This document shows, piece after piece, positions 1 to 64,000 of a stretch of DNA of 64,000 bases. Below the pieces are notes generated by a model. It saw nothing but the letters and a program-made list of their open reading frames with translations. It was not told where the DNA came from and searched no databases. This stretch comes from Agathobacter rectalis (GTDB taxonomy: Bacteria; Actinomycetota; Coriobacteriia; Coriobacteriales; QAMH01). The stretch is from the NCBI GenBank assembly GCA_963590525.1, contig CAVAPV010000004.1, forward strand, positions 1,465-65,464, in the 5' to 3' direction. The position numbers and the translations under genes are program-made. Positions within the stretch are counted from its first letter, which is position 1. Each line of letters opens with the position of its first letter.

Positions 1-815
1 GGGTCGCCCTCGGCGTCTGCCCAGTACAGGCCCTTGCGCGCAGTCCAGCGGCTGCCCTCGTCGTAGTATTCGGCCCATTCCTGCTGCGTGGAAGGCACCA
101 CGTGGTTGTTGTTGGAGCCGATGACCTCGCGGAGCATGTAGTCGGACAGCTCGGCGACCTTTTGGGGATCGGTCACGTTGACGCTGCCGTTGCCCTCGAC
201 TACGAGCGCCTTGAGCTTCTTGGAGCCCATAACGGCGCCCAAGCCGGCGCCAGCGGAGTGGTTGCGGCTGTTGATCATGACAGCGTAGGGAACCAGGTTC
301 TCGCCAGCGGGACCGATGGTGGCCACGCAGGCCTTGTTGCCCTCGACCTTATTAAGCGCCTCGGTGGTGGCGCGGGTGCCCAGGCCCCACACGAAGCTGG
401 CATCCTTGATCTCGACCTCGTCATCTTTGATGTGCAGGTAGACGGGCTTCTTGGACTGGCCCTCGACAATGATGGCGTCGTAGCCGGCGAGCTTGATACG
501 CGAGCCGATCATGCCGCCGCAGTGGGCATCGACCACGAGGTGATCGGTGGTAAAGGTGGAAAGGAAGCTCACGGTGGTGCGGCCAGCCAAGGGCACACCG
601 GATGCCGTCAGTGGGCCGACAGCGTAGACGATCTTGGCGTCGGGGCCCAGCGGGTCCGCTCCAGCGGGAACTTCGTCATAGATGATCTTGTTGGCAAGGC
701 CCATGCCACCGATGTACTCCTTGTACGGGGCAGTAGGTTCTGTTGTTACGGTTCCGGTGCTCAGGTTGACACGCAAGAGCCTTCCGGCCCAACCGTATGA
801 TTTTTCATCAGCCAT
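1..815 (-). CDS. Aldehyde:ferredoxin oxidoreductase family (tungsto/molybdopterin AOR, YdhV-like). N-terminal ~271 codons only; the 3' end lies beyond the window start.
   Basis: My own translation of the minus strand from ATG 815-813 gives MADEKSYGWAGRLLRVNLSTGTVTTEP...GPLTASGVPLAGRTTVSF...IKLAGYDAIIVEGQSKKPVYLHIKDDEVEIKDASFVWG...IGPAGENLVPYAVMINSRNHSAGAGLGAVMGSKKLKALVVEG. This is the typical AOR N-terminal domain pattern. The gene is absent from the ORF track because it runs off the edge. Track ORF 102..800(+) is its antisense shadow. Confidence 0.85.
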   Translation of the reverse strand, partial: MADEKSYGWAGRLLRVNLSTGTVTTEPTAPYKEYIGGMGLANKIIYDEVPAGADPLGPDAKIVYAVGPLTASGVPLAGRTTVSFLSTFTTDHLVVDAHCGGMIGSRIKLAGYDAIIVEGQSKKPVYLHIKDDEVEIKDASFVWGLGTRATTEALNKVEGNKACVATIGPAGENLVPYAVMINSRNHSAGAGLGAVMGSKKLKALVVEGNGSVNVTDPQKVAELSDYMLREVIGSNNNHVVPSTQQEWAEYYDEGSRWTARKGLYWADAEGD

Positions 816-1192
816 TGTTGCATCTCCAAATCTCGTGTTGAAACATGCGTTGCGTGACATGTAACCAAGTGACTTGGGTGCAGACGCTATACGTCGCGTG
901 AAAGTGTGCGCCGCAAGGACGCCCATGCTGTCCCCTCTTTGGGGATAATTCTGCATCGCCGCAGCTCAGAGCGCTGTTTTGCCCTTTGTTACCCTTAAAG
1001 GGGAGACGTTCGACAAGCCCTGATTAAGCCCAAAAGAGGGTACTTCCCCTTGCTTTGCATGCGCGATAGTTACCCGAGTTGCGTGATACATCGAGTGAGA
1101 GAGGGTTGGCATTGAGGGCCAAAAGGCCGACGCCACGAGGGGCGTTTTCTCAATGTCGTAAAGAAGGACTCACCATAGGGGGGAGCAAACAA

Positions 1193-1921
1193 ATGTCAGC
1201 TCAAAACGAGAGCAAGCTGGCTTCTGCAGAACAGCAGGGCGCGCAAGATAGCGCTCAGGCAGCGCCCAAAAAGACCATCACCCGCCGCCAGGTCGTGGCA
1301 ATGGCCGGCTGCGGCATTGCCGGTTTGGTTGTAGGCGGTGTGCTCGCCAGTTGGGGTATCACCCAGGAGAGCATCGCCAGCGGCCGCATCAGCATTCGCA
1401 CCACGCCCACCAAGATGATCGTCACCGATCGCGCGCGTTGCAGCGGTTGCCAACGCTGCGAGATGATGTGCACGCTCAAGAACGACGGCCGCGTATGCCA
1501 AAACATCGCACGTGTGCGCGTCTGGGATAACTACTTCTGGGGCACTAGCACAGATGCCGGCGAGGGCATTTTCGGCGACGGCAACCCCGGCGCTTGCGAG
1601 TTCACCGTCGAGCACTGCAAACAGTGCGAGGACCCCATGTGCCTCAAGTACTGCCCGGTCCACGCCATCTACTGCGACGAGGACTCCGGCGCTCGCACGA
1701 TCGACCCGGATGTCTGCATCGGCTGCGGCATGTGCACGCAGGCATGCCCGTGGAATATGCCGCGCGTGGACGAGGAAACCGGCGTTTCCACCAAGTGCGT
1801 GAGCTGCGGGCGTTGCGCGGAGCAGTGCCCCAACGGCGCGATCCAGTTCATCGACTGGCAAGACATAGCTCAAAAGGTCATCGACCAGGGCGTGGTGCGT
1901 ACCGTCACGCTCGTGCAGTAG
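1193..1921 (+). CDS. Tat-signal, membrane-anchored 4Fe-4S dicluster ferredoxin-type electron-transfer subunit (YdhX/YdhY-like)
   Basis: Lies within track ORF 1079..1921. The preferred start is ATG 1193, preceded by GGGGGGAG. It has a TRRQVV twin-arginine motif plus a hydrophobic segment. Four Cys clusters are present: CSGCQRCEMMC, CKQCEDPMCLKYCP, CIGCGMCTQACP, CVSCGRCAEQCP. Confidence 0.8.
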   Translation: MSAQNESKLASAEQQGAQDSAQAAPKKTITRRQVVAMAGCGIAGLVVGGVLASWGITQESIASGRISIRTTPTKMIVTDRARCSGCQRCEMMCTLKNDGRVCQNIARVRVWDNYFWGTSTDAGEGIFGDGNPGACEFTVEHCKQCEDPMCLKYCPVHAIYCDEDSGARTIDPDVCIGCGMCTQACPWNMPRVDEETGVSTKCVSCGRCAEQCPNGAIQFIDWQDIAQKVIDQGVVRTVTLVQ

Positions 1922-1970
1922 CCGTTGCAAGTTAATCGACTACGGCATTGCATATTGAGAGGATTCGACT

Positions 1971-2681
1971 ATGTCTACACATACATTGACTAGAAGGGGC
2001 TTCCTAGGCGCAGCGGCCGGGGTTGCAGGCGCAGCGGCCTGCACCGGAGCCGGTGTGGGCGTCTGGCAAGAAGCCTTCGCAAAGCCGCCTCAGGCGGACG
2101 AGACAGCCCAAGTGCACACGACCTGCGACGGCTGCGGTAACAAGTGCGGCATGATCGCTTACACGCGCAACGGCGAGTTTTGGCGTCTTGACGGCGAGCT
2201 CGGCCATCCCTCTTCGCAGGGTAGCTTGTGCGTGCGCGGTCGCGGCTTGACCAGTTCGCTGAGCGCGGAAAGCCGCCTTACTGCCCCGCTTAAGAACGTG
2301 GGCGGCAAGTTCGAGGAGGTCTCCTGGGACGACGCCTTGGCAGACATCTCCAGCAAGATCAGCGGCCTGGGCAGCAAGCTGGCCGTTTTGCAGGCGCGCG
2401 GCAATTGCGAACCGTTCGTCAAGCGCTTTGCTGCTGCCATGGGCACGCCCAACTACTTCACGGACGCTGCCATCCATGACATCGACTACCAAGCGGCCAT
2501 CGCCGTGAGCGGTGGCGCGTATCCCGCGCCCGATGTTGCAAACGCCAAGTACATTTTGCTGCTGGGCAAGTCCAGCTACGACGGCTCGCGCCCCGCAGAA
2601 GAGCTTGAGATCGCGCAGACTGAGGCCAAGGTTGTCTTGGCCGACGCCCGCATGATGCCGCAACGCAGCAAGAGCAAGTAG
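1971..2681 (+). pseudogene. Molybdopterin oxidoreductase catalytic subunit, 5' fragment only (236 codons)
   Basis: Has a Tat signal (TRRGFLGAAAGVAG) and an N-terminal 4Fe-4S motif (CDGCGNKCG...C). Similarity to the Mo-bisPGD family continues to about ...KYILLLGKS...AKVVLADARMMPQ, then the ORF hits TAG. Intact family members are several-fold longer. The downstream sequence belongs to a different gene family. Confidence 0.7.
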
Positions 2682-2797
2682 AGGCGCCGGATGCTCCCGC
2701 CAAGGCCGAGCAGCCCGACACGGACGTTGATGATGACCCTTGGGCCGGGCTCAACATCCCCGAGGGCTACAAGCTGGAGGAAATCGACGGCGAGATC

Positions 2798-3229
2798 GTG
2801 CTGGTGCAAGACCCGGACGCCGCGCTCAAGCCAAGGACAATCGACTGCGCGCATATCGCGGTGATGGAGGGTGCTACGGCCAAGTACTTGTACGACGCGA
2901 GCACTATGACGAAATCCTACGCGCATTGGGCGTTTCTTGCCAAGGAGGACAACCCCGTGGTGACCTTCGCGGAGTGCGTGCGGGAGGACTCGCGCGTGTA
3001 CCCGCGCCCGTATCGCGCGGACAACCTCAAGAACCCGCCGTTCAACATGAGCACGCAAGACATCGAGGAGACGTGGGAGGCGGTTTCCGCCCTTGAGCCG
3101 TATGCGGACATCCAGCGCACTAGCGCCTCCAACGGCGACGTGTACTTCTTCTCTACGAAACACCTGTCCCCTGCGCACGCCCACGCCCTGGCAGAATATG
3201 CCTCCGTCGACAGGCGGAGAAACGTCTAG
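2798..3229 (+). CDS. YdhW-like protein, possibly 5'-truncated (frame is open from 2628 but has no ATG/GTG/TTG before 2798)
   Basis: Segments YLYDASTMTKSYAHW, ECVREDSRVYPRPYRADNL, LEPYADIQRTSASNGDVYFFSTKHLS and AHALAEYASVD align in order with my recollection of E. coli YdhW (..YYYSTQAMSENYAAM.., ..FECQTYPRPYKVAML.., ..APEYADIRQVESSTAVLYLFSERFMT.., ..AYGLCEWFEVE..). Confidence 0.6.
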   Translation: MLVQDPDAALKPRTIDCAHIAVMEGATAKYLYDASTMTKSYAHWAFLAKEDNPVVTFAECVREDSRVYPRPYRADNLKNPPFNMSTQDIEETWEAVSALEPYADIQRTSASNGDVYFFSTKHLSPAHAHALAEYASVDRRRNV

Positions 3230-3252
3230 GAGGCGCAGATCAGTGTTCCTTT

Positions 3253-3292
3253 CCGTCGTCATAGGCAAGGGAAGCCTTGCCTATGACGACGG
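3253..3292. terminator. Perfect 18-bp stem / 4-nt loop hairpin between the convergent ydhW-like and fic genes
   Basis: CCGTCGTCATAGGCAAGG gaag CCTTGCCTATGACGACGG. There is no adjacent U-tract on either strand, so assigning it a terminator role is an inference. Confidence 0.4.
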
Positions 3293-3434
3293 CATACTCG
3301 TGATCCCCACAAAGCTGTCAATCTATAAATGGAACAACTTTGCCCGAGCCGTCCGTAGAGAGGCGGATCTTCACCGGCTTGCAGCTCGAAAAGATCAGCT
3401 TCGAGGGCATGTAAAGGTGCGTCCGATCCTCGTC

Positions 3435-4106
3435 CTACATCTGCTCAAAGACCGCGATACGCTCTTCTTCTGCAGCAGAAAGCTCCTTGAAAAGCTTGGC
3501 AAGGGCCATATCGTCGCATTGCGCCAGCGCATCCATGTACCTGGCACGCTGCTCGACCGGAATCACAACAGGCGCTATTTGCTCACGCATAAGCCCCCGG
3601 TTGAGCAGAATGCGCCCTGTTCTACCGTTGCCGTCTTCAAAGGGATGGATACGCTCAAAACGCAGGTGAAAACGTGCCTCACGCAAAAAAGGGTCTAGGC
3701 CAAAATCCTGGTTGTGCTCGTAGACCAGCTGCATCATCTGCTGGTTTATCTGGTTTGGAGCAGGCGGGATATGCTCGGCTGCAGCTATGAAGACAGGCAC
3801 GGTCCGATAGCCGCCAACCTCGTTGATATTGCGATTGATAGCTTGCGCGATATCCTTGATCAAGCGCTCAGAAAGCTCTTCATCTGGGTTTTCTAACGCG
3901 CGGGAAAGGGCGTACTTGTGATTGATTGCCTCGTAGAGCTCGCACGCAGTCGCGGTTACTTTCATGGAGTTGTCGTTAAAGAGGATGGCGTAGGTCTCCG
4001 CGTAGCTAAGCGTACTGCCCTCGATGGCATTGGAGTGATAGGTGCTTCGCGTCACAAAGTCCTCGAAATACGCGCGATGTTCTCTCGTGAATTTGATGAC
4101 GTCCAT
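3435..4106 (-). CDS. fic: Fic/DOC family protein (AMPylase-type), class II layout with an N-terminal inhibitory helix
   Basis: Contains the core motif HPFEDGNGRTGR (HPFxxGNGRxxR). An upstream SNAIEG matches the (S/T)xxxE(G/N) inhibitory motif. Confidence 0.85.
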   Translation of the reverse strand: MDVIKFTREHRAYFEDFVTRSTYHSNAIEGSTLSYAETYAILFNDNSMKVTATACELYEAINHKYALSRALENPDEELSERLIKDIAQAINRNINEVGGYRTVPVFIAAAEHIPPAPNQINQQMMQLVYEHNQDFGLDPFLREARFHLRFERIHPFEDGNGRTGRILLNRGLMREQIAPVVIPVEQRARYMDALAQCDDMALAKLFKELSAAEEERIAVFEQM

Positions 4107-4271
4107 TGTCTTTGCCCCGTCACAGTACCTTGAATGCGTTTGTTTGGATGATTGTGCCCTGCAAGATAAACTTAGCTCTCAAATGTTACGCCGTGGCTAT
4201 CGCGTCTGCATCGGTTCTACAATACGAGTTGTTGAGGACGGCTCTATTTTCGTGGAAAGGAAGGCGCGGCC

Positions 4272-4682
4272 ATGGCCATTATCCCCGCTCAAGTTCAAAA
4301 GGTTTTCAACAGCGTCAAAGACGTTGTCTTTTCAACGGCAAGCAAAGACGCACAACCCAATGCTTGCATCGTTGGAATGAAGAAGATCATCGACGATGAG
4401 ACCATCTACCTGTCCGACCAGTTCTTTAAAAAGACCTTGGCCAACATCAACGAGAACAGCAAAGTCTCCATTGTCTTTTGGAGCGAGGACGGAGCCTTCC
4501 AAATTCACGGCACAGCACGCTACGTCAACGAGGGTGAGGAGTTTGAGACTCAGGCCGCTTGGGTAAACGCCACGTTTGAGAAAATCGGCATGCCCGTCAA
4601 GGCCAAGGGCGGTGTTTACGTCCACGTCGACGAGGTCTACTCATCTAACCCCGGCCCCGAGGCAGGCAACAAGCTCGCCTAA
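4272..4682 (+). CDS. Pyridoxamine 5'-phosphate oxidase-like FMN-binding split-barrel protein
   Basis: 136 aa. The overall pattern (..VVFSTASKDAQPNACIVGMKKIIDDETIYLSDQFFKKT..VSIVFWSEDGAFQIHGTARYV..) is typical of small PNPOx-family proteins. An RBS (GAAAGGAAGG) lies upstream. Confidence 0.65.
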   Translation: MAIIPAQVQKVFNSVKDVVFSTASKDAQPNACIVGMKKIIDDETIYLSDQFFKKTLANINENSKVSIVFWSEDGAFQIHGTARYVNEGEEFETQAAWVNATFEKIGMPVKAKGGVYVHVDEVYSSNPGPEAGNKLA

Positions 4683-4891
4683 GCCGGCCGCTGGATACGG
4701 CAACATAGCCAAGCAAACGCTAACAGGCCTCGAACCATAAGCTCTATGAGCAGCGGTACGGGGCCTGCCTTATTCCCCAACAGTCAATCCAAGGCGTTAG
4801 GCCTCACAACGTTGCGTGCCTGCAACCAGGACGCCCAAGAACTCCCAAAGTTTTTGCATTGCGATGCAACGACCGCTTTAACCTGCTTCAC

Positions 4892-5653
4892 CTATTTTGC
4901 GCTGGAGTGCTTATGTGGAATCAGCGGCGGAACAAGATCCTTGGGTGCAGGCGGGATAATCCAGGAGATGTTCTCGAGCAGATTGGACCAAACCTTAACC
5001 GCGTTGCCCACCAGCAAAGCAGAGATGATCGTCCCTTCGCGCACATGGACAAGCTGGCCCAAACATAAAAGGCTCACCAGCGCCGCCCCGCACATAAGCG
5101 AGACATCCCATATGACCTTGACGCGATGAAAGGGCAGCTGCGTCTTATAGGCGATAACCACTGGCGATGCATCGCCCGGCGTCATGAGCACGTTTACGCG
5201 CACGCACAGATGCACGCCCAGCCCCAAGACGACGATAGAGACCAGCAAGCACAGCAGCTGGCAGGGATAATTGGGCAGTGGGACTGCGGCAAGCAACGCC
5301 AGCCAAACATCCACAGATGCAGACAACAGCATGAAGAGCGGAATCTGCAGCAACTGCACCGGTCCAAACTCACGGCGCATGAGCGCAATCTCAAGCACGA
5401 AGTACAACGCGTTGAACACAAAGGTGAGCATGCCCATGGTGAGCCAATCCATGCCATGCCTTGCTGCGATCTCTGTGCAGACAGCCGGAAACGTAGAGAT
5501 AGGAGAAGTGCCGGTGCCAGAGTGCTTTGCAAGCGCGATTCCCAAGCCTATGCACAAAACGCCAACTACCATGACGACTGTTCTCAAAGCCAGGTTGGTT
5601 TTTGGGGTGCCAAAGACAGCGGCCCAACGCTCTTTTGCGCTCAATAAGATCAT
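4892..5653 (-). CDS. Polytopic membrane protein, YczE/YitT-like (DUF6198-type)
   Basis: Lies within track ORF 4892..5737. The internal start MILLSAKERW at 5653 is more plausible. It has multiple hydrophobic helices and the motif ..GLGIALAKHSGTGTSPIS... The function is unknown. Confidence 0.55.
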   Translation of the reverse strand: MILLSAKERWAAVFGTPKTNLALRTVVMVVGVLCIGLGIALAKHSGTGTSPISTFPAVCTEIAARHGMDWLTMGMLTFVFNALYFVLEIALMRREFGPVQLLQIPLFMLLSASVDVWLALLAAVPLPNYPCQLLCLLVSIVVLGLGVHLCVRVNVLMTPGDASPVVIAYKTQLPFHRVKVIWDVSLMCGAALVSLLCLGQLVHVREGTIISALLVGNAVKVWSNLLENISWIIPPAPKDLVPPLIPHKHSSAK

Positions 5654-5982
5654 CTTCTTTTTACGAATGGGATAGCAGGCAGCCGACGCGCATGCTCGCT
5701 TTTGCTCATCGAGTGTAGCACTCGCGCGCGCAGTCACAGGCCAAGCAGCGGACAGTGCGCCGTCGTGCGGTACAAATCCGCATCCGCAAGCGAGCTCAAA
5801 AGAAGATATGTGTCCTGAAAACTTCTCTTACTTAAATCGACTGTAGAACATTTGTTTGTTTTATGTTACAACGATAAACACTAGAACAACCCACTGCTTT
5901 ACAAGGAACCTACCCCCATCTTCTTGCCAATAGCTGCAGATTCAAGTTTCTGCAGTGCCTTGCGCAATTGACTAACTGTAGA

Positions 5983-6603
5983 ATGGAGTATACAGTGTCT
6001 TCATTGAGAATCTACGTAACGGATGAGTTTTCAAACTGGCTAAAACGCTTGAGAGACTCCAATGCAAAGGCACGTATCAACTTACGTCTCAGGAGAATCG
6101 AGACAACGGGAAACCTGGGAGATGCCAAGCACGTAGGCGACGGGATTTTGGAACTTAGAATCGACTACGGCCCTGGATACAGGGTGTACTTCTCTCAAAA
6201 AGGCGATGCACTGGTTTTGCTGCTCGTAGGAGGCGATAAATCCTCACAACAGCGAGACATCGCAAAAGCAAAGAAACTAGACAAAGAGTACAAACAGCGC
6301 GAGGTGAAAGGCAATGAAGACAGCAAAGAAATACGATGCAGCAGAATTCTTGGAAACCAAAGAGGACATGTCCGCCTACCTCAATGCTGCTTTAGAGGAC
6401 GGCGATCCCGTATTGCTTTCTGTAGCCCTTGGAGATATCGCCCGCGCACAGGGGATGACACAGCTGGCAAAGGAGACGGGCGTGACTCGCGATGGACTTT
6501 ACAAGGCGCTTTCCCCAACGGGCAATCCCTCATTTGCAACTATCAAAAAGGTCTTAGACGCTTTGGGTATGAAGATCAAAATCACGGCTGCCTAACAACA
6601 TAG
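5983..6603 (+). CDS. RelE/ParE-superfamily addiction-module killer protein (TIGR02683-like) with an abnormal ~100-codon C-terminal extension
   Basis: N-terminal ~100 aa: ..RIYVTDEFSNWLKRLRDSNAKARINLRLRRIETTGNLGDAKHVGDGILELRIDYGPGYRVYFSQKGDALVLLLVGGDKSSQQRDIAKAKKL.. This is the canonical family pattern. The frame then has no stop until 6601-6603. Confidence 0.8.
   Translation: MEYTVSSLRIYVTDEFSNWLKRLRDSNAKARINLRLRRIETTGNLGDAKHVGDGILELRIDYGPGYRVYFSQKGDALVLLLVGGDKSSQQRDIAKAKKLDKEYKQREVKGNEDSKEIRCSRILGNQRGHVRLPQCCFRGRRSRIAFCSPWRYRPRTGDDTAGKGDGRDSRWTLQGAFPNGQSLICNYQKGLRRFGYEDQNHGCLTT
6314..6595 (+). CDS. Addiction-module antidote protein, HigA family HTH (TIGR02684-like)
   Basis: MKTAKKYDAAEFLETKEDMSAYLNAALEDGDPVLLSVALGDIARAQGMTQLAKETGVTRDGLYKALSPTGNPSFATIKKVLDALGMKI. 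An RBS (GAGGTGAAAGG) precedes the ATG. Confidence 0.85.
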   Translation: MKTAKKYDAAEFLETKEDMSAYLNAALEDGDPVLLSVALGDIARAQGMTQLAKETGVTRDGLYKALSPTGNPSFATIKKVLDALGMKIKITAA

Positions 6604-6705
6604 ACGCATGCAAAGCAAAGAAGCCGCAGGCGTTATTGCCCGCGGCTCCACTTGCATCTGCTGCCTCGTGCATCAAAAGCCCGGCAGCTGCAGGTTTAGC
6701 CCCTG

Positions 6706-8574
6706 CTACTTAACCTTGAAAACGACCTTGACGGTCTTGAAGTAGGCGCCGTAGGAGACGCGCAGCTTGGCGACGTACCTGCCCTTCTTGGCGCCCTTCT
6801 TGAGGGTGACCTTGCCGCCTTTTACCTTGAGGCCCTTGGAGGCGGACACCTTGGACCATGAGGCCTTGGCGCCGGATGCGCTCCTCTTTGCCTTGACGGT
6901 CACGGCCCTGGCCTTGAGGGTCTTCTTGCCGGCCTTCTTCTCCTTCTTGGTGAGCTTGACCACCTTGACGACCTTCTTCTGGACCGCCGCCAGGGCGTCC
7001 TTGTCGCCGCTGTTGGCGGTTACCTGCGCCTGGGCTGCGTCGCGCACGTCGACCATCACGTCGAAGTTCCCGTCGCCCGCGTACTGCTTGGCGAGCTCGC
7101 GCTGCTCTGCGCTGAGGTCGCCGTAGGCCGTGATGGCAGCGTTGGCAGCGTCGAGGGCGTCTTGCGCGTTGGCGGCCGTGACGGGCACGTACTTGGACAG
7201 AACGTCCGTGATCATGTCGGCCGCGACGCGTGCGCGACCCTGGTCGAGGATCGACTGGACGGCGCTCACGCTCTTTGCGGAGACGAGCTCCTTTTGCAGC
7301 TTGGTGAGGGCATCGTAGGCGTCAAGCGCCGCCTGGGCGGCATCACCTGCGGCCTGGGCGTTTTCGCTTGCGACCTGGGAGTAATCCTCCTGCACCTGGG
7401 CTAGCTGATCTGCCACCTTCTTGGCAGCCGCCCTATCTGCTGCGGTGTAGGGATCATAGTCACCGTGCTCGACGGCGGTGAGAGCGGCGGCGCCGTGCCT
7501 GCCATTTATCTCATCGCAAACAGTCTGAGCCTCGTCCTTGGAGGCAAAGTAAACCTCGTAGCTCACCCCATTTTCTTTTGCGGTGAGCAGCCAGTTGGCC
7601 TCGCTCTTTGTTGCAGACTGAGAAAGCACCGCATATTTGCCACCTGCGCGCTTGAGCATGGCGTAACCATTGGCAACATCCTTGGCGTTGACATAATCAC
7701 CAAAGGTGCCGCCCTGGAACTGCGCCACGCCAGAGTCGAGGTAGCTGGTATCGATATTGTCGTTGAATACTCCGCCGGTGATCACAAAAACGGACGCCTC
7801 GTCAACGTACATGCACTCGTTGACCCAATCAGGACTCTCTTCAGTGCCGTAGTCGTACTTACCCGTAAACTCGCCACCGGAAATACGCACTTTGGTATTC
7901 GTGCGCGACCAAACGCCAATGTAAACCGCGTTGTCATTGTCAGCAGTAAACTTACCGCTTTTAATCTCGATTATCCCGCAATCAGAAGTACCAAAAGCAA
8001 CCTCGTCTTTAGCAACAAACTCGCCGCCGTTGACGGTGACGCTATCACAATTGTTAAGCGCAACAGCGTGCTTTGAATCAGATTTAAAGTTGCCGTTATT
8101 GAAGACAACGCTAGTTGCATCTTCGACTTCCAAGGCATTGCCCTCAGTAGCTGCAAACGTACCGCTATTAACAGCTACGCTGCCCTCTTTGACATAGACA
8201 AGCGGGTTATCTTTATCGTCTGAGTCTTCTGCCCACACAACGTTGACGCCATCAAAAGTCGAAGAGGAATTATAGAGAAAGGCTGCGGCGTCGGCACTTG
8301 CTTTGATTGTTCCGTTGGTAATCATCAATCCGCTGCAGCCTTGGGCCACAACCATGCCGGTAAGTGTTTTGCCGCCCAGGTTCAAAACGATGTTGTTCTT
8401 ATTTAAAAATCCAATGCCATCGCCCGCGCAATCAACAAGCAAGCAGACCTGGGAACCATCCACCGCTGCCTCGGCTGCGATTTTGAGATTGGCGTACGTG
8501 ACTGTGTTGCCATTTGTGATGACTCGCACAATGGGATCGCCCCATGTTCCACAGAGCGCAATATCAGCAATCAC
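6706..8574 (-). CDS. Body of a split surface protein: beta-helix-like repeats, an alanine-rich helical region and a lysine-rich C-terminal module. It has no signal peptide of its own.
   Basis: 622-aa ORF. The frame is open upstream to a TGA at 8665-8667, directly next to the G9 tract. Repetitive ..NGGEF/SGKF/SGGEF/TGGVF.. strands are present. The C-terminus reads ..ASWSKVSASKGLKVKGGKVTLKKGAKKGRYVAKLRVSY.. Confidence 0.7.
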   Translation of the reverse strand: MIADIALCGTWGDPIVRVITNGNTVTYANLKIAAEAAVDGSQVCLLVDCAGDGIGFLNKNNIVLNLGGKTLTGMVVAQGCSGLMITNGTIKASADAAAFLYNSSSTFDGVNVVWAEDSDDKDNPLVYVKEGSVAVNSGTFAATEGNALEVEDATSVVFNNGNFKSDSKHAVALNNCDSVTVNGGEFVAKDEVAFGTSDCGIIEIKSGKFTADNDNAVYIGVWSRTNTKVRISGGEFTGKYDYGTEESPDWVNECMYVDEASVFVITGGVFNDNIDTSYLDSGVAQFQGGTFGDYVNAKDVANGYAMLKRAGGKYAVLSQSATKSEANWLLTAKENGVSYEVYFASKDEAQTVCDEINGRHGAAALTAVEHGDYDPYTAADRAAAKKVADQLAQVQEDYSQVASENAQAAGDAAQAALDAYDALTKLQKELVSAKSVSAVQSILDQGRARVAADMITDVLSKYVPVTAANAQDALDAANAAITAYGDLSAEQRELAKQYAGDGNFDVMVDVRDAAQAQVTANSGDKDALAAVQKKVVKVVKLTKKEKKAGKKTLKARAVTVKAKRSASGAKASWSKVSASKGLKVKGGKVTLKKGAKKGRYVAKLRVSYGAYFKTVKVVFKVK

Positions 8575-8638
8575 AGGCTTGGAGAACTCGTAATCCGTTC
8601 CATCTTCAAGCTGCCAAGATTTAAAGCCTTTTTCGTCG

Positions 8639-9595
8639 CTAGACGGCGAGGAGGGGGGGGGTAATCATAGGCGCCTGATCGTAGAAGTGGACATCCCTGG
8701 TCTCTATATGGGACTGGCCGTCATTATAAGTAACGGTATGATCTTCAACCTTGTAGGCCACAGCAGGAGAGCCAAGCTCGGTAGCAGCCGTTTGGGCTGC
8801 CTCGTAGGTTGAGAAGAAAACAATATCAAGCTTTCCCGCACTAAGAACCGCGCCCTTGCTGTTGTTACCGCGCGCATCGGCCAGGTTCTTTACCTCGTAC
8901 GTCACACTATCATCGTTGTCTGCAACGCAAGCTACAGCTTTGCCGTCATCGAGCCTTCCTTTTAGAGGAAGCTCAGCAAAAGAGCCGCCTGCCAAGGTGA
9001 CGCTTCCATCAACAATGCCACTGTTGCCTCCCACAAAGGCACCTCCCTCAACAGTGGCTTTTCCCTGCGTCTCTGCAAGCAGGACATTCCATTTGTCAGC
9101 GCCCTCGTCATTGATAACTGCGCTATACGTTCCGCTCTTGACGGTCACACTGCCCACAGCGATATCGATGCAGTGGTGGTTGTAGGAAGTAGCAGTCACG
9201 CTGTCCAAAGTCACGTTGCAAGACGGCGTGCTGTTGGTACGCACAACGCTATTGTTGTAGCTAACAAGCGTGCCGCTCTTTACCGTGACGTTGGAATTCC
9301 TAACGTCAACAAGGTCTACTCCAGTTGTAGAGTCATCGGCATTGGAAAGCGTCTTGCCATTGAGGTCGATCACGACGTTGCCGTAGCGATTATCTAGTTC
9401 GACCCTGACCGTACCAGTGATGTTGCTTCCAAGCGTATAAGTACCTGCCTCATCAATCACGCAAATACTGCCCTCGGTCTTAAAATCCGATTGCGTCAGC
9501 GTCTTATCTACCGCAAACGCATTTGCCGGCAGCGCAAACAGCACCGCCGCAGCCGCGCTGGCGGCTAGCGCCAACAACGCTCTTTTCTTCTTCAT
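8639..9595 (-). CDS. Signal-peptide-bearing N-terminal part of the split surface protein
   Basis: MKKKRALLALAASAAAAVLFALPANAFA is a Sec signal. It has the same repetitive strand style as the downstream ORF (..VKSGTL.., ..VKSGTY.., ..VEGGAF.., ..LAGGSF..). It ends 5 codons after the C9 tract. Confidence 0.75.
   Translation of the reverse strand: MKKKRALLALAASAAAAVLFALPANAFAVDKTLTQSDFKTEGSICVIDEAGTYTLGSNITGTVRVELDNRYGNVVIDLNGKTLSNADDSTTGVDLVDVRNSNVTVKSGTLVSYNNSVVRTNSTPSCNVTLDSVTATSYNHHCIDIAVGSVTVKSGTYSAVINDEGADKWNVLLAETQGKATVEGGAFVGGNSGIVDGSVTLAGGSFAELPLKGRLDDGKAVACVADNDDSVTYEVKNLADARGNNSKGAVLSAGKLDIVFFSTYEAAQTAATELGSPAVAYKVEDHTVTYNDGQSHIETRDVHFYDQAPMITPPLLAV
8653..8661. repeat. G9 (coding-strand C9) homopolymer tract at the junction of the two surface-protein ORFs
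   Basis: Plus strand reads gagGGGGGGGGGtaatc. The coding strand reads ATG ATT ACC CCC CCC CTC CTC GCC GTC TAG. Confidence 0.95.
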
Positions 9596-9886
9596 AGGCT
9601 TAACTCCTCACTGCCCGCACCGGGCATAAATAAACCTCACAATAATACCGCCACGCAGCTGATCATATGGCGCAAAAGCGCCCGTCAATGCACGTTTTAC
9701 AACAAACGTTTTATTCAACGCACGCCACACCAATCGCACATGCAACTCGCGCCCAATCCCATCACGCCAACCGCCTCTGCTCGCCTGAAATAAAAATTTC
9801 TCTTGCGCTCGCCCAAAAGCGGGCTTATATTTCCAAACGTTACCTCGGCAAAAGGACCGAGAGTAGAATTTGAAAGGAATACCGTT

Positions 9887-10972
9887 ATGAAGTTCAACCT
9901 CAAGAAGGTTGGCGCTACCACCGTTGCAAGCGCCACCGCCATCGCACTCGCCGCTGCTCTCACCGCTTGCGGCTCATCTCAATCCTCTAACAACTCATCA
10001 GATTCTTCTACGCAGACCACAGCTACCTACAAGATCGGTCTGTGCAACTACATGGATCACGCATCCCTCAACCAAATTGCAGAAAGCCTGCAAGAAGAGC
10101 TCAACACTCTGGGCGAAGAAAACAACATCACCTTTGACGTCGACTACGAAAACGGCAACGCAGACGACTCCATCATCACGCAGATCATCTCCGACTTCCA
10201 ATCCAACGAAGTCGACGCCATGGTGGGCATCGCCACCCCGGTTGCCATGAGCATGCAGGCTGCGACCGAGGATACAGACACCCCCGTCATCTTCTCTGCC
10301 GTGACCGACCCCGTCTCTGCCGGCCTGGTCGAGTCTTTGGACGCACCCGGCGCCAACATCACCGGCACCTCTGACTACCTCAACACCTCTGCCGTGATCG
10401 ACCTGATGCTCGCGCAAAACCCCAACCTTAAGACCATCGGCCTGCTCTACGACGCCGGCCAGGATTCCTCTGCAACCGCTATCAAGGAGGCCAAGGAGTA
10501 CGCCGCAACCAAGAACCTCAAGGTCGTCGAGCGCACCGGCACCACGGTCGATGAGCTGCAGCAGGCAGCCCAGCAGCTGGTCAACGACGGCGTAGAGGCT
10601 GTCTTCACCCCCACCGACAACACCGTGCAAAGCGCAGAGTCTGCAATCTACGAGACCTTTATCGACGCCAAGATTCCCCACTATGCAGGCGCAGACAGCT
10701 TTGCCCTCAACGGTGCGTTTGCCGGCTACGGCGTCGACTACGACAACCTGGGCAAAGAGACCGCCCAGATGGTCTACGACGCAGTCGTCAACGACGCAGA
10801 CCCTGCAACCACCGCAGTCAAGACCTTTGACAACGGCATCTGCACTATCAACACCGAGACCTGCGAGGGCCTTGGCCTGAGCTTGGACGACGTCAAGACC
10901 GCCTTTGCAGACCTCTGCACCCAGATCGTAGAGGTCACCACGGCTGACAATTTCTCCGACCTGGAGAAGTAA
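9887..10972 (+). CDS. ABC transporter substrate-binding lipoprotein (ABC_sub_bind / PF04392-like)
   Basis: Lies within track ORF 9803..10972, with the start at MKFNLKK (9887). The lipobox is LTAC. It contains ..YKIGLCNYMDHASLNQI..VDAMVGIATPVA..ITGTSD.. and is followed by a permease and an ATPase. Confidence 0.8.
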   Translation: MKFNLKKVGATTVASATAIALAAALTACGSSQSSNNSSDSSTQTTATYKIGLCNYMDHASLNQIAESLQEELNTLGEENNITFDVDYENGNADDSIITQIISDFQSNEVDAMVGIATPVAMSMQAATEDTDTPVIFSAVTDPVSAGLVESLDAPGANITGTSDYLNTSAVIDLMLAQNPNLKTIGLLYDAGQDSSATAIKEAKEYAATKNLKVVERTGTTVDELQQAAQQLVNDGVEAVFTPTDNTVQSAESAIYETFIDAKIPHYAGADSFALNGAFAGYGVDYDNLGKETAQMVYDAVVNDADPATTAVKTFDNGICTINTETCEGLGLSLDDVKTAFADLCTQIVEVTTADNFSDLEK

Positions 10973-11215
10973 ACCCAACCGCTTTGAGCGCGAGGCAGGC
11001 ACATCGCTTGCCTTGCGCCCTTTGGCTTAAGCTTGCCGCGTGCTGCTTGCTTTTATGCGAGCAGGCAGCCCGATGCAAGCTGCGCAAGCCGTCGCAACCC
11101 GCTGCCGCAAGGTTTGACACCCGCAAGCAACGCAAGCGACGCCACTGCAGCCCAACTCAAACCACACTCCGCTAAAGGCCAGCACGGCGCCGGCCCACCG
11201 CAAAAGGAGGATGAG

Positions 11216-12169
11216 ATGATCGTTTCTTTGCTAGGCCCCCTGCAAACAGCTTTGGAGCTGGGTCTCATCACCTCGCTCACCGTATTGGCGCTCTTCTTGA
11301 GCTACTCCATGCTCAACGTCTGCGACCTCTCTACCGACGGCTGCTTTACCCTGGGTGCTGCCACGGCGGCGGTCTTTGTCTTGGCAGGCCACCCGTTGCT
11401 GTCCATTCCCGCCGCTATGTGCGCAGGCATGCTCTCTGGCCTGGTCACGGCGTTTTTGCAAACCAAGATGGGCGTTGACAGCCTGCTAGCCGGCATCATC
11501 GTCAACACGGGCTTGTACTCGGTAAACATCGGCATCATGGGTAACGCGAGCCTGCTCAACCTCAACAAACAGACCACCGTCTTTACCATGGCCAGCAGCG
11601 CGCTCAAGCACACGCCGCTGGCAGATTTCTCCAACCTCATCGTCATCTGCGCCTTTGTGGCTGTAGCCATCGTCTTGGTGAGCCTGTTCTTGCGCACACG
11701 TCTGGGCCTGGCCATTCGCGCAACAGGCAACAACCCCGACATGGTCAAGTCGTCTTCTATCAACCCGGTGATGACCATCATCATCGGCCTTGTGCTGGCC
11801 AACGCCTTGACCGGCCTTTCCGGCTGCCTTTTGGCGGAATACCAAAAGAGCGTCAACATCCAGATAGGCACCGGCATGGTGACCGTGGCCTTAGCGTCTT
11901 TGCTCATCGGCGAGGGCTTCTTGGGACGTAAGAAGATCCCCGCGCGCGCATGCGGCGTGGTGCTGGGCGCGTTTATCTTCCGCTTGGTGTACACCATCGC
12001 CCTGCGCTTTAACATGCCGGCGTTCATGCTCAAGCTGGTGAGCTCCATCATCGTCATCATCGCCATCAGCGGGCCCTACATCAAAAGCCGCTACCCGGAG
12101 TTCCACAAGAAGCGCATACGCCGCAAAGAACACCGTCAGGCCAAGGGCAAGGAGGCTGCAAATGCTTAA
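11216..12169 (+). CDS. ABC transporter permease (partner of the PF04392-type binding protein)
   Basis: Start ATG 11216 is preceded by AAGGAGG (11204-11210). The product is a polytopic hydrophobic protein. The 3' end overlaps the ATPase start. Confidence 0.8.
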   Translation: MIVSLLGPLQTALELGLITSLTVLALFLSYSMLNVCDLSTDGCFTLGAATAAVFVLAGHPLLSIPAAMCAGMLSGLVTAFLQTKMGVDSLLAGIIVNTGLYSVNIGIMGNASLLNLNKQTTVFTMASSALKHTPLADFSNLIVICAFVAVAIVLVSLFLRTRLGLAIRATGNNPDMVKSSSINPVMTIIIGLVLANALTGLSGCLLAEYQKSVNIQIGTGMVTVALASLLIGEGFLGRKKIPARACGVVLGAFIFRLVYTIALRFNMPAFMLKLVSSIIVIIAISGPYIKSRYPEFHKKRIRRKEHRQAKGKEAANA

Positions 12170-12947
12170 GATCGAGCGCATCTCAAAGACCTTCAACCCC
12201 AACACGGCAGACGCAAAGCTCGCCCTCAACGACCTGAGCCTCCATGTCTTGCCGGGAGACTTCATCACCATCATCGGCAGCAACGGAGCAGGCAAGTCCA
12301 CGCTCTTCAACGCCATAAGCGGCAGCTGGACAGTGGACGAGGGCGCAATCGAGCTCGACGGCGCAGATATCACCTTTGAAAGCGAGCACAAGCGCGCACG
12401 CAGCATAGGCCGCCTGTTCCAAGACCCCATGAAGGGTAGTGCCCCGGGCATGAGCATCTTGGAGAACATGGCGCTTGCCGCCGGCAAAGGCGGTTGGTTC
12501 TCATCCATAACGCGCAAGGACAAACAAGCCTATCAAGAGAGGTTGGCCCTGCTAGACATGGGTCTTGAAGACAGGCTCGACCAGCCGGTAGGACTGCTCT
12601 CTGGCGGACAGCGCCAGGCGCTCACCCTGCTCATGGCAACCTTCAACGCCCCTAAGCTCCTGCTTTTGGACGAGCACACCGCCGCTCTAGACCCTGCAAC
12701 GGCAGAGAAGGTTCTTGGCATCACGCGCCAAGTGGTAGAAGACAACAAGCTCACCTGCCTGATGGTGACCCACAACATGCAAGACGCGCTGAACATGGGC
12801 AACCGCACCATCATGATGGACTCTGGGCGCATCATCTACGACGTGCGCGGTGAGCAACGCCAAAGGCTCACTGTGGCAGACCTGCTGCTCAAGTTCAAAG
12901 AGAACGCCGGCAACACCTTGGATAACGACAGGATCTTGCTCTCGTAA
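12162..12947 (+). CDS. ABC transporter ATP-binding protein
   Basis: Walker A GSNGAGKST, signature LSGGQRQAL, Walker B LLLLDEHTAALD. Confidence 0.9.
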   Translation: MLKIERISKTFNPNTADAKLALNDLSLHVLPGDFITIIGSNGAGKSTLFNAISGSWTVDEGAIELDGADITFESEHKRARSIGRLFQDPMKGSAPGMSILENMALAAGKGGWFSSITRKDKQAYQERLALLDMGLEDRLDQPVGLLSGGQRQALTLLMATFNAPKLLLLDEHTAALDPATAEKVLGITRQVVEDNKLTCLMVTHNMQDALNMGNRTIMMDSGRIIYDVRGEQRQRLTVADLLLKFKENAGNTLDNDRILLS

Positions 12948-12967
12948 GGCAACGTCTGTCTAAGCGT

Positions 12968-14401
12968 TTACTCCAACGGCTGCTTGCGGTAAAAGACCAT
13001 GAGCACAAGCGATATCAGGCAAAACGCCGCAGCGCACATGAGCATCTGGAAGAACCCCTCAGCCCCGGGAGACGCGGCCACAAAACCCAGCAGCAGCGCC
13101 GGGGCAACCGTCGTGCCAATCTGACGCACCAACGCTATGGTTGCGATGGCAGCTCCGCTTTGACTGGGACTGGTGTTCTCGAGCACCATGTAGTTGGTGG
13201 GCGCGCCCATGACAAAGCCCAATCCCAAACCCATGATGCCCAGCCCTATGACAAGCAAGACAGTGCTGGCGTTGCCGAGGCATACCGTGGCGATAAAGAC
13301 AAAGCCCAAAGCCGAGACCAACAGGCCGCCGCTCATAACAGGCTTGGGCCCAAAGCGATCGATGAGCTTACCGCCAAGAGGCGGACCAAACATACTCACC
13401 ACGCCCACGGGCAAGACGTACAAACCGCCCGATCCAGTGGGTGCGTCCATGATGAACTCTGCCACCTCGGGGATGAGCGTCATGGTGATGATCACGCCGC
13501 CAACAAAGAAGCTCACCACCATCGTGATGACGATGGGGCGGCAGCTCAAGTATTCCAGATGAAACACCGGGCTTGGACTCTTGCGCTCTACCAGCGCAAA
13601 AGCGATAAGAGCCACAACAAACCCAGCCGCCGGAGCGAGCACCTGCACAGAGGCAAGCGAAGCCGCCAGGTTTGACACGTCGATATCCTGCAGCGCCATA
13701 AGCAGCAGCAAGACGGTGAGCACCATAAGAATCGAGCCGGGGATATCAAGCGGCTCTTTGGATTGCACACACCTGTTGGGCAGGCACATCAACGCAGCAA
13801 CGATGAGCGCAGCGCACACGGGCAGGGCAAAGTAGAAGAGCGCAGGCCAGTTGGCGCTGCCCACAAGACCCATCACCAAGCTGCCAACAGCGGCTCCCAA
13901 GACGTTGGCGATACCCGCCACAGCCGCCGCGATACCCAGCGCCATGCCGCGTTTTTCTTGCGGGAAGCTTGCGCCTATCTCTGCATTTGCCACGGGAATA
14001 ATGCCGCAGGCACCTACCGCCTGCACCAAACGCCCCGCGAGAAGCAGGCCAAAGCTATCCGCTACGCTAGACAACCCGCACACCAGCGAGCCAACCATAA
14101 ACGTTGCCAAGCAGCCGATAAAGACCGGCTTGCGGCCGCGGATATCGGCCAGCCTGCCCACAACGGGGATGCATGCCGCATAAAACAGCGTGTAGATGTT
14201 GATCATCCAGATGCCAGTGGTGTCGCCCAGGCCAAAATGCTCTTGGATAACCAGACGCACGGGCGAAACCATGCCAACGTACAGGCCACCCAAAGTGAGG
14301 CCCAAAAGATAGATAGCAAAGACAGCGCCCAGTCCGGGCGTTGCTCCAGATGTGTTCTTGTTCACTAAACAGCTCTCTCCAGCAAGTTTTTCTCCAAGCA
14401 A
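12968..14401 (-). CDS. MFS transporter (multi-TMS drug/metabolite exporter type)
   Basis: Contains ..GRLADIRGRKPVF.. (an MFS loop 2-3 motif) and many TM helices. The true start may be GTG 14365, which is preceded by GGAGAGAG. Confidence 0.8.
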   Translation of the reverse strand: MLGEKLAGESCLVNKNTSGATPGLGAVFAIYLLGLTLGGLYVGMVSPVRLVIQEHFGLGDTTGIWMINIYTLFYAACIPVVGRLADIRGRKPVFIGCLATFMVGSLVCGLSSVADSFGLLLAGRLVQAVGACGIIPVANAEIGASFPQEKRGMALGIAAAVAGIANVLGAAVGSLVMGLVGSANWPALFYFALPVCAALIVAALMCLPNRCVQSKEPLDIPGSILMVLTVLLLLMALQDIDVSNLAASLASVQVLAPAAGFVVALIAFALVERKSPSPVFHLEYLSCRPIVITMVVSFFVGGVIITMTLIPEVAEFIMDAPTGSGGLYVLPVGVVSMFGPPLGGKLIDRFGPKPVMSGGLLVSALGFVFIATVCLGNASTVLLVIGLGIMGLGLGFVMGAPTNYMVLENTSPSQSGAAIATIALVRQIGTTVAPALLLGFVAASPGAEGFFQMLMCAAAFCLISLVLMVFYRKQPLE

Positions 14402-14450
14402 AAGAGAATACTCCTTGGCGCGATACCTAAGAGCGAGAGCGCCTCAACCG

Positions 14451-14831
14451 TTACCCGCGGTAATCGCAGCGCTTGCATCGGGCAAGCTGCCCGGGTACGT
14501 TTTCCTCTCTAAAAAACAGGCCGCTCCACTGGCAGATATGCTGTAACACGGGCAAAACAGACTCGCCCTTTGCGGTCAGGTTGTACTCGACGTGAGGAGG
14601 GATTTCATCAAACTGCTTACGCTCGATAAGGCCGTTTTCGACCAGATCCTTCAACGCGCCGGCCAGGGCCGCATCGGTGACATCGGTCATCTCTCGCTTG
14701 ATAACCCCATAGCGAAGCGGACCATCGCTCAACACGCACAAGATGCGCGATTTCCACTTGCCTCCAAAGACGTCGAGCCCGTACTCGAGCGGACAGCGAA
14801 TGTCTTTTTCTGTCTTGCGTTTGCGCGTCAT
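14451..14831 (-). CDS. HxlR-family winged-helix transcriptional regulator
   Basis: CPLEYGLDVFGGKWKSRILCVLSDGPLRYGVIKREM...VEYNLTAKGESVLPVL. Confidence 0.85.
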   Translation of the reverse strand: MTRKRKTEKDIRCPLEYGLDVFGGKWKSRILCVLSDGPLRYGVIKREMTDVTDAALAGALKDLVENGLIERKQFDEIPPHVEYNLTAKGESVLPVLQHICQWSGLFFREENVPGQLARCKRCDYRG

Positions 14832-15022
14832 ACGGAACCCCTCTCAATGCTTACCATCCGCATCGTAAGCAGGAAAATCTCCTTATGGAAGTCACTATCA
14901 AAAGATTGAGTAACTCAATCTTTTTCAAAGCACTTCACCCCCAAAGCTTGCCTGCCTATTTTGGATTCATCGAACTAAGCGCGCCTGTTCAAAAAAGCCA
15001 CGACCACAAGAAAGGCAACATC

Positions 15023-15316
15023 ATGAACGTCAAAGCATATCTTGAGATCACCATGACCATCCCCCAAGACAACCGCGCTGCCGCCGCAAAGGTCTACACC
15101 GACTACCGCACTCCCTTCCTGGAGCAAATCGAAGGCGCGCTCACCAAGCAGCTGCTGGTTCGTGATGAGGACGTTCAGGTTCTCCACGGGTTCGATAGCG
15201 TCGAGCATGCGCAGGCCTATCTAAAGAGCAACATGTTCAACGATGACGTCGCCAAGGGCCTTGCCCCCACCTGGAGTGCAGAGCCCAAGATCGTCATCTA
15301 CCCCGTTGTTGCCTAA
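15023..15316 (+). CDS. Small hypothetical protein (97 aa), divergent from the HxlR regulator
   Basis: ATG 15023 lies within track ORF 14885..15316. I recognised no motif. The pairing with an HxlR regulator suggests it is that regulator's target. Confidence 0.5.
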   Translation: MNVKAYLEITMTIPQDNRAAAAKVYTDYRTPFLEQIEGALTKQLLVRDEDVQVLHGFDSVEHAQAYLKSNMFNDDVAKGLAPTWSAEPKIVIYPVVA

Positions 15317-15324
15317 AACAGCGG

Positions 15325-15513
15325 TTGGCAAAACTCGCTTTACGGGAGGCAGTTATGTGCAAAACGCCTTTGACCCTGCGACTCGTATGCACGCAGTGCG
15401 GTAAAGAAATCCACACCGCAGACAAAGGAAAACCGTGTCCCAGTTGCGGTTGCACGCAGCAAAAATGGATTCAAGTCCACGACGAGCAAACTCTCTGGCG
15501 CCGAGGCGCTTGA
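15325..15513 (+). CDS. Small zinc-ribbon protein (CxxC...CxxC), hypothetical
   Basis: Carries CTQCGKE...CPSCGC. ATG 15355 is an alternative start. Confidence 0.4.
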   Translation: MAKLALREAVMCKTPLTLRLVCTQCGKEIHTADKGKPCPSCGCTQQKWIQVHDEQTLWRRGA

Positions 15514-15910
15514 AGCTAAGCGCCCCTCCCGGTCTGGGAGCTGCAAGCTCTTTTTGGTTTCTCCTTTTCCTCATTTGCACTGCCGGCCTTGGGCTCCTTG
15601 CAGCCTAGAGCCGGCAGTGTCCTTGTATGTGCACAGCAAAGCACACGCAGCGCGACATGGCACGCGACTGCACATCATGGGGATTGCCCCATGAGAGCTA
15701 TCCGGCATCAAGAAGCCAAGCTTTTTATCTGCTTGAAACAATATGGACGTCGGCAGCGTCTAACCTAACATGGTTTGGTTTATGCGCCGCATGCGCTATC
15801 TGACGTGCAGCTTGAGGGGCTTTGCGCGTGCATCAGGACGCAAAAGGCGGGTATATACGCTACTGTGTGAGGTTATAACTGCCTGACTAGCCTTATCTCA
15901 AGGGGATTTT

Positions 15911-17362
15911 ATGGATATCGTTCAGCTGCTCAATGACATCGACGCCGCCGTCTGGGGCGTCCCCATGATCTTGTTCTTGGTAGGCACGCACCTCTACTTC
16001 ACGGTGCGCATGAAGTTCATCCAGCGAAAGCTGCCCCTGGCTATCAAAAAATCCTTCATAGGTGGCGGGGATGAAGAAGGCGACATCACCCCCTTCCAGG
16101 CGCTTGCCACCGCACTTGCTGCCACCATCGGCACCGGCTCCATCGTTGGCGTTGCCACGGCCATCCTCTCTGGCGGTCCTGGCTCGCTGTTTTGGATGTG
16201 GATCATCGGCATGCTGGGCATGGCCACCAAATATGCAGAGATCTTTGCCGCCGTGCGCTACCGCGTCAAAGATGCCAAGGGAGAGATGATCGGCGGCGCC
16301 ATGTACATCTGGGACCGCGCCTTTATCAAAAACGGCAAGCGCCCTTGGTGGGCAAAGCTTGGCGCTGTGCTCTTTGCGCTGTTCATGGCCATCGCCGCTA
16401 TCGGCACTGGCTGCGCCGTTCAATCCAGCGCTATCACGGGCATCATCACCTCAAGCGGCCTTGAGGCCCCCAACTGGCTTTTGGGCCTTATCATCGCCAT
16501 CTTGGTGGCTATCGTCATCTTTGGCGGCGTGCAGACCATCTCCAAGGTCTGCGAGAAGCTGGTCCCCTTCATGGCCGTGGCCTACGGCTTGGGATGCATC
16601 ATCATTCTGATTATGAACAACGGCGTGCTGCTTGACGCCATCGCGCTGGTCTTCCAATGCGCGTTTACCCCGCACGCGGCCTTTGGCGGCGCCGTGGGCA
16701 GCGGCGTGATCGCCGCCATGCAGTTTGGCGCAGCCCGCGGCCTGTTCTCTAACGAAGCCGGTATGGGCACCGCGGCTATCATCGCTGCAGCAGCTAAGAC
16801 CAAAAACCCCTCCGAGCAAGCTCTCATCGGCATGACCGGTGTCTTTTGGTCCACCGGCCTCATCTGCGTGCTCTCTGGTTTGGTGCTTATCTGCACCATG
16901 CTGGGCAACCCGCAGATCCAGGCAGAGATCCTGGCCAACCCCTCGCTCTACACCGGCGCCAAGCTTGCCAGCACCGCGTTTGCGACCATTCCCTACATCG
17001 GCACGCCCGTGCTCGTCTTGGGCCTGTGCACTTTTGCGTACTCCACCATCTTGGGCTGGGGTTACTACGGATCGCGCTGCGTCACCTATCTCTTTGGTGC
17101 TGCAGGCGTGAAGCCCTACCAGGCCATCTACGTCATCGGCGCGTTCTTGGGCGCTATCGGCATCGGAGACTTGGTCTGGACCATCGCAGACATCACCAAC
17201 GCCTTGATGGCCATCCCCAACCTCATCGTCATCCTGCTGTTGTCCGGCGTCATCGCCAAAGAAACCGACCACTACGTCTACGACGACAACATGGACGAGC
17301 TTGACGAGCGACACATCCCCACCATGGCAGAGCTCGAAGAGAACTACCACGAGGAGCGTTAA
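15911..17362 (+). CDS. Alanine/glycine:cation symporter (AGCS family, sodium:alanine symporter)
   Basis: 483 aa. Contains ..FQALATALAATIGTGSIVGVATAI..GGPGSLFWMWI..GMATKYAE..FSNEAGMGTAAI.. These are hallmark AGCS motifs. Confidence 0.9.
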   Translation: MDIVQLLNDIDAAVWGVPMILFLVGTHLYFTVRMKFIQRKLPLAIKKSFIGGGDEEGDITPFQALATALAATIGTGSIVGVATAILSGGPGSLFWMWIIGMLGMATKYAEIFAAVRYRVKDAKGEMIGGAMYIWDRAFIKNGKRPWWAKLGAVLFALFMAIAAIGTGCAVQSSAITGIITSSGLEAPNWLLGLIIAILVAIVIFGGVQTISKVCEKLVPFMAVAYGLGCIIILIMNNGVLLDAIALVFQCAFTPHAAFGGAVGSGVIAAMQFGAARGLFSNEAGMGTAAIIAAAAKTKNPSEQALIGMTGVFWSTGLICVLSGLVLICTMLGNPQIQAEILANPSLYTGAKLASTAFATIPYIGTPVLVLGLCTFAYSTILGWGYYGSRCVTYLFGAAGVKPYQAIYVIGAFLGAIGIGDLVWTIADITNALMAIPNLIVILLLSGVIAKETDHYVYDDNMDELDERHIPTMAELEENYHEER

Positions 17363-17478
17363 AGGAGCAAGGCGCGCGATAACAGCGCCGCTTTCTTGTA
17401 GCTGCCCAGACGCCATGAGGTCTTTGGGCGCAAGCGCTACCCAAACAGCAACGACACCCGCTAAAGAGCCGCTGGCCG

Positions 17479-18651
17479 CTACAGGCTGGCGGCTCTTCCT
17501 GCTGTGATGCCGCTTGTCCATGCCCAATGCAGGTTGTAGCCGCCGCAGGGGCCGTCCACGTCCAAGCACTCGCCGCAGGCATACAGACCGGACACTAACA
17601 CGGACTCCATGGTCTCGCTGTCAAACTGATCCACGCAAGCGCCGCCGCGCGTAACCTGTGCCTGCTTGGGGTTGGCAGGCCCCACCACGTCGAGCTTGAA
17701 GCTCTTGGGCATGCAAGCCATGCGCGTGATGCCGCGCTCGTCAAAAACATCGTCTGGGCGGCAATTGTTAGCGCGGATGAGCATGCGATTAACCTGCGGA
17801 TGAAAGATGCCGCACATAAGCTCGCCGTAGTTGGCCGCCTTGGTAGCGCGCTGCTTGAGCACATGATGCAGACGCTCCTCTGTCATAGAGGGGATGAAGT
17901 CGATGCGCAACGTCTGCCCTTCTTGGATATAGCGGCTAGCGCTGAGCGCCACAATCCCGCTCACGCCGTAATCTCTAAAGAGCAGCTCGCCCGCCTCCTC
18001 GAAGACGACCTCTTTGCTATCCGGCGCGGTGAGCTTGACGTTTGCGCGCACGCGCACGCCACTCAAACCGCGCAGGTCTTTAGTATCGGTCTCGATGGGA
18101 CAGAGTATGGGTTCGCTATCTGCAAGCCTATGGCCGCAGCCACCCAAAAGGCGCGATCCGCCACCGCAGGCAACGATGACTTTATCGGCATGCACGGCGC
18201 CTGCATCTTTGACGTTGAGGCTAAAGCCATCTTGCTCTGTGCAAATGCCCTTGATCTTGGCTTGGGTCAAGATCCTGACGCCTGCGCGATCGCATGCCAG
18301 CCGCAAGACATCCAAAACGCTGTTAGCTGCGTTAGAGAGCGGATAAACGCGGCCCTCGCGCTCTTCTACGGTAAAAAGCCCCAGCTCAAAGAACCAATCT
18401 CTCACCGGCTGTGGGCCCAGCTGCTCAAGAGCCTTGGTGGTAAAAGCGCCATTGTGGTAATCGGCAGAGCTAAGCTGCATGTTGGTAAGATTGCAGCGGC
18501 CATTGCCCGTTGCCAAGATCTTCTTGCCCACGCGGTCTTGAGCCTCGTACACCGTGACATGGCAGTCTTCTTGCGCCGCAGCAATAGCTGCCGCCAATCC
18601 AGATGCTCCGCCGCCGATTACCGCGATCTCTCTCACAAGGGCTCCTCTCAT
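17479..18651 (-). CDS. NAD(P)/FAD-dependent oxidoreductase, HI0933/YhiN/BaiN family
   Basis: Lies within track ORF 17479..19104. The realistic start is ATG 18651 (MRGALVREIAVIGGGASGL). Contains TGNGRCNLTN and a C-terminal ..GGYNLHWAWTSG... Confidence 0.8.
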   Translation of the reverse strand: MRGALVREIAVIGGGASGLAAAIAAAQEDCHVTVYEAQDRVGKKILATGNGRCNLTNMQLSSADYHNGAFTTKALEQLGPQPVRDWFFELGLFTVEEREGRVYPLSNAANSVLDVLRLACDRAGVRILTQAKIKGICTEQDGFSLNVKDAGAVHADKVIVACGGGSRLLGGCGHRLADSEPILCPIETDTKDLRGLSGVRVRANVKLTAPDSKEVVFEEAGELLFRDYGVSGIVALSASRYIQEGQTLRIDFIPSMTEERLHHVLKQRATKAANYGELMCGIFHPQVNRMLIRANNCRPDDVFDERGITRMACMPKSFKLDVVGPANPKQAQVTRGGACVDQFDSETMESVLVSGLYACGECLDVDGPCGGYNLHWAWTSGITAGRAASL

Positions 18652-18829
18652 ATCTGTTGGCCATACAAAAGGATACCCTCCACAAGGCACCTGCCATGCG
18701 CGCGTCTTTGCCCTCAGGCGAAAAACCAACCCCACTCCCCCGCTGGGCACGTTGCAAAACAAGGGCGCACCCGCAGCGGCGGTATCATAGGCGCAACTTA
18801 GCCAACCTTGTCTATGGGAGGAACCGATC

Positions 18830-19906
18830 ATGGCTTGGACCAAACCTATGCCCGCCAACCCCGTCGTAGCTGTTGCCGGTGCCACCGGCGCCGTTGGCCG
18901 CGAGATGCTCAAGTGCCTTGAGGAGCTGGATTTTCCCGCAAGCGAGGTTCGCGTCCTGGCTTCTGCGCGCTCTGCCGGCCAAAAGCTCCCCTTTGCAGGC
19001 TGCGGCCAAGTTCCCGCAGGCGAGCTTACCGTCCAAGAGATGACCGACGAGGCTTTTGAGGGCGTCGATATCGCGCTCTTCTCTGCCGGAGCGTCCATCT
19101 CCAAGAAGTTCCGCCAGGCTGTTTACGACGCCGGCGCCGTCATGATCGACAACTCCTCTGCCTTCCGCGTCGAGCCCGATGTTCCGCTGGTCGTGCCCGA
19201 GGTCAACGCAGATGCCATCGCCAAGCACAACGGCGTCATCGCCAACCCCAACTGCACCACCATCCAGATGGTCGTCGCGCTCGAGCCGCTGCGCAAGCTT
19301 GGCCATATCGACCGCATCATCGTGAGCAGCTACCAGTCCTCGTCGGGCGCAGGCGCCAAGGGCATGGAGGAGCTGCAAACGCAAACCGGACAGCTGCTTG
19401 CTGGCGAGCCGTTTGAGCCCAAGGCCTTTGCGCACCAGATCGCCTTCAACTGCATCCCTCACATCGACGTCTTTGTAGAAGGTGACTACCTCAAAGACGT
19501 GCCCGAGGGTTACACCAAAGAAGAGTGGAAGATGGTCTTAGAGACCAAGAAGATCTTTGAGGACAACAGCGTCGAGGTCGCTCCCACCTGCGTGCGCGTG
19601 CCCGTTTTGCGCTGCCACAGCGAGAGCATCAACATCGAGTTCGACCGCCCGGTAAGCGTAGAGGACGTCAAGGCCGCGTTGGCCGCAGGCACACATGTGA
19701 CCCTGGAAGACGACCCCGCCAACAACGTCTACCCCATGCCCGCGCTGCATGCAGGATCCTTTGAGACCTTTGTGGGCCGTGTGCGCCGTGACGCCACTGT
19801 TTCTGGAGACAGAGGCATCGCCATGTGGGTTGTGGCTGACCAGCTCTTGCGTGGCGCCGCTCTCAACGCCGTCTACATCGCCCAAGCGCTGCTGCCGCAG
19901 GACTAA
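18830..19906 (+). CDS. asd: Aspartate-semialdehyde dehydrogenase
   Basis: VAVAGATGAVG, ..IANPNCTTIQ.. (active-site Cys), ..SSYQSSSGAG... RBS GGGAGGA lies upstream. Confidence 0.95.
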   Translation: MAWTKPMPANPVVAVAGATGAVGREMLKCLEELDFPASEVRVLASARSAGQKLPFAGCGQVPAGELTVQEMTDEAFEGVDIALFSAGASISKKFRQAVYDAGAVMIDNSSAFRVEPDVPLVVPEVNADAIAKHNGVIANPNCTTIQMVVALEPLRKLGHIDRIIVSSYQSSSGAGAKGMEELQTQTGQLLAGEPFEPKAFAHQIAFNCIPHIDVFVEGDYLKDVPEGYTKEEWKMVLETKKIFEDNSVEVAPTCVRVPVLRCHSESINIEFDRPVSVEDVKAALAAGTHVTLEDDPANNVYPMPALHAGSFETFVGRVRRDATVSGDRGIAMWVVADQLLRGAALNAVYIAQALLPQD

Positions 19907-20009
19907 GACTGCTGCAAGGTTACACAGCTGCAGCTGCAACCTCAGCTGCCGCAGGACTAAGGCTGCTGCAAGGTTACACAGCTGCAACCTCAGCTGCCGT
20001 CGCAACTAA
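19891..20009. repeat. Tandem duplication (54 + 48 + 17 bp) of the last codons and stop of asd
   Basis: gctgccgcaggactaaGActgctgcaaggttacacagctgcaGCTGCAacctca / gctgccgcaggactaaGGctgctgcaaggttacacagctgcaacctca / gctgccgtcgcaactaa. Confidence 0.9.
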
Positions 20010-20011
20010 CA

Positions 20012-20050
20012 AGGGAGCGAGGACTTAGATCCCCGCTCCCTCTTCTTTTG
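20012..20050 (+). terminator. Intrinsic terminator of asd
   Basis: AGGGAGCG (20012-20019) ... CGCTCCCT (20034-20041), followed by CTTCTTTTG. Confidence 0.6.
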
Positions 20051-20094
20051 CCTAGACGGCAAACTATCCGTTGACTCGACTCGCCTTGCCAGCG

Positions 20095-23000
20095 CTACTT
20101 GCTCTGGTCGACCTCTTGAGCCGCCTTGGCCTTTTGCTCTTCTTGATTGCTAAACGCCACGGCGATCATGAGCTTGATGCGGTTGAGCTGGTTGACCTCA
20201 GAAGCACCGGGGTCGTAGTCCACCGCAACGATGTTGGTCTGCGGATACCTGCGGCGCAACTCCTTGATCACGGCCTTGCCTACAACGTGGTTGGGCAGGC
20301 AGGCAAAGGGTTGAGCGCACACGATATTAGGCGTGCCGCCGCGGATGAGCTCGACCATCTCGCCGGTGAGCAGCCAGCCCTCGCCCATGGTGTTGCAAAG
20401 GTCCAAGATCTCTCGTGCACCTTCGGCCGTCTCCCAGATGGTCCCAAAGGGCTCGAACCTCTGGCTTGCAGCAAGCGCTTCTCGTATGGGCTTGCGCAAA
20501 TGCTCCAGATAATTGACCAGGTTTTTGAAGACGATGTAGTTCTTCTTGTTGGGAACCAGCTCCTCGTGACGGTACACGCGGTTGGCCAAGCCAAACAAGA
20601 AGAAGTCAACCAGACCCGGGACGTTGGCCTCGCAGCCTTCGGCCTCGATCTGCTCAACCAGCTGATTGTTGGCCGTGGGGTGGAACTTGACCAAGATCTC
20701 TCCCACGACACCCACGCGCGGTTTGCTGCCAAAGTCAACGCAAGGCAGCTCGTCAAACTCCTTGATGATCTTGGGGTAGAGCTTTTTGGCCTCGCGCAGC
20801 TTCATGCCGGCGATGTTGTCCTTGAGATAATCCATCCACTTGCGGAACAGCTTCTGCGTGCTGCCGGGCACCGCCTCGTAAGGGCGGATGCGGTAGAGCA
20901 GCATCATCATCAAATCGCCCAAAAGCAATGCAGGGATGGCGCTCTTGAGCATGGCAGGAGTGAGCTCCCAACCGCTGTTGCTCTCGTTAGTAGAACCGAG
21001 CGCCAGTGCGATGACGGGAACATGACCATAGCCAGCCTCTTTGAGTGCCTTGCGGATAAGGCTGATGTAATTGGTGGCACGGCAGCCGCCGCCCGTTTGC
21101 GTGATAAGCAGCGCGGTGTGGTCCATATCGTATTTGCCAGATAAGACCGCTTCCATCATCTGACCGGTGACCAAGATAGACGGATAGCAGATGTCATTGT
21201 TCACGAACTTGAGACCAACATCCACAGCACCCGGGTCAACCGCGGGCAGAAGCTTGAGGTTGTAGCCGTGGTAGGCAAAGATGGGCTCCAGGATCTCAAA
21301 GTGGATGGGCGCCATCTGCGGCGCAAGGATGGTCCACTTCTCGTCTTTCATGCGCTTGGTAAACTCCGCGCGCGGGAACTTGGTGCTGGCTGCCTCGCGC
21401 TGCACGTCCAGCTTGCCCGTGGGCGAGCAACCGCAGACTTTGAGGTTGTCGTAGATCGACTTCTCCAAAGCATCGTTGTCCACCATGTTGCGGCCGTCAC
21501 TTTGCTGCTTAAGCGCAGCAAGAAGAGAGCGCAGGCGAATACGCGCGGCACCGAGGTTGCTCACCTCGTCGATCTTGAGGCAGGTGTAGACCTTGCCGCT
21601 TGCCTCCAAGATCTCCTGTACCTCGTCTGTTGTGAGGGCATCCAGACCACAACCAAAACTATTGAGCTGGATCATATCCAAATCGTTGCGCTGAGTAACG
21701 ACCTTAGCCGCGCGGTAGAGACGCGTATGGTACATCCACTGGTCATAAACGCGTAGGTCGCGCTCCACACAGCCCAGATGCGCAACAGAGTCCTCTGTGA
21801 GTACGGCAAGCCCGTAGCTTGTGATGAGCTCAGGGATAGCATGGTTGATCTCGCGGTCGTTGTGATAGGGGCGACCTGCCAAGACGATGCCGTGGCTACC
21901 CGTCTCTTCAAGCCAGGACAAGACCTCCTCGCCTTTAGCGCGCATTGCAGCCTTGAAGCCCTCGTCAACACCCCAGGCAACCTCGACTGCATCGTTTATC
22001 TCCTCTTTAGAGGGGAACAGATCGCGTGCCACATCCACACCGCGCGCGGCGAGCTGCTCGCGGCGTTTGACATTGAGCTGCTCGTACAAGCGCAGCTTAA
22101 GCGCCTCTTTGTCGTGGTAAGGCAAAAACGGGTTGAGGAAGTCGATGTCGCTCGTGCGCAGCTCGTCGACATTGAGCTTGAGCGCCTCGCTGTAGCTCAT
22201 GACGATGGGGCAGTTGTAGTGGTTGTTGGCCGTTTCGTCCTCGCTGCGCTCCCAGCGTGCGCACGGCATCCAGATGAAGTCGATATCGCGTGCAAGCAGA
22301 TCCATGATGTGGCCGTGAGACAGCTTTGCCGGATAGCACACGCTCTCGGACGGCATAGACTCGATGCCGGCCTCGTAGGTTTTCTTGTTGCTGGGCGCAG
22401 ACAGCTCCACGTGGTAGCCCAGCGTGGTAAACAAGCTGTGCCAAAACGGGTAGTTCTCGTACATGTTGAGCGCGCGCGGGATGCCCACCGATCCATATTT
22501 GGCCTCGCTGCGCGGCAAGACCTCGCGGTCAAAGAGCAGTTTCTCCTTGAACTCGAAGAGATTGGGAACCTTGGCCGCGGCATCTGCATGGCCAGCGCCC
22601 TTCTCGCAGCGGTTGCCCGTGATAAAGCGGCGACGCTTGCCCGTGGCCTCGTCTTTGCCAAAGTCGTTGATGGTGAGCAGGCACTTGTTATCACATTTTT
22701 GGCAGCGCACGGTGGTGTGTTTGACCTCGATGAGATCGATCTGGGCCGGGGTCAAAAGCTTGGAGCCCTCCCCTGTTGCGCGGTCGCGCGCCAAGAGCGC
22801 TGCGCCGTAGGCACCCATGTTGCCGGCGATATCCGGGCGCACGGCCTCGTGTCCAGCCAGGTTCTCAAACGCGCGCAAGACGGCGTCGTTTAAGAAGGTG
22901 CCGCCTTGGACGATGACCTTATCGCCCAGCTCGCTTGCATCGCGCAGTTTGATGACCTTGAACAGCGCGTTCTTGATGACGGAGTAGCTCAAGCCGGCAG

Positions 23001-24549
23001 AAATGTCGCCAACGGTGGCGCCCTCTTTTTGGGCCTGCTTGACGCGGGAGTTCATAAAGACCGTGCAGCGGCTGCCCAAGTCAACCGGAGCGGTTGCATG
23101 CAGCGCCTCTTTGGCAAAGTCCTGGACGCTGTAACCCAAGCTGCTGGCAAAGGCCTCGATAAAGGATCCGCAGCCAGATGAGCAGGCCTCGTTGAGCATG
23201 ATGTGCTCGATGACGCCATCCTTGACGCGCAGGCACTTCATATCCTGGCCGCCAATATCCAAGATGAACTCGACGCCGGGGAGCATCTCTTGCGCACCGC
23301 GCAAGTGGGCAACCGTCTCGATCTCTCCGCTATCTGCTTTGACGGCTTCGAGCAAGAGGCCTTCGCCGTAGCCGGTGACGGTGGTGTGACCCAGCTCTAC
23401 CAGCAGGTTTCCGCTGTCGTCTTTGGGCATGGCATCCCAAAACTCGCCCAGCATGCGGCGGCAGGTACCCAAGACATCGCCTTTGTTAGAAGCGTAAAAG
23501 CTCTTGAGCAGCTCTCCGTCTTGACCGATCAGCGCGCTTTTGAGCGTTGTAGAGCCAGCGTCGATTCCCAAGTAGACCTTGCCGCGATACGACGCGAGGT
23601 CTGCACGGGGCACGGCATGCTTGGCATGACGCTCGTTGAATTTGCGATACTCGTCCTCGTTGGCAAACAAGGGGTCAAGGCGTACGACCTCGCTGCCCTG
23701 GATGTCTCCCAAGTCGTGCAGGCGCTTCTCGACTTCGCTCAGCGTGAGAACCTCGTCGTTTTTGCCGCTTGAGATCGCAGCGCCGCGAGCCACAAAAAGG
23801 TGGCTGTCTTGCGGTTCTACGGTGGTTTCATCGGTAAGGCCCAAGGTCTCTACAAAACGCGCCTTGAGCTCGGAGAGGTAGTGCAGCGGGCCACCCAAGA
23901 ACGCCACATTGCCGTGGATGGGGCGGCCGCAAGCCAAACCGGAGATGGTCTGCGTGACCACAGACTGGAAGATGGAGGCGGCGATGTCCTCTTTCTTAGC
24001 GCCCTCGTTGAGCAACGGCTGGACATCGGTCTTGGCAAAGACGCCGCAACGCGATGCAATGGGGTAGATGATCGTATGGTTCTTGGCGAGCTCATTGAGA
24101 CCGCCGGCATCCGTATCCAAAAGGCTTGCCATCTGGTCGATAAACGCTCCCGTGCCGCCGGCGCAGGTGCCGTTCATGCGCTGCTCGATACCGCCGTCAA
24201 AGTAAATGATCTTAGCGTCTTCTCCGCCAAGCTCGATCGCGACATCTGTTTGGGGGATGAGTGCCTCGACAGCATGCTTGTCTGCAATGACCTCCTGGAT
24301 AAAGGGAACCTTGAGCCAGCCGGCCAAAAGCAGGCCGCCGCTACCGGTGATGGTCACCGCCGCCGGAACATCTCCCACCTGCTTGAGGGCTTCCGCGACG
24401 ATCTCTATGACCGTGGCGCGGACGTCGGAGTGGTGACGGCGGTAGACGGAGTAGGCCACGTTGTCTGCCGCGTCCAATGCGAGCAGCTTGACGGTGGTCG
24501 ACCCGACATCGATGCCGATACGGAGCGTGCCATTAGAAGTTGCTGTCAT
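20095..24549 (-). CDS. Giant acyl-CoA dehydratase activase-related fusion (two BadF/BadG/BcrA/BcrD-type ATPase modules plus dehydratase-like C-terminal domains)
   Basis: Duplicated acetate/sugar-kinase-fold starts: [18 protein letters not shown] and [18 protein letters not shown]. Total length ~1480 aa. Start ATG 24549 lies 10 nt after GGAGGA. The track start at 24567 is a TTG inside that RBS. Confidence 0.8.
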
Positions 24550-24590
24550 GTAGTCTCGATCCTCCAAGGAGCTTTTGTACGAGGTGATCC

Positions 24591-25955
24591 CTAGTTCTTG
24601 AGGGAGTTGATGGGAGCGGGGAACCTTCCGCCGCGATGCGCAAAGACCGTGCCGGCGTTTTTGTTGACGGCCATGACGGGTGCTTTGCCAAACAGTCCAC
24701 CGTAGTCAACGCAGCCGCCCACATCCTGGCCGATGGCAGGGATGAGGCGTACAGCGGTGGTCTTGCAGTTGATGAGGCCGATGGCAGACTCGTCGGCGAT
24801 GATGCCGGCGATAGCCTCGACGCTGGTGTCGCCGGGGATGGCGATCATGTCCAAGCCCACAGAGCAAACGGCTGTCATAGCCTCGAGCTTCTCGAGCGTG
24901 AGGCAGCCTGCCTCGGCAGACCTGATCATCCCAGCGTCCTCGGACACAGGGATGAAGGCGCCGCTCAAACCGCCAACAGAGGAGCTGGCCATAACGCCGC
25001 CCTTCTTGACGGCATCGTTGAGCAACGCGAGCGCCGCGGTGGTGCCGGGAGCGCCTACCTGACCCACGCCGATGGTCTCCAAGATCTCTGCAACCGAGTC
25101 GCCCTGCGCCGGAGTGGGAGCCAAGCTCAAATCTAGGATGCCGCGCTGGTAGCCCAGGCGCTTGGATGCCTCGCGGGCGATGAGCTCGCCTGCACGCGTG
25201 ATCTTGAAGGTGGTTGCCTTGATAGCCTCCGCGATCTGCGTCATAGAGGCGGTGGTGGGCATGTCTGCGAGCACGGCACGCACCACACCCGGGCCGGAGA
25301 TGCCCACGTTGATGACCTCTCCAGGCTCGCCCGCACCATGAAAAGCACCGGCCATGAAGGGGTTGTCCTCAACCGCATTGCAAAAGACCACGAGCTTGGA
25401 TGCGCCGATGCACTGGCGGTCTGCCGTGAGCTCTGCACACTCGCGGATAACCTGCGCCATGCGCAAGACGGCATCCATGTTGATACCGGCCTTAGTCGAG
25501 CCGACGTTAACCGACGAGCAAACGCGGTCGGTCACGCTCAACGCCTTGGGAATGCTGTTGATGAGACGCTCGTCGGCATCGGACATGCCCTTTTGTACGA
25601 GCGCAGAAAAACCACCCACGTAATCAACGCCTACCTCTTTGGCTGCCTTGTCCATGGCAATGGCGATGGGCGTGAGGTCTTGCGCCTTGGTGGCGGCGGC
25701 AAGGGCCGCGATGGGCGTCACCGATATGCGCTTGTTGATGATGGGGATGCCGTACTCGCGCTCCAACTGCTGGGCCGTAGGCACCAGGTCTTGAGCGGCA
25801 CTCGTCAAACGATCGTAGACGCGCGTCGCCATGACGTCGATGTCTTCGTTGACGCAACCATAGAGGTTGAGACCCAAGGTGATGGTGCGAATATCGAGGT
25901 TTTGCTGAGTGACCATAGAGATGGTCTCGACAACGTGATCTGTTGTGACAGGCAC
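24591..25955 (-). CDS. UPF0210 / DUF711 (PFL-family) protein
   Basis: 454 aa. ..[12 protein letters not shown].., ..[17 protein letters not shown].., ..[13 protein letters not shown]... GTG start with AAGGGAG upstream. Confidence 0.8.
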
Positions 25956-26107
25956 GGCTGCTCCCTTGCGTAGGTTGTCTAAAAAGCCAGTTTTTCATTG
26001 TACCTGATAGCCCTTTGAGACCGTCTCCTACCGCCCTTATCCTGCTCAACGCAACCAAACTTTTACCCTGTGGATACATAAGCTCAACCCAAGGGCATTG
26101 ACGCAAC

Positions 26108-26152
26108 AAAAAAAACGGCACCGCTTTGCTCAAAACAGGCAAGGCGGCACCG
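26108..26152 (-). terminator. Intrinsic terminator downstream of the 26217..26888 gene
   Basis: Minus strand: CGGUGCCGCCUUGC cuguuuuga GCAAAGCGGUGCCG followed by U8. Confidence 0.65.
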
Positions 26153-26216
26153 GGTCTTAGTTCGATCAGAACATCAGGAGTATCTGATCGCAGGTTCGCA
26201 AAACAAAGAGCTGGAT

Positions 26217-26888
26217 CTATTTGCTCCAAAGCTTGTCAAAGCATTGGGAAAGCTTTGCGGTAAGAGGGCCTTCGTGCCCGCTCACAACCAACTCTCCCAC
26301 TTCATCGTTGACAAAGAAAAGCTCGCAGGAAGATAGGTCTTCTCTATTGACGGGTCTATCAACCACACCATATCCCATGGACTTAGCCAAAGTCCCTGCA
26401 AGATCCACCGCAAAAGACTCGCAAGCATCGCGCAAGCCGTTCTTGTTGACGATGACGAGCTCGTCTCCCATACGCACCAGCAGCGTGCCAGGCATGTTTA
26501 CGCCTGCGAGCTTGTCACCTTCCCATAAGAGGTCTTCTTCGGTCAGGCAAGGCGCAGGTACGCTAGCACCCAGCTTCATGTCCACGTCGCCGTTGGTCTC
26601 TACGATAACCACAACGATGCCACTGGGCTGCGCATAGAGCTTGTTGTCGCAAAACCACTCAAGCCGCGTGCGCAGATACGAGCACAATGCAGGACCAACG
26701 CCATACGCGGCAAGGCTGCGCAGCCTGCGCTCAGAAAGCTGCACCGAGCCGTTCTCGTAGCGCCAATGAAGCTCCAAACGGTTAGCGGGGACGTTTTCTG
26801 CAAGCCAGCGACGCTCGAGCTCGTCTTGATCGACTTGCTCTGGCTGATTAGCGGCCTGAATCAGATTGCGCGGCATTTCCTCGGTCAT
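26217..26888 (-). CDS. Hypothetical protein (223 aa) with weak aminotransferase class IV / ADC-lyase-like C-terminal resemblance
   Basis: Start ATG 26888 with AAAGGAG upstream. C-terminal ..CELFFVNDEVGELVVSG.. resembles the class IV fold signature. Functional assignment is low confidence. Confidence 0.5.
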   Translation of the reverse strand: MTEEMPRNLIQAANQPEQVDQDELERRWLAENVPANRLELHWRYENGSVQLSERRLRSLAAYGVGPALCSYLRTRLEWFCDNKLYAQPSGIVVVIVETNGDVDMKLGASVPAPCLTEEDLLWEGDKLAGVNMPGTLLVRMGDELVIVNKNGLRDACESFAVDLAGTLAKSMGYGVVDRPVNREDLSSCELFFVNDEVGELVVSGHEGPLTAKLSQCFDKLWSK

Positions 26889-26981
26889 GTTGCTCCTTTT
26901 CTCAAACAGCCGTTCTCGAACAGCTGTGTTGATGGTAACGCACAAACGCAAAGGCCCCGCTATACGTTGGCATGTGGCAAT

Positions 26982-27225
26982 AAAAAAGGGACGCCCCCTC
27001 TTTGGCATCCCTTTTCTTGAAGAACCTGTTCACGCAGGCCTTCGTGCGGAGCGCTCAACTCGTTTACTTCCCTACCGGTGCTTCCTTCCTCTTTGTCGCC
27101 CGTGGGCGAATCTCCCTCTTAGAAGCACACGCGTCGTTTACAAGGAGCTGCTCTTTTTTCTAGCAGGTGAAAGTTTAGATAAAAACGGTGAACGGCGCAA
27201 TCTTTTCTATTATTGGACATAGAGT
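26982..27225 (-). ncRNA. Candidate structured RNA (orphan sRNA, or riboswitch-like leader of the 26888 gene) ending in a strong intrinsic terminator
   Basis: Minus strand: an AT-rich promoter-like stretch (TTGCAT-17 nt-TATGTC) lies around 27205-27235. An internal stem pairs GUGCUUC (27128-27122) with GAAGCAC (27084-27078), enclosing purine-rich loops and a UCGCC-cacg-GGCGA hairpin. The terminator is GGGAUGCC aaagaggg GGCGUCCC + U6 (27011-26982). No ORF is present. Confidence 0.35.
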
Positions 27226-27443
27226 ACAAAGAGTTAGCATGCAAGTAACACTTTGAACAAAAAGAAGATAGACCTGCTCAGAGGGCAAATAGTGCAGCAA
27301 ATAGCCCTATCGCATCACTGATGCGGCCACAGCAAGGGCGCAAACGAGCAAAAACATGCCAACCGCAAAACAGATACAGCCCAAAAGCAACCGGACAAAC
27401 CGGTGCCTTTGGGCTGCGCTTGCGTGTTTTTAAGCTGCCGCGC

Positions 27444-29045
27444 CTAGTGGCGGAAATGGCGATGCCCCGTGTAGACCATGGGCATGCCAGCGGCATCGGC
27501 GACCTCGATAGAAAGATCGTCGCGGATGGAACCGCCCGGCTGGATCAAGGCAACGCAACCGGCGTCGCGCACGACCTCGAGCGTATCCGGGAACGGCAAG
27601 AAGGCATCGGATGCGACAACCGCGCCGCGAGCCTCTTCTCCAGCCTGCTTGACAGCGATACGCGCAGAATTCACGCGGTTGGGCTGACCGCCGCCAATGC
27701 CCACGGTGCGCGTGCCCTTAGTGAGCACGACGGCGTTGGACTTGACAGACTTTGCCACCTTCCAGGCAAAGACGAGTTGCTCCATGAGCTCTTTGCTGGG
27801 TTTGGCCTTGGTAGGAACAGTAAAGGTCGCAGGGTCTTCTGCAACGCAATCCAGCTCTTGGACGACCATACCGCCTTCGACGATGCGGACCTCGATATCG
27901 TTGCCCGCGGGATTGATGCCACCTGTCTTGAGCAGACGGACATTGGGCTTTGCCTTGAAGACTTCCAGCGCGCCTTCTTCAAAATCAGGGGCGATCAAGA
28001 CCTCGGAGAACTGCTTGTTAACCTCGACGATTTGCTTGGCAAGAGCCTCGGTAACCGGGCGGTTAAAGGCCATTACACCGCCAAAGGCAGAGACAGAGTC
28101 GCACACAAAGGCGTCTTGATAGGCGGTGACGATATCGTCTGCTTGGGCGATACCGCAAGGCGTCTGGTGCTTGATGATGACAGCAGTTGGCTTTGCCGTG
28201 CCAAACTCGCGGCAAGCAGACCAAGCGGAGTCTGTGTCGAGGTAGTTGTTATACGAGAGCTCTTTGCCCTGCAGCTGCTGGGCGTTGGCCAGAGTATGCT
28301 GTGCTGCCTCGGGCAGACCACCTTTGACACCGGGATTGAGGCGCTTGTAGAAAGCGGCCTTCTGATGGGGGTTCTCTCCGTAACGCAGGTCTGCCTGCTT
28401 GTCCAAAACGATGCGCTTGTCCTGGGCAAAGGCGATATCACCGTCAAGCTCGCCCAGCAGCCAGTTGTAGATGGCGTTGTCGTAGGCGCTTGTCGTGCGA
28501 AACACCTCGAGCGCGAGCTTCTTGCGGGTCTCCAACGTAGTGGCGCCGCCGTTTGCGCGCATCTCGGCAAGAATGTCGTCGTAAGTTGCGGGGTTAGTGA
28601 CCACCGTGACGCTTGCATGGTTCTTTGCGGCAGAACGCAACATAGAAGGGCCACCGATGTCGATGTTCTCGATAGCGTCTGCATAAGCAACGTCCGGCTT
28701 GGCGATGGTAGCCTCAAAGGCGTAGAGGTTCACGACCACCATGTCGATCATCTCGATATCGTTTGCCTGGGCGTCTGCCATGTGGCTCTCAAGATCGCGA
28801 CGGGCAAGAAGGCCGCCGTGGACCTTAGGATGCAGGGTCTTGACACGGCCGTCCATCATCTCGGGGAAACCAGTGAGCTCATCGATCATAGTGACCGGAA
28901 TGCCGGCCTCTTTGAGCACGCGAGCCGTGCCGCCGGTAGAGATAATCTGAACGCCAAACTCGTCAACCAAGGTGCGTGCAAACTGCTCGCAACCGGTTTT
29001 GTCCGTGAGCGAGACAAGTGCGCGCTTAATCTTGGGATCTGCCAT
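27444..29045 (-). CDS. purH: Bifunctional AICAR formyltransferase / IMP cyclohydrolase
   Basis: ..RALVSLTDKTG..STGGTA..DGRVKTLHPKVHGG..IDIGGPSMLRSAAKN... The start is probably ATG 29045 (GAAAGGGG RBS) rather than 29060. Confidence 0.95.
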   Translation of the reverse strand: MADPKIKRALVSLTDKTGCEQFARTLVDEFGVQIISTGGTARVLKEAGIPVTMIDELTGFPEMMDGRVKTLHPKVHGGLLARRDLESHMADAQANDIEMIDMVVVNLYAFEATIAKPDVAYADAIENIDIGGPSMLRSAAKNHASVTVVTNPATYDDILAEMRANGGATTLETRKKLALEVFRTTSAYDNAIYNWLLGELDGDIAFAQDKRIVLDKQADLRYGENPHQKAAFYKRLNPGVKGGLPEAAQHTLANAQQLQGKELSYNNYLDTDSAWSACREFGTAKPTAVIIKHQTPCGIAQADDIVTAYQDAFVCDSVSAFGGVMAFNRPVTEALAKQIVEVNKQFSEVLIAPDFEEGALEVFKAKPNVRLLKTGGINPAGNDIEVRIVEGGMVVQELDCVAEDPATFTVPTKAKPSKELMEQLVFAWKVAKSVKSNAVVLTKGTRTVGIGGGQPNRVNSARIAVKQAGEEARGAVVASDAFLPFPDTLEVVRDAGCVALIQPGGSIRDDLSIEVADAAGMPMVYTGHRHFRH

Positions 29046-29141
29046 CAAAGCCCCTTTCATCGGCCGTTTTCACTGCTTCTATAAAGATAACGCCCTCGAC
29101 GCATGTCAAGGGCGCTCAGTTGCGTATATTGCGTGGAAAGG

Positions 29142-29687
29142 TTAGTCGGTCTCGGTCACAAAATCCTCTGGGCTGATGCTCTCCACAAACTTATGGAACT
29201 CCTCCATCTCAAGCTTTTGGTCTGCTCCAGGCTTAAACGACTGCAAAAACGACGCCGCCTTGAGCACGTCTGTGGACACAAACAGCGGAGCATCAGCGCG
29301 CACAGCCAAGGCAACGGCATCGCTTGGACGGGCGTCGACGCGTGTGAACATTCCGTTGCCGCAGCGCACATAGACCGTGGCGTAAAACGTCGTGCCGTTG
29401 ACGCGATCGATGACGCAGCGATTGACCGATCCACCCATAGAGCGAACAAGCTGCGCAATCATGCTGTGCGTAAGCGGGCGCTCTGGACGGGACTTATCGA
29501 TAGCTGCGGCGATGGCAGCAGCCTCTGCAGGGCCAATCCATATGGGGAGAACGTAATCGTAGACCTCGTCGTTTTCTTCTCCGGGAACCGCCAGGGCTTT
29601 GGAAGGACGCAGCGACAAAACGGACGGTTGCGGCATCATGCGAATAGCCAGCGATTCTATGGTAACGGGCACCATATCGAGCTCCAT
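29142..29687 (-). CDS. Bifunctional nuclease family protein (BFN/DUF151)
   Basis: ..LPIWIGPAEAAAIA..RPLTHSMIAQLV..VIDRVNGTTFYATVYV..VDARPSDAVALAVRADAPLFV... The likely start is MELDMVPV at 29687. Confidence 0.8.
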   Translation of the reverse strand: MELDMVPVTIESLAIRMMPQPSVLSLRPSKALAVPGEENDEVYDYVLPIWIGPAEAAAIAAAIDKSRPERPLTHSMIAQLVRSMGGSVNRCVIDRVNGTTFYATVYVRCGNGMFTRVDARPSDAVALAVRADAPLFVSTDVLKAASFLQSFKPGADQKLEMEEFHKFVESISPEDFVTETD

Positions 29688-29917
29688 GTCGCACCTCCTT
29701 CTCTTATCTGCCAGCGACAACTCTACTTGGATTATAGCGTCAAGCCGCGTGGTGCCTAGACAAGTGGGCTTTCGTTACCTTGGCGAAACACAGATGCCGC
29801 CAGACGACGCCTTTGGCGATGTTGACGGCATGCAACATGAGATTCAAAGGTACAGCAAGGCGCGGCACTTGAGGCTCAAAGCGGAGGTGAGCGAGCTTTG
29901 CAGACGTTATTGGCGAC

Positions 29918-30745
29918 TTAGATGTTAGGCAACACCGTGCGGATGAGCTCTGAGATATTTCCCGCGGCCACATGCGCGGCTTTTGCCACGTCCTCGATGC
30001 TCAAAGGCTCGTCGCAGACACCGGCGGCAGGGTTGCTGATTAAGCTGATGGCGAGCACCTCCATGCCCAGCTGGTTGGCTGCAATAACCTCTTGTACCGT
30101 GGACATTCCCACAGCGTCGGCTCCCATGGCCCTAAAGGCGCGAATCTCTGCAGGAGTCTCAAAACTGGGGCCCAAATCGCCAATGTAGGTCCCCTGATGG
30201 ACCTTGACGCTGCAGGTGGCGGCCGCCTGTTTTGCAAGCTCGAGAAGCCTCAGCGAATACGGATGCGTCATGTCAAAGAAACGCGGTCCGAGCTCGGGCA
30301 CAGGGCCCATGACGGGGTTCATCATCTGGAAATTGATGTGGTCTTGGATGAGCATGAGGTCGCCCACGCTGTAAGAGGGGTCGATTCCGCCGGCAGCGTT
30401 GGTGATAATCAACTGCTTGGCGCCCAGCTGATTTGCGACGTAAACGGGAAACGCGATCTGCTGAGCGCTGTTGCCCTCGTAGGCATGCAGCCTGCCGCGC
30501 ATGCAGATAACCTTGCGCCCTTCGAGCGTTCCTAAGACGAACTCTCCCTTGTGGCCCTGCACCGTAGCCGGAACCATGTGCGCGACACCCGCGTAGGGAA
30601 CGATGATGCTGTCTTGGATAGACTCGGCCAGGTCGCCCATACCGCTACCCAAGATGATGGCAAGCTCGGGGACAAACCCAGGCGCCGCAGCAGCGATATC
30701 GTCTGTTGCAGCTTTGACGTTTTCTTTGGTTATCAGATTCTCCAT
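29918..30745 (-). CDS. punA: Purine nucleoside phosphorylase (trimeric PNP/PunA type)
   Basis: ..LAIILGSGMG..HKGEFVLG..GRLHAYEG..ITNAAGG..GPSFETPAE..GADAVGMSTVQEV.. Confidence 0.9.
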   Translation of the reverse strand: MENLITKENVKAATDDIAAAAPGFVPELAIILGSGMGDLAESIQDSIIVPYAGVAHMVPATVQGHKGEFVLGTLEGRKVICMRGRLHAYEGNSAQQIAFPVYVANQLGAKQLIITNAAGGIDPSYSVGDLMLIQDHINFQMMNPVMGPVPELGPRFFDMTHPYSLRLLELAKQAAATCSVKVHQGTYIGDLGPSFETPAEIRAFRAMGADAVGMSTVQEVIAANQLGMEVLAISLISNPAAGVCDEPLSIEDVAKAAHVAAGNISELIRTVLPNI

Positions 30746-30959
30746 ATATCCCCCTCTATTAGCTTGCGTCCACTAGCTTAAGGATAGCGCAGGACCTCTT
30801 GCTGCAGCAGCGTAGCGAGCAGCTTAAAAGCGATTGCCACATGCAGCGCAATAACGACCCTGCCCGCCCCGCAAAACAGCTGGCAGGGCACAGTAACATG
30901 ACCGGTAAAAGCGGCTAAGCGAGGGCAGCTGCGACGAGGCGCGTCAGGCCCAGTGCGTC

Positions 30960-31355
30960 TTATCTAAAATCGTTGAGATCTCCGCCAAAGAAGTCTCCCA
31001 CAACATGAGCTTCCTCCGACCCGCCCGGCTTGCGAACGCCGCCGGTGTACTCCTTGTCGACCTGCAAACACTTGTCTTCGCCAAACTCTGCTTCAAGCTT
31101 GTCCGATGCCGCACGGATAGCCTTGCGGACGGCCTCGTCGGGATCTGTCTGAGCAGCAGACCTCAGCACGGGATAGTAGTTGATGTCATGGGAGTCGCCC
31201 ATGGCTTCTACGGCCTTGATGCGATAGCTTGCATCTGCAAGCTTGTCCACCAGGTTGAAACCCGATTCTCCTCCGTCAAAGAAAGCTCTGCCTCCCAGCA
31301 AGATCTGCTCGAGTCCCACCTCTGCAGCGAGCTTCTCAAAATCATCATTAGGCAT
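30960..31355 (-). CDS. Hypothetical cytoplasmic protein (131 aa)
   Basis: Start ATG 31355 with AGAGGGGA upstream, within track ORF 30960..31436. I recognised no family. Confidence 0.5.
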   Translation of the reverse strand: MPNDDFEKLAAEVGLEQILLGGRAFFDGGESGFNLVDKLADASYRIKAVEAMGDSHDINYYPVLRSAAQTDPDEAVRKAIRAASDKLEAEFGEDKCLQVDKEYTGGVRKPGGSEEAHVVGDFFGGDLNDFR

Positions 31356-31480
31356 ACCAAAAGTCCCCTCTTGCGCATATGACAAACAATGCCGACATGG
31401 TAGCAACATCTGCGCTAGGAAGAGCTCAACTGCCATTGAGCTGTGAGATTGAAAGAAGGCTGCGGCAAGCGCGACACTTC

Positions 31481-31621
31481 AAAAAGCACGCGAAGTAGGC
31501 ATTTGCTTTGCGTTTTGGCGAGTAAGCTAAAAATCACAACGCCGTGACCTGCGATTTTGCAACGCAAAACGGCCTGCTACTTGCCGCAAGGGATTTAAAG
31601 TGCCTACTTCGCGCACTTTTT
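31481..31621 (-). repeat. 141-bp inverted-repeat element (21-nt terminal arms); possible structured RNA or MITE-like remnant
   Basis: Arms are aaaaagCAcgcgaagtaggca (31481-31501) and tgcctacttcgcgCActtttt (31601-31621). On the minus-strand transcript the two central mismatches become G-U pairs, giving 21 consecutive pairs. On the plus strand they are A-C mismatches. Confidence 0.5.
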
Positions 31622-31792
31622 GCTGGTAACTCGAGTTTCACCCAGGCAACACGTACCCGCATGCCGTCGAGTAACCCGGAGCACACTTTTCTGCCTACAA
31701 CCCGCGGTTTGATTTGCGCAAAAGGCCGTTATCGGCTTTTCCTGGAAAACAAAGCAGGCCACAGAACATAGCCTGTGACCTGCGAAAACTCT

Positions 31793-31869
31793 TGGCACCC
31801 CCAACGGGATTCGAACCCGTGATCTCCGCCGTGAAAGGGCGGCGTCCTAAACCGCTAGACGATGGGGGC
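31793..31869 (-). tRNA. tRNA-Glu (anticodon UUC), CCA encoded
   Basis: Minus strand: GCCCCCATCGTCTAGCGGTTTAGGACGCCGCCCTTTCACGGCGGAGATCACGGGTTCGAATCCCGTTGGGGGTGCCA. The cloverleaf arms pair, and the anticodon loop is CTTTCAC. Confidence 0.95.
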
Positions 31870-32196
31870 AAAAAGCCCTCGTATTATTACACTAAACCCC
31901 GCGTCTGTGAACCCCTTATTTTCCATAAACCCACAATCAAGGATGGTTTTGCCTAGGGTATATCTCTTTGCGCGATATACAGGCTCTTACCTGCGGTTTT
32001 GCTTCGGCTTCTTTAGATGCGCATCAAGAGACATCCGCTTTCATCGCAAAAACAAGCAGTTTTCCACATGCCAACACACCAAAACCCAGTCTTGTTTTGG
32101 TCTGAAACCCAAACAGATTTGCAACCTAATCTTGTCCTCACGCAAGGGCAGCTACCTCCTTGCAGACCGTCTTGACTTTAAGAGATCGGACACGTC

Positions 32197-33105
32197 ATGG
32201 GTTTTTCTATCGTCTTTGTAATCGTCGCATTCGCACTGGGCTACGCAGTGGTCCCAAGTGCAACCAAACAACTCTTGATCTTCAAATACAAAGAGATCAA
32301 CAAAGACTGGATGGAAAACCTGCGTAGCTACGCGAATCATGTGAGCTTTGTCAAAAGGAAGCCCGCCTTTGACGGCGAGCGCGTCGAAAAGGGCATGGCT
32401 AAATGGGCAGCGCGGCAAGTCATCTTGGTCAACGGCGGAAAGCTCTCATATGAGAAGGTGGCTGCCCTGCGTGAGGTCGGCGTCATTGGGCAAGTTCCCC
32501 ATGGGAAAAACCCAGTATCGCTATTACCAAAAGAACATGAGGTAGCGGCTTCCTATCGCATGAACTGCAATCTGCCACTGCGCATGATCTGCGGCGCAAG
32601 CCTCGCTCTGATTGCCGCGTTCTTGGCTTTAGCAGACGTTGGAATCCTTGCCTGTCTAAGTGCGACCGTCGCTGGCGCCGTCATGATATCGACGCTTCTA
32701 TGTGACATGCAGGCCAGACTCATCCCCTGGCAACTGTGCATCGCCTTTGGCGCCGCATCCGTGATTTTTGCCGCATGCATGGGTGGCGTTAGCAGCATCG
32801 CAACATCCATAGCATGCGCCGCGGCGATGTATATCTTGCTCAACATCACAAACTGTGCAATGCAGTTTGTCTCTGGCAGTCCCGCCATAGGCAGCGGTGA
32901 TCTGCGCTTTATCCCGATGATCTGTGTCTTTTCCGGTCTAACGGGAACCATCTGGGGGTTTATGGGCGCGAGTGTCGTAATGGCTCTCATCGCCTTGACG
33001 ACCGTCTTGTTCAAAGGCGGCAACTTGAAAAGCTATGTCCCTTACGCACCTGGCCTGAGCTGCTGGTATGCAATCGGTCTCATAGCAAGAGTTACCTCGG
33101 CCTAA
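32197..33105 (+). CDS. tadV: A24-family prepilin peptidase (TadV/CpaA-like) with an extra ~130-aa N-terminal region
   Basis: Catalytic-Asp contexts are LLCDMQARLIPWQL and AIGSGDLRFIP (GxGD-like). The C-terminal half is polytopic. The N-terminus is one TM helix plus a soluble loop with no Cys motifs. Confidence 0.8.
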   Translation: MGFSIVFVIVAFALGYAVVPSATKQLLIFKYKEINKDWMENLRSYANHVSFVKRKPAFDGERVEKGMAKWAARQVILVNGGKLSYEKVAALREVGVIGQVPHGKNPVSLLPKEHEVAASYRMNCNLPLRMICGASLALIAAFLALADVGILACLSATVAGAVMISTLLCDMQARLIPWQLCIAFGAASVIFAACMGGVSSIATSIACAAAMYILLNITNCAMQFVSGSPAIGSGDLRFIPMICVFSGLTGTIWGFMGASVVMALIALTTVLFKGGNLKSYVPYAPGLSCWYAIGLIARVTSA

Positions 33106-33163
33106 AACCCGCAAGCAGCAAGGCGGAAAAGCCGCCTGCAATCAACGAGAAAGGAATCTCCTC

Positions 33164-33358
33164 ATGATCAAGAAGTTCTTTACCGACGAGCCCCAAAACG
33201 GCGCAGAGACCGTAGAGATCGTCATCGGCATCGTTTGTTCCGTTGGCCTAGGCGCTGCGCTTTTGAGCTTCCAGGGCATCTTGCGTGACGCCATCAGCAG
33301 CACCGGAACCTCCATCTCCACGCTATTTAGCAACTTGGGCAAGGGGGCTGTCTCCTAA
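33164..33358 (+). CDS. flp: Flp/Fap-type type IVc pilin precursor
   Basis: 64 aa. MIKKFFTDEPQNG|AETVEIVIGIVCSVGLGAALL has a G/xxxxE processing motif followed by a hydrophobic helix. Confidence 0.8.
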   Translation: MIKKFFTDEPQNGAETVEIVIGIVCSVGLGAALLSFQGILRDAISSTGTSISTLFSNLGKGAVS

Positions 33359-33410
33359 TAGCACCAGCCAGGCAGCAAACCATTTGGAAAAGAAAGGAGG
33401 TGTCTTTGCC

Positions 33411-33917
33411 ATGAAGCACCTGAGACACACGACAGGAGATGAAACGGGCGCTGCAGCGTTGGAACTGCTGTTTGCCATACCGCTGGTGATGCTGTTTGGA
33501 GCCGGAATACTCGATTTGGGCACCTACATCGAGCGCAACATCGCTTTGGATATGGCCGCCACCGCTGCCGTGCGTTACTGCATGGATGATCCGAGCCGTG
33601 CCGACAATGCAGAGTCAATCAAAGAGTACCTAAGCGTTGTCGAGCCAAACCTGGGAGATGTGAGCTTGCACCTGACGCGACAACCCGCCTGTAAACAGGC
33701 ATACAACCACCTCTTCTACATCGACGAAAGCGAAACAGCCATAGCGCGCAAATCCTACTGCTCGTATCAGCCGCTTAGCGTTGAGGTCTCATACCAAGGC
33801 CAGTTCAAGACCCCGGTTGGCAGAGGCATCTCCATCGCCTGCGGCGGCAACGGGTCTCTCAAGGCAAAAAACGTGAAAACAGGCCTTTTGGACATGACGG
33901 ATGGTGACACGTGGTGA
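33411..33917 (+). CDS. TadE-like minor pilin / pseudopilin
   Basis: Start ATG 33411 follows AAAGGAGG. N-terminus reads ..TGDETGAAALELLFAIPLVMLF.. (TadE motif). Confidence 0.75.
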   Translation: MKHLRHTTGDETGAAALELLFAIPLVMLFGAGILDLGTYIERNIALDMAATAAVRYCMDDPSRADNAESIKEYLSVVEPNLGDVSLHLTRQPACKQAYNHLFYIDESETAIARKSYCSYQPLSVEVSYQGQFKTPVGRGISIACGGNGSLKAKNVKTGLLDMTDGDTW

Positions 33918-34453
33918 TCGAGAAGACATGGCATGTAAAAGACGAGAGCGGCGCGGAGACAGTCCAGCTCGCAATGGCGATTCCGATGGTTTTCATAGCC
34001 GCAATGGCAACAGTTCAGCTGGGAATCACGGCTTTTTGCGTGCTCACATTAGACGGCAGCGCTCAGCAAGCGGCATGGGCCGTCGATCTTGACGAGCTCA
34101 TCTACGCAGGCAGCCCGCAAAGCGCCAACGAACTGCTTTCAAACGAGATAAGCAGGCAATCGGTCTGCCTAGACTCGGACAAGCTCCGTATAAGCAATGC
34201 CGCCTTCACCTCAACCGATACCTATAGCAAGCCACCGGTGTCAAAACCCATAGCAAATCGCAACGTCATCTGCGACGAGGACAACCGCTATCAGCTTGCC
34301 CAAATGACACGAGAGACATATGCGGGGTTAGTGGAGTTTGACATCAGCTACGAACTGCCGACGCTTATCGAGCTTCCCGGGTTATCTCACATGACAGTAA
34401 GCAGGCATATAGCCAGGGAGCGAGTTCTGACGACAAGAACGGAGATCAGCTAA
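33911..34453 (+). CDS. TadE/TadF-like minor pilin / pseudopilin
   Basis: N-terminus ..KDESGAETVQLAMAIPMVFIAAM.. It overlaps the upstream gene. Confidence 0.7.
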   Translation: MVIEKTWHVKDESGAETVQLAMAIPMVFIAAMATVQLGITAFCVLTLDGSAQQAAWAVDLDELIYAGSPQSANELLSNEISRQSVCLDSDKLRISNAAFTSTDTYSKPPVSKPIANRNVICDEDNRYQLAQMTRETYAGLVEFDISYELPTLIELPGLSHMTVSRHIARERVLTTRTEIS

Positions 34454-35085
34454 TGGCACAACGCGAAGACGGCAATGTGACGATTTTGACGCTGATGTTG
34501 ATGATGAGTCTTGCTGCAGTTCTTGTTATCGCGCTGGAGTTTGCGTGCGTCTACGCGCAAAAGCTCGTCTTGGACAACTATCTCAACATAGCTCGCGAAG
34601 AGACGTTTTCTGCCGGATTCGACATGCAACTCAAAAGCGCAGAAGACCCCGTACGGCTCATCAACGAGAAAGTCGTCGGCTCGCTTAGAGACAACGGATA
34701 CGACGGAGCAATTGAAATCGCGTTCTACGAAGCAACAAGAACACAGATCGAGCAAGCTAACCCGATGATCGACGATGCAGAAAACGTAAGGGTGCTTGCG
34801 TGGCAGGCAAACATCGCGCTCGAACACCAAAACGTCGTCGCTCCGGCTGCTTGGTTGTCGGAGATATTGCTCACAAGCACGACGACAGCGTCGATGTGTC
34901 CTTACTCGCTACACAAAACCTACCGACCCCAAGGCGTAGACGGACAGCTTTGGCAATGCAACACGGTCGCGGGGACAAGGGGAACCACCATCCAAAGCAG
35001 CGACGGACAAATACCGACAGCGCTTGAGGCAACCCTAAGTAACGCGCTCAAGAAGCCGACGGAGATCTTCGAAGCAAACCAATAA
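34453..35085 (+). CDS. TadG-like (Tad N-terminal domain) pilus assembly protein
   Basis: ..EDGNVTILTLMLMMSLAAVLVIALEFACVY.. is an N-terminal anchor typical of the TadE/G-like family. The start overlaps the upstream stop in a TAATG. Confidence 0.6.
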   Translation: MAQREDGNVTILTLMLMMSLAAVLVIALEFACVYAQKLVLDNYLNIAREETFSAGFDMQLKSAEDPVRLINEKVVGSLRDNGYDGAIEIAFYEATRTQIEQANPMIDDAENVRVLAWQANIALEHQNVVAPAAWLSEILLTSTTTASMCPYSLHKTYRPQGVDGQLWQCNTVAGTRGTTIQSSDGQIPTALEATLSNALKKPTEIFEANQ

Positions 35086-35099
35086 CGAAAGGACCAGAC

Positions 35100-35858
35100 G
35101 TGATACTTAAACCAAGCATCGCCCAAAAGATCAAGGGCGCACCCCAGGGCGGAGGCGGCAGTCAAGACAAGGCTCAAAACGACGTCGGAGCCAAGGTCGC
35201 TCGCCTTGCAACGATTACATCCGCAAGCGCCTTTATAGCAACCGGATGCCTGATCTTTGCCTTTGTCACCCACTCGCAAGCGTCGACCGCCTTGGCAGAT
35301 GTCGAATCGGACATGCAGACGGCAGTTGTCGCATCCAAGCAGATTGCGCAAGGCGCCACCATAACCGACGAGATGGTAACCACTGTCCAGATTCCAGGCC
35401 GATACGTTGCAAGCGACGTCGCAACAACGACAGAAGAAGTTATAGGCAAGCAAGCTGTTGTGCGCATGGATGAAAACGACCAGGTAAGAGGCGCCAACCT
35501 CAATCGCAGCGATGAAAGCTCGTCGCTTTCAAGCCGCATTTCAAAAGGACGCAAGGCCGTAAGCATCAGCGTCAACACAGAAACAGACTTTGCGCAGGCG
35601 CTCTTGCATCAAGGTGATCGCGTGAGCCTGTATTGCTTCCAAGACGGAGAGAAAACGCGGATTTGCAAAGATGTCGAGGTCTTAGCCCTTGACGGATACA
35701 CGAGTTATGCGGATTTGAGCAAGGATGGGATCACGGCCGAGTATTCGACGGTCACCGTTGAGGTAACCAAGTCAAAGGCAGAAGAAATCAGAAGCCTGCA
35801 GGACCAAAAAACAAGCATCTGGATGGTTCTCACGGCAAACGTAGATACGAAACGCTAG
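35100..35858 (+). CDS. cpaB: Flp pilus assembly protein CpaB/RcpC (SAF domain)
   Basis: N-terminal TM helix, then ..VVASKQIAQGATITDEMVTTVQIPGRYVASDV..VIGKQAVVRMDENDQV... Confidence 0.75.
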   Translation: MILKPSIAQKIKGAPQGGGGSQDKAQNDVGAKVARLATITSASAFIATGCLIFAFVTHSQASTALADVESDMQTAVVASKQIAQGATITDEMVTTVQIPGRYVASDVATTTEEVIGKQAVVRMDENDQVRGANLNRSDESSSLSSRISKGRKAVSISVNTETDFAQALLHQGDRVSLYCFQDGEKTRICKDVEVLALDGYTSYADLSKDGITAEYSTVTVEVTKSKAEEIRSLQDQKTSIWMVLTANVDTKR

Positions 35859-35866
35859 GAAAAAGC

Positions 35867-44829: not shown

Positions 44830-45762
44830 TCAGTAGAAGCTTTCTTGTGCGTCGATCATGTCTTTGAGCAGCTTGGCCATAGCTTTGTAGTTATAAGGGA
44901 GCATCATCTTCTTGAAGAGGGGATTAAGCAAACCAGGAACGCTTTGGAACTGCAAGACGATGTTGTAGGCAGTGTTAAGCCCCACCGTATCGATAACCTT
45001 GAAGGGCCCTTTGGGCGCTCCGGTGCCACGCTCCCATGCGATATCGATGCTCTTGGGATCGCTCACTCCCGCAGCCCACAAATCCAATGCGCTCAGTAAC
45101 CAGGGCACGAGCATGGAGTTAAGAAGGTATCCGCTTTTTTCCTTGCGAACCGGAAGCGCGATCATGCGAATCTGATTGGCAAAACCGATAAGCGCATCAA
45201 ACGTAGATTCGGCCGTCCCATCGTGCCCCATAACCTCAGCTGTATTGTTCTTCCAAATGGAATTGGCAAAATGCAAAGCGGCATACTTGTCGGGACGCCC
45301 TGTGACCTTGGCAAACTGACTGGGAAGCAAAGTGGATGAATTGGATGCGAGAATGGTTTTCTCCGGCAAATGCGGGGCAAGCTTCTGGTAGAACTCTGTC
45401 TTGGCCTTGGGGTCTTCGGCCATGGATTCTATGACAAGATCTGCATCAGCAACAGCCCTTGCCATATCGAGCTCAAACGTCAGCCCACTATACGCAGACT
45501 CAACACGCGCAAGAAGCTCCTGCTTGTCGAAAGGCGCATCGCTGTCTGCGATGCCAGCACACCATGGCCCTTCTCCCAAAGCCATCTTTTCTATCTCGTC
45601 TATATACGTTTGACGCAGCTTGTCGATCTTTGGCTTAGTGCGTCCAACAGAGCCTTCGCTGCGAAGCCAGATAGTCACATCAAAACCACAATATGCTGTC
45701 TGGAACGCAATCTGGCTCCCCAAAACGCCGCCGCCTGCAACTACGATCTTCTCAAAAGCCAT
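44830..45762 (-). CDS. 3-hydroxyacyl-CoA dehydrogenase family protein (Hbd-like, NAD-binding)
   Basis: Rossmann motif KIVVAGGGVLGSQIA, ..ESMAEDPKAKTEFY..SNSSTL..ALHFANSIW... ATG 45762 is preferred over GTG 45771. Confidence 0.8.
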   Translation of the reverse strand: MAFEKIVVAGGGVLGSQIAFQTAYCGFDVTIWLRSEGSVGRTKPKIDKLRQTYIDEIEKMALGEGPWCAGIADSDAPFDKQELLARVESAYSGLTFELDMARAVADADLVIESMAEDPKAKTEFYQKLAPHLPEKTILASNSSTLLPSQFAKVTGRPDKYAALHFANSIWKNNTAEVMGHDGTAESTFDALIGFANQIRMIALPVRKEKSGYLLNSMLVPWLLSALDLWAAGVSDPKSIDIAWERGTGAPKGPFKVIDTVGLNTAYNIVLQFQSVPGLLNPLFKKMMLPYNYKAMAKLLKDMIDAQESFY

Positions 45763-45906
45763 AGCAACCACCCTTAAGCTCGACGCTGATAGTTGCGTAT
45801 AGACTGACAGTGCAAAAGCTTATTGAAAACCATAAGCACAGGCTTATTCCGCAAACGGAAACCTCAACGGCAAAGACAACGTTAAGAGAAAACAGCAGCG
45901 ATTGGA

Positions 45907-45997
45907 CAGCAAGCAGCAAGCAGCAAGCAGCAAGCAGCAAGCAGCAAGCAGCAAGTAGCAAGTAGCAAGTAGCAAGTAGCAAGTAGCAAGTAGCAAG
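45907..45997. repeat. 13-copy heptanucleotide tandem array, (CAGCAAG)7(TAGCAAG)6
   Basis: Counted directly. Seven CAGCAAG units run from 45907 and six TAGCAAG units run from 45956. The array is intergenic, between the hpf terminator and the Hbd-like gene. Confidence 0.95.
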
Positions 45998-46000
45998 TAG

Positions 46001-46036
46001 CAAGTATGAAACCAAAAATCCCGCCCCTCGTTGAGG
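46001..46036 (-). terminator. Strong intrinsic terminator of hpf
   Basis: Minus strand: UCCCGCCCCUC aac GAGGGGCGGGA followed by UUUUUGGUUU. Confidence 0.85.
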
Positions 46037-46163
46037 GGCGGGACATTACCGGCTTATAAAAGAGTCTCGCATCGCGCTAGGTCAGCTGATCTGACCGCTT
46101 TCGACGGTTGCGAATACGCGTCAAACCTCACTCAAGCATGAGGCCCAAGCAACATGCCTCCCG

Positions 46164-46751
46164 TTACTCCTTGTAGCCAACAACCTTGGGCTGGATGATG
46201 CCATAGCCGCCATTGGAACGATGATAAACAACCTGCACCTGGTGAGTGTCTTGGTCGAAGTAGACATAGAAGTCATGACCGAGAAGGTCAGTCTGGACCA
46301 ACGCACGCTCCATGGTCATAGGCTCGATCTCGATCTCCTTCATGCGGACCAGAAGATCGTCATCATCGCCGACTTCCTCGACAGGGGGAAGCTCGATGCT
46401 ATCGATCTCTTCTACAGCCATGCTCTTGATCGTGCCGCGGCCGCCGCGACGATCAACAACCTTGGTCTTGTACTTGCGCAGCTGGCGAGCCACCTTATCT
46501 GCAGCCGCATCGATTGCGGCATACATGTCGTCCTCAGACTCGCTCACGCGAATCACTGCACCTTTAGCGTGAACAGTGACCTCGCAGGTATTGGACTTGG
46601 GGTTGGCAGGGTTATGAGCAGTTCTCAAAACAACCTCTGCGTTCATCGCAGCGGCCTCAAACACCTCAAGAGAGCGCCCGATCTTCTCTTCTACGTAATC
46701 CCTCAGCGCCGCGGTAACGGTGGTCTTGCGTCCGGTAACTGTGATGCTCAT
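46164..46751 (-). CDS. hpf: Ribosome hibernation promoting factor, long form
   Basis: MSITVTGRKTTVTAALRDYVEEKI...YAAIDAAADKVARQLRKYK... plus a C-terminal dimerisation domain ..MTMERALVQTDLLGHDFYVYFD... Confidence 0.9.
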   Translation of the reverse strand: MSITVTGRKTTVTAALRDYVEEKIGRSLEVFEAAAMNAEVVLRTAHNPANPKSNTCEVTVHAKGAVIRVSESEDDMYAAIDAAADKVARQLRKYKTKVVDRRGGRGTIKSMAVEEIDSIELPPVEEVGDDDDLLVRMKEIEIEPMTMERALVQTDLLGHDFYVYFDQDTHQVQVVYHRSNGGYGIIQPKVVGYKE

Positions 46752-46841
46752 TTTGACCTCCTACATTAGAACTGCGTTCTATTCCACGAGCACTATGCCC
46801 GTTTGGAAACTGATTTTGAGAAACTCTAAACCCCTCTAGCG

Positions 46842-47789
46842 CTACTCCTCTGCTGCTTCTGCCTTCGTGTCAGTTGTTGCCGATGCCCCAAAAGAAGAAG
46901 GCAGGGACTCCTCATCAAGAGAGCCGGCCATAAGCGTGGAGCTTTGGCTTCCAAGCCACTTTGCGGCAACCACATCAAGAGAGCCATTGGTTGTCATAGC
47001 CTCTACAGCTTGGTTAACCGCAGTAGAAAGCTGCTCGTTTGAAGAAGCCGTAACCGCGTAAACAGGCGACACGTCGTTGGCGCTTAGAAAATCAACTCGA
47101 ACGATGTCTGAGTAATCGCGCGAATAGTAATCGCCAACAACGGCATCGGCAACAAAGTAGGTGTAAGAACCGTTCTCAATTGCCTCAAACGCCTCTTGAA
47201 CCGTGGCAACAGTATCTACAGAGTCTATTCCCAGTGCATCTTGAATCTCGTACGCGGCGGCAGAAGACTCCTGCACAAGCGTTTTCTCTTTACTCAAGTC
47301 GATAGAAGAAACGCTGTCCGGCATGTTTTTAACAAGGCAAAACAGGGAGGCGCCGTCATTTATGTAAGCGCTCGTGTAATTGAGGTCTTTGTTGCTGCCG
47401 CTTTTTACCGCACCCAAAGCAACATCGACTGTGCCGTTAGTCACCGCGGTTTTGCCATCGGTGCCAACGTCAACGATCTTGACCTTGCAGCCAAGCTCGT
47501 CTGCGAGGGCTGCGGCAACATCGACATCAAAACCAATGGTCTCACCGTTGGCATTGGTTCCACCATACGGGGATTTGTTTGCATTGACGCCCACTGTGAG
47601 CACACCGTCTTCGATGACAGAACCAGCAGGCAAGGTAGATGAAAGCTGCACGGCAGGATCTGTATTGGAGACGATGCCCAAGGTGCTTTCTACTTGAGAG
47701 CAAGCGCACAAGGCACTCAGAGAAGTGACGCACAGGACAGCTGCAAAGGCGCTCGCCATCACTTTCTTGGTAAAGGCTCGCTTTGCCAT
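46842..47789 (-). CDS. Amino-acid ABC transporter substrate-binding lipoprotein (family 3 SBP); no adjacent permease or ATPase
   Basis: Lipobox LCAC. ..LTVGVNANKSPYGG..GFDVDVAAALADELG... RBS GGAGG. Confidence 0.75.
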   Translation of the reverse strand: MAKRAFTKKVMASAFAAVLCVTSLSALCACSQVESTLGIVSNTDPAVQLSSTLPAGSVIEDGVLTVGVNANKSPYGGTNANGETIGFDVDVAAALADELGCKVKIVDVGTDGKTAVTNGTVDVALGAVKSGSNKDLNYTSAYINDGASLFCLVKNMPDSVSSIDLSKEKTLVQESSAAAYEIQDALGIDSVDTVATVQEAFEAIENGSYTYFVADAVVGDYYSRDYSDIVRVDFLSANDVSPVYAVTASSNEQLSTAVNQAVEAMTTNGSLDVVAAKWLGSQSSTLMAGSLDEESLPSSFGASATTDTKAEAAEE

Positions 47790-48083
47790 CCGTACCTCCA
47801 GAGCAATTCAAAAAGGTCCAGTTGGAACTCCTCCCAACTGACCTGGTATTTGACCCCACACTCGCGCACTGGAACTTTTGCTTCGGCCGCGGTAATCCAC
47901 GACCCCACTTAAGGTTCTCTCGCCCCGGGGACCCTTTGTCCCCTATCAAAGGCGGTGCGTCTTACCCCTAGGACGCGCCATGCTCGCCGAGCCGTCAAGC
48001 CCGACTTACGTGGATCCTTTTGACCGCGTCTGCCTTGGACTAAGGAAGCTTATGTCTTCCCGCAACCACAGACTTGGGAGGAG
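47790..48083 (-). promoter_or_regulatory. ~290-nt structured leader with an intrinsic terminator and a long-range anti-terminator pairing (class not recognised)
   Basis: Minus strand: an extended -10-like TGcTACACT lies near 48090-48100. The leader 5' end CUCCUCCCAA (48083-48074) is perfectly complementary to UUGGGAGGAG (47837-47828) inside the terminator GGUCAGUUGG gaggaguu CCAACUGGACC + U5 (47843-47810). Several internal hairpins are present. GUGGGGUC is repeated twice. Confidence 0.5.
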
Positions 48084-48239
48084 CTAAAGAAAGTGTAGCA
48101 CAGCAAAATGCGCGCCCCTCATGCGTCAACAAGCCGACACCCCCGGCCCCGTGTTCATAGAAACGTAAAGGTCGCACAAGGTTGCAAGAGAGAATCACCA
48201 GGCAGCCGATAGGAAAACTCGCGCCTTGATGAGGGCCGT

Positions 48240-49172
48240 CTAGATAGGGCTGTTGAGAAGCGACTGCGCAAGGGAGAGGTAGACTCCGTCTGGCTCGAAA
48301 AGCCAAGTGCCGATGTCTCTCACCATCACTGTGAGGGGATAATCGCGCCCTTCTAGCTTGAAATGCTTAAATCCCATCTGGACAAGCTCTTCTATACGCT
48401 GAGCCGATATGAGGCTGTTGACCAACGGTGCATCGTGCCTGCGCTGCAGGCACTCGTTGTTGATCTGCACCAGCTTGCCCTCAAGACGGCGCTGAGCAAT
48501 GAAGTTGCCCGTGCTTGCGGCGTTGGCTGCCAGCGTCTGTGTCATGTAGTGATCCTTTGACAAGGGGCAGTTGGGACGACAGCGATGATTGACGATGAAC
48601 TCGACTCGGTCGGGATGCTCGATTTGCGTGAGGTAGCTGTCATCGTTTGCAAAGGCACTGTTGACCACGACGATGTCGTAGCGCTTGAAAAGCTCGTTGT
48701 AATACGACGGCGGTTCCTGACCGAGCCTGTTTTCCACCGTTGGCTTGACCAGCGAGCTTATCAGTTGGAGCTTAGGATAAGCAGAACGTATGTAATCGGC
48801 CAAAAGATCGTTAGCGACGATGACGCCGTTATTGTCAGAAAGATTCAGCCGCTCAAGCAAGAAATTGCTCTCGGGGTCATCTAAATCCTGCTCTGTTATC
48901 TCGGTATTGCTAAACGTAAGGCGGCAGCCTACCTGCAGCTGAGCATAGCGATCAAAAACCTCGCACACGTTGTCCTTGTCAAAAACCAAAGGCGCAGCGC
49001 GGCCTCCCTGAAACGCGCAGGACACGCTTCCAAAGACGTAGTCGATGGGAAACTTGATACCTTGGCGCTGGCAAGCCTGAGCCAACAAAAGGGCATAGCC
49101 GTCATGGGCAAACATGACACCCACGTTGAAATCGCAAGAGCCTATATAGTCTCTAAAAACCTTTTGGGTCAT
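48240..49172 (-). CDS. Hypothetical protein (310 aa), family not recognised
   Basis: Clean ORF with good codon bias. It is the last gene of the purB-TSCPD-lipoprotein string. Contains ..FIVNHRCRPNCPLSKDHY..FKHFKLEGRDYP... Confidence 0.5.
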   Translation of the reverse strand: MTQKVFRDYIGSCDFNVGVMFAHDGYALLLAQACQRQGIKFPIDYVFGSVSCAFQGGRAAPLVFDKDNVCEVFDRYAQLQVGCRLTFSNTEITEQDLDDPESNFLLERLNLSDNNGVIVANDLLADYIRSAYPKLQLISSLVKPTVENRLGQEPPSYYNELFKRYDIVVVNSAFANDDSYLTQIEHPDRVEFIVNHRCRPNCPLSKDHYMTQTLAANAASTGNFIAQRRLEGKLVQINNECLQRRHDAPLVNSLISAQRIEELVQMGFKHFKLEGRDYPLTVMVRDIGTWLFEPDGVYLSLAQSLLNSPI

Positions 49173-49190
49173 ACCCTGCCCTGTCTCGCT

Positions 49191-50459
49191 TTAGCTGATA
49201 TCCACAAGCTCTATGGAACGTACTTCGACCTTGCGCGTGGTCTCGCCTTTTTTGACTTGGGCCACAGTCGCGTAGTTATACACCTTGCCTTCCAGCTCTC
49301 CGGTCGCAATACTAAAGTCGCCGTAATCCTCGGAGCCATCTGGCGCGCTGACGGTAAAGTAGCGTTTGCCCTTCATGTCCACAAAGACCGTGCGGCCAGA
49401 GCTCTTGCAAAACACCCAGCCAGCCGAGCTTCCTATGGGTGTGACGGGAGTCCTGGTCAAACGCAGCCAAGTGCCATCGCCAGCCGCAACATACGTGCCA
49501 ACGCTGGCGATGCCGTCTCCGTAATCGTAGCCAGCCGATATGCCAAAGCTAAAAGCACCGTTGACATAGGTAAAGGTATTGGGGCGAAACCCGTGCGGCA
49601 AAACCTGCGATGCAACCACGCCGCTGCCTTGTATAGCCGTGAGCTGATAGTAGACAGAGGACCGGTTCTCGTGTCTGGGCATGCACACCAAGCTCTTGCC
49701 GCTCGTATACAAGCCGCCGTTAAACCTACCGTGGCTTGTATAAGCAATCCCACCGTTAGTCTTAAGCAGAGAATCCTCGCTTGTCTTGGAGCCGTCTTCT
49801 GCAGGTTGGACAATCCAATAAGCTTGAGAATCTACAACGGCAAGCTCTGGCACGTCGTAATCGGCACCGCCCTCGTCAAGCAACGTAGCCTCGCCCACGC
49901 TAAGCGCGTCGGCATCGATTGAAGCGCTGTAGAGGCGCCAGTCGTCTGTGAGATAGTTGCACTCGACCCATAGCAAAAGACTGTCGCTGCAACGAGCCTC
50001 GTGGATCACGAAACCAGTATCCTTGCCTTGGGCCTCTTGAAGCGCGGTCTCGTAACGCCCCGACTCAAGCCCCATCAAAAAGACCTGGGTAAGTGTACGG
50101 GACGTGCTTCCGGGAGCGGTGGCGCAGGCGATTTTGGAACCGCTTGCAAAAAGCTGCGTGCCGACATCCAAATCGATGACGGATTCCACCGTGCAGTACT
50201 TGCCCGTGCTCTTTATCTCCTTGAAGCTCTCCAAGGTCGTCACAGACTCCGTTGCCACCTCTAGCACATCGGGAGCAGCAGACGAGCTGCCAGAGCTGCA
50301 ACCGCTTGCAACAACAGCGGCGCTCACGGCAGCCACTGCAGCCGCACCTGCCGCAGCGCCGGGAATGGCACCGAGAAGGTCGCGTCGGGTGATAGGCGCA
50401 GATGCAGCAGCTGCGATAGGAGACGCTGCAGGCTTGTTGTTCTTGGGATTGGCAGACAC
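49191..50459 (-). CDS. Tat-signal lipoprotein of unknown function (beta-rich, propeller-like)
   Basis: ITRRDLLGAIPGAAAG... twin-arginine motif, then the lipobox VVASGC. Confidence 0.6.
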   Translation of the reverse strand: MSANPKNNKPAASPIAAAASAPITRRDLLGAIPGAAAGAAAVAAVSAAVVASGCSSGSSSAAPDVLEVATESVTTLESFKEIKSTGKYCTVESVIDLDVGTQLFASGSKIACATAPGSTSRTLTQVFLMGLESGRYETALQEAQGKDTGFVIHEARCSDSLLLWVECNYLTDDWRLYSASIDADALSVGEATLLDEGGADYDVPELAVVDSQAYWIVQPAEDGSKTSEDSLLKTNGGIAYTSHGRFNGGLYTSGKSLVCMPRHENRSSVYYQLTAIQGSGVVASQVLPHGFRPNTFTYVNGAFSFGISAGYDYGDGIASVGTYVAAGDGTWLRLTRTPVTPIGSSAGWVFCKSSGRTVFVDMKGKRYFTVSAPDGSEDYGDFSIATGELEGKVYNYATVAQVKKGETTRKVEVRSIELVDIS

Positions 50460-50719
50460 TAGGAGCGCTTCTCCAAAGCCTCGCGCAGCGCACGCGCCAG
50501 CTGATCGGGGCAGCTCGTGGACTTAGGGCCGCAAGTGGTGCCTGCGACGCGGTCGATAACCTCTTGCGCCGGCATGTTCTCTATAAGGGCACCGATGCCC
50601 TTGAGGTTGCCGTTGCAGCCACCCATGAACTCGACATCGTGCACGCGATCTTGCTCGTCAAGCGAGAACGTGATCATACGGGCGCAAGTCCCGTGGGTGC
50701 GATAGCTGTGCTCTTCCAT
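50459..50719 (-). CDS. TSCPD-domain small protein (TIGR03905-like)
   Basis: 86 aa. ..HGTCARMITFSLDEQDRVHDVEFMGGCNGNLKGIGALIENM..GTTCGPKSTSCPDQLA... Confidence 0.75.
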   Translation of the reverse strand: MEEHSYRTHGTCARMITFSLDEQDRVHDVEFMGGCNGNLKGIGALIENMPAQEVIDRVAGTTCGPKSTSCPDQLARALREALEKRS

Positions 50720-50763
50720 CTCTCGTCTCCTCTATCTGTACTCTCTCGCACAAAAGACCAGGT

Positions 50764-52107
50764 CTAGAACTCAAGACCCTTGAGCTTGTCGAACATGACG
50801 TCTTTGCGCTGCAAGAACTGCCAGGGGTCAAAAATCTTGTCGAGGACCTCTTTGGTAAGCGGGCACTCGGGATCTGCCTCGAGGCGCTCGCGATATGTGG
50901 GGCCGTCGACTGCCTGCTGGATGTCTTCCCACACCTGCATGGCGTTGCGTTGAACGATGACGTAGGCGTCCTCGCGGGTCATGCCCGTGTCAACGAGAGC
51001 CAAAATGCACTTGGAGCTAAAGATGAGGCCCTTGGTGCGCCAGAGATTATGCTCGGCCTTGTTGGTATAGACGTTGAGGCCGTCGAGCATCCACTGCATC
51101 TTGCCAAACATGTAGTCAAGCGCCGTGAAGCTGTCTGCCAAGGCGACACGCTCTGCGCCGGAATGCGAGATATCGCGCTCGAACCACAGGGCGACGTTGT
51201 CAAATGCAACCTGTGCGTTGCCCTTGACCACGCGGGACAAGCCGCAAACGCGCTCTGCGGTGATGGGATTGCGCTTGTGGGGCATGGCAGAGCTGCCCTT
51301 TTGACCCTTGGTAAAGGGCTCCTCGGCCTCGATGACATCGGATTGCTGCATCAGGCGAACCTGCAGCGCGATGCTCTCCAAAGTGGATGCCGTAACCGCG
51401 AGCGCGCTCATCATCTGAGCGTGGCGGTCGCGTGCGAGAACCTGCGTGGACAAGGGATCGGGGGTGAGACCGAGCTTCTCGCAAACGTACTGCTCGACAT
51501 AGGGGTCGATATTGGAATACGTGCCCACAGCACCGGAGATAGCACCCGTCGCGGAGCACTCGCGTGCCTGCTCGATGCGCGTCTGTGCGCGTTTGAGGGC
51601 CCAAGCCCAAGAGCCAAACTTCATCCCCCAAGTCATGGGTTCTGCATGGATGCCATGGGTGCGGCCCACGCAAAGCGCATCCTCGAACTCGAAGGCGCGG
51701 CGCTTGCAGGTCTCGCCGAGTTTCTTGATGTCTTCAAGGATGATATCTGCCGCCTGGATGATCTGGTAGCTCAGCGCGGTATCGCCCAAATCGGACGAGG
51801 TCATGCCGTAATGAACCCAACGGCTGGGTTTGGGCTGACCTTGCGGGACATCAGCATCGATGTACTTGGCCATGACCGTGGTAAAGGCGATGACGTCGTG
51901 ATTGGTGACTTTTTCGACCTCATCGATTTCTGGGACCGTGCAGTCTGCATACTTGCGGATCCATGCGGCCTCCTCTTTGGTGATGCCGCACTGGCCAAGC
52001 TCTGCCTGCGCCTCGCAAGCCAAGATCTCAACTTCTTTCCAGATATTGAACTTGTTTTCCATGGACCAGATGTGACCCATGTCGGGACGGGTGTAGCGAC
52101 CGATCAT
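50764..52107 (-). CDS. purB: Adenylosuccinate lyase
   Basis: MIGRYTRPDMGHIWSMENKFNIWKEVE..., ..GSSAMPHKRNP... Start ATG 52107 follows AAAGGAG; the track ORF starts at 52155. Confidence 0.95.
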   Translation of the reverse strand: MIGRYTRPDMGHIWSMENKFNIWKEVEILACEAQAELGQCGITKEEAAWIRKYADCTVPEIDEVEKVTNHDVIAFTTVMAKYIDADVPQGQPKPSRWVHYGMTSSDLGDTALSYQIIQAADIILEDIKKLGETCKRRAFEFEDALCVGRTHGIHAEPMTWGMKFGSWAWALKRAQTRIEQARECSATGAISGAVGTYSNIDPYVEQYVCEKLGLTPDPLSTQVLARDRHAQMMSALAVTASTLESIALQVRLMQQSDVIEAEEPFTKGQKGSSAMPHKRNPITAERVCGLSRVVKGNAQVAFDNVALWFERDISHSGAERVALADSFTALDYMFGKMQWMLDGLNVYTNKAEHNLWRTKGLIFSSKCILALVDTGMTREDAYVIVQRNAMQVWEDIQQAVDGPTYRERLEADPECPLTKEVLDKIFDPWQFLQRKDVMFDKLKGLEF

Positions 52108-52424
52108 CGACGCGCTCCTTTGCGTAGCGGACAGACTTTTCTGATAAAGGGACATTTTAACGCGGCCGAACAGCGTCTTTTAGCGCAAGGCTTGCCACAA
52201 GACTAAAACGACACAATTGGACGGCAAGGGCAAAACCTAGGGTTTAACACCCGACATCTGCCCTATAGGCGCATTCAGGTCCGAGGCAGGTACCGCAAAC
52301 GGGTATCTTCTCGTTTGCATGCAAGACATACGCAGTGGTCGCGTATAAACCAAGAGACGACAGGCCATTTGACTCTCTTGACGTCAACGGTCCCGCTGCC
52401 AGGCGCTAGCGAGAAAGGATCTTC

Positions 52425-53324
52425 ATGATTCCCTATGTTCCAGATGCAGTACCCGATATTCTTCAGGCGTTGGTCTTTGCCATCGCCTTTACCCTGGTGG
52501 CGGCAAAGCCACTGCGCAAACATCCCCTCCCCTTCTATGCGGTTTTCATCGTCGCAGCGTTTTTCACCTTTATTGATTTGGGGCACGTCAACCAAGTCGC
52601 CTATACCGTCGACAACCTCTTGGCCAGCTGCTACACCGGCGTGGCCTTCTATCTGCTGGTGATGTTTACCGGAGCTTTGCCCGTCAAATGGGGTTACACC
52701 AAGCTTCTATACTCCATACGAAGCGAGCTCTCTATCTTGGCGGGCTTTATCATCGTGGCTCATGTAGCCAAAGTCATCTTCTTTGTCCCGATGTCGTTTA
52801 CGGGGTACTGGCCGCTGATCTGGCGCGATGCAGCACCCATCATGTTTGCCGCAAGCACCATAGTGGGCCTGCCGCTGCTCGTGTGTTTTCTGGCGCCTTG
52901 GATCGCGTCTTTTCCCGCAGTGCGCAAGCGCATGGAATACGATCAGTGGAAAAGCGTGCAGAAAATGGCCTACCCCTTTATGGCCTTGCTCGTCGTGCAG
53001 GGCTTCTTGCTGGCAGCGGGCCATGCATACTACGTGGGCTCTAGCGCAGATAACTACTATGCGTACGTTGCCACAGGCGCAACCTACTTGATCATCGGCG
53101 CGCTCTACGTTGGGTTCAAGTTTGTAAAGGTCTACAAAGAGAACAACAGGAAACAAGAAGCGCTCAAGCAGCACGATAAAGCACGGAACCAGACAGCTGG
53201 GCAACAAACACGACAGGACCCGCAAGCTACCGCGGCAGAAGAGGGTACGCAAGCCGCTGCAGCCACCGCGCAAACCGAAGAAGGCGCGCAGACCGCAGAC
53301 TCCGGTACAGCGACAAGCCTCTAG
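52425..53324 (+). CDS. Polytopic membrane protein of unknown function with a Q/A/T-rich C-terminal tail
   Basis: Six or more hydrophobic helices. The tail reads ..QTAGQQTRQDPQATAAEEGTQAAAATAQTEEGAQTADSG... Confidence 0.55.
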   Translation: MIPYVPDAVPDILQALVFAIAFTLVAAKPLRKHPLPFYAVFIVAAFFTFIDLGHVNQVAYTVDNLLASCYTGVAFYLLVMFTGALPVKWGYTKLLYSIRSELSILAGFIIVAHVAKVIFFVPMSFTGYWPLIWRDAAPIMFAASTIVGLPLLVCFLAPWIASFPAVRKRMEYDQWKSVQKMAYPFMALLVVQGFLLAAGHAYYVGSSADNYYAYVATGATYLIIGALYVGFKFVKVYKENNRKQEALKQHDKARNQTAGQQTRQDPQATAAEEGTQAAAATAQTEEGAQTADSGTATSL

Positions 53325-53452
53325 ACATAGCGGAGGAATAGCATTACGCCGTTCGCGCACCGCAAAGGCGCACAAAAAAGCAGGACGAACCATCAAGGCT
53401 CGCCCTGCTTGCTTTTTACCAACAGCAGCCTTGCTTGGCACAATGCAAAAAA

Positions 53453-56400
53453 CTAGCTGTTCTCGACCATCTTCATGAGGACACCGGTCACGTACTCGAG
53501 TTTTTCCTCCTCGACGATACCCGTGTAATCCGTAGTCCAATGCCAACCGGTAGGAGCCACACCATCAAAGCCCATGATGGTCATCGCACGACATCCGGCT
53601 TCCATCGCAGGAGTGGCATCCGTATCACGCCAATCGAGGCGCTCGGCGCTCATCTCGACGCCGTCAAGCTCTTTGCTCGCCTTGCGCACGAGGCTTTGCA
53701 GACGACGATCGCTGCGGCGCGTCTTGTTAAGGCCCTCGTAATCGACAAAGCAGATATCGCCGGCACCGACACCCTCCAAGTTGATGATGAGGGCACCACG
53801 GAGGTCGCTTTTATGCAGCTCGAGGAAGTTGCGCATACCGCGGTTGCCCGCGCTTGATGCACCCAAGGCAACAAACCAGACCTCTTTGTCCAAGAGATCG
53901 GACTCGGTCATAGAGACAACGCTCTCGCGGATCTGAGCAGCGCGGGCACGGACAGCGGCATGGCTGTCTTGAGAGAGCTCCTCGTCAAAGTAGGCGCCGC
54001 CCTTCCAACCGTTGTCATCGTCATTCCAGCCGTCCTCAAAGCCGAGCTCCTCTTCTTTGTTCTTTTTGGAGCCAAACTTGCCAAACAAGCCGCCGACTTT
54101 ATCCATAAAGCCATGCATGCGGCCTGCAGGAGCATCGATCTGAACGTTGACGTTAGGAGCAAAACCGTTGAAGGCGTCGAGATCACTATCGTCAAACTCA
54201 CCTGCCGCCGGCTGGTTGAAATCGTTGGAGATAGACGGGAAAGCACCCGTCAAGCTGGGGAAGGAACTCGTTGCCGCAGGATTGACGTTTGCTGGCGCAT
54301 CCGCAACGGCAGGAAACTCTGTAGACAGCGACGGGTTGACCGCCGGGAAGGCACACGAAACGCTGGGATTGATAAGCGATGCGTTGGCTGCGGGGTCGCC
54401 CTTGGGAGCAAACGGATCAAAAGCCTGGGTTTGCTGCGGAGCCGCCTGAATGGTGTCTTGGTAAGTAGACGACACTGCTGCAGCCTGTCGCGACTGGGCG
54501 AGCATGTCTGCAGCATCCGCATGGCGACCTCCCACCTTGGTAGGTTCGAAATCGTCGCTCACACGGCGAGCCGTAGGCTTTGTGTTGCGCTTGGGCTGGG
54601 CAGCCTTTGCAGCTGCCTTGGCGGCTTTGGCCTCCTCACGGCGCGTCTGCAACGCCTTGAAACTACCGGTAAGCCCTGCGGCCAGGCCAACAGGCTGCTC
54701 ATCAGCGGCCTCTTGAGCAGAAGCGCTGTCATCATCAGCGGCATCGTGGTCTTGCGACAAAAACGCATCGCCAGAATCGACAGCAGCATAGGTGGCAAAG
54801 GCATTGGCAGCATCGTCACCGATGACAGGGATGCGACCGGTAAGGCCAAGACGACCTGTGCCGGTCTTGGCAGGCTCTGCATCGTCATCATGAGCAGCAG
54901 TCATAGAATCTGGGTCGATGTCGTCAACGCTGGCATCGGCAAGCTCGCCCTTGAAGGCAGCGATGGAGATGACGTTGTCAAAAGCAGGCTCGGCAGAAGC
55001 GACGGGGGCATCTGAAGGCTGCTCGTCTGCTAGCGCATCATCGGTTTGGGCGGAATCGGCGGCGATGTCTTCTTGAACATCACAAGAAGCAGGCTCATCG
55101 TTGGCGGCAGCTTGGGCGGATTGAGTTGCAGACGGAACATCCTGCGGGTCAACGCCCAGATCGACCAAGATATCGTCGACAGAGCGGTTTTGGATGGCCT
55201 CGATCATGGCCTTGCCCTCGTCGGGATCCTGGACAGGCTGAGCAGCCGCCTGGCGCTTGGCTTGCAACGCACGAGCCTGCTCGCGAGTCGCGGGCATGTT
55301 GGCGTACTGCGAGCGCACGCCCTCCTGAGCGGCCTCGCCTTCTTGTTCTGCTGTATCAGCCTCGGATGCAGCGGCCTTGGCCTTGGCAGCGGTGTACCAA
55401 GAGGGCAGCGCAGAGGCTGTGGCTTTGGCCTGCGGCTTTGCGACAGACGCAGCAGGAACAACGGGTGTGGCGGCATCGGCGGCAGCTACGGCAGCCTGAG
55501 CTGCGGCATCAACGGCAGCGGCAGCGGGTGCAGCCTCGGCCTCGGCAGCCTGCTCTGTCGCAGGAGCGCAGGCAACAACAGCCGCACTGTCGGCATCCGC
55601 GGCTACGTCAGCGCCATCGACCTCGTCGGCTTGCACGACACCCATTGCAGGGAAGGCAACCGTCTCTCCGGCAGCAGCATTTGCAGCGGCATCTGCAAAG
55701 ACATCGTCTTCGTAGACGATCTGGGCGCCCTCGGGTATGACATCGGCACCTTGGGCTTCTTCAAGGCCGTGGATAACCGGCTCGGCAGACTCTGCATCAA
55801 AAGTGCCGGCAGATTGCTCGGGCAAGAAAGTCTCAACGGGAATCTCGTTGCCATCCTCGTCATAGAGAGGTTCTTCTTGAACGCCCTTGGCATAGCGCTC
55901 GCGCTCGGCCGGGTCCATAAGGCGACGGGCAAGACCCAAGAGCACAGCAAGCGAAGACGCATTGTCGTTTGCGCCGCTCACGTAAGGCATAAAGCGGTTG
56001 ACGACGATGCAGACAGTGCAGACAAACAAGAATGCGCTGATCACCAAGCTGGCGATCCACAGGCCAAAATCGACCGTATCGGGCCAGGGAAGCGGCAGCA
56101 TGCGCACCACAAAGAGCGCGGCCATGGCGATCATGCAGTAGTAGATGCCCTTCTTGAGAACGGGCATGATGTTGACCAGAGCGGGCATGGCCTCGGGCTG
56201 CGCGCGCACGGTATCCACATGCGCGACGACGATGATCTTGCGACGGCGACGCTCGCGCGCTACAGAGCTGGGCACATAGCGAGCAACAACGTTTTGGGAG
56301 ACGCCGCGGGTGAGCGCCTTGGACAAGATGGGGTGGCCGAGCCTCTCGGTAAAGTAAAAGACCATCGAAGCCACAACCAAAAGCAGGCCAAGAGCGTAAA

Positions 56401-56653
56401 ACGTGGTGGACAAACCCGGCACGAACTTTCCAAATCCTGAGAGAACGGTGCCGCAGATAACCAAAAGAAAGCTCAGTGCATACGGCCAGCGCACGCCCGT
56501 GGGCGTGGCAAACTCGTCGATGCCAACCTCGAGGCCCGCCTCTTGCAGGTTCTTCGCAACGTAAAGGGAGGCTTGGTTTTCTTCCTCTGTACTAACAGGG
56601 CGAGGACCGATGTCATCGGCCAGCGCCTGAACATGTTCCATGAGTTCGGCCAT
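53453..56653 (-). CDS. M28-family metallopeptidase-like membrane protein interrupted by TM helices and a very long low-complexity Ala/Asp/Gln-rich region
   Basis: N-terminal ..IIVVAHVDTV.. and ..SGANDNASSLAVLLGLAR... C-terminal ..VWFVALGASSAGNRGMRNF..IINLEGVG... Between them lie four or so TM helices and several hundred low-complexity residues. Confidence 0.65.
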   Translation of the reverse strand: MAELMEHVQALADDIGPRPVSTEEENQASLYVAKNLQEAGLEVGIDEFATPTGVRWPYALSFLLVICGTVLSGFGKFVPGLSTTFYALGLLLVVASMVFYFTERLGHPILSKALTRGVSQNVVARYVPSSVARERRRRKIIVVAHVDTVRAQPEAMPALVNIMPVLKKGIYYCMIAMAALFVVRMLPLPWPDTVDFGLWIASLVISAFLFVCTVCIVVNRFMPYVSGANDNASSLAVLLGLARRLMDPAERERYAKGVQEEPLYDEDGNEIPVETFLPEQSAGTFDAESAEPVIHGLEEAQGADVIPEGAQIVYEDDVFADAAANAAAGETVAFPAMGVVQADEVDGADVAADADSAAVVACAPATEQAAEAEAAPAAAAVDAAAQAAVAAADAATPVVPAASVAKPQAKATASALPSWYTAAKAKAAASEADTAEQEGEAAQEGVRSQYANMPATREQARALQAKRQAAAQPVQDPDEGKAMIEAIQNRSVDDILVDLGVDPQDVPSATQSAQAAANDEPASCDVQEDIAADSAQTDDALADEQPSDAPVASAEPAFDNVISIAAFKGELADASVDDIDPDSMTAAHDDDAEPAKTGTGRLGLTGRIPVIGDDAANAFATYAAVDSGDAFLSQDHDAADDDSASAQEAADEQPVGLAAGLTGSFKALQTRREEAKAAKAAAKAAQPKRNTKPTARRVSDDFEPTKVGGRHADAADMLAQSRQAAAVSSTYQDTIQAAPQQTQAFDPFAPKGDPAANASLINPSVSCAFPAVNPSLSTEFPAVADAPANVNPAATSSFPSLTGAFPSISNDFNQPAAGEFDDSDLDAFNGFAPNVNVQIDAPAGRMHGFMDKVGGLFGKFGSKKNKEEELGFEDGWNDDDNGWKGGAYFDEELSQDSHAAVRARAAQIRESVVSMTESDLLDKEVWFVALGASSAGNRGMRNFLELHKSDLRGALIINLEGVGAGDICFVDYEGLNKTRRSDRRLQSLVRKASKELDGVEMSAERLDWRDTDATPAMEAGCRAMTIMGFDGVAPTGWHWTTDYTGIVEEEKLEYVTGVLMKMVENS

Positions 56654-56847
56654 AGAAAAGGCCCCTCCTCTGGGAATAGGGTATAAATCAGCTCATTTTA
56701 TCGTGGATGCTTTGATTGCGCCAATTTAGCAGGTCAACAAGCAGGTATCGGCATCACAACGCTCATAGCAAAACAGCGTCCTCTGATTCACCGGAGTGAT
56801 TTGCGCTTGCATTGGGAATACAAGCGCATCGCAGATTTGAGCTGTCT

Positions 56848-57627
56848 TTAATAGAGTGTGTAGCGACCTTGGTCGCGCACCAGCGTAACGGGCACGCCAA
56901 AGAGATCGCGCAGGTTTTGCGTGGTGAGCAGCTCCTCTTTTGGAGCATCGGCCACGATGTGGGCGTCCTTGAGAAAAACGACGCGATCGAACTCGGGCAT
57001 GATATCGGCTACATCGTGAGTGACCATGAGCAGCGTGTGACCGTTGTTTGCCAGCGCGCTAAAGGTTTGGCGCAGGTTCCAGATAGCCTCTGGGTCAAGG
57101 CCGATGCACGGCTCGTCAAACACGAGCACGTCGGGGGCGTTGATAAGCGCGCGCGCAACCAGGGCACGGCGGGCCTGACCGGTAGAAAGCGTGCTTAACG
57201 TACGGTCCGCCAAATGTTCGATTCCAACCTCGCGCAAGGCAGCACGGGCGCCTTCTATCTGCTCGGGCGTAGGCGTGATGTGATACGGGACACCGATAGT
57301 GCCAAAGTAGCCCCCTAGCGCAACCTCGAGTACACGCCTGTTGCCGGTGAACTGATCGGCGAAGCTTGTGGAGACAACGCCCACGGTCTGCTGGATGAGC
57401 CTTAGCTCGGCGCGGGGGTTGCCGCGAAACAGCACAGGCGGCTCCTCACGCCACAGAGGCATCATCTCTCGCGTGAGCAACTTGACGAGCGTGGATTTTC
57501 CCGAGCCGTTGGGACCCAAGACGACAACGCGCTCACCTTCTTGTATGACAAAGTCATCGACGTCCAAAATGATGTTGCCATCGCGTCTGACCTGCGCATT
57601 ATGAAGCCTGAGCAGCTCTTGTGTCAT
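56848..57627 (-). CDS. Orphan ABC-type ATP-binding protein (no adjacent permease)
   Basis: Walker A GPNGSGKSTL, signature LSTGQARRAL, Walker B VLVFDEPCIGLD. Confidence 0.8.
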   Translation of the reverse strand: MTQELLRLHNAQVRRDGNIILDVDDFVIQEGERVVVLGPNGSGKSTLVKLLTREMMPLWREEPPVLFRGNPRAELRLIQQTVGVVSTSFADQFTGNRRVLEVALGGYFGTIGVPYHITPTPEQIEGARAALREVGIEHLADRTLSTLSTGQARRALVARALINAPDVLVFDEPCIGLDPEAIWNLRQTFSALANNGHTLLMVTHDVADIMPEFDRVVFLKDAHIVADAPKEELLTTQNLRDLFGVPVTLVRDQGRYTLY

Positions 57628-57768
57628 TATCTTTCTCCTTGCAAATCGGGGCCGGTTGCCCGGCCCCTAGCGTTACTGTCTTCTATTGATTCACGTCCTG
57701 CCGAGCCAACGCGCACTTGGTTACGCGCTGCTGTGCTCGAGCACCTGCGCCCTACGTTCCCCTCGAGT

Positions 57769-57879
57769 GCTATGGGGGAGTAGAGTGCGTGCGATGGGGC
57801 CGAAAGCACGACCGACGCGTACTTAGTTACGCGAGGTCGTGCATGAGGGCCCAGCGTGCGTGCTCTACTTCCCCATAGC
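57769..57879 (-). other. Extended ~111-nt hairpin that starts inside the last codons of typA
   Basis: Minus strand outer arms are GCUAUGGGGAAGUAGAG (57879-57863, which includes the typA stop) and CUCUACUCCCCCAUAGC (57785-57769), pairing 16 of 17. Inner helices are GGGCC/GGCCC, CACGACC/GGUCGUG and CGCGUA-acuaag-UACGCG. Confidence 0.55.
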
Positions 57880-59688
57880 GCGGGCACGCTCTTTCTTGCG
57901 GCCAATCTTATCGAGCGTGCGCTTGCGCAAACGGATGGATTTGGGCGTGATCTCGACGAGCTCGTCGTCTTGGATGTACTCGAGGGCTTCTTCGAGGGTG
58001 AAGACAACGGGCGGGGTGAGCAGGATGGCTTTATCTGCCGTAGAGGAGCGCTGGTTGCCGAGCTGCTTGGTCTTGGAGACGTTGACGTCCATATCGCCTT
58101 CTTTGGCGCACTCGCCAACGATCATGCCCTCGTAGCACTCGTCGCCGGGAGCGACGAACATGGTGCCGCGCTGCTGCAGCGTGTCGAGCGCGTAGGCGAC
58201 GGCTTTATCGGTTGCCATGGCAACCATGACGCCGTTCTTGCGGCCGGTGACTTGGCCGGAGACGGGGCCGTACTCTGCAAAGCGGTGGCTGAAGATGGCC
58301 TCGCCGTGAGAGACGTTGAGGACCTTGGTGCGCAGGCCCATGACGCCGCGCGTGGGAATCTTGAAGCGCAGCGTAGTACGGTCGCCAAAGGTGGTCATGT
58401 CCACCATGGTGCCGCCGTTGAAGCCAAAGACCTCGATGACCTTGCCGGCGTACTCGCTGGGGGTCTCGACGGCTGCGTCCTCAATGGGCTCCATCTTGGT
58501 GCCGTTGATGTTCTTGAAAAGGACCTTGGGGGTGCCCACTTGGAACTCGAAGCCCTCACGACGCATGGTCTCCATCAAGACGGAAAGGTGCAGGATGCCG
58601 CGGCCGGCAACTTCCACACCGGACTTGTCCTCAAGCTCCTTGATGCGCATGGAGATGTTGGACTCGCCCTCTTTGAGCAGGCGCTCTTTGAGCTGGCGAG
58701 CACCGACGATATCGCCCTCGCGGCCAACAAGCGGAGAGGAGGACGCCTCGAAGACGACGGACAGCGTAGGCTCCTCGACCTCGATGGGCTCCATCTCGAC
58801 CGGGTTTTCGATATCGGTCACGACGTCTCCGATGTCTGCATCGTCAACACCGGTGACGGCGATGATGTCGCCGGCAAAGGCCTCGGTTGCCTCCTGGCGG
58901 CCCAAAGCCTCAAAGGTGTAGAGCTGCTTGATGGTGGTCTCGTAGCGGTCTTGACCGTTGTTCTTGATGACGAGGACCTTGTCACCCGTGGCGATCTTGC
59001 CGCTGTAGAGGCGACCGGTGCCGATGCGGCCCACGTACTCGCTGTGATCGACCGTGCAGATCTGCATGGCAACGGGACCCTCGGGATCGACATCGGGGGC
59101 GGGGATGTTCTCCAAGATGGCGTCGAGCAAAGGCAGCATGTCCATGTTGTCGTCGTCGACCTCGGTGCGTGCGTAGCCGTTGACAGCAGATGCGTAGATC
59201 ACAGGGAAGTCAAGCTGCTCGTCGGTAGCGCCCAGATCCATCATCAGCTCGAAGACCTCGTCTACGACCTCGTCGGGGCGGGCGCCGGGACGGTCGATCT
59301 TGTTGACGACGACCATGGGGCTCAATCCGCAGGCCAGCGCATGCTTGAGAACAAAACGGGTCTGGGGCATGGCGCCCTCAAAGGCGTCGACCAAAAGCAA
59401 AGCGCCGTCTGCCATCTTCAAAACGCGCTCGACCTCGCCGCCAAAATCGGCATGGCCCGGAGTGTCGATGACGTTGATCTTGACGTCCTTGTAGCGGATG
59501 GAGATGTTCTTGGAGAGAATCGTGATGCCGCGCTCGCGCTCTTGATCGTTGGAATCGAGCACACGCTCTTCTACCTGCTGGTTCTCACGAAACACGCCAG
59601 CCTGCTTGAGCAGCTGGTCGACCATGGTCGTCTTGCCGTGGTCAACGTGCGCGATGATTGCGATGTTGCGAATATTCTCCTGAATCAT
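57865..59688 (-). CDS. typA: Translational GTPase TypA/BipA
   Basis: [44 protein letters not shown]... Start ATG 59688 (AAAGGGA RBS), within track ORF 57865..59727. Confidence 0.95.
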
Positions 59689-59994
59689 TCCCTTTGTCCT
59701 TAACCGTTGATAATCATGTCTATACATTTGGCCGCGCTGGTTTTGCGATTATGCGCAACGACAGTGCGCAGGCGTCTCAGTCGAAACATCTAGCAGCAAC
59801 CACAACCGGTTTGCGGCTAGACCTTTCGACTTTGCCCGCTTGCTCTTAGCGTTTGGCATGCTGTTGCAAAATCCCGTGCGACCTAGCAAAGTCCTCGTGA
59901 AAAGACAAGCGTTAAGGATACCACGCGCAGACAAACTGTGCCGCATGCGCCAGAAACTCCCAGTAAGCGGGCGATAAAATGCAGCCGTTTTTGC

Positions 59995-60023
59995 TTGCAT
60001 TTAGAACAAATGTTCTGTATTAT
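59995..60023 (+). promoter_or_regulatory. Sigma-70-type promoter with an embedded Cheo-type LexA (SOS) box
   Basis: -35 TTGCAT (59995-60000), 17-nt spacer, -10 TATTAT (60018-60023). The spacer contains AGAAC-AAAT-GTTCT (GAAC 60004-60007, GTTC 60012-60015). ATG of the downstream gene is at 60056. Confidence 0.65.
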
Positions 60024-60055
60024 CTTGGCTCCGCCTTTAGCAATTTGGAGCACAG

Positions 60056-62173
60056 ATGAGCACGACAACACGCAAGACAAACGCAGCAGAACGTCAGATA
60101 AAGCTCGCGCTCTACGTTAAAGCGCACGGCCCCGTCACGCGCTTCCAGATCCAAACAGCTCTTGCCGATTATGCGCCCACTGCCAAAAGAGATGCCGCCG
60201 CACGCAAACGCGCGGAGGCGTCGTCGCGCAGGCGCTTTGAAAGAGACAAGGCTGCTTTGGCGGATGCCGGCATCATATTAGATGCAAACAGCAACGGCTT
60301 GTACTGCATCCTACCCGCAGACAACAAAGACCTAAACGCATTAGAAACAGGCAGCACGCAGGCATCCTTTTTGCGCGTCGCCTGCACCGCTTTGCTCCAA
60401 GACCCAGATTTCTCGGATGGTGCAACCCTAAGACAAGCGATGGCAAAGCTCAGCGACCAACTTGAGATTCCAGATGCGCTGCCCTGGGCAGACCAAGACG
60501 CAATGGACGCTCTCAGGCCCAGCACCGTACCAGAGCAGGGCACCCGGCACAAAGCTAGATGCGCCCTTGCAACCAGCAAGCTGTTGAGCTTTGAATACGC
60601 AGACGCCAGCGGCAAAGTCACCCAAAGAGAGGTAGAGCCCATAGGCTTCTACACGGCAAACGGCCACGAGTACTTGGCGGCATGGGACAGATCCAAGCAG
60701 GCCCGCCGACGTTTTAGGCTCGACAGGATGGGGCATGTCAAAGTCAACGAAAGCGGCCGAGGCAAACAAGACTTTGATCCGCATGAGTTTGATCCAGCGC
60801 AATGGCAGGTTCTGGATTTTCAGATAGGCGACAACGCAATCCAAGCGGTCGTGCGCATATCCCCCTGCGCTCTTTGGCAGGCACGCAATCTATGCAGTGC
60901 ATACGGCAAGATAGCCAAAGAGCCTATCGGCACAGAAACATGGCAGGTAACCTGCGCAGATGTCAAGAAACTTGCGTCTTGGTGCATCGCCAACGGGCCG
61001 GGGCTTGTACCCATCCACCCCCAAGAAGCGGCGGATGCCTATAGGCAGCTCGTAGACGAAGCATCGCTGTGGGCTGCAAACAACGGCGATGGAGACAACG
61101 CCGGCACGCAAACAGAGCAGGCGGATGCAGGCATGCATCTCGCGGGACAAGCTGCTGCAGTTGGTGGTCAAGAAGAGCAGGCAGAGCTCTTTATATATGA
61201 CGAGTCCCAAGAAGCGCAGATACAAGAGAGCCCGCTTGCCCTGGAGCTTGCAGGCTGGGCAGACGAGCTGGCGGCAAAGTATCTTGCAGCAGACGCAAAG
61301 GACGCGAGCTTGGGCAACCAGACGCTTGGAGACGATTCCCTCCTCTTTGCAGTGCTTGCGCTGCTGGAGCAAGCAGGCGCCGTCTCCATCCCTCAGGCAG
61401 CCCAGTTCTTAGACGTGAGCGAGTCCAAGGTCTACAAAGCGCTCGAATCCCTCGCCTTTTGCTACGACGCTGCATGCGACACACGCATAACACTTGGGGA
61501 TGCGGGATGCGCATATGCGTCGCTCGACCAGACCACAGGCTTGCGGCCTTCTTTGACCAAGGCAGAACTAGAGGCTTTAGCAAAGGCGGCAGAGACCTTC
61601 ACATCGGGCTCAATAGTCCGAGCCGTATCGGCAGCATGCCTGCAAGAGCAAGACACGTGCATTCAAATCGATTACTGGAAAGAAGGATCCCCTGCCCCTC
61701 AGCCGCGCGCTATCAACCCGCAAACCATCGTCGTGCGCGACGGACACGCTTATCTGCAGGCATGGTGCTACAGCGCGCAAGCTCAGCGCTTGTTTAGATT
61801 GGACCGGATTATCTCCGTCTGCGATGCAGACGAGATCAAGAGCATAGGCGGCGGGCAAACAAGCGCCCTGCAGGGCAAAGCGCATCGTCAAAGCTCCAGC
61901 GCGGGGCATGCAAACATCACGACGCAGATCAAAGCGCGCGTGGCCTTTGCAGACGGAGTTCCTATTCCATCATGGCCAAGGATCTCCAAACCCAAGAAGC
62001 CCTCAGCAGATGGAGTTGCCTACTACATCGTCCCATGGTTTGGGAGCCTTTGGTTGCCCAAGCAGCTGGCAAGCTACGGCGCAAGCATCACGCGCATTGA
62101 CCCTCATGAGCTTGCGCAAGCAACAGGTGATTATGCCTTGAGTCTCAAAGAGCAGGAGGGCGCAGGGCAATAA
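60056..62173 (+). CDS. Fused double HTH-WYL transcriptional regulator (PafB-PafC-like in a single polypeptide)
   Basis: Two WYL modules: ..LSFEYADASGKVTQREVEPIGFYTANGHEYLAAWDRSKQARRRFRLDRM.. and ..IQIDYWKEGSPAPQPRAINPQTIVVRDGHAYLQAWCYSAQAQRLFRLDRI... The N-terminus is HTH-like (..ERQIKLALYVKAHGPVTRFQIQTAL..). Confidence 0.75.
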   Translation: MSTTTRKTNAAERQIKLALYVKAHGPVTRFQIQTALADYAPTAKRDAAARKRAEASSRRRFERDKAALADAGIILDANSNGLYCILPADNKDLNALETGSTQASFLRVACTALLQDPDFSDGATLRQAMAKLSDQLEIPDALPWADQDAMDALRPSTVPEQGTRHKARCALATSKLLSFEYADASGKVTQREVEPIGFYTANGHEYLAAWDRSKQARRRFRLDRMGHVKVNESGRGKQDFDPHEFDPAQWQVLDFQIGDNAIQAVVRISPCALWQARNLCSAYGKIAKEPIGTETWQVTCADVKKLASWCIANGPGLVPIHPQEAADAYRQLVDEASLWAANNGDGDNAGTQTEQADAGMHLAGQAAAVGGQEEQAELFIYDESQEAQIQESPLALELAGWADELAAKYLAADAKDASLGNQTLGDDSLLFAVLALLEQAGAVSIPQAAQFLDVSESKVYKALESLAFCYDAACDTRITLGDAGCAYASLDQTTGLRPSLTKAELEALAKAAETFTSGSIVRAVSAACLQEQDTCIQIDYWKEGSPAPQPRAINPQTIVVRDGHAYLQAWCYSAQAQRLFRLDRIISVCDADEIKSIGGGQTSALQGKAHRQSSSAGHANITTQIKARVAFADGVPIPSWPRISKPKKPSADGVAYYIVPWFGSLWLPKQLASYGASITRIDPHELAQATGDYALSLKEQEGAGQ

Positions 62174-62257
62174 GGCAACGCAGTCATCAGCTCTCTGCGA
62201 TGTTGCGCGACCTAGCGGGCGAGCAATGCTCGCTAGGTCACATGCGGCGGCGATTGC

Positions 62258-62962
62258 TTACTTGCTGGGATAAAACGGGCATTCTTCCTTGAGGCATTCC
62301 GCATTGCGATTAAAGAAGCCGCAGGTTACATCCTGCGGAAGCTCCATCTCGATGCCATGCAGCTCTTTGGCATAGGCCACGCCTTCCAAAATGGCCGTAA
62401 AGCCCGTGCGCTTGCAGCAGCGCGGGCCGCCCAGATCGGCCAACTTGCCCAGTACACGCGAAGTCAGACGTTGCGTCTGGGCCCAAGGCTCGCGGGTCAT
62501 GGGCGTGGAGCCACTCACGATGCTCCACCACTGGCCAGCGCTGGTCGCCGCGCCGCAGGTTCCCCAAAATCCGCAAGTTCCACCCGGCACTTGCAAAGAG
62601 CGTTTCTTGAGCTCGTCAAGCGCTTTGTCCAAATCGATATCCCCGCCAGCGTTCTTATACGCCGCCATAAGCGAAGCGCCAACCAGCGTGTGATGCTCTG
62701 GACCGTTGGGAAAGATCGACTTATCCGACATAAGCGCCTGCGCTATGCGGATGGGATTCTTGGAATCTGTCTTGCGGCAATAGTTCAAGATAAAATCGAC
62801 ACCTTGGCTGCGATGGCAGGCATCGCATACATAATGACCGGCCACGCAGATGGAATGACCCGTCTCTTGCTTGCCGCAGATATGACAGGTCACTTCCTGC
62901 GCTTGCTCAAAATATTCAAGCGGCTGGCCACACACCAAGCAAACCGCAATCCCGTTTGTCAT
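62258..62962 (-). CDS. Cys-rich DUF5714-like protein
   Basis: Start ATG 62962 follows GGGAGGA. CLVCGQPL...CHICGK...CVAGHYVCDAC.. N-terminal zinc-ribbon-like clusters, plus ..GGTCGFWGTCGA... Confidence 0.55.
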   Translation of the reverse strand: MTNGIAVCLVCGQPLEYFEQAQEVTCHICGKQETGHSICVAGHYVCDACHRSQGVDFILNYCRKTDSKNPIRIAQALMSDKSIFPNGPEHHTLVGASLMAAYKNAGGDIDLDKALDELKKRSLQVPGGTCGFWGTCGAATSAGQWWSIVSGSTPMTREPWAQTQRLTSRVLGKLADLGGPRCCKRTGFTAILEGVAYAKELHGIEMELPQDVTCGFFNRNAECLKEECPFYPSK

Positions 62963-63074
62963 GATTGTTCCTCCCTCTTCTTTATCAGCGCTCTTTAAGG
63001 CGCTACCAACTCTTTGATCTCTCCGCTTTCTAACGACCCAGCCAAAACCACCGCGAGGCACAGCAGCAAGCAGG

Positions 63075-64000
63075 TTAGTTCCAGGTGACGGTTTTGCGTA
63101 TCAGCAGCTCTACGAGGCCGTCCAACACGGTAACCACTATGCCCACCATGATGATGCCCGCAACCACGTTGGTGTAATTAGCGTAGTTGGTGTAATTGAT
63201 AACAAAATAGCCCAAACCGCTTTGCGCTCCGTACATCTCGGCCATGACCAGCATGAGCATAGCTGCCGGCAGCTGCGTCTTAAGACCGGTCACCACCGTG
63301 GGATACGAATACGGCAAAAGCACCTTGAAAATCATAGCTGGCGTAGAAAGCCCCAGCATGCGCGCAGAATCAACTATATGCTTGTCCATTTTCTCCACGC
63401 GCAAAATAGTGTTTAGCAACGTCGGCCAGAAGATCCCTAAAAAGATGACCATCACAGCGGCCGCCTTAAACGAAGGCATGAGCAAGATGAGATACGGCGC
63501 AAACACAATCGCCGGCACCGGCGCCAAAACATGAGCTATGGGATACACCGTCTCACGCACTTTGGGCATCCAGCCCACAAACATGCCGATGATATTGCCC
63601 GCCACAAGCGAAGTAAGAAAACCCTCGGCCAACAAAGTCAACGAAGACGTCACGTTAAGCAGGAGCTCATCCCAGCGACTGGGAAAAACCGCAAACACGT
63701 TTTCAGGGTTGGGCACGAGCACCGGATGTGTGAGTTTGAGGTCTGTAGAAACGAGCTCCCAGACAATAAACAGCAGCCATATCACGATAGCTATATGACA
63801 CGTCGAACGCTTGCAGCCGTTTGCCAAGTAGCGCCAAACAAAGAGCGCCTCGACGATGGCTACAGCGCCGTAAAACGGAATGCTCGTCTTTGGCATAACC
63901 TTGCCGGGAACGGCGATGACCACGAGTAAAACGATAAACAGCGCGCTCGCCAGCGCAAAGGATACGTTGAAGAATCTGCCGGGCTTTTGTCGCGGGGATA
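63075..64000 (-). CDS. ABC transporter permease (NitT/TauT-like BPD_transp_1); 5' end beyond the window
   Basis: ..ARMLGLSTPAMIFKVLLPYSYPTVVTGLKTQLPAAMLMLVMAEM.. (EAA-like loop). The frame stays open to position 64000 (..RFFNVSFALASALFIVLLVVIAVPG..), so the track start at 63923 is probably internal. Confidence 0.8.
   Translation of the reverse strand, partial: SPRQKPGRFFNVSFALASALFIVLLVVIAVPGKVMPKTSIPFYGAVAIVEALFVWRYLANGCKRSTCHIAIVIWLLFIVWELVSTDLKLTHPVLVPNPENVFAVFPSRWDELLLNVTSSLTLLAEGFLTSLVAGNIIGMFVGWMPKVRETVYPIAHVLAPVPAIVFAPYLILLMPSFKAAAVMVIFLGIFWPTLLNTILRVEKMDKHIVDSARMLGLSTPAMIFKVLLPYSYPTVVTGLKTQLPAAMLMLVMAEMYGAQSGLGYFVINYTNYANYTNVVAGIIMVGIVVTVLDGLVELLIRKTVTWN

Follow-up and report, generated by a model that had tools for sequence, protein, structure and literature searches.

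Phase variation by way of repeats is known chiefly from pathogens, and few cases have been documented in gut commensals. Poly-G/C contingency loci have been described in surface genes of Neisseria, Haemophilus, Campylobacter and Bordetella (review PMC11868660; Bordetella PMC1891110). In the Mycobacterium tuberculosis complex, short homopolymer indels are reported, from a comparison of many genomes, to act as reversible frameshift switches (PMC10334774). The closest precedent for the locus investigated here is Bifidobacterium breve UCC2003, in which the sortase-dependent pilus genes bbr_0113 and bbr_1889 are switched by replication slippage at intragenic G-tracts (Penno et al. 2022, PMC9187656). 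For the Coriobacteriia, no prior report of repeat-mediated phase variation was found in the searchable literature.

The present locus lies within a 64-kb stretch of DNA, analysed as a whole and here called the window, from an uncultured Coriobacteriaceae-type gut bacterium. With the classical contingency loci it shares an intragenic mononucleotide repeat, a putative surface-protein gene, frameshift ON/OFF states and repeat lengths that differ among near-identical strains. The classical hosts are, however, Gram-negative pathogens that often carry many loci per genome, whereas one tract was found in the 64 kb. The M. tuberculosis complex is likewise actinobacterial, but the genes differ. B. breve and the present bacterium are both gut commensal actinobacteria, and in both a G/C homopolymer is located inside the coding sequence of a gene for a Sec-exported, here predicted, surface structure. 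Both also have an upstream ORF with a signal peptide and a downstream ORF with neither a Shine-Dalgarno sequence nor a signal peptide, a tract length that sets the ON or OFF state, and a reference genome in the OFF frame. In B. breve the tracts, G10 and G11, exceed the present one in length and follow directly on the signal peptide, 8 to 65 codons from the gene start, whereas the tract here is C8 when ON and is situated at codon 312 within a folded domain, so that the OFF product keeps a complete beta-helix block. The protein is not a pilin, as it has no LPXTG motif and the locus no sortase gene. Finally, switching in B. breve was measured within a population, whereas here the evidence consists of tract-length differences between consensus assemblies of different samples.

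The features of the locus are listed below; the Shine-Dalgarno-like sequence and the premature stop were read from the sequence, and the signal peptide was predicted from sequence features.

6706..9595, minus strand: the whole interrupted gene, one 962-codon ORF if the tract is C8, encoding a putative secreted beta-helix / Flg_new surface protein
9604..9609, minus strand: Shine-Dalgarno-like GAGGAG, 8 nt 5′ of the ATG at 9595
9512..9595, minus strand: predicted Sec signal peptide, residues 1-28, with the cleavage motif AFA before V
8639..9595, minus strand: ORF A, 318 aa, the OFF-state product, with a 5-codon out-of-frame tail (LLAV and stop)
8653..8661, no strand assigned: homopolymer tract, G9 on the plus strand and C9 on the coding strand, made up of the third position of codon Thr312, the Pro codons 313 and 314, and a single surplus C
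8639..8641, minus strand: premature TAG stop in the C9 frame
8665..8667, minus strand: TGA closing the ORF B frame, 3 nt upstream of the tract
8554..8740, minus strand: Listeria-Bacteroides repeat (Flg_new / InlB B-repeat-like) domain spanning the tract, residues 286-347 of the repaired protein
6706..8574, minus strand: ORF B, 622 aa with a GTG start, mechanically called, without a signal peptide
6620..6649, minus strand: terminator-like hairpin with a T-rich tail, 57 nt past the stop codon, with a 12-pair stem including 9 GC pairs (consensus match only)

With the tract set to C8, the repaired gene encoded 962 aa without an internal stop. Deletion of one G fused the two ORFs into 962 codons and addition of two G's into 963 codons. 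An earlier note on this DNA had reported the signal peptide of ORF A, its absence from ORF B, the TGA near the tract and a fusion of about 962 codons, all of which were confirmed from the sequence. Its view that the two halves were once a single gene was borne out by intact, syntenic orthologues of 958 aa (P0001, 87% identity) and 1,069 aa (P0002, 50% identity).

The N-terminus of ORF A (MKKKRALLALAASAAAAVLFALPANAFA up to the predicted cleavage point, VD after it) displayed a basic n-region, a hydrophobic core and an AxA motif, and the signal-peptide positions P23, A26 and A28 were invariant in 24 of 24 aligned family members. The signal peptide is followed by an N-terminal beta-helix block, a small alpha/beta domain and the first half of the Flg_new domain, while ORF B contains the remainder of Flg_new, followed by a second beta-helix block, a region of alpha-helices and, at the C-terminus, a Lys-rich beta-sandwich. 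By inspection, a strong Shine-Dalgarno sequence precedes the first ATG, and no such sequence was seen before the GTG of ORF B at 8574. The hairpin is the sole terminator-like site positioned to end the transcription unit. Within the 64-kb window no paralogue of the gene or of its modules was detected, and no contig matched the 622-aa ORF B exactly.

Scans of the whole repaired protein against Pfam and NCBIfam gave nothing significant; the Flg_new match surfaced only when a 75-aa segment was scanned alone. For the window protein PF09479 then scored 19.7 bits (E 9e-4, profile positions 1-62 of 65), and for P0001 20.2 bits with the whole profile covered, both below the 27-bit gathering cutoff. 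P0002 exceeded that cutoff both when its segment was scanned alone (33.1 bits) and over its full length (28.9 bits). In the structural model of P0001 the domain was aligned by Foldseek to the InlB B-repeat 2y5p_D with a TM score of 0.78 and an rmsd of 2.0 Å over 72 columns (probability 1.00). As modelled, the tract-bearing domain is of the InlB B-repeat fold, the same fold as in the InlB B-repeat / Flg_new (PF09479) proteins of Listeria monocytogenes. The likeness to InlB is limited to this one 60-aa domain, as the protein here has no leucine-rich repeats or GW modules and its remainder is predicted to be beta-helix. PF13229 reached 17 bits on P0001 and P0002 against a cutoff of 25.9 bits. The P0001 model was all-beta with regular short strands (pLDDT >90), and its Foldseek matches to tailspikes, alginate epimerases and autotransporter adhesins were weak (E 0.02-0.4). 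The window protein ends in ...KTVKVVFKVK, whereas in more distant family members PxTGD, a run of hydrophobic residues and RRR form the C-terminus. From the fold and the signal peptide, the protein is probably located at the cell surface and may have an adhesin-like function.

Around the tract the coding (minus) strand reads ATG ATT ACC CCC CCC CTC CTC GCC GTC TAG. The in-frame length is C8, and C9 yields 318 aa in place of 962 aa. The tract had earlier been placed at the junction of the signal peptide and the protein body, which is not where it lies: codons 312-314 are approximately 285 residues into the mature protein and one third into the gene, past the complete beta-helix block and inside the Flg_new domain. 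No other G/C run in the window is as long as 7. The G8 word was matched twice in 64 kb against 1.19 expected, 32 of 100 dinucleotide shuffles contained as many, and the lone G9 was unexceptional under the same null. Outside the tract G6 was matched once against approximately 22.8 expected, a strong depletion of G/C runs in the real sequence. At 8-10 nt the tract is at the short end of the range for G/C contingency tracts. Its significance derives from comparative data and not from the run count.

Tract length and ORF continuity were compared in related strains, as the earlier note had suggested. In the sister lineage, syntenic orthologues with approximately 89% DNA identity carried the tract at the same codons in three lengths. 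C8 with an intact 958-aa ORF was found in L002, L010, L011 and L013, C7 with a split gene in L006-L009 and L014, and C10, also split, in L004 and L005. Among the source data sets, C10 belongs to ERZ15610557 and ERZ15610538, C8 with identical flanks to ERR10753954 and ERR10689625, and C7 to ERZ15610072, ERR10692751, ERR10692716 and SRR19415690. The window lineage is represented as C9 by the window itself, an NCBI contig, and by the Logan contig L001, which encodes exactly the same ORF A product and possibly derives from the same reads. The truncated orthologues ended as predicted, in TPPHLAAIK for C7 and TPPPHLAAIK for C10. L005 (C10) and L010 (C8) showed no mismatches over 9,014 bp and a single 2-nt gap, located at the tract, and L013 (C8) differed from L009 (C7) by 8 mismatches in 2,959 bp and a 1-nt gap, again at the tract. 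Also P0003/P0009 and P0007/P0004 are ON/OFF pairs with their shared 311 residues identical, P0007 being C8 and P0004 C7. Run lengths of 7, 8, 9 and 10 bases among relatives that are otherwise identical point to a genuine slippage-prone on/off site. Neither a uniform G8 nor the same split conserved in the relatives was observed. On an NJ tree of 12 alleles, taken from consensus assemblies of different samples, Fitch parsimony required 3 or more independent changes of length. C7 was common to at least 3 haplotypes 1-2% apart, in two studies, which suggests that the tract is stable enough to be inherited and that switching may be slow. The tract was absent in the more distant orthologues L003 and L012 (48-50% identical). 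L012, from an uncultured Coriobacteriaceae MAG (48% identity), was the one distant relative returned by a scan of genome contigs, and two JGI metagenome scans, run with a degenerate DNA pattern spanning the tract and with protein patterns, respectively, gave no matches.

Setting the tract to C8 restored a complete ORF of 958 or 962 aa in every OFF allele, and a second lesion was present in none. Downstream of the tract dN/dS was 0.195-0.299 in OFF/OFF pairs. Between the window and the sister lineage it was 0.22-0.26 downstream and 0.19-0.20 upstream of the tract. Values in OFF/OFF pairs as low as in ON alleles indicate that the OFF states are young or regularly reversed.

Taken between samples, this evidence makes it likely that the locus is a simple-sequence contingency locus, in which a surface protein undergoes slipped-strand phase variation and is OFF in this genome. 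The slipped-strand ON/OFF switch put forward earlier is thus supported by alleles that differ at the tract and are otherwise identical, by a downstream dN/dS of 0.2-0.3 and by the lack of second lesions. The proposed mechanism may be depicted as follows. One gene, read from 9595 to 6706 on the minus strand, would encode a Sec-exported surface protein of approximately 960 aa, composed of two right-handed beta-helix blocks parted by the Flg_new repeat, a helical region and the Lys-rich C-terminal beta-sandwich. The poly-C tract, lying over Thr-Pro-Pro in what is probably a loop of Flg_new, would lengthen and shorten through slipped-strand mispairing during replication. C8 would be ON, as would C5 or C11, which are likewise in frame, and C7, C9 and C10 would be OFF. 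In the window genome, with its C9 allele, translation would end 5 codons past the tract. The C-terminal two thirds, having neither a signal peptide nor a ribosome-binding site of their own, would not be displayed, and the full protein would be restored by the loss of one C or the gain of two. The benefit would likely be escape from host antibody or phage aimed at an exposed adhesin-like protein.

Alternatively, the tract could be the slippery by-product of preferred Thr-Pro-Pro codons and not a selected switch, the frameshifts then being recurrent loss-of-function events, neutral or favoured in some hosts, and OFF lineages mostly losing the gene. ACC and CCC are indeed the commonest Thr and Pro codons of the genome (44% each), for which reason a tract made of unusual codons was also rejected. 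Orthologues with 48-50% identity manage without the tract, and the persistence of C7 over several haplotypes in two studies also fits such a course. A gene on its way to loss is, however, not what the OFF alleles resemble, with no second lesion and with purifying selection behind the frameshift that is as strong in OFF/OFF comparisons as in ON alleles. Moreover, C7, C9 and C10 are about as slippery as C8, so that reversion is mechanistically expected, and the tract has been kept in two lineages separated by a dS of approximately 0.3 in a window that otherwise avoids G/C runs. We therefore regard the by-product explanation as rather unlikely.

It is very improbable that the window tract is in truth C8, with an intact and ordinary gene behind a sequencing or assembly artefact. 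Indel errors classically occur in homopolymers, and several of the supporting contigs have modest coverage (6.5-14x). Against this, C9 appears again in the independently built Logan contig, which runs straight through the tract, and each of the sister-lineage lengths is found again in different samples and assemblers: C7 in 5 contigs, C10 in 2 and C8 at 4 loci, while P0003, in the C8 state, by itself has 10 recorded contigs. Contigs of apparently the same strain agree, as in L006 and L009, and a +2 error arising twice independently is improbable. The earlier note had pointed to errors of long-read or 454 assemblies, which are an unlikely source, as the assemblies are of short-read type and each length recurs in independent ones. 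These lengths came back in assemblies made by SPAdes (NODE_), MEGAHIT (k141_) and Logan, which drew on different runs and on two or more studies. This recurrence across different samples and assemblers speaks against both an assembly error and a fixed pseudogene, and the latter was rejected on the variable tract lengths, the intact repaired ORFs and the low dN/dS.

RNA polymerase slippage can arise on long homopolymers, and the frame is open directly past the tract with the out-of-frame stop 5 codons off, but that the C9 allele yields full-length protein in this way or by programmed ribosomal frameshift, leaving the gene not OFF, is scarcely credible, since the OFF alleles are shifted by −1, +1 and +2 and no single recoding event rescues all of them, neither a stimulatory structure nor a slippery heptamer was found, and the in-frame C8 form, the commonest in relatives, makes recoding unneeded. 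Programmed frameshifting was accordingly rejected as the main explanation, the OFF alleles being displaced both ways and C8 being in frame, and recoding would at most produce a leaky OFF state.

Returning to the slipped-strand switch, public metagenome assemblies suffice to show that natural populations of an uncultured gut actinobacterium have this large, probably exposed protein in the ON as well as the OFF state, which makes it likely that antibody or phage exerts pressure on it. In annotation, the two ORFs are best treated as a single phase-variable gene instead of a pseudogene or two hypothetical proteins, and automatic correction of homopolymer "frameshifts" in metagenome-assembled genomes is to be avoided. 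Since the tract lies behind a complete, folded N-terminal beta-helix block, OFF cells could still export a fragment of approximately 290 aa, without the Lys-rich C-terminal module. That they do so as a free fragment, the tract toggling between a cell-bound and a released, decoy-like form, is a doubtful extension of the switch.

The downstream DUF6198 gene was called as 281 aa in one case and 226 aa in another. A second slippery site in that gene was considered and rejected, as the difference reflects start-codon calling and one point substitution. Other large surface proteins of the clade likewise carry the Lys-rich module at their C-terminus, and under the doubtful cell-bound/released reading it could serve to retain proteins at the cell surface, as a domain not described before.

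The coding (minus) strand of the surface-protein gene reads ...ATG ATT ACC CCC CCC CTC CTC GCC GTC TAG across the tract, which appears as nine G's on the plus strand at 8653-8661.

Features of the split surface-protein gene in the window
9609..9604, minus strand: Shine-Dalgarno sequence GAGGAG ahead of ORF A
9595..8639, minus strand: ORF A, 318 aa
8574..6706, minus strand: ORF B, 622 aa, mechanically called from a GTG start
6649..6620, minus strand: terminator-like hairpin 3' of the surface gene

Re-reading of the sequence found all coordinates of the earlier note to be correct. The N-terminus of ORF A, MKKKRALLALAASAAAAVLFALPANAFA|VD, is built like a typical Sec signal: its n-region is basic, its core hydrophobic, and an AxA motif is present. 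The tract had been placed at the junction of signal peptide and protein body, which is wrong, as the predicted signal peptide comprises residues 1-28 and the tract codons 312-314. ORF B has no signal peptide and nothing resembling a Shine-Dalgarno sequence ahead of its GTG, and upstream its frame stays open until it meets a TGA (8667..8665) that lies 3 nt ahead of the tract. Removal of one G gives a single ORF of 962 codons and addition of two G's one of 963 codons.

That the two ORFs are one gene, as had been proposed, is borne out by intact orthologues in the same neighbourhood and by the position of the frameshift within a single domain. The protein repaired by setting the tract to C8 matches the intact 958-aa sister-lineage member P0001 with 87% identity and full coverage, in a cluster of 55 members, and the 1,069-aa orthologue P0002 with 50% identity. 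Around both, as in the window, an ABC substrate-binding gene lies divergently upstream and DUF6198 and PNPOx genes downstream. Profile positions 1-62 of 65 of PF09479 (Listeria-Bacteroides repeat) match repaired residues 286-347 (window 8740..8554), scoring 19.7 bits in the window protein, below the Pfam cutoff, and 33.1 bits in P0002, above it. Most of the 493 remote matches in a library of 1.84 billion proteins align to exactly this segment, within multi-repeat proteins.

An AlphaFold2 model of P0001 was based on a 24-sequence family alignment and had a mean pLDDT of 79.7, with values >90 across most of residues 30-700.

Domains in the AlphaFold2 model of P0001
Residues ~31-237: first beta-helix-like block
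Between this block and Flg_new: small alpha/beta domain
Residues 285-348: Flg_new domain, whose 302-319 loop carries the tract
Residues 352-625: second beta-helix block
Residues 714-870: helical region, low confidence
Residues 892-957: C-terminal beta-sandwich

When the PDB was searched with Foldseek, the Flg_new part matched the InlB B-repeat 2y5p_D (TM 0.78, rmsd 2.0 Å), and the remainder gave weak matches to generic right-handed beta-helices (tailspikes, alginate epimerases, EtpA, autotransporter passengers). The protein is putatively an exposed, adhesin-like surface protein. An LPXTG motif is absent from it; a sortase-type ending of PxTGD, hydrophobic stretch and RRR tail occurs in family members that are more distant. 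Its lysine-rich C-terminal beta-sandwich module of ~90 aa (repaired residues ~870-962, window 6706-6990, minus strand; …KVTLKKGAKKG.Y.AKL.VSYG..KTVKVVFKVK) matched no Pfam family; P0121, P0163 and P0165, which are also large beta-helix proteins, carry it at their very C-terminus. This module may serve cell-surface retention in this clade, since distant relatives have an LPXTG-type anchor in that position.

The decisive evidence for a candidate switch is the behaviour of the tract in relatives, compared as consensus assemblies. Alongside intact members of 958 aa, the P0001 cluster has members of 336, 337 and 585 aa on long contigs, and the truncated ones end in ...ITPPHLAAIK... or ...ITPPPHLAAIK..., the exact C7 and C10 products. 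At the DNA level the orthologous tracts occupy the same codons.

Tract length and state of the gene in the window and at orthologous loci (L) from public assemblies
C7: L006-L009 and L014, split
C8: L002, L010, L011 and L013, intact
C9: the window and L001, split
C10: L004 and L005, split

L005 (C10), which lies on a SPAdes contig of 141.7 kb, and the Logan locus L010 (C8) aligned over 9,014 bp with 0 mismatches, the sole difference being a gap of 2 nt in the tract. Over 2,959 bp, L013 (C8, 38x coverage) and L009 (C7) showed 8 substitutions in addition to the 1-nt gap. The shared N-terminal 311 residues were identical in the related proteins P0003 (C8) and P0009 (C10), and likewise in P0007 (C8) and P0004 (C7). 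Parsimony on an NJ tree gave at least 3 independent length changes among 12 alleles, and the C9 of the window is one more. Of the contigs listed for the cluster, roughly 8-9 were OFF (tract out of frame) and 18-22 ON (in frame); in the window lineage OFF was the sole state seen. C7 is inherited across several haplotypes, and switching may therefore be slow. The more distant P0002 reads TIPA and L003 and L012 are without a C run, hence the tract is specific to the two closer lineages.

A long-standing pseudogene was rejected as an explanation of the OFF alleles. With the tract set to C8 each of them gives a complete 958- or 962-aa ORF, free of any second lesion. Downstream of the tract, Nei-Gojobori dN/dS was 0.195, 0.219 and 0.299 in the three C7/C7 pairs and 0.22-0.26 between the window and the sister lineage, which matches the range seen upstream (0.19-0.20) and in ON/ON pairs; given these low values, the region behind the frameshift has stayed under purifying selection. 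By type these are short-read assemblies (SPAdes NODE_, MEGAHIT k141_, Logan), and an assembly artefact was also rejected, as each length recurs across independent samples and assemblers (C7 in ERR as well as SRR studies; C9, the length in the window, on a Logan contig spanning the tract), which is not the pattern of random homopolymer miscalls.

Slipped-strand mispairing at the poly-C/G tract in replication would best explain these alleles, and the ON/OFF switch of the earlier note is upheld with the tract position corrected. The tract would toggle the gene between in-frame C8 and out-of-frame C7, C9 and C10. At C9, as in the window, translation would stop after five out-of-frame codons, and the downstream two thirds would be neither exportable nor independently translatable because they lack a Shine-Dalgarno sequence and a signal peptide. 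Switching would presumably be reversible and the OFF state null in phenotype, with antibody or phage as the putative selective agent. The tract encodes Thr-Pro-Pro in a surface loop of the small domain, where an in-frame gain or loss of one proline is probably tolerated.

Relative to dinucleotide-preserving shuffles, a single G9 per 64 kb is unremarkable. G/C homopolymers are strongly depleted, with 1 G6 match outside the tract against ~23 expected from dinucleotide shuffles of the whole window and no second G/C run of >=7 anywhere in the 64 kb, which is consistent with selection against slippery runs. As Thr and Pro are preferentially encoded by ACC and CCC in this DNA, the origin of the tract requires no special explanation; the case for the proposed switch rests on the comparison with relatives. 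The sole other homopolymer of >=7 in the window is an A8 run (26108-26115) inside the mechanically called minus-strand ORF 25624..26229.

The locus belongs to the classical simple-sequence contingency loci (PMC11868660; PMC1891110). Its closest precedent, with the same architecture and logic, is in Bifidobacterium breve UCC2003, where tract-length heterogeneity was measured and shifts in the mouse gut (PMC9187656). In contrast to B. breve, the tract described here is shorter and sits a third of the way along the gene, inside a folded domain; the protein is a non-pilin beta-helix that lacks LPXTG, and the locus has no sortase gene. No case of repeat-mediated phase variation in Coriobacteriia, Collinsella included, emerged from a full-text literature search; the one Coriobacteriia paper that it yielded deals with prophage recombinases and diversity-generating retroelements. 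The observation is real: a well-known kind of switch gains a new member, in a gut lineage that has been little studied and a surface-protein family that is uncharacterised. The mechanism itself will not surprise a specialist, and the natural ON/OFF polymorphism is clean, was obtained from public assemblies alone and points to a protein under fluctuating selection.

The 931-aa P0020 is a mosaic allele, with a C-terminal part of ~270 aa nearly identical to P0003 and a much more divergent N-terminal two thirds (56% identity to P0001 over matched stretches, the best confined to residues 527-958); it is without the C-tract and reads EIPAAPV. Closer alleles can share an identical upstream half and still differ by 40-50 substitutions in the downstream half. 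Together these alignments suggest recombination or cassette replacement at the surface-gene locus. Two overlapping plus-strand ORFs (5968-6603) separate the surface gene from the DUF6198 gene; judged by their sequence, they look like a HigB/HigA-type toxin-antitoxin addiction module, and the pair is missing at that position in L002, L010 and L013. The DUF6198 membrane-protein gene (4892-5737, minus strand) is called as 281 aa at some loci and 226 aa at others; a repeat was ruled out as the cause, the alignment tracing the difference to the start codon chosen and to a single CAA/TAA substitution within the 5' extension. Two RNA features were also identified in the window.

47829-48082, minus strand: raiA RNA motif (RF03072), 163.8 bits, which clears the gathering score of 101.3 by a wide margin
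31793-31869, minus strand: tRNA-Glu(UUC), the sole tRNA in the window

Follow-up and report, generated by a model that had tools for sequence, protein, structure and literature searches.

Which RNA lies in front of the solute-binding protein gene of this locus, and does the hairpin at the 3' end of this RNA influence whether the gene is transcribed? The window, by which we mean the whole 64-kb stretch of DNA that was analysed, carries a gene for a family-3 solute-binding protein (SBP) of 315 aa (46842..47789, minus strand; Pfam SBP_bac_3, E 3.8e-19), whose product is probably a lipoprotein as judged from an inferred LCAC lipobox, and no permease or ATPase gene adjoins it. A GGAGG ribosome-binding site (RBS) was read from the sequence 5 nt before its ATG at 47789 (47795..47799, minus strand), and the gene is followed by one for a long-form ribosome hibernation factor RaiA/HPF of 195 aa (46164..46751, minus strand), which matches both Ribosomal_S30AE (E 3e-26) and Ribosom_S30AE_C (E 7e-20). 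The first-pass annotation had described a long structured leader upstream of the SBP gene, in which a closing helix and a terminator exclude each other, and had taken it for a riboswitch, T-box or attenuator of unknown class. All of its coordinates and sequences could be verified. From its interpretation the conserved structured RNA and the two exclusive helices stood, both helices being evolutionarily supported in the clade, whereas neither a T-box nor a known metabolite riboswitch is present and the RNA is the raiA motif, also known as ModT.

The raiA RNA, its closing stem and its putative promoter

A scan of the window with Rfam placed a full-length raiA-motif (ModT) structured ncRNA (RF03072) at 47829..48082 on the minus strand, with a score of 163.8 bits against a gathering score of 101.3 (E 3e-41) and with model positions 1–209 of 209 covered, and we regard the identity of the element as a raiA RNA as virtually certain. 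It is present as one copy in the 64-kb window, where the sole other Rfam match is a tRNA gene (31796-31869, minus strand). A search against Rfam had been named in the annotation as the way to check its idea, and a permissive cmscan of positions 47700-48250 showed no match to the T-box model (RF00230) at E ≤ 1 and, among the metabolite riboswitch models of all Rfam, none other than raiA even at E ≤ 1. A weak match to the gyrA RNA model inside the raiA RNA (47938-48011, minus strand; 18.1 bits, threshold 45, E 0.11) was treated as chance. As cmscan returned raiA alone next to this chance-level hit, a T-box or other riboswitch identity was ruled out. Since raiA RNAs have been described upstream of genes with RaiA and periplasmic-binding-protein domains in Firmicutes and Actinobacteria (Weinberg 2017, PMC5737381), both the family and the context are known, and the central proposal, a leader or riboswitch of a new class, fails. 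The RNA resembles the published raiA/ModT RNAs (RF03072; Weinberg 2017, Soares 2024, Lence 2024, cryo-EM 2026) in the match to the full model, in the 9-bp P1a, in the GGUCAG and UGGGGUCAAA cores, in the UAG..GUAAG linker and in its position upstream of periplasmic-binding-protein and raiA/hpf genes in Actinomycetota (Coriobacteriia).

The residue-level alignment to RF03072 also accounts for the hairpins and repeats that had been noticed in the interior of the leader. GGAAG/CUUCC corresponds to the variable P2 insertion of raiA, and GGGGAC/GUCCCC as well as the GUGGAUUACCGCGG segment are variable peripheral raiA hairpins, so that the resemblance of GUGGAUUACCGCGG to a T-box core, for which no T-box model match was found, did not survive. 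The GCGUC/GACGC pair is not a hairpin at all: in the family consensus these letters belong to two different helices flanking the single-stranded UAG..GUAAG linker. The duplication of GUGGGGUC is indeed there, with its second copy being the near-invariant UGGGGUCAAA core of the known raiA family. Nor is the leader strictly free of ORFs, as mechanical ORFs of 49–135 aa overlap it, although without evidence of coding.

For the comparison with relatives we took three close ones from genome contigs, found by a search with the SBP, and 14 contigs with SBP homologues of 35–76% identity; the clade set comprises 17 SBP-linked loci in nine lineages that are not fully independent of each other, and a broad sample of 120 metagenome loci with the raiA 3' core was added. 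A raiA RNA scoring 139–165 bits, above the gathering score in every case, was found in all SBP-linked loci, so that the objection of missing conservation, which the annotation had raised against itself, falls away. The core sequences GUCUGUGG, the UAG..GUAAG linker, GCGAGUGUGGGGUCAAA and CCAGGUCAG are all present in the window and invariant in the 17-locus alignment, and the segments that would form the pseudoknots Pk1 and Pk2 and the compact tertiary core known from cryo-EM are conserved in sequence, pseudoknots being scored neither by the Rfam model nor by ViennaRNA.

The perfect 10-nt complementarity between the beginning of the leader (CUCCUCCCAA, 48083-48074) and a segment near its end (UUGGGAGGAG, 47837-47828), which had been read as an anti-terminator, turned out to be the P1 stem of the family. 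According to the RF03072 alignment the CU-rich, anti-Shine-Dalgarno-like 5' strand of P1a (UCCUCCCAA, 48074..48082, minus strand) pairs with the 3' strand UUGGGAGGA (47829..47837, minus strand), that is model positions 1–9 with 201–209, and the latter strand is common to P1 and the alternative hairpin described below. All 9+3+5 pairs of P1a, P1b (CUG/CAG) and P1c form in the window, P1 can be extended by three further pairs to 48085/47826, and the duplex amounts to about −20 kcal/mol. Across the 17 related loci 94.7% of the cells are paired and seven pairs changed on both sides, compared to 33–54% paired in slid controls. The length of P1a is strictly conserved in the family, and P1 has been speculated to undergo a functional conformational change (2026 cryo-EM, PMC12968392). 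A peculiarity of composition may be added here: in all 17 SBP-linked loci the 5' strand of P1a is polypyrimidine (UCCUCCCAA, UUCUUCCAA, UUCUUUCGA and others) and the 3' strand polypurine, the two resembling anti-Shine-Dalgarno and Shine-Dalgarno sequences, while P1a of other raiA RNAs is mixed and GC-rich, as in CGCGUGCGG.

The extended −10 element proposed upstream of the leader is conserved. It was read from the sequence as TGCTACACT (48092..48100, minus strand), and its TG.TA.A is invariant, 8–10 nt before P1, in all 17 SBP-linked loci, with SBP identities ranging from 35 to 100%; the fuller form is (C)TGTGCTAnACT (alignment columns 37–50). No −35 hexamer could be recognised across the 17 loci, and a simple two-hexamer promoter scan reported nothing in the region. 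The invariant element at this distance fits an extended −10 promoter with transcription starting at the base of P1, the start being predicted 7–8 nt downstream of the −10.

The alternative hairpin and its evolutionary support

The terminator-like hairpin at the 3' end of the RNA (47815..47843, minus strand) and the U5 tract directly 3' of it (47810..47814, minus strand) lie where the annotation had placed them, and they were also flagged by a mechanical terminator scan of low specificity (11 sites versus 3.3 expected). The hairpin consists of GGUCAGUUGG (47843-47834), the loop GAGGAGUU and CCAACUGGACC (47825-47815; CCAACU(G)GACC) with one G bulged, and folded alone it reaches about −16 to −17.3 kcal/mol. 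Its 5' arm covers model positions 195–204 and is thus made of the conserved GGU, of the P1b CAG and of four P1a nucleotides, with the remaining 5 nt of the P1a 3' strand sitting in the loop. Because the conserved GGUCAG and the beginning of the P1 3' strand are tied up in it, the hairpin excludes P1, and the mutual exclusivity of closing helix and hairpin that had been suggested could be confirmed. Two mutually exclusive helices with a common strand, both evolutionarily supported, constitute the architecture of an attenuator or expression platform.

The evolutionary support for the hairpin comes from a locus-background test, in which the 15 nt of GGUCAG plus the P1a 3' strand were folded with the next 24 nt and the result was set against folds of these 15 nt with all remaining 24-nt windows of the locus. 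The resulting p values were uniform for 110 other raiA RNAs (median 0.51; KS p 0.44), showing no signal of hairpin complementarity there. The window itself gave p 0.003 and its group a lineage median of 0.007, followed by L060 (0.003), L136 (0.018), L129 (0.026), the lineage of L132 and L138 (median 0.046), L127 (0.066) and L133 (0.12). No hairpin is formed in L134 (p 0.22) and in the lineage of L135 and L137 (median 0.42), so that it is missing from three of the 17 related loci, corresponding to two of the nine lineages. Five of the nine lineages are below 0.05, and the Fisher combination of all nine is 5e-6. This test replaced counts of the MFE overlap between GGUCAG plus P1 and the downstream segment, which were dropped as they do not discriminate in high-GC sequence, where shuffles already pair about 8 of 15 nt.

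The hairpin recurs in at least six related lineages with differing 3'-arm sequences, namely CCAACUgGACC, CCAGCUcGACC, CCAGCUGGUC, CCAcUGGCC, UAACUGAUC, GUGACUGAUC, CGGCUGGUC and UCGACUGAC. Almost all substitutions in this arm preserve pairing, and many of them lead to G-U pairs (positions 196, 197, 201 and 203). As the 5' arm is almost invariant, most of the support derives from one-sided changes. Three-way covariation was seen at position 202, where a U that faces A both in P1 and in the hairpin has become C in L127 and L136, with G as either partner, and at position 204, where a G that faces C in both helices has become A in L060, with U as either partner. RNAalifold recovers only the inner six pairs of the hairpin, and column-based pair counting of the whole hairpin fails because the bulge shifts the MAFFT columns; the substitution table was drawn from per-sequence folds. 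Taken as a pattern of sequence change, these data make it likely that the hairpin is a selected RNA structure.

Constrained folds, in which pseudoknots and the tertiary contacts that stabilise the native fold are ignored by the nearest-neighbour model, place the P1 and hairpin states within about 3 kcal/mol of each other in most hairpin-bearing lineages, so that the two are nearly isoenergetic, and favour P1 by 2–9 kcal/mol in the three loci without hairpin. When successive transcript lengths were folded at equilibrium, P1 was predicted to form first (P about 0.97) and to be still dominant while the polymerase is on the U-tract, with the hairpin predicted to win only once more downstream sequence is available. 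The early formation of P1 during transcription corresponds to an anti-terminator-by-default logic, and the folding model suggests that transcription normally reads through and terminates only if P1 is kept from forming or is opened.

Possible roles of the hairpin

Being followed by U5, the hairpin of the window should act as a relatively weak intrinsic terminator, and termination at this site is plausible in the window genome. The U-tract was found in this genome only; among the relatives the hairpin is followed by UUUCGAAU, UUCUGGAU, UUGAGCAA, GACGAGG and the like. Compared over 130 raiA 3' ends, the window is also the only one with a hairpin and U-tract starting deep inside the RNA, at −16, whereas the terminators of 13 low-GC raiA genes start at −1 to +6 and abut P1, as is also the case in C. 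difficile, with two weaker cases at −7 and −8. Canonical U-tract terminators are used elsewhere by the relatives, as seven of 11 loci have one downstream of hpf (−21 to −31 kcal/mol). Since the relatives keep the hairpin without a U-tract despite these canonical terminators after hpf, its conserved role is probably not canonical termination, and the reading of the conserved hairpin as a canonical terminator was rejected for the relatives.

For the window we lean towards a raiA ncRNA gene whose hairpin is a weak terminator competing with P1 and thereby setting transcription into SBP and hpf. In such a model transcription of a raiA ncRNA gene of about 254–260 nt would begin at the base of P1, driven by the conserved extended −10 promoter, and the segment just 3' of raiA would pair with GGUCAG and the beginning of the P1 3' strand, an interaction that could not coexist with the closing helix. 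With the hairpin formed, transcription would end near 47810-47805 and free raiA RNA would be released; with P1 closed in the native fold, the hairpin would be barred and the polymerase would run on into SBP and hpf. The fold of raiA would in this way be its own anti-terminator and determine how much free ncRNA is made relative to SBP-hpf mRNA. The parts of this model that we infer are termination at the U-tract, a common transcript with SBP and hpf, and any dependence on a ligand, a protein or the growth state. As to its separate steps, we would put an attenuating terminator that sets read-through into SBP-hpf in the window at slightly less than an even call, and a response of the switch to a ligand or partner of raiA seems rather unlikely. 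Equally doubtful to us is the wider proposal that in this sub-lineage of Coriobacteriaceae raiA/ModT is also a cis-acting sensor, with P1 as the true switching helix for the expression of the SBP and the hibernation factor, where the folding of raiA or its occupancy by a ligand, KhpA-KhpB or another partner would decide via the hairpin.

A competing explanation would be a stand-alone raiA gene with its own terminator, in which the overlap with P1 is without regulatory meaning, the released RNA refolds, SBP and hpf are expressed independently and the hairpin merely ends or protects the transcript. Such a gene would agree with the trans action that raiA has in both C. acetobutylicum and C. difficile (PMC10861870, PMC11706538), with the terminator that many raiA genes have right after P1 and with the proposal that the terminal stem of the long isoform in C. 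difficile stabilises the RNA (PMC11706538). However, the other raiA terminators abut P1 without invading it, a persisting hairpin would destroy the GGUCAG/P1b contacts and so inactivate the mature RNA, and the hairpin is kept without a U-tract in relatives. In addition, raiA ends 32–50 nt before the SBP start codon in all 17 loci, too short a distance for a separate promoter outside the RNA gene; an SBP promoter might be hidden inside the raiA gene and would count against the attenuation model. We consider such a stand-alone gene, with a hairpin that only ends or protects the RNA, rather unlikely. That the hairpin is conserved without a U-tract would be explained by a translational switch, in which the hairpin frees the CU-rich P1 5' strand (GCUCCUCC) to pair with the SBP Shine-Dalgarno sequence and block initiation, while closed P1 leaves the RBS free. 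This pairing does appear in constrained folds, where the hairpin state lowers the mean unpaired probability of the RBS at 15 of 17 loci (about 0.5 versus 0.36), and P1a has kept its CU-rich composition throughout the clade. The change that the folds predict is small, though, and takes no account of the tertiary structure; 280 nt separate the two partners; and the P1 5' strand is no more complementary to the RBS of the SBP gene than to ordinary RBSs from the same genomes (median p 0.38). As this gives no specific support for a translational mechanism, specific anti-SD/SD sequestration by the P1 5' strand was rejected for want of a signal above ordinary RBSs, and we consider translational control quite unlikely.

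Less probable still is the leading idea of the first-pass annotation, a classical metabolite riboswitch or T-box that senses an amino acid or tRNA for the binding-protein gene. Rfam does label RF03072 as 'Cis-reg; riboswitch', a terminator hairpin competes with the structured domain, and the gene that comes next is that of an amino-acid-type SBP. Against it stand the cmscan result, in which no T-box or known riboswitch model matched even at E ≤ 1, the finding that raiA RNA bound no small molecule in vitro (PMC5737381), and the fact that elsewhere raiA precedes hpf or unrelated genes and acts in trans (PMC10861870, PMC11706538). Finally, the inverted repeat GGTCAGTTGG...CCAACTGGACC near the start codon might be a DNA operator for a dimeric transcription factor. 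The changes from Watson-Crick to G-U pairs at positions 196, 197, 201 and 203 keep the RNA pairing and break the DNA palindrome, a pattern which points to selection on the sense-strand RNA, and one half-site is fixed by the raiA core in every raiA RNA. The operator was rejected on this G-U substitution pattern, and we give it hardly any credence.

Comparison with known systems and gene neighbourhood

The preferred model, in which the hairpin competes with P1 as a weak terminator, has to be seen against the literature on raiA, which is among the most widespread and abundant bacterial structured RNAs without an assigned biochemical function. RaiA/ModT is very abundant and trans-acting in C. acetobutylicum and C. 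difficile (PMC10861870, PMC11706538), and the field has concluded that it has no expression platforms and acts only in trans: the authors of the genetics in Clostridia argue against a cis role and find expression platforms "typically not associated" with the RNA (PMC10861870), and Weinberg 2017 had already doubted a cis role and did not find small-molecule binding in vitro (PMC5737381). What distinguishes the clade of the window from the known raiA motif is its conserved downstream segment, which pairs with GGUCAG and the P1 3' strand. Some species form a longer raiA isoform ending at a terminator attached after P1 (PMC11706538), and ModT(L) of C. difficile, C. perfringens and P. sordellii is similar to the window RNA in having a terminator hairpin immediately 3', making two transcript lengths possible. 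The extra stem there follows P1 and leaves the shared fold unaltered (PMC11706538, PMC12968392), whereas the window hairpin starts 16 nt inside the RNA and excludes P1. The terminating platforms of purine and SAM-I riboswitches are alike in that the P1 3' strand is the 5' arm of the terminator, followed by a U-tract and the RBS, but in the window the place of the sensor is taken by an RNA that is known as trans-acting, and the U-tract is not kept in relatives. With T-box leaders the RNA has in common a long structured Gram-positive leader before an amino-acid-related gene and the alternative of terminator and anti-terminator, yet it lacks a T-box model match, Stem I, a specifier loop and the T-box sequence.

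With respect to the literature searched, the new element is thus the lineage-specific and evolutionarily supported hairpin competing with P1, the RNA family and its context being already known. If raiA were a cis-acting sensor, this orphan class would gain in the hairpin its first natural expression platform and a direct read-out for finding what the RNA senses, and a conserved hairpin opposed to P1 before hpf-linked genes would be an experimentally simple handle on what opens or closes P1. If it were only a structure of the transcript end, the locus would represent one more member of a known family.

The raiA-SBP-hpf unit is closed by a strong canonical intrinsic terminator (46008..46044, minus strand) with a 12-bp stem of nine G-C pairs and a U-tract (−23.3 kcal/mol). 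The order of SBP followed by HPF is kept in most relatives; the Gordonibacter-type loci L135 and L137 are without HPF, and upstream they carry a ComFC-like gene in the opposite orientation. An upstream comFC is typical of the raiA family, and none is adjacent to raiA in the window. That the next gene follows raiA closely does not set this locus apart, as such spacing is common in the broad sample: judged from longest-ORF starts, which are approximate, a same-strand ORF starts at most 60 nt from raiA in 37 of 96 other raiA RNAs, often for HPF or SBP, and the first downstream ORF encodes HPF in 35 and SBP in 14 of 100 cases. Many high-GC raiA RNAs (L005-L124) lie only 20–100 nt before an hpf or SBP gene, in contrast to the published generalisation that the ORF is usually hundreds of nucleotides away, and these short distances imply that co-transcription of raiA and hpf may be common in Actinomycetota.

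Upstream of raiA the window carries a gene of 310 aa (48240-49172, minus strand), which is without a Pfam match and syntenic in the closest relatives (L125, L130), preceded by a second gene of 422 aa (49191-50459, minus strand), likewise without a Pfam match; in more distant relatives the position of the 310-aa gene is held by an RlmL-type methyltransferase. A contig deposited as part of an Akkermansia muciniphila bin (L002, CAVCDT010000006.1) bears a Coriobacteriaceae-type raiA-SBP locus with an SBP 86% identical to that of the window and is probably a contaminant of that bin. Between the hpf terminator and the next gene, which encodes a 3-hydroxyacyl-CoA dehydrogenase (45771-44830, minus strand), lies a tandem array of the heptamer AGCAAGT (14 copies, 98% matches, 45908-46006) that may be a phase-variable or slippage-prone spacer.

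Follow-up and report, generated by a model that had tools for sequence, protein, structure and literature searches.

PafBC and LexA have been described as two arms of the actinobacterial response to DNA damage, separate but with some overlap, and in mycobacteria PafBC is regulated only after translation. PafBC activates repair genes by sigma adaptation, and the second of its two helix-turn-helix motifs is acidic and does not bind DNA. The name PafBC derives from a linkage to pafA and the Pup-proteasome genes, which is not universal among actinobacteria. Levels of the mycobacterial regulator remain constant after damage, and PafBC binds an asymmetric element, tGTCgg-N10-tAnnnT, through a single helix-turn-helix (HTH) (PMC8635444). 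The mycobacterial recA gene is under dual control, with a PafBC-dependent promoter, P1, and a LexA-dependent promoter, P2 (PMC8682763). Kocuria, Thermobifida, and Arthrobacter have naturally fused forms of PafBC, and it is a fusion of this kind whose crystal structure was solved (PMC6789036).

The fold of these proteins, a winged HTH (wHTH) combined with WYL and WCX domains, is shared by DriD of Caulobacter crescentus, BrxR, and CapW. These 3 regulators are homodimers of about 290 to 330 aa that bind symmetric sites; DriD and CapW are activated by single-stranded DNA (ssDNA), and BrxR and CapW adjoin defence systems. In the literature, we found no PafBC-type regulator among the described members of LexA regulons, no report of a PafBC-type or DriD-type regulator under direct LexA control, and no link between LexA and the Coriobacteriia.

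The locus described here lies in a 64-kb stretch of Coriobacteriales DNA (the window), in which a gene for a PafBC-like protein of 705 aa is preceded by a palindromic promoter element (Table 1). From sequence comparisons, we think it reasonably probable that this element is an operator of the Gram-positive LexA type, which would repress the gene of an ssDNA-activated, PafBC-like activator and thereby place the two DNA-damage circuits in series.

The palindrome, AGAACAAATGTTCT, is a 14-bp inverted repeat (AGAAC-AAAT-GTTCT) that fills most of the 17-nt spacer between the hexamers TTGCAT and TATTAT. The start codon, an ATG at position 60056, follows 39 nt downstream of the box and opens the reading frame (60056-62173). 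These positions agree with the earlier note on this DNA, which had placed the palindrome between a -35 and a -10 element, in a 17-nt spacer, upstream of a 705-aa ORF. Its description of the -35 element as good was too generous, however, as TTGCAT agrees with TTGACA at only 3 of 6 positions, and a consensus promoter scan of the window did not call the box-bearing promoter.

Table 1. Features of the regulator gene and its flanks, in window coordinates.
Feature	Position	Strand	Basis and remarks
-35 hexamer TTGCAT	59995..60000	+	3/6 matches to TTGACA; TTG retained
Candidate operator of LexA (Cheo/SOS-box) type	60003..60016	.	Fills the -35/-10 spacer; conserved in orthologues and, in core and spacer, identical to the S. 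aureus consensus
-10 hexamer TATTAT	60018..60023	+	5/6 matches
Ribosome-binding site GGAG	60047..60050	+	5 nt 5' of the ATG; kept in the orthologue alignment
N-terminal module, PafB-like: basic wHTH, WYL, WCX	60056..61081 (aa 1-342)	+	Pfam WYL at 170-230, WCX at 261-336; aligns to M. smegmatis PafB
Acidic low-complexity linker	61082..61324 (aa 343-423)	+	pLDDT <50 at residues 343-392 (predicted disordered); net charge -14
C-terminal module, PafC-like: acidic wHTH, WYL, WCX-like	61325..62173 (aa 424-705 + stop)	+	M. smegmatis PafC profile match at 512-672
Inverted repeat GACCTAGCG-N13-CGCTAGGTC, candidate terminator hairpin	62209..62239	.	No T tract; sequence reading, low confidence

Two other roles for the box were considered and rejected. 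The intergenic region gave no Rfam match to a structured RNA, and in 5 promoters the box precedes the -10 and is hence untranscribed. Control of the divergent typA gene was discarded as well, since the candidate typA promoter, TGGTATCCT (approximately 59912-59920, minus strand), is some 90 bp away. At the other end of the gene, the candidate terminator hairpin is situated where the WYL and DUF5714 genes converge; the terminator scan did not call it.

Each of the 8 typA-adjacent orthologues of the clade, that of the window included, has the box in its upstream region. Assemblies with the gene include CAKUES01, CAYQLX01, JBJEHN01, JBJEHM01, and SFLO01, and it is also found on a misbinned contig of CAVCDT01. 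Across the 8 promoters, the core GAACA.ATGTT.TG is invariant, whereas the sequence on either side has become nearly random. Of the 15 invariant columns in an alignment of 150 bp of promoter (mean column identity, 51%), 13 belong to the box. In 5 promoters (the window and 4 relatives), the box lies in the spacer and starts 14 nt before the -10, and in 3 more distant relatives it lies downstream of a perfect TATAAT, starting 4 nt after the -10. The -35 element of loci L001-3 and L007 is TTGCAA, TTGCCA, or TTGATA (4 to 5 of 6 matches), with TATCAT or TATTAT as the -10, and the other orthologues have a perfect TTGACA-16-TATAAT promoter.

Taken by itself, the motif could pass for a functionless accident of AT-rich sequence between promoter hexamers, as GAAC-N4-GTTC was observed once in the 64-kb window, against 0.83 occurrences expected by chance. 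The invariant core amid near-random flanks, the shift of the box, which is in the spacer in one group and beyond the -10 in the other, and the low background rate of the relaxed motif (approximately 1 per 37 kb) effectively refute this explanation, which we regard as extremely improbable. The significance of the box thus stems from its conservation in orthologues, and not from any rarity of the bare motif. The palindrome is a genuine operator-like element, kept by selection and overlapping the promoter.

Most strict matches, and nearly half of the relaxed ones, found in approximately 371 kb of non-redundant Coriobacteriales DNA belonged to promoters of typA-adjacent orthologues (5 of 6 and 8 of 18, respectively). 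Within each of the loci L001-L007, which span about 20 kb each, the box was the sole relaxed match. It was absent upstream of the genes of the topA-operon subclade (L008/L009, L011, L012), of the purB-adjacent subclade (L010/L037, L025-28), and of the split pafB/pafC-like pairs (L024, L029), as well as from the regions upstream of dinB (L024) and dinG (L029). Scanning JGI metagenomes for further loci returned just a second copy of L010 and a single fragment. The box is lineage-specific, being confined to a single subclade, and the 8 promoters cannot be counted as fully independent cases. A single further site in the window resembles the box (5845-5858; AGAACATTTGTTTG). It was rejected as a second operator, as it is not conserved with the adjacent toxin-antitoxin pair: Olsenella homologues of this pair carry GTATACTACAGTATAC, and none of them has the box.

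The earlier note had put forward GAAC-N4-GTTC as the core of Gram-positive and actinobacterial LexA operators, and this core does equal the experimentally defined boxes of S. aureus and C. difficile. Core and spacer of the palindrome, GAACAAATGTTC, are identical to the S. aureus LexA consensus CGAACAAATGTTCG, which has validated boxes at sbcD (CGAACAAATGTTCT) and lexA (CGAACAAATGTTTG and CGAACATATGTTCT) (PMC11442139). In C. difficile, binding of LexA to the recA operator GAGAACAAATGTTTGT was detected by SPR (PMC4234289). Box variants in the orthologous promoters match these validated sbcD, lexA, and recA sequences. Shared with the Gram-positive LexA operators are the half-sites, a 4-nt AT-rich spacer (AAAT or ATAT), and a tolerated GTTT variant, along with an overlap with the promoter or transcription start. 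The outer bases differ, however, being A...T in place of C...G in the window's group. Also unlike those operators, the regulated gene encodes a PafBC-type regulator, and the cognate LexA is a predicted one. Searches by tblastn with LexA of E. coli, B. subtilis, and M. tuberculosis and with RecA of E. coli returned nothing in the window or in 37 related loci (568 kb).

With a LexA that is predicted for this clade, and with one well-supported site from which no regulon can be defined, the box might instead be the operator of another homodimeric repressor, unrelated to DNA damage, whose site resembles that of LexA. We consider this quite unlikely, however, as we know of no other characterised bacterial regulator family that uses GAAC-N4-GTTC with an AT-rich spacer. 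Moreover, the target belongs to a family that senses DNA damage, which makes SOS control functionally coherent.

The protein behind this candidate LexA operator was analysed by domain, profile, and structure searches; an exact look-up of its sequence gave no record. Pfam detected 2 WYL stretches (E 1e-29) and weaker WCX and HTH matches, with weak matches to HTH_PafC, HTH_29, and HTH_23 at residues 430-469. Only WYL scored above threshold (HTH_PafC reached 14.4 bits against a cut-off of 32, and WCX 21.4 against 23.9), and NCBIfam gave no match for the 705-aa protein. The AlphaFold model, in which the domain arrangement is uncertain (pTM 0.44), consists of 2 wHTH/beta-barrel/alpha-beta modules with a disordered acidic linker between them. 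When the WYL core of one half is compared with that of the other, identity is 47% over 38 aa. In profile searches, the best match among solved structures was the fused A. aurescens PafBC (6sj9, E 3e-28), which covered both halves; in searches of the PDB, PafB (7p5x) matched positions 49-228 and PafC positions 512-672. Foldseek likewise ranked 6sj9 at the top (chain A, E 5e-23; chain B, E 5e-21), and BrxR and CapW were also returned by the fold search. The structural alignment with A. aurescens PafBC has 17-18% identity, and the global TM-score is as low as 0.19-0.21, owing to the uncertain packing of domains against each other in the model.

Judging from these searches, the protein is a divergent fused homologue of PafBC. 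The 2 HTH-WYL modules that the earlier note had read in a single chain are borne out by the 2 WYL stretches of Pfam and the 2 modules of the AlphaFold model, and the PafBC-like identity it proposed is upheld by profile, alignment, and fold searches, which make the N-terminal half PafB-like and the C-terminal half PafC-like. The fusion of the two halves is likewise present, but it is no novelty, given the fused PafBC proteins of Kocuria, Thermobifida, and Arthrobacter (PMC6789036). Split pafB-like/pafC-like pairs were found at a syntenic site (with a radical-SAM neighbour in L028 and L029), which shows that two neighbouring genes gave rise to the fusion. Beside the split pair of L029, the sequence TGTCAC-N10-TAGGCT is located 6 nt upstream of the start of a gene for a DinG-like helicase, and is the one lead to a PafBC-type target promoter.

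The residues on which PafBC function depends were followed through a family alignment of 22 sequences. R191, Y206, R218, R221, and R224 match the ssDNA-binding residues R181, Y196, R208, R211, and R214 of M. smegmatis PafB, and all are invariant. The PafC pair R201/R204 maps to R581/R584 (in FRLDRI), which is invariant as well; in the residue mapping, R204 corresponds to K214. R59 and R63 match the DNA-reading R46 and R50 of M. smegmatis PafB and are again invariant. The net charge is +5 for the N-terminal wHTH and -7 for the C-terminal wHTH, and these signs hold across the family. Two wHTH-WYL-WCX modules in PafB-then-PafC order, the invariant ssDNA-binding arginines and tyrosine, the equivalents of R46/R50, and a basic first and acidic second HTH are thus all shared with PafBC, and the single chain is shared with the Arthrobacter, Kocuria, and Thermobifida proteins. 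In contrast to A. aurescens PafBC, where the linker has about 20 residues, the 2 modules are joined by an acidic linker of 80 residues. The protein also differs from the PafBC of Actinomycetota in being very divergent and in lacking pafA/Pup-proteasome surroundings.

The regulator lies in a housekeeping context (typA, purB, and genes for an ABC ATPase and an M28 peptidase), with DUF5714 as a further neighbour. No defence island, adjacent defence genes, or pafA/Pup-proteasome genes were found in the neighbourhood, and the 64-kb window contained no repair genes. Matches to the mycobacterial PafBC motif were not enriched in the window either (11 against 10.3 expected). One subclade has the gene in a transcription unit with topA. 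This arrangement would suit a protein that, although controlled by LexA, is not a DNA-damage activator and has another ligand or role, such as phage defence or topA-linked control of topology. The low identity to A. aurescens PafBC, the missing pafA/Pup neighbours, and the subthreshold HTH_PafC match can be read in the same way. Against such a role, all residues of M. smegmatis PafB that are essential for ssDNA binding and promoter reading are invariant, PafBC ranks first in both sequence-profile and fold searches with a collinear PafB-PafC order, and phage defence in particular is not suggested by the genes alongside. We therefore judge another role improbable.

Many WYL regulators are autorepressors, and BrxR and CapW repress their own operons via inverted repeats. 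The palindrome may accordingly be asked to serve as the regulator's own operator, with no part for LexA, and the presence of BrxR and CapW among the fold matches, the restriction of the box to a subclade of this very protein family, and the failure to find LexA in the window and 37 loci all speak for this possibility. A site with two-fold symmetry, however, fits poorly with a fused pseudo-heterodimer whose 2 HTHs carry charges of opposite sign, where DriD, BrxR, and CapW are homodimers on symmetric sites. PafBC reads an asymmetric GTC element with one HTH, and the arginines that do so are invariant here. In addition, the base-for-base identity with validated LexA boxes, which extends to the spacer, would be an unlikely coincidence, and the gene lies in a housekeeping context instead of the defence setting of BrxR and CapW. 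We consider autoregulation through this site unlikely. As the PafBC motif is asymmetric and read by a single HTH, and only the N-terminal HTH is basic in this protein, the regulator's own site is probably a different one.

Returning to control by LexA, we infer that LexA is the protein that binds the box, that the regulator activates repair genes, and that the two circuits are arranged in series. A LexA dimer on the box would block RNA polymerase, at the spacer in the window and 4 relatives and at the transcription start in the other 3, so that LexA would keep the regulator scarce in the undamaged cell. Upon damage, RecA-ssDNA filaments would trigger self-cleavage of LexA and the gene would be derepressed. 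Freshly made regulator would then be switched on by ssDNA, bound by its WYL domains, and would activate its own set of promoters, with the basic N-terminal HTH reading promoter DNA and the acidic C-terminal HTH contacting sigma. Output would in this way require both the removal of LexA, which sets the amount of regulator, and ssDNA, which sets its activity. Activation by ssDNA would be shared with DriD and CapW, to which the protein is likened by its fold.

Such a circuit would resemble the dual control of mycobacterial recA in linking two DNA-damage circuits. In mycobacteria, however, the link runs from PafBC to recA, an SOS co-regulator, and the two arms act in parallel on shared targets, whereas here it is predicted to run from LexA to the PafBC-like gene. 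A LexA-type operator at this gene also contrasts with the constant levels of mycobacterial PafBC; as those levels are unchanged on damage, inducible expression of PafBC would be without precedent.

The damage responses of the Coriobacteriia, which are gut anaerobes, are to our knowledge unstudied, and with the present family the range of PafBC-like regulators, split as well as fused, comes to include this class. This bears on the induction of prophages and on mutagenesis during antibiotic exposure. We see about an even chance that, in one clade of uncultured gut Coriobacteriales, the master activator of a “LexA-independent” response has become an SOS gene, yielding a two-stage cascade in the form of a coherent feed-forward loop with AND logic. 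If true, this would be a new wiring, implying that evolution can rearrange the hierarchy between the LexA and PafBC arms. Nature would then also offer a system that reads RecA-ssDNA, sensed via LexA, and free ssDNA, sensed via WYL domains, in series.

The earlier note had placed a palindromic box of the LexA type in the promoter of a gene for a fused, PafBC-like regulator, and the coordinates it gave for both box and promoter proved exact when the sequence was re-read. The −35 hexamer, which had been called good, has just 3 of 6 positions in common with the consensus, and a consensus promoter scan did not report the promoter. In number, the box does not exceed chance: GAAC-N4-GTTC occurs once in the 64 kb against an expectation of 0.83, and 58 of 100 shuffled windows contained at least one match.

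Coordinates of features in the window and in fetched loci carrying relatives of the regulator gene
Feature	Location	Strand	Remarks
DUF6198 membrane-protein gene	4892-5737	minus	
Second box-like site	5845-5858		AGAACATTTGTTTG
Gp49/HigB-like toxin ORF	5983-6603		
Antitoxin (HTH) gene	6314-6595		
tRNA	31796-31869	minus	
raiA motif RNA, full-length	47829-48082	minus	Rfam RF03072, 163.8 bits (gathering score 101.3)
M28 peptidase-domain protein	53453-56653	minus	1066 aa
Conserved block	~59900-59930	minus	AAAAGACAAGCGTTAAGGATACCACGC
Regulator promoter stretch			...TTTTGCTTGCATTTAGAACAAATGTTCTGTATTATCTTGG...
−35 hexamer	59995-60000		TTGCAT
Box	60003-60016		AGAACAAATGTTCT
−10 hexamer	60018-60023		TATTAT; 17-nt spacer from −35
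GGAG	60047-60050		ahead of regulator ATG
Regulator ORF	60056-62173		705 aa; ATG at 60056
purB/regulator intergenic repeats	L010 9650-10000		identical in L037
purB/regulator intergenic repeats	L025 4344-4705		
purB/regulator intergenic repeats	L028 8659-9016		
TGTCAC-N10-TAGGCT	L029 14006-14027		

Full-length relatives of the regulator numbered 21 (36-98% identity), and all that could be placed came from uncultured Coriobacteriales. The upstream DNA of the orthologues sorts into four arrangements. In five promoters (the window and loci L001, L002, L003, and L007; proteins at least 54% identical), the box reads nAGAACA[A/T]ATGTTCTG and lies within a 17-nt spacer, with flanking hexamers TTGCAA, TTGCCA, or TTGATA (−35) and TATCAT or TATTAT (−10). 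The promoter is a perfect TTGACA-16-TATAAT in three others (L004-L006; proteins about 45% identical), and their box, CGAACAAATGTTTTG, begins 4 nt past the −10, covering the expected transcription start. Both are classical repressor positions. The box is absent from the remaining two arrangements, in which the regulator gene lies in a topA operon (L008/L009, L011, L012) or beside purB, preceded by a 360-bp spacer full of repeats (L010/L037, L025-L028). The box-bearing clade is marked by its gene order: purB and the regulator gene are separated there by typA and by genes for an ABC ATPase and an M28 peptidase.

When the eight promoters with the box were aligned over 150 bp, the mean identity per column was 51%, and of 15 invariant columns 13 belonged to the box. 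The relaxed pattern GAAC-N4-GTT[CT] occurs once per locus of about 20 kb in L001-L007, each time at the regulator promoter, and of the matches within ~371 kb of non-redundant Coriobacteriales DNA (6 strict, 18 relaxed), 5 and 8, respectively, are at these promoters. As the sequence of the box is kept while its register to the −10 shifts, selection acts on the box itself and not on promoter spacing. Judged by this conservation, the box is almost certainly a real operator; the arrangement that bears it is limited to one small, uncultured clade.

The box is of the textbook LexA type, to which the actinobacterial consensus TCGAAC-N4-GTTCGA and the Bacillus subtilis Cheo box also belong. In core and spacer (GAACAAATGTTC) it does not differ from the Staphylococcus aureus LexA consensus CGAACAAATGTTCG, and the variants in the clade correspond to individual validated LexA sites of S. 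aureus and Clostridioides difficile. These sites include the S. aureus boxes of sbcD (CGAACAAATGTTCT) and lexA (CGAACAAATGTTTG) and a third (CGAACATATGTTCT) (PMC11442139), and the C. difficile recA operator GAGAACAAATGTTTGT, to which LexA binding was measured by SPR (PMC4234289). Neither lexA nor recA was found in the window or the 37 fetched loci (568 kb including the window), and a literature search for LexA in Coriobacteriia returned nothing relevant. The main rival reading is that the box is an autoregulatory site of the WYL protein itself. PafBC, however, recognizes the asymmetric tGTCgg-N10-tAnnnT through a single HTH, in which PafB R46/R50 read the GTC, while the acidic HTH of PafC contacts sigma domain 4 (PMC8635444). 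The wHTHs of the regulator are unequal, with a net charge of +5 in the N-terminal and −7 in the C-terminal one, and these signs are the same throughout the family; with one basic and one acidic wHTH, the protein would fit poorly on a site of two-fold symmetry. Moreover, no tGTC is found at −26 of the regulator promoter in the window. Given the identity to known operators, the placement, and the functional coherence, we infer that LexA is the likely binder.

Pfam detected two WYL stretches in the regulator (E 1e-29), a WCX domain near threshold, and weak HTH matches including HTH_PafC, while NCBIfam gave no match. When the family profile was compared with solved structures, the best match was the fused PafBC of A. 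aurescens (6sj9, E 3e-28), collinear over both halves, followed by M. smegmatis PafB on the N-terminal half, with PafC on the C-terminal half; DriD, BrxR, and CapW scored far below PafBC. In an AlphaFold model (pLDDT 72.8, pTM 0.44), two wHTH/WYL/WCX modules are joined by an acidic linker that is disordered. Foldseek with this model again returned 6sj9 at the top (E 5e-23), with global TM-scores that are low because the domain packing of the model is unreliable. In M. smegmatis, PafB R181, Y196, R208, R211, and R214 are essential for ssDNA, as are PafC R201/R204, and reading of the promoter depends on PafB R46/R50 (PMC11804915; PMC8635444). The sensing apparatus is present in the regulator: these residues align to R191, Y206, R218, R221, R224, R581/R584, and R59/R63, respectively, all invariant in a 22-sequence family alignment. 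By every sequence criterion tested, the regulator works like PafBC, and it is quite likely an ssDNA sensor of this kind. It is a distant member of the family, falling below the curated HTH_PafC threshold and having no Pup-proteasome neighbours.

Kocuria, Thermobifida, and Arthrobacter already provide examples of fused PafBC (PMC6789036), so that the fusion is not a finding here. At E up to 1e-30, an exhaustive profile search yielded 104 cluster representatives. Many of the proteins among them are split, with about 336-346 aa where the N-terminal half is matched and about 295-311 aa where the C-terminal half is; some are annotated by JGI as ‘proteasome accessory factor B’. In L024 and L029, pafB-like and pafC-like genes are paired and overlapping, and a radical-SAM gene neighbours both the L029 pair and the fused L028 gene. 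The fusion therefore goes back to an adjacent pair within Coriobacteriia. In a subclade of 40-42% identity (L008 7439-11914, L011, L012), the fused gene starts 6-9 bp past the topA stop with no promoter of its own, and so appears to be in an operon with this topoisomerase I gene. Lineage-specific repeats of 20-30 nt, both direct and inverted, fill the 360-bp purB/regulator intergenic regions: two direct and two inverted copies of GGCCAAATAATCAGCAATTCGA in L025; a perfect 22-bp hairpin, TGGCAGAAATCGGACTTTGTTC, plus GAGCCACAT(A/G)TTT repeats in L028; and three copies of GCCGCACACAAG(T/C)TGGGGCA(C/A)CTTCGATG in L010. The L001 contig (CAVCDT010000003.1; 56%-identical protein) was deposited as Akkermansia muciniphila, but is syntenic with the other loci, with the typA/regulator arrangement of Coriobacteriales MAGs, and is probably misbinned.

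In L029, 2 kb from the split pair, a gene for a DinG-like helicase/exonuclease of 969 aa has TGTCAC-N10-TAGGCT ending 6 nt ahead of its ATG. This sequence fits the mycobacterial PafBC pattern and is possibly a leaderless PafBC-type promoter; such patterns adjoin long ORFs just six times in 371 kb, this one included. In L001-L003 and L007, the block upstream of the regulator promoter is conserved; its minus-strand reading, ...GCGTGGTATCCTTAACGC..., resembles an extended −10 (TGGTATCCT) serving the divergent typA gene, and at the equivalent position L004-L006 carry TGGTAACCT. The M28 protein, which adjoins typA in L007 too (1060 aa), has its peptidase domain only at the C terminus (residues 920-1054), after a long low-complexity middle rich in Ala, Asp, and Gln. 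The second box-like site, with 12/14 matches to the regulator-promoter box on the opposite strand, is the only other one in the window and falls in the intergenic region that separates the DUF6198 gene from a toxin-antitoxin pair. As a second LexA target it is unsupported: Olsenella homologues of the pair lack it upstream and have GTATACTACAGTATAC in its place. The toxin ORF lacks the expected stop at ~100-110 aa and runs on over the antitoxin gene in another frame; its stop codon may have been lost, or the toxin may be decaying.

Under the mechanism we propose, LexA on the operator would occlude RNA polymerase at the regulator promoter. Upon DNA damage, RecA-ssDNA filaments would trigger LexA self-cleavage and derepress the gene, and the fresh regulator would bind ssDNA in its WYL/WCX tunnel and activate targets through its basic HTH, an activator role and targets that we infer. 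The near-perfect symmetry of the box suggests tight repression, and hence late induction. Taken as a whole, a LexA-controlled PafBC-like ssDNA sensor is on balance a probable scenario. A literature search found no description of a regulator of the PafBC or DriD type under LexA control. The amount of PafBC in mycobacteria is unaltered by damage (PMC8635444), and the cross-link known there goes from PafBC to the recA P1 promoter (PMC8682763). The link predicted here would be reversed in direction, from LexA to the PafBC-like gene.
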